Below, piece by piece: positions 1-11,551 of a stretch of DNA of 11,551 bases (the first letter of the stretch is position 1; the number at the start of each line of letters is the position of its first letter). The DNA lies in assembly GCA_049976845.1 (NCBI GenBank), contig JBMFHL010000022.1:1-11551 (forward strand), read 5' to 3'. The position numbers and the translations under genes were made by a program. The notes under the pieces were generated by a model, which worked only from the letters and a program-made list of their open reading frames with translations, did not search any database and was not told where the DNA came from. This DNA comes from Candidatus Micrarchaeia archaeon. Lineage in GTDB: Archaea > Micrarchaeota > Micrarchaeia > Micrarchaeales > CABMGC01.

Positions 1-1
1 G

Positions 2-475
2 GCGTTCTACCCTGGGGATTTCACGTTCGTGTGTGCGACAGACCTTGAAGCATTGACAGACAAATACAAAGATTTTGAAAAGAGCAATGCAGTGATCTTC
101 GCAATAAGCACCGACAGCATCTACTCCCATAAAGCTTGGTCAGATACCTCTCCAAGAGTTAGCAAGAGCCCGATACCTTTGATAGAAGACTATAAGAAGG
201 CAGTTTCAAGGGAATACGGCTTCCTGAACGAGGAGAGCGGAGCAGCAAGGAGGGGATTGCTCATAATAGATCCGGAAGGAAAGCTGCAGTACCACGCGGT
301 ATTCAATGACGCACTTGGTAAAGATGTTGAGCACATATATAATGCACTGCAGGGCCTTAAGTATATACACGACGCCTCAGCAAAGAAAGGCCACATATGT
401 GTAATACCGGCAAACTGGAAGCCAGGAAAGAAGGCTTTGGATATAGATGTAGTAAAGGATATAGGCAAGCTGTAG
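2..475 (+). CDS. ahpC: Peroxiredoxin (AhpC/TSA family), 5'-truncated by the window edge
   Basis: The frame is open from nt 2 and reads AFYPGDFTFVCATD, giving the PxxxTxxC peroxidatic motif. Also ISTDSIYSHKAW, the catalytic Arg region RGLLIIDPEG and C-terminal PANWKPG. The ORF-track start at 29 is an internal Val. Confidence 0.93.
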   Translation, partial: AFYPGDFTFVCATDLEALTDKYKDFEKSNAVIFAISTDSIYSHKAWSDTSPRVSKSPIPLIEDYKKAVSREYGFLNEESGAARRGLLIIDPEGKLQYHAVFNDALGKDVEHIYNALQGLKYIHDASAKKGHICVIPANWKPGKKALDIDVVKDIGKL

Positions 476-480
476 CAAGC

Positions 481-515
481 TCTTATTATTTTTTTATTTA
501 CCTTCTTTTTCTTTT
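481..515 (+). terminator. T-rich tract after the peroxiredoxin stop; putative archaeal oligo(T) terminator
   Basis: TCTTATTATTTTTTTATTTACCTTCTTTTTCTTTT follows the TAG at a convergent gene junction. Confidence 0.45.
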
Positions 516-809
516 AACGTCTCTCTCCATGCTAAGCTTTATCTTGAATCCTATCTCAGCGAAGCCGTCTATTAACTTCTCATAGTGAGAGAGCACTACA
601 AGTGCCAAGAACAGCACAACGCTTATAAGAACCTCAACAGTAAGAGAATAATTTAGATAAAGCAGTATCTGGTTTAGCTGCCCTTTGTAAATGTTCACTG
701 AAACAAGCGTGACTATTGCTATAGCCGCATCTAGCCCCAGCGAGCCATAGGCGACGTATTCAAGAAGCTTCTTCAGCCTCTCTATCCTCTTGAGTTCCTT
801 GTAAAGCAT
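498..809 (-). CDS. Small hypothetical membrane protein (two TM helices, basic C-terminal tail)
   Basis: Two hydrophobic segments (YVAYGSLGLDAAIAIVTLVSV; LLYLNYSLTVEVLISVVLFLALVVL). ATG 809 is preferred over 851 because a TTTAAAA box (833-839) lies about 24 nt upstream. Confidence 0.65.
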   Translation of the reverse strand: MLYKELKRIERLKKLLEYVAYGSLGLDAAIAIVTLVSVNIYKGQLNQILLYLNYSLTVEVLISVVLFLALVVLSHYEKLIDGFAEIGFKIKLSMERDVKRKRR

Positions 810-895
810 ATCTGAAAATTTGTTGCTAAAGATTTTAAATCTTCTCTGCATTTGGGGTATTCCACTATTGAAATAAGCCTAAGCCGGTTTGGAAT

Positions 896-1579
896 TCAAT
901 CAATGACACTTGAGCCCTTGTGCCTCTTTAAATCTATTGCGCGCCCGAGATCTAATATATTGTCATCTACAAATTCTACCCTTATATTTGATCTTGTTGC
1001 TATCTTGCTCGCAACAATGTCAAAAACAAATGGAGCTTTGGCTTCGCGCGTGTCATACTTAGAAGCAAGCTCACACATCCTCTCGTGGGAGATGCGCAGG
1101 AGCCTTTTTGAGCCTTTCCCATTTGGATCCCTGTCGTAAACATACGCATCCCTGCTCACGTTGATGAGCATGCTGCCTTTCACAGCCTCGCAGCTTATTG
1201 CAGAAACTGCGTCAGTTGTCATGCCAGGCATGAAGCCGCATGCAAAAACAATTCTATATTTGGAATTAGCATTCTTGACTTCATCTACGCTTGAGGCTAT
1301 TCCTGTATAAATGTCGTCTCCGCTGAATATCGACTTCACCGCAGTTGCATTCACTCTTGTGAACGCTATGCCAAGCTCGTCTAATTCATATTCGCTCACG
1401 CCTAAGCTTCTTAGCGTTTTTATGTACTGCCTATTTGTATAGCCCCCTCCAACTACAATCACAAATCTAATCTGCTTGTGCCTCTCTATCACTCTGCGAA
1501 GCTCCATTATATACTTATAATTGAGCCCTTCTTCTTTTGCTATCACGCTGCCTCCCAAAGAGATGCATACGGTTTGCAT
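896..1579 (-). CDS. pyrH: Uridylate (UMP) kinase, archaeal type
   Basis: MQTVCISLGGSV, VVGGG, LDELGIAFTRVNA, GFMPGMTTDAVSA, VYDRDP, FDIVASKI. Start placed at ATG 1579 (227 aa), with a TATA box about 23 nt upstream. Confidence 0.92.
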   Translation of the reverse strand: MQTVCISLGGSVIAKEEGLNYKYIMELRRVIERHKQIRFVIVVGGGYTNRQYIKTLRSLGVSEYELDELGIAFTRVNATAVKSIFSGDDIYTGIASSVDEVKNANSKYRIVFACGFMPGMTTDAVSAISCEAVKGSMLINVSRDAYVYDRDPNGKGSKRLLRISHERMCELASKYDTREAKAPFVFDIVASKIATRSNIRVEFVDDNILDLGRAIDLKRHKGSSVID

Positions 1580-1601
1580 GATTCTAATTAAAATGTCAAA
1601 C

Positions 1602-1609
1602 TTTAAATA
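1602..1609 (-). promoter_or_regulatory. Putative TATA box for a leaderless pyrH transcript
   Basis: Minus-strand TATTTAAA 23-30 nt upstream of ATG 1579. Confidence 0.55.
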
Positions 1610-1813
1610 CATTTGATTTTTTTTAAGTTGCAATGCACTTGCAGGCATTGCCCCCAAAAACCTCGTTTTGAAAAAGCATAACCCAAGCAATAGGCCCTTC
1701 AAGTTATCCAAGTTGAATATCTCTTAAGTACCTTCCTGGACCTTTTGGGCGTAGCTTGGCTCTAGGGGATATTCTGGAAGCTATACGCATCAACAACACC
1801 CGTAAATTGTTAT

Positions 1814-2860
1814 CTATTTGACTGATTTTTCCAATAACCTGAACCTTTTTCTGTGTGGATCAACTTCCGCAATTGCTCCTATTGGCAGAATCAGCTTTGG
1901 GTCGGTATGCCCAAAATCCATGTTGGTCACTAATGGAATGTCGCCAACCCCGAATTCCAGTTTCAGCACAGATTGTACTTTATCTTCCATTCTTGTCTTT
2001 TCTTCCATAGAATAACCTGACGGTATAGCAATAAGCAAAGCGGCTATCCTTTCGAGTATTCCTTGGCTGCCGTAATTTCTAACCCAATATTTTACCGTAT
2101 CAGGTGAAGGCTTTTCTTCTGAGGTTTCCAAGAACAATATCTTTCCGTTCCAAAAATCGTTGCTGGGCCAGAAGTGCGTTCCTTTCATGAATTCAAGAAC
2201 ATCTGCGCAGCCTCCAAAAAGCCTGCCCTTAACTGCCTTTTTCCCCTGCAGCCAATGCCATCCTTCATTTTTGTGCCTTTTATTTATCTTTCCTACGTTA
2301 CCCTTCTCCGCCCATTCAGGATAGCCGTCCGACCAGAAAGGGAAACTTTTGTACTCATATCCCTCTTTTGGCTTGAAAAGCAGGCTTCTTATCATATCCA
2401 AAAAAGAGCTAGGAAATCTTTCTGTTTGTGAAAGTCCTGCCATTACTGTAGGTCCATAATATGTCATAAGCCCTGTTCTGAGATGTATATAATCCAAAAA
2501 GGTAGTTGAATCTGACAAGCCCATTATGATCTTAGGATTCTTCTTTATCTTTTTCATATCTAAGTAATCCAATATCCTTACGGAATCGTCACCGCCTATG
2601 CTTACAATTATTGCTTTGACCTCTTTGTCAGCAAAAGCGTTGTTTATATCCTCTGCCCTTTCGCGCGGATGCATGTAAAGATAATCATTGCTTTTCCTTG
2701 CAGTATCATACTCCTTAACTTCGAGACCGAGGTGCTTTCTTATCATGTCAAGCCCGTGCTCGTATATGTGCGGAAATCTCTCCGGAACTCCCTCTGAAGG
2801 TGAAACTATAGCTACTGTGTCACCTTCGCTGAGCCTTTTCGGTTTTATAACACGCATCAT
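1814..2860 (-). CDS. S66 family serine peptidase (LD-carboxypeptidase / microcin C immunity MccF-like), copy 1
   Basis: KPKRLSEGDTVAIVSPS, RERAEDINNAFAD, IGGDDS, nucleophile GLSDSTT, FLETSEE (Glu), DFGHTDP (His). Start is probably MMRVIKP (2860 or 2857) rather than 2908. Confidence 0.92.
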   Translation of the reverse strand: MMRVIKPKRLSEGDTVAIVSPSEGVPERFPHIYEHGLDMIRKHLGLEVKEYDTARKSNDYLYMHPRERAEDINNAFADKEVKAIIVSIGGDDSVRILDYLDMKKIKKNPKIIMGLSDSTTFLDYIHLRTGLMTYYGPTVMAGLSQTERFPSSFLDMIRSLLFKPKEGYEYKSFPFWSDGYPEWAEKGNVGKINKRHKNEGWHWLQGKKAVKGRLFGGCADVLEFMKGTHFWPSNDFWNGKILFLETSEEKPSPDTVKYWVRNYGSQGILERIAALLIAIPSGYSMEEKTRMEDKVQSVLKLEFGVGDIPLVTNMDFGHTDPKLILPIGAIAEVDPHRKRFRLLEKSVK

Positions 2861-2932
2861 ATCAACTATCTCTTCGAAAATATTATTATTGCTTTTGTAC
2901 AATACCATGCAATATATTAAAATAAGGATAAA

Positions 2933-3005
2933 TGGGCCCGCGGAGAATCGGACTCCGGGTCTCCGCCTTGTGAAGGCGGCGTCTTAACCACTCGACTACG
3001 AGCCC
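2933..3005 (-). tRNA. tRNA-Val (anticodon CAC), intronless, CCA not encoded
   Basis: Cloverleaf: acceptor GGGCTCG/CGGGCCC plus discriminator A; D arm GTCG..AGAC; anticodon arm CCGCC-TTCACAA-GGCGG; T arm CGGAG-TCCGATT-CTCCG; 73 nt. Confidence 0.93.
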
Positions 3006-3027
3006 ACTACTCAATTTACAAAAACAA

Positions 3028-3039
3028 AATTAATAAATG
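3028..3039. promoter_or_regulatory. AT-rich TATA element probably shared by the divergent tRNA-Val and adenosyltransferase genes
   Basis: ATTAATAAAT (minus strand TTTATTAAT) lies about 25-30 nt from both the tRNA 5' end (3005) and ATG 3067. Confidence 0.45.
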
Positions 3040-3066
3040 TGTAGTGCATTATCTAATTGTTTTGAA

Positions 3067-3606
3067 ATGGCAAGGTTCTATACTGGCAATGGTGACAACG
3101 GTACGACCAATCTGATGAGCTTCGGAAACGTCCCAAAAGACGACCCACTTCTTGTCGCAATAGGTTCTGTAGATGAACTCAATAGCAGTATAGGCGTTGC
3201 GCTTTTTTATTTGAGAAATGAGCGCATAAGAAGAGAGCTCATAAGTGTACAGAACGAGCTTTTTATAATGGGTGCTGACTTGGCATGCACGCTCACTAAA
3301 AAGAAATCAAAGTCTGTATCAAAGGAGCACGTAGAAAGGTTGGAGAAGAGCATAGACGAATTGGGTGCAGTCGTAGGGGATTTGAAGAAATTTGTGCTTC
3401 CTGGGGGCAGCGAGGCTGCAGCGCATCTGCAGTTCTGCAGATCAATTGCAAGGCGCGCCGAGCGTGACATAGTTAGTGCAGCAAAGAAATACACTATAAG
3501 CAAAGAAGTACTAAGGTATTCAAACAGGCTTTCCTCTTTTCTTTTCGTTGCGGCTCTGTACATAAACAAAAATGAGGGTATAGAAGAGACGCATCCGATT
3601 TATTGA
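3067..3606 (+). CDS. ATP:cob(I)alamin adenosyltransferase, PduO/MMAB type
   Basis: FYTGNGDNGTT, GSVDELNSSIG, VQNELFIMGADLA, FVLPGGS, RSIARRAER, NRLSSFLF are the PduO-family motifs. Confidence 0.93.
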   Translation: MARFYTGNGDNGTTNLMSFGNVPKDDPLLVAIGSVDELNSSIGVALFYLRNERIRRELISVQNELFIMGADLACTLTKKKSKSVSKEHVERLEKSIDELGAVVGDLKKFVLPGGSEAAAHLQFCRSIARRAERDIVSAAKKYTISKEVLRYSNRLSSFLFVAALYINKNEGIEETHPIY

Positions 3607-3690
3607 GTTCTTAGCAAAGGTTTCTCCAACCCTTCTTGAATTAAAAAACATGGCGCATTGCACATTGCATTAACTTGTCGCGATATAAAA

Positions 3691-4146
3691 TCAGCTTGTC
3701 ACGAAATACTCCTTGAACTTCAACGTGGTATATATTTTTTTGCTCCTGCCTGCCTTCTTAGTCTCAATGAACTCTTTCTCTGCAAGCTCCTTCGCATATG
3801 CATAAGTTGTATCGCCGAATATCTTTACAAGCTCGCTCTGCAAAACACCGTTGTTCTTGCTTATGTACGCAAGTATCCTTAGTGCGCCCCTGCTTATGTC
3901 GGGGCCCGTTGCCAAGGCACTCACCTTGCTAGCATATGGCTCCTTGAGTGAGAACATGTACTTGCCCCCTATCTCGGCTATCTCTATGGCAGTGCTCCTC
4001 GCATTGTATTCGCTTGCCAGCTCCTTGACAAGCTCCTCCACTTTTCCAGGAGAAGCTAGCCCTATTATATTGGCTATCTCGTTTACGCTCAGCGCGTTCT
4101 GCGACATGAACAATGCTGCCTCTATAAGCATCTTGTAGTCTTCCAT
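3691..4146 (-). CDS. scpB: Segregation and condensation protein B (kite subunit)
   Basis: IEAALF, ELASEYNARSTAIEIAEIGGKYMF, ALRILAYI, YTTLKFKEYF; tandem winged helices. ATG 4146 lies 4 nt after the scpA stop. Confidence 0.92.
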   Translation of the reverse strand: MEDYKMLIEAALFMSQNALSVNEIANIIGLASPGKVEELVKELASEYNARSTAIEIAEIGGKYMFSLKEPYASKVSALATGPDISRGALRILAYISKNNGVLQSELVKIFGDTTYAYAKELAEKEFIETKKAGRSKKIYTTLKFKEYFVTS

Positions 4147-4150
4147 CCAA

Positions 4151-4858
4151 TCAATTTGCAAGCGCAACTATTATTTCGCCAAAGAACTCTTCCTGCATCA
4201 GCAGTATCCTGTTCCTATGCGTTAAATACAATAGCGGTATAAATAAGCTTGTTAGTATATCCTTCCCCAACGTTGCCTTTGCCAATACCGAGAAAGTTGT
4301 CATGCCCTTCCTGTCTATATTTTTGTTTATAAGTGCGTAAATCCTTTCAAGCTCTACTTCAATATCCTTGCTTTCGAATTTCAAAGGCATCTCAACGATT
4401 TCGCTATCCCTCTTCCGCTCCTTTATCTCCTTGAGCTTCATCGCCTCGTCAAGCGCGGCTATAAGCTCGTTCAAAGTCACCTTCCTTTTTGGAGGAACCC
4501 TAAGCCTAAACGACAAGGGCTCAATGCTTGGGCTCATGCGCGGTGCCTCCGCCTCTTCATCTACATTGTTTTCAATCTCGAAATGGAGCGCCTCGCTCTT
4601 GAACCTGAGCAGTATGGAAGCGGCAAGTATTATGTTTGCAGGTATGCGCAAATCCATTATCTTTAGTGTTTTTACCGCTTCTATGTATTTGTCTACTATA
4701 TCTACAATATCAACATTCCATGGGTCAAGCTTATTCTTCTTTACAAGCTCTACAAGCAGGTCTTTCCATGTGCCCTCGCTCACAAAATTGCCAAGGTCTA
4801 TGCTCGATTCGGTTGTCTGTATCTGTATCTGCAAAGGAGTTCCTTCCATGGTCGCCAC
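4151..4858 (-). CDS. scpA: Segregation and condensation protein A (kleisin)
   Basis: LDPWNVDIVDIVDKY, ILAASILLRFKSEAL, VTLNELIAALDEA, FIPLLYL..QEEFFGEI. Start is GTG 4858 or ATG 4849. Confidence 0.92.
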   Translation of the reverse strand: MATMEGTPLQIQIQTTESSIDLGNFVSEGTWKDLLVELVKKNKLDPWNVDIVDIVDKYIEAVKTLKIMDLRIPANIILAASILLRFKSEALHFEIENNVDEEAEAPRMSPSIEPLSFRLRVPPKRKVTLNELIAALDEAMKLKEIKERKRDSEIVEMPLKFESKDIEVELERIYALINKNIDRKGMTTFSVLAKATLGKDILTSLFIPLLYLTHRNRILLMQEEFFGEIIVALAN

Positions 4859-4938
4859 ATTAAAACTCTATGCGGTGAAATAATAAATAACTTTCTTTTA
4901 TGAAAGGGATTTAAACTATGTTGACCTAAAACAAAAGC

Positions 4939-5922
4939 GTGACAATTATATCTAATAAGCTCGCAAAGGGCGACAAGGTAGCAGTTGTGGCTCCTGCGAA
5001 TAGCCTTTCTGTAATAAAGGAGTCAATCATAGCCACAGCAAAGCGTAGGCTTGCAGAGCTTGGATTAGAAGTTGTGATATCAGAGCATGCCTATGAAATT
5101 GACGATTTCAAGTCTTCAAGAATAGAATCAAGGATAGAAGATCTGCACTGGGCATTCTCGGATAAGAGCATAAAAGGCATACTTGCTGCCATAGGAGGAT
5201 TCAACAGCAACCAACTGCTCAGTTATATCGACTATGATATGATTGCAAAAAATCCAAAACCCTTCTGCGGTTATTCGGATATAACCGCGCTCGGGAATTC
5301 GTTACTCGCTAAATCGGGTTTAGTAACATACAGTGGTCCGAGTTTCTCCATTTTCGGAATGGAAAAAGGGCTTGATTACACCTTAGAATACTTCAAAAAA
5401 TGCCTCATGGAAAGCAAACCATACGAGATTGTTGCATCAAATGAATGGAGCGACGACAAGTGGTACAGAGACCAAGAAAACAGGATATTTATAAGAAACG
5501 AAGGCTACAAAGTAATTCACGAAGGTGTTGCCAAAGGCATGGTCATCGGTGGCAATCTAAACACATTTAATCTATTGCAAGGCACTGGGTATATGCCAAA
5601 CCTAAGCAACTCAATACTTTTTATCGAAGATGACTATGAATCTAATCCAGCTACATTTGACAGAGACCTGCAATCGCTGATACACCAGCCTGGTTTTGAT
5701 GGCGTGAAAGGAGTGGTTATAGGGAGATTTCAAAAAGCCTCTGAAATGAGTTTCAGCATGTTGTCAAAAATAATCAACGCCAAGAAAGAGCTGAAAGATA
5801 CGCCAGTAATATGCGATGTAGACTTCGGGCATACAACGCCGCAAGCCACCTTCCCAATTGGAGGCATAGCGAATATCACTGCTGATAAATCAGGCGCAAA
5901 GATAAAAATAATACAGCACTAA
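4939..5922 (+). CDS. S66 family serine peptidase (MccF-like), copy 2
   Basis: KLAKGDKVAVVAPA, IGGFNSNQLL, GYSDIT (Ser), GGNLNTF, LFIEDD (Glu), DFGHTTP (His). GTG start with TTTAAA at 4910-4915, about 24 nt upstream. Confidence 0.93.
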   Translation: MTIISNKLAKGDKVAVVAPANSLSVIKESIIATAKRRLAELGLEVVISEHAYEIDDFKSSRIESRIEDLHWAFSDKSIKGILAAIGGFNSNQLLSYIDYDMIAKNPKPFCGYSDITALGNSLLAKSGLVTYSGPSFSIFGMEKGLDYTLEYFKKCLMESKPYEIVASNEWSDDKWYRDQENRIFIRNEGYKVIHEGVAKGMVIGGNLNTFNLLQGTGYMPNLSNSILFIEDDYESNPATFDRDLQSLIHQPGFDGVKGVVIGRFQKASEMSFSMLSKIINAKKELKDTPVICDVDFGHTTPQATFPIGGIANITADKSGAKIKIIQH

Positions 5923-5985
5923 TACTCTTTCACATTGAGTTTTCAAAAGCGATAAAAAGATTGGCTCTGAATAATAACAGATACC

Positions 5986-6813
5986 ATGCTTTTTCTGTGT
6001 GAAATGCTAGTGCTCTTCGCTACAGCATTATTTGTAGGCATAATTGGAAATCTCGTTGGCATAGGCGGCGGAGTGCTCATAATGGTAATACTTCTTTTCG
6101 GATTCAAGATGCAGCCTGTTGTTGCAGGAGGCCTGAGCCTCCTTACAATCCTTGCAAGCGCAAGCGTAGGCACCTTGTCCAATATAAGGCAAAAGGCTCT
6201 GAGCAGAACCCTCTTTGCGCTGATTTCAGTTTTCGCAGGCATCGGCGTTCTTGTCGGTTCAGTAATCCCCTACTACCTGAATACCAAGTCATTTGAGACA
6301 CTTTTTGGTTTTGTTAGCATTGGCATAGGCCTCTTTTCGATATATGCAACGCAGAGAGATATAAAGAATCTTGCAGGCATTAGCAAGAGCTTTAGCTCAT
6401 TGAGCGAAGCTGAAAGGGAGCATGCAAAGGAGAATATAAGGGGAAAGCCTAAAATAGGAATATACTCGTTTGTTGCGGGCCTTGTGGCAGGGATTTTTGG
6501 CATAGGCATAGGAGGCATAGTGGGCACATACCTTACCGCGATAAAAAAGATACAGCCTAAGGTTGCATTCTCAACCGTTCTGGCAGCAATGATTGTAACC
6601 TCTGTATTAGGGTCTTATGCACATCTTTTCTCAATTAAGAACGGTGCAGCAATGCTTGGCATAATTTTGTCATTGGCAATAGGTGTAGGTATAGGGGCCC
6701 TTGTAGGCTCGCACCTCTCTATGCTAGTAAAAAGCAGCAAGCTAAGGTTTGCGCAAGGCTATATTATACTTGGCTTAGGCATAATTGCAGTGATTTTCTC
6801 CTTTATCATGTAA
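5986..6813 (+). CDS. TauE/SafE (TSUP) family sulfite-exporter-like membrane protein
   Basis: About 8 TM helices in two repeats with the signature Gly motifs GNLVGIGGGVL and AGIFGIGIGGI. Start may be 5986 or 6004. Confidence 0.85.
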   Translation: MLFLCEMLVLFATALFVGIIGNLVGIGGGVLIMVILLFGFKMQPVVAGGLSLLTILASASVGTLSNIRQKALSRTLFALISVFAGIGVLVGSVIPYYLNTKSFETLFGFVSIGIGLFSIYATQRDIKNLAGISKSFSSLSEAEREHAKENIRGKPKIGIYSFVAGLVAGIFGIGIGGIVGTYLTAIKKIQPKVAFSTVLAAMIVTSVLGSYAHLFSIKNGAAMLGIILSLAIGVGIGALVGSHLSMLVKSSKLRFAQGYIILGLGIIAVIFSFIM

Positions 6814-6911
6814 ATGAATCTACAAAACGCTTGAATAGGAATAAATTTATTTGTAGCAATATCCTATGTGTTGCTTGCGCGAGTAAGCATTCATGTCAAT
6901 TGGGTGAGCTG

Positions 6912-8528
6912 ATGAAATTTGAGAATGAATTCACTTATAGGAAGTTCGTGGAGAGCGGCAAGGAGGAGGAGTTTGACAGGTTATTTGACGAAGCTGTTCA
7001 AAAGGCGAAGAATACTATACTGGGCAAGAGGTTTCCCATGTACATAGACGGCAAGGAAGTTTATTCTAATCAAGAATTGCTAGAGTATTCTCCTATAGAC
7101 AAAAATATTCTAATAGGAAAATTTCAGAAAGGCTCAAGGGAGCACGCAACGCAGGCAATAAACGCGGCGCTCAAGGCATTCAAATCATGGAGCGGCACAG
7201 GCTACAGGGAAAGGGCAAGCATATTCAGGAATGCGGCTGAAATATTTGCAAGGGAGAAGTTCAACGTAGCAGCCATACTGAGCATAGAAAATGGCAAGAC
7301 AAGATATGAATCAGTTGGAGAAGTCGACGAGGCGATAGACTTTCTTAGATATTACGCGCTTGAGCTGGAAAGGAATAAAGGCTATATTAGAAGACTAAAG
7401 CTAATCGGCAGCAGCGCGAAGGTCGATGCCGGTTTCCAGGGCGCCCCAGGCTCAAAGGAAGATATTACAATAGCAATGAAACCCTACGGCGTATTTGGGG
7501 TTATAGCCCCGTTCAATTTTCCAATATCAATATCCGTCGGCATGAGCACAGGCGCATTAATAACAGGCAACACTGTGGTTTTCAAGCCCTCTTCTACTGA
7601 CAACATGTCAATGCTTACTGGGCTGAAAATATACGAGATATTCAAGGAGGCGGGAGTGCCTGATGGTGTTTTCAACTATATAACAGGCGCAGGCTCGGAG
7701 GTCGGAGACGAAATAGCAATGAGCAAGGATGTTAGCGGCATAGTCTTCACTGGCTCAAGGATAACAGGATTGTCAATGCTTGCAAGGAACTACTCAACTG
7801 GAATGCAAAAGGTATTTATAGTTGAGATGGGCGGCAAAAACCCTGCAATAGTCTCAAAATACGCAGATCTCGATGCCGCAGCGTCAGGCATTGCAAGCGC
7901 CGCTTTCGGCTTCGACGGCCAAAAGTGTAGCGCGTGCTCAAGGGTATATGTGCACGAGTCTGTGAAAGAGGAGTTCATAAGCAAGCTTGTCGAGCGCATG
8001 AGGTCATTTAAGATAGGGGATCCATTGGAAAAAGGCATATACATGGGTCCGCTGATAAGCGAGAAAGCGCATCAGCGTTTCGCTGAGTCTGTTGCAGAGG
8101 CAAAAAAGAACGGCAACGTGATTTACGGCGGCAACGACGTGCCTGGCAAGAACGGCTTTTACGTTGAGCCCACGCTGGTAGAGATAGACAATAGCAGCAG
8201 GCTGTTCAAGGAGGAGCTGTTCCTTCCCTTCCTTGTGCTGACAACATACAAGAAGCTTGACGAAGCAATAGCAATGGCAAACGGCGTAGAATATGGGTTG
8301 ACTGCCGGCTTTTACAGCAAGAAGAAAAGTGAGATAAGGGAATTCCTTGACAATATAGAAGCAGGCGTCGTATATGTCAACAGAAGCATAAGCGCAACGA
8401 CAGGCGCGATAGTTGGTTTCCACACATTCGTTGGATGGAAAGGCAGTGGTCTAACTGGCAAGGGCACAGGAAGCAAATTCTATCTTCAGCAGTTTCTCAG
8501 GGAGCAGAGCGAAGCTGTAGTGAAATAA
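6912..8528 (+). CDS. Aldehyde dehydrogenase, probably 1-pyrroline-5-carboxylate (glutamate semialdehyde) dehydrogenase
   Basis: N-terminal FENE, EVDEAIDFLRYYA, PFNFP, FTGS, EMGGKN, GQKCSACSR (catalytic Cys in a P5CDH-like CSA context), YGLTAG, YVNR..TGAIVG. GGTGA SD at 6903-6907 supports ATG 6912. Confidence 0.88.
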   Translation: MKFENEFTYRKFVESGKEEEFDRLFDEAVQKAKNTILGKRFPMYIDGKEVYSNQELLEYSPIDKNILIGKFQKGSREHATQAINAALKAFKSWSGTGYRERASIFRNAAEIFAREKFNVAAILSIENGKTRYESVGEVDEAIDFLRYYALELERNKGYIRRLKLIGSSAKVDAGFQGAPGSKEDITIAMKPYGVFGVIAPFNFPISISVGMSTGALITGNTVVFKPSSTDNMSMLTGLKIYEIFKEAGVPDGVFNYITGAGSEVGDEIAMSKDVSGIVFTGSRITGLSMLARNYSTGMQKVFIVEMGGKNPAIVSKYADLDAAASGIASAAFGFDGQKCSACSRVYVHESVKEEFISKLVERMRSFKIGDPLEKGIYMGPLISEKAHQRFAESVAEAKKNGNVIYGGNDVPGKNGFYVEPTLVEIDNSSRLFKEELFLPFLVLTTYKKLDEAIAMANGVEYGLTAGFYSKKKSEIREFLDNIEAGVVYVNRSISATTGAIVGFHTFVGWKGSGLTGKGTGSKFYLQQFLREQSEAVVK

Positions 8529-8570
8529 AAAGCGAGAAAGCGCAAAAGGAGCTAGAGCCGAGCTAACCGC

Positions 8571-8606
8571 AAAAATGTGAAAAAAAGAAAAGGAAAAGAA
8601 GAAAGA
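8571..8606 (-). terminator. Pyrimidine/oligo(T) tract downstream of the minus-strand orphan gene
   Basis: Plus-strand AAAAATGTGAAAAAAAGAAAAGGAAAAGAAGAAAGA reads as repeated T runs on the minus strand, 40-75 nt after the stop at 8648. Confidence 0.5.
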
Positions 8607-8647
8607 GCGAACAAGGCAGAGTGTACGAGTGGGGAAATATACAGCTC

Positions 8648-9574
8648 TTACCTCTTCGTCCCTTCAAGCATGAGTTCTTTCGGGTCTATGCCATTCATTA
8701 GCTCCTCCACTTGCGTGTGAAGCTCTATTATCTGCTGGTTCATAGCCCTTATCCTAGCTATATTCTTTACTTTTGATATTTTATTTGAGTTCATTACGGC
8801 AATCTCGGTGCTCAACTGGTCTATTTTCTTGTTGCTGTCCTTTATCATGTCCCTTATATACATCTTCACAGTAGTAGGCGTATCAGCGTATTCAAGCACC
8901 TTTACAGCAGTCATTACCGCAAGGTAGTTGTCTCTGAGCCTCTTCCCAAGCCCTATTATGAGGTTTGTAGTTGAGTTTGAAAAGTCCATCAAGGATTCGG
9001 CAGTGAAAGCCTTCTCGAGCAGCAAAGGTATTATGTGTACTTCGTAGTCCCACGAGTTACCAAGCTTGTCCCTTATAGACAATATGTTGTCCATTATTAT
9101 TGTCAGCTCGTTTATATTCTCAACCTTGTTTATCCAGCTCTGGAGCACAAGCACGTTATAGGCTTCTTTTTTGCTTTCTCCGAACCTTCTCTTGTAATCA
9201 TTTAGCAGCATGTTTGCAATCTTCGCCCTTGCATTATCAGTACTGGCATCGGAGCTGCTCTTATCTTCCTGCTTAAGCGCATTATAGTGCTTTATAAGTT
9301 CAGAGACATCCTCAGACTCGCTCAATACCATATAAACAGCATCAACAGCCTTCGATATACTCCCAGTCCTCTTGTAATAGCTGAGTACCAATGCCCCTGT
9401 CACTTCCGCATATTTCCTATACTCTGTGTTATTCTTCGCCTTTTTTATAATAAGCTCAAAAAGATGATTCTGCGCAGCAACGCCAGATTCTATTTCATTT
9501 CCTTTCTGGGCCATTTGATCAACTCCCATTCCTTCGAAACTTACACCACTCTCCATCATTATTCCCCCATTCAT
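8648..9574 (-). CDS. Hypothetical all-alpha protein with degenerate ~40-aa repeats and a C-terminal coiled coil
   Basis: 308-codon ORF; AGGAGG SD (9584-9589) 9 nt before ATG 9574; TTAAAAA box near 9629-9635; no family recognised. Confidence 0.75.
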   Translation of the reverse strand: MNGGIMMESGVSFEGMGVDQMAQKGNEIESGVAAQNHLFELIIKKAKNNTEYRKYAEVTGALVLSYYKRTGSISKAVDAVYMVLSESEDVSELIKHYNALKQEDKSSSDASTDNARAKIANMLLNDYKRRFGESKKEAYNVLVLQSWINKVENINELTIIMDNILSIRDKLGNSWDYEVHIIPLLLEKAFTAESLMDFSNSTTNLIIGLGKRLRDNYLAVMTAVKVLEYADTPTTVKMYIRDMIKDSNKKIDQLSTEIAVMNSNKISKVKNIARIRAMNQQIIELHTQVEELMNGIDPKELMLEGTKR

Positions 9575-9713
9575 CTTTATCTTCCTCCTGGCCCTTCAAT
9601 ACCAGAAATACTTTTTTACCTGTCAATGTTTTTAAGCCTATCTGTATTGAATGCCCATTTAGCAAGACAAAACTAAATTTAATCTAATTTTTGTCGATTT
9701 TTGTCCAAATGAA

Positions 9714-9869
9714 TCAATTGCTCTCATGTTCATGTGCATCTGCATAGACTATTCGCCACGAGTTATAACCGTCTCTTATGACCTTTATCGGCCTGCTCTC
9801 GTCAGCATCTGCATAATATGCATAATGCTTCTTTGCGAATATGCCTCTTATTGCATCTGATAAAGTCAT
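9714..9869 (-). CDS. Small 51-aa hypothetical protein (below the ORF-track cutoff)
   Basis: MTLSDAIRGIFAKKHYAYYADADESRPIKVIRDGYNSWRIVYADAHEHESN*. Its ATG overlaps the upstream TGA (ATGA, 9866-9869), is preceded by GAGGGGGCGAGGGT, and the ORF fills an otherwise empty gap. Confidence 0.65.
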   Translation of the reverse strand: MTLSDAIRGIFAKKHYAYYADADESRPIKVIRDGYNSWRIVYADAHEHESN

Positions 9870-10168
9870 ACCCTCGCCCCCTCTAATTGGTGCTTTCTGA
9901 GTGTATAATGCACTTCTACAGCCTTATGCCCCTGCAGTGTCTTTCCTACGAAACCCCTGAGATTCCTGAGCTCATCTATATCATTCTTCGCCTTGATAAC
10001 ATAACCAAAGTCTCCGCTGGTTATCTGCACCTCCTCTACGCCTTTCAATCCAAGCAGTTGCGAAGCCACCTCCTTCGCATTCGTATTCGGCTGCGGTTTT
10101 ATGAAATAAAAGCCGTACCCACCGTGCCTGCATATGTCAATGCTCCATGCGTCCTTTTGTTTTGCCAT
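9866..10168 (-). CDS. Stand-alone Lrp/AsnC ligand-binding (RAM) domain protein lacking an HTH
   Basis: FYFIKPQPNTNAKEVASQLLGLKGVEEVQITSGDFGYVIKA fits the RAM beta-alpha-beta-beta pattern (EV...[TS]G.[FY]D). GGTGGGG SD precedes ATG 10168; an alternative in-frame ATG lies at 10210. Confidence 0.72.
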   Translation of the reverse strand: MAKQKDAWSIDICRHGGYGFYFIKPQPNTNAKEVASQLLGLKGVEEVQITSGDFGYVIKAKNDIDELRNLRGFVGKTLQGHKAVEVHYTLRKHQLEGARV

Positions 10169-10219
10169 ATCCCCACCATATATTATAAATATGCAGCTAA
10201 CAAAAATCATAGATTAGAA

Positions 10220-10323
10220 ATGGTAATGGTATGCACAGACACTGATGTGGTTTGGGAGAGCAAAGAACAAGAGCCTGTGCACATGAGCATTATTATATAT
10301 AATATCTCACTTCCCATTACCAT
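10220..10323 (-). ncRNA. Candidate structured 5' leader or small RNA (three-way junction)
   Basis: P1 AUGGUAAUGG (10323-10314) pairs with CCAUUACCAU (10229-10220); P2 spans 10310-10283; P3 10282-10273 pairs with 10240-10231. G-U pairs work only on the minus strand, and the 5' end is 24 nt from a TTTATA box. Confidence 0.45.
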
Positions 10324-10346
10324 GATATAATTTTTGGCAGAGGAGG

Positions 10347-10359
10347 TATAAATATATAT
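10347..10359 (-). promoter_or_regulatory. TATA box for the minus-strand leader/RAM transcript
   Basis: Minus-strand ATATATATTTATA ends 24 nt upstream of A10323. Confidence 0.55.
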
Positions 10360-10374
10360 CTAAAATTATTTTAG
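10360..10374. promoter_or_regulatory. 15-bp palindrome, candidate Lrp-family operator
   Basis: CTAAAAT-T-ATTTTAG has perfect 7-bp arms and abuts the TATA box. A related CTAAAAA-N10-TTTTTAG lies at 10394-10417. Confidence 0.45.
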
Positions 10375-10486
10375 TTAAATTGATATAATATGCCTAAAAA
10401 ACATAATATATTTTTAGTTTTTGAGATTATAAATAGCATAAGCATATCAAATTTATAACCTTTTATTACAATAAAACTGTGATTTA

Positions 10487-11479
10487 ATGCCATCAAGGGA
10501 GACGCAAGAGTACATAAAGAATCAGCTGCCTTACGAGATTCTGAAGAGGGTATACAAGAATTCAAGGCTTTCCCTCAGAGCCCTGGGCAGGGAACTGAAC
10601 ATCTCTTATCACGTAGTAAAAACAGTACTAAACAAGCTCGAAGATAAATATAATCTAGCATATACCCTGGATTTGGATGAGGTGAAGCTTGGCTTTGCTA
10701 AGGCAAAAATTGTAATAATAAAGTTCAGCGAGAGGCCTGGCATAGACGCAATAAAGAAGGAACTGGTAAATGACCCATATGTGCAGAATGCATACCTAGT
10801 AGAAGGGGATTTCGATTTAATGCTTCATATAGTTGGTTTATCAACAGAGGAGTTTGGCGTTTGGCAATGGCTTTTTAGGCTAAAGTTCAACAATTTCAAG
10901 GTAAAGCTCGAAGTTGCCGATATATCAAGAAATTATGTTGGCTTTTTGCCCTTAAGAAGCGAATTGCTATTAAAGTCGCCGGTGCTCTCGCATTCCGAAA
11001 AGCAGATACTAGTGCAGCTTAACAATAACTCAAAGGAGAAGCTAAGCGAAATTGCAAGGAAGCTCAAGGTAAAGGACCTTGACAGGCTTTTGTACATAAT
11101 AAGGAAGTTGAAGAACAATGGAATAATAAAAAGCTTCTCCGCACTGACGCAGAACCCGGACAAAACACTCTTTTACGTTTTCTCTGTTTATGTAAACCCA
11201 AGCGAGCAGCACAGTGCTTTGGTTAAAAAATTCAACGAAGAGATATTTAAAGAAGAGAATAATATAGTGAGTACCTATAGCTTTATGAGCAGCATGCAGG
11301 GCTTCTGCGATGGCATATACCTATGTGTCTTTAAAGATGGAGAGGAATTAGCAAAAAAGGGTCCTGATTTGATAAAAAGCCTCTGGTCTGCAGAGGATCC
11401 TATAATAAAAAAAGGGGTAATAACCGGAATACTAGTAGGCAAATGGCCTTTCCATTTGGAAGAAATGAAAATAAAATAA
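10487..11479 (+). CDS. Tandem (double) Lrp/AsnC family transcriptional regulator, HTH-RAM-HTH-RAM
   Basis: HTH1 ILKRVYKNSRLSLRALGRELNIS; linker LDEVKLGF; RAM1 VQNAYLVEGDFDLML; HTH2 EKQILVQLNNNSKEKLSEIARKL..LKNNGIIKSF; degenerate RAM2 (QGFCDGIY). Confidence 0.85.
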   Translation: MPSRETQEYIKNQLPYEILKRVYKNSRLSLRALGRELNISYHVVKTVLNKLEDKYNLAYTLDLDEVKLGFAKAKIVIIKFSERPGIDAIKKELVNDPYVQNAYLVEGDFDLMLHIVGLSTEEFGVWQWLFRLKFNNFKVKLEVADISRNYVGFLPLRSELLLKSPVLSHSEKQILVQLNNNSKEKLSEIARKLKVKDLDRLLYIIRKLKNNGIIKSFSALTQNPDKTLFYVFSVYVNPSEQHSALVKKFNEEIFKEENNIVSTYSFMSSMQGFCDGIYLCVFKDGEELAKKGPDLIKSLWSAEDPIIKKGVITGILVGKWPFHLEEMKIK

Positions 11480-11480
11480 A

Positions 11481-11549
11481 CTAAACAATCTTCTTCAGCA
11501 GCTTGTTTGACATCCTTATCCTGCCGTGATAATCATCTTTTATGCTGCT
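11481..11549 (-). CDS. Probable 3' end of a convergent gene entering from the right edge
   Basis: Open minus frame ...SSIKDDYHGRIRMSNKLLKKIV* with TAG at 11481-11483, 1 nt after the Lrp stop. Confidence 0.4.
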   Translation of the reverse strand, partial: SSIKDDYHGRIRMSNKLLKKIV

Positions 11550-11551
11550 TC

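Follow-up and report, generated by a model that had tools for sequence, protein, structure and literature searches.

The Locus and Its Flanking Genes

The DNA considered here, referred to as the window, is a stretch of 11,551 nucleotides that makes up contig C22 (JBMFHL010000022.1) of a Candidatus Micrarchaeia genome (assembly GCA_049976845.1). This host genome, designated G000, comprises 731 kb in 52 contigs and is about 90% complete. The public DNA run that holds the largest share of the window's words (0.34) is labelled as a hot-spring metagenome, and the other listed runs hold small shares. The element under study lies in a divergent intergenic region of 318 bp between an Lrp/AsnC-like gene on the plus strand and a RAM-like gene on the minus strand (Table 1). 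The Lrp-like gene is syntenic in the related genomes G001, G004, G005, and G006.

The 100-aa product of the RAM-like gene is probably a stand-alone RAM domain. It matches the Pfam family AsnC_trans_reg (PF01037) with an E value of 0.0011 and 19.3 bits, under the 25-bit cut-off, and no HTH match was found in the 100-aa protein. A profile of the RAM family (8 members) gave 2e1a and 2cvi as its top matches in the PDB (E 0.006-0.008). Both are named there as 75-aa AsnC-type regulatory proteins, and we take them to be the stand-alone RAM protein DM1. The next matches are the Lrp-family regulators PH1519 (presumably FL11), an ST-type AsnC, and E. coli Lrp. The AlphaFold2 model of the RAM-like protein is of low confidence (pLDDT 47.6) and gives the strand and helix order b-b-a-b-b-a-b. 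The stand-alone RAM gene named in the preliminary description of this DNA is thus kept as a probable assignment only, the Pfam score being sub-threshold and the profile match to 2e1a being at E 0.006. The review PMC2995911 describes the role of stand-alone RAM proteins as unclear and mentions hetero-oligomers with full-length Lrp proteins as a proposal.

Table 1. Features of the intergenic region and its neighbours in the window, in window coordinates.
Feature	Position	Strand	Remarks
Divergent Lrp/AsnC-like gene	10487..11479	+	330 aa; two winged-helix regions and a RAM region; Pfam HTH_24, HTH_27, AsnC_trans_reg
TATA box TTTATA, RAM-gene promoter	10347..10352	-	flanking block AGATAATTATTTATATA conserved
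P1 5' arm AUGGUAAUGG	10314..10323	-	at the predicted transcript 5' end; holds the first AUG; resembles the ribosome-binding region AUGGUGG
P2 hairpin (GUGAG...CUCAU)	10283..10310	-	AT-rich, specific to the window genome; in the minimum-free-energy fold
P3 stem GUGCACAGGC/GUCUGUGCAU with apical part	10231..10282	-	two G-U pairs
Invariant C-rich 17-mer UGCUCUCCCAAACCACA	10246..10262	-	identical in all type-1 sequences and G005
P1 3' arm CCAUUACCAU	10220..10229	-	also complementary to the ribosome-binding region; candidate anti-SD
Insertion (~33 nt) specific to the window genome	10181..10217	-	between P1 and the ribosome-binding site; holds U5 (10206-10202) and TTTATAAT (10189-10182)
Ribosome-binding region AUGGUGGGG	10171..10179	-	GGUG = Shine-Dalgarno core
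RAM-like gene, downstream of the leader	9866..10168	-	100 aa; start at 10168, GGUGGGG at 10177-10171

Fold of the Window Sequence

Read on the minus strand, the element folds into a three-way junction in which the helices P2 and P3 are enclosed by P1, a perfect helix of 10 bp. The minimum-free-energy fold computed with ViennaRNA for 10330-10202 is exactly the junction that the preliminary description had drawn, at the same coordinates. Its energy is -38.4 kcal/mol (z -4.84), and none of 200 dinucleotide shuffles folded as well. The 104-nt core alone (10323-10220) reaches -37.8 kcal/mol with a z-score of -5.52, again with no shuffle out of 200 as good. The plus strand folds less well, at -32.1 kcal/mol (z -3.12), and 1 of 200 shuffles was as good. 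The fold in the window sequence is real and better than chance. ViennaRNA folds exclude pseudoknots, so that a pseudoknot between the 17-mer and GGGGA lies outside the scope of these values.

The element is new to Rfam, in agreement with the earlier statement that it resembled no known family. In Rfam 15, no family matched the element at E values up to 10, and none matched four homologous loci at E values up to 1. Within a 1-kb search range, the sole match was cow-rumen-1 at 10069-10125, inside the RAM coding sequence, with 13.9 bits against a gathering score of 53.4. At the gathering score, the whole window gave only a tRNA at 2933-3005. Readings of the element as a K-turn, C/D-box, H/ACA, or 5S rRNA were dropped by eye, the motifs being absent, the length wrong, or the element tied to each gene copy.

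Distribution and Relatives

In a BLAST search of 61 related genomes, the element turned up in G006, G001, and G004, with a weak match in G005 as well; these four genomes belong to the same genus. A scan of public genomes and metagenomes with a DNA pattern based on the invariant part gave 80 loci (35 from genomes, 45 from metagenomes), and the whole element is present in 14 of them. The other 66 were rejected as chance matches, mostly bacterial. A covariance model, R1, was built on 13 distinct sequences and searched in 118 family genomes. It gave 7 strong matches (E 1e-29 to 4.5e-17) in 6 of the 118, all in genus g1, and added an instance in G002 and a second locus in G004. The same search gave no match in G003. 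Ten matches outside the genus had E values of 0.09-0.96; the five that were inspected (G098, G086, G075, G026, and G129) were set aside as noise-like, since inspection by eye showed neither a P1 nor a TATA or ribosome-binding layout.

The window genome has one copy of the element, also by the covariance-model search. Public records that carry the same element are MAGs of Candidatus Micrarchaeota or Micrarchaeia. The element is confined to one genus of Candidatus Micrarchaeota.

The surroundings of the element are largely constant. A divergent Lrp-like gene is located upstream in every instance examined (in G002 by eye only), and a RAM-like gene follows downstream in all of them except G001, where a 15-codon ORF takes its place, and G002, where the contig stops about 20 codons into the RAM-like frame. 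Two paralogous locus types can be distinguished, each made up of an Lrp-like gene, the leader, and a RAM-like gene. Type 1 comprises the loci of G000 (the window), G006, G004-C2, G001, and L093, and type 2 those of G005, G004-C1 (L100), and G002. Identity to the Lrp protein of the window is 46% for type 2 and 64-68% within type 1. The leader core of G000 has 86-90% identity to that of G006 or G004; over the coding sequences, the identity is 59-60% for RAM and 70% for Lrp.

The Closing Stem and Its Interior

P1 is present across the lineages with a length of 10-13 bp. Its cells are paired in 94.8% of cases, compared with 30-61% when the partner columns are slid. Three P1 pairs have changed on both sides (A-U to G-U to G-C, U-A to U-G to C-G, and G-C to A-U); as many were equalled in 35 of 500 shuffles, and the sampling is shallow (one genus, about 9 lineages), with few independent covariation events. 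Among the P1 cells there are 8 G-U and no A-C pairs, which argues for a constraint on the RNA of the gene-sense strand. RNA-level selection on this strand had been proposed from the window alone, and it is borne out by a helix that evolves via G-U intermediates. In all nine lineages tested, P1 closes the minimum-free-energy fold (z -5.5 to -1.8), and the distance from arm to arm varies from about 56 to 84 nt. The element is an RNA structure, both conserved and strand-specific, at what is predicted to be the 5' end of the RAM-gene transcript.

The interior of the junction behaves differently. P2 differs in every lineage, the relatives having other, shorter, or no hairpins at this place. The P3 stem occurs in 4 of the 13 aligned rows (G000, G006, G001, and L093) with G-C/G-U variation only and no both-sided change, and its 5' arm is missing from the G004-type and G005-type sequences. 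The three-way junction, taken as a conserved unit, has therefore to be given up.

What is kept inside P1 is the C-rich 17-mer. The type-2 loci L100 and G002 retain AU(G/A)CUCCCCAAA in place of its full length. With up to 2 mismatches, neither a second copy nor a complement of the 17-mer was found in the genome; matches appear only at 3-4 mismatches, and the five inspected by eye are coding-like sequence. Against either the 5' arm or the ribosome-binding site, shuffled C-rich sequence pairs as strongly as the 17-mer, so that pairing does not account for the invariance of the 17-mer. Its constancy suggests that it is specifically recognised, whether by a protein, a ligand, or a tertiary contact. 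A small hairpin, UUUG/CAAA, that would present CUCUCC was rejected, as it is broken in 3 of 5 lineages. The conserved anatomy consists of P1, the invariant C-rich motif, and the ribosome-binding region.

Promoter, Predicted Transcript Start, and 3' Side

The last A of TTTATA lies 24 nt from position 10323, and in 10 of 10 lineages its first T is found 28-31 nt upstream of the first base of P1. Archaeal transcripts start at a characteristic distance from the TATA box, and from this usual spacing the transcription start is predicted at the first P1 base (10323), within about 2 nt. With such a start, the first bases of the RNA would form the 5' arm of P1. The preliminary description had placed the beginning of the structure at the predicted start, and the spacing kept in every lineage agrees with it.

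The 3' side is less uniform. The insertion of about 33 nt that separates P1 from the ribosome-binding site in the window has no counterpart in G002 or in the 12 further sequences of the alignment; outside G000, P1 ends 8-22 nt before GGUGGGG. A U tract after P1 occurs as U5 within this insertion and as U4 in G001, and the other lineages have none. In the 13-row alignment, no conserved U tract directly after a hairpin, as in intrinsic termination, was found. Since the U5 sits in an insertion of the window genome only, it is not a conserved terminator or the 3' end of a small RNA, and it drops out of the element in which it had been included. In a metatranscriptome library, one contig of 162 nt matches 10216-10296 with 2 differences; DNA may be present in such libraries, and assembled contigs cannot show transcript ends. 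The contig comes from a relative, because one of its ends is adapter and the other runs into unlike sequence. On these grounds, the element is taken as a 5' leader whose transcript would continue into the RAM gene, and not as a conserved terminator or a separate small RNA.

The earlier proposal had left a choice between a riboswitch- or attenuator-like leader and a small RNA. Of these, the leader of the RAM-like gene stands, and the terminator and the small RNA are not supported. A classical small-molecule riboswitch is a poor fit, given a P1 of 10-13 bp and the lack of a conserved aptamer interior.

Coding Potential of the Leader

The leader region could instead be protein-coding, as an upstream ORF or as an N-terminal extension of the RAM protein that starts at the 5'-terminal AUG or GUG. 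Indeed, the frame that opens at the AUG of the 5' arm runs stop-free into the RAM ORF in G006, in the G004-type sequences, and in L093, and in G001 it enters the short ORF found in place of RAM. In every lineage the frame begins with M/V-V-M, and long forms of 109-149 aa are annotated by some gene callers. Such open frames say little, given how few stops any of the three frames has in the C-rich stretch. On the other side, the conserved nucleotides fall in three different frames among the lineages. In G000 the frame is interrupted by an in-frame TAA and shifted, and in L100 and G002 it ends after 8 codons. The extension cannot be aligned between lineages, and the 17-mer is unvarying at every codon position, yet the RAM proteins are only 43-50% identical to that of the window. 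The NCBI-sourced record of the G006 protein (P0002) is the short form. The shifting frames, the stops, the unalignable extension, and the invariant 17-mer place the constraint on the nucleic acid, and a coding function is regarded as improbable. The long ORF calls across the leader region are probably artefacts. A short leaderless ORF starting with M-V-M may exist; the upstream ORF can be as short as 8 codons or so long that it fuses with RAM, and neither its frame nor its peptide is conserved.

The Ribosome-Binding Region and Proposed Competing Pairings

GGUGGGG is invariant in 12 of 13 rows, and L080 has GGCGGGG. Ribosome-binding sites of the GGUG type are in use in the window genome: of 757 long ORFs, 14.1% have a GGTG in the 20 nt before them, compared with 4.5% for shuffled sequence. 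That only 14% of the long ORFs are so preceded counts against the translational control proposed below. The 3' end of the 16S rRNA in three members of the genus is GAUCACCUCA. From the enrichment of GGTG and this 3' end, it follows that the invariant G run after GGUG exceeds what a match to the rRNA requires.

The ribosome-binding region also resembles the beginning of the transcript. The 7-mer AUGGUGG is present at both the 5' arm and the ribosome-binding site in 8 of 13 rows, and in 97.4% of cells the 3' arm is able to form a helix with the ribosome-binding region. A both-sided change in G001 (A-U to U-A), with one substitution in the 3' arm and the other next to the ribosome-binding site, breaks a P1 pair and leaves that helix intact; the change is the only one of its kind and does not reach significance (248/500).

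The consequences of these pairings were followed by folding in silico. When the 5' arm is blocked at 37 C, the probability that GGUG is unpaired falls to 0.00-0.08 in 8 of 9 lineages; in the remaining one, L093, GGUG is occluded on blocking only at 65 C. Blocking of the 17-mer leaves this probability unchanged or raises it. P1 is the predicted dominant state in 7 of 9 lineages; for G005 and L098 the minimum-free-energy prediction is an alternative fold that joins the 5' arm to the 17-mer and the 3' arm to the ribosome-binding site. P1 beats the alternative by 1-9 kcal/mol, at 37 and at 60 C, and would thus dominate unless opened. The helices are much weaker at 60 C.

A mechanism may be proposed from these properties. 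The leader carries two mutually similar G-rich segments, namely, the 5' arm AUGGUAAUGG(UGG) and the ribosome-binding region AUGGUGGGG, and two C-rich segments, namely, the invariant 17-mer and the 3' arm (CC)ACCAUUACCAU. With P1 formed, the 3' arm would be occupied and the ribosome-binding site free. With the 5' arm unavailable, the 3' arm would pair with the ribosome-binding site and keep ribosomes from initiating at the start codon of RAM. What withdraws the 5' arm might be a bound factor, the 17-mer as its pairing partner, or a ribosome sitting at the 5'-terminal AUG. The best-supported mechanism for the leader is that of a translational control element which acts on the RAM-like gene through such competing pairings, and we give it about an even chance of being right. 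That the two states alternate in the cell, that they control translation, and what the trigger would be are points that we infer from the predicted pairings.

Alternative Explanations

Several other explanations have to be set against translational control by competing pairings, and two of them deny that the element is a leader RNA at all. An independent small RNA that ends after P1 would account for the TATA box of its own, for a compact fold that would pair the 5' and 3' ends, and for the U5 and U4 that follow P1 in G000 and G001. It is nevertheless very unlikely: most lineages are without a U tract, and outside G000 there is no room for a separate RAM promoter because P1 ends so close to the ribosome-binding site. 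In G000 itself, TTTATAAT is too near the start codon, its first T being 21 nt before the A of the ATG, as against the 28-31 nt between the TATA box and P1. The arms of P1 might also be seen as an inverted repeat acting at the DNA level, e.g., as an operator of the divergent Lrp-like regulator, and both the divergent intergenic position beside the Lrp-like gene and the perfect inverted repeat that the arms form in G000 are in keeping with this. The pattern of change is not, as it passes through G-U pairs, which are mismatched in DNA or on the other strand. The varying spacing of the arms is equally out of place in an operator, for which a different AT-rich repeat, conserved at a site further upstream, is the better candidate. 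An operator role of the arms is scarcely probable.

The two explanations that accept a leader RNA differ in what P1 is for. P1 may be a constitutive 5'-terminal stem, which would shield the mRNA from 5'-end-dependent decay and hide the 5'-terminal AUG from leaderless initiation, with no switching. 5'-terminal stems are known to stabilise bacterial mRNAs, and a helix of 10-13 bp that starts at the predicted +1 in all 10 lineages and dominates the predicted ensemble in 7 of 9 is what such a function would call for. Left unexplained are the invariant 17-mer, the G run after GGUG, and the likeness of the 5' arm to the ribosome-binding site, and a mere stem gives no account of the change in G001 that favours the helix of the 3' arm with the ribosome-binding region over P1. 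We consider a constitutive stem rather unlikely. In a small-molecule riboswitch, the interior would bind a metabolite such as an amino acid, which would stabilise P1 and free the ribosome-binding site. Translational ON riboswitches have a closing P1 whose 3' strand is able to pair with the ribosome-binding site, a layout that is found here, together with invariant unpaired nucleotides inside the element and flanking genes that resemble amino-acid sensors. The weakness of the helices at 60 C, combined with the hot-spring label of the best-matching DNA run, also speaks for a ligand-stabilised P1. The interior helices, by contrast, are those that are not conserved, P2 being variable and P3 confined to 4 of 13 rows; P1 is far longer than is usual for a ligand-gated P1; and Rfam offers no match. 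A small-molecule riboswitch is accordingly judged quite unlikely, and translational control by competing pairings is kept as the working model.

Comparison with Known Systems

The working model has features in common with several classes of regulatory leaders. The translational riboswitches whose P1 3' strand acts as an anti-Shine-Dalgarno sequence, such as the adenine riboswitch "add", share with it a P1 near the transcript start, a 3' strand complementary to the ribosome-binding site, conserved unpaired nucleotides in the interior, and a placement directly upstream of the regulated gene. Unlike them, the present leader has interior helices that are not conserved, a P1 of 10-13 bp, no Rfam match, and a DPANN host. 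The bacterial attenuator leaders of the trp, ilv, and his operons are similar in their four mutually complementary segments, their two exclusive folds, the ORF (here M-V-M-V...) in segment 1, and the amino-acid-sensing context. They differ in that the leader has no conserved terminator, that neither the length nor the peptide of its ORF is conserved, and that the ORF would be leaderless. Because no terminator is conserved, the output of the leader would be translation and not transcription.

An invariant single-stranded sequence near the ribosome-binding site is also known from the trp leader bound by TRAP, from HutP, and from the autoregulation of ribosomal proteins. The protein-dependent leaders of the TRAP and HutP kind have in common with the present one a downstream gene for a small, probably oligomeric, ligand-binding protein, but the repeat motifs of those systems are not found in the leader, and RAM domains are not known to bind RNA. 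Finally, the stabilising 5' stem-loops of bacterial mRNAs, such as those of ompA and of Bacillus transcripts, resemble P1 in that the helix starts at +1 and leaves no free 5' tail, whereas in the leader the partner strand is 56-84 nt away, an invariant motif is enclosed, and the ribosome-binding site is abutted.

Possible Leaders of More Distant RAM-Like Genes

Long closing stems are also seen upstream of more distant RAM-like genes, with unrelated sequence and C-rich interiors. A stem score of at least 11 was reached in 12 of 43 such upstream regions, among them L103 from the unpublished genome G050, and in 1-5 regions in ten mononucleotide shuffles. "Type B" leaders, which occur in five genomes of another genus and in G003, have a 14-bp stem GGUUUGUGGGG/CCCCACAAACC with one G-C to A-U change and an invariant ACCCACCCUU. 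In G025, a hairpin beside the ribosome-binding site presents UUGUUCCCCACCAAAC (z -4.5). Hints of a wider class come from the type-B leader, from the leader of L102, and from the surplus of long stems in front of distant homologues. By analogy, they suggest that a broader and fast-evolving class of leaders may stand before RAM-like genes.

Significance

To our knowledge, cis-regulatory RNAs are rarely documented in archaea. A literature search found no paper on Micrarchaeota and riboswitches together, and among the matches listed for DPANN and riboswitch, whose titles and abstract beginnings were the basis, none concerned such a leader.

A more far-reaching reading may be put forward with due reserve. 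The leader might be an effector-sensing translational switch new to archaea, in which the 17-mer would dock the amino-acid-loaded RAM or Lrp-like protein, and it might belong to a wider Micrarchaeota class, with a closing stem and a C-rich motif, before RAM-gene operons. The chance that this is so is small. If the docking were true, the locus would hold an autoregulatory loop like that of TRAP or HutP, and a RAM domain would for the first time have a role in binding RNA.

For annotation, the leader is a warning with regard to long ORF calls over the leader region. Its design is compact, with two mimics of a ribosome-binding site, two anti-site segments, and an invariant motif of 17 nt. If the model of competing pairings is right, a genome of about 0.7 Mb would have post-transcriptional control attached to a putative amino-acid-sensing gene pair.

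Variants of the Leader and of the Ribosome-Binding Site

The leader RNA of the window is kept intact in G001, a genome of the same genus (loci L029/L006, G001:C9), where the open reading frame past the ribosome-binding site consists of 15 codons only. A search of this genome for a RAM-like gene found none; the RAM gene is retained in L093, a locus from a close relative. A metagenome variant of the leader type found in G004, another genome of the genus, carries GGCGGGG in place of GGUGGGG at the ribosome-binding site (locus L080). This is the sole change seen in the GGUGGGG motif and may stem from a sequencing error.

Neighboring Genes

The RAM-like gene is followed on the same strand by two open reading frames, for neither of which a Pfam search gave a match, and both may share an operon with it. 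Elsewhere in the window, two LD-carboxypeptidase (Peptidase_S66) genes lie at most 3 kb apart, and their surroundings include ScpA/ScpB, cobalamin adenosyltransferase, a TauE exporter, an amino-acid kinase, peroxiredoxin, and aldehyde dehydrogenase.

Coordinates of genes, leaders, and promoter-region motifs
Feature	Location	Strand	Remark
51-aa ORF	window 9714-9869	(-)	overlaps RAM stop codon (ATGA)
308-aa ORF	window 8648-9574	(-)	next after 51-aa ORF
Peptidase_S66 gene	window 1814-2908	(-)	
Peptidase_S66 gene	window 4939-5922	(+)	
AT-rich tandem motif	window 10413-10428	(-)	
TTTATAAC	window 10453-10489	(+)	
Variant leader	L080:1456-1569		GGCGGGG
Type B leader	L123:1787-1899	(-)	
Type B leader	L107:1815-1933	(-)	
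Type B leader	L113:1792-1898	(-)	
Further type B leaders	G142, G150, G171		

Other Leaders of RAM-Like Genes

A second leader family, referred to as type B, is located 5′ of RAM-like genes in G003, a related genome in which the covariance model of the window's leader gave no hit, and in five genomes from a different genus. Its closing stem comprises 14 bp (GGUUUGUGGGG/CCCCACAAACC) with a single double change, from G-C to A-U; its interior motif, ACCCACCCUU, is invariant, and a TATA box is situated about 25-30 nt upstream.

Structured regions also precede more distant RAM-like genes. At locus L102 (G025:C4), a hairpin GCUGAUGACGCGC.../...GCGCGCCAUCAGU that presents UUGUUCCCCACCAAAC is found about 77 nt upstream of the RAM-like start, with a folding energy of −24.9 kcal/mol (z = −4.5). 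After it come UUUAUGCU and a ribosome-binding site, and a second, long-range stem (GGGCGGG/CCCGCC) lies farther upstream. This leader may be distantly related to the window's element. The 43 regions scored upstream of distant RAM-like genes (loci L102-L147) show an excess of long-range stems over shuffles, a score of at least 11 being reached in 12 regions versus 1-5 in ten shuffles; a UUUUCAUGCUUA-like motif often stands 3′ of the 3′ arm of the stem.

Divergent Promoters and Translation Signals

Between the two divergent promoters, an AT-rich tandem motif, AATCTCAAAA(A/T)CT(A/C)AAA, is conserved in the window's genome (G000), G006, G004, and G001; the Lrp-like protein may use it as an operator. 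On the plus strand, the Lrp-like gene begins with an ATG at 10487, and TTTATAAC is placed about 28-34 nt upstream of it; the stretch in between holds no ribosome-binding motif. On sequence grounds, the Lrp-like mRNA is probably leaderless.

The motif searched for the 16S rRNA 3′ end had no match in the window's own assembly. GGCUGG is the usual form at one position near this end. The 3′ ends of the genus, read from L171 (G006), L172 (G002), and L175 (G004), are ...GGAUAGAUCACCUCA, with GGAUAG in its place, and this ending agrees with the GGUGAU-type ribosome-binding sites of the genome.
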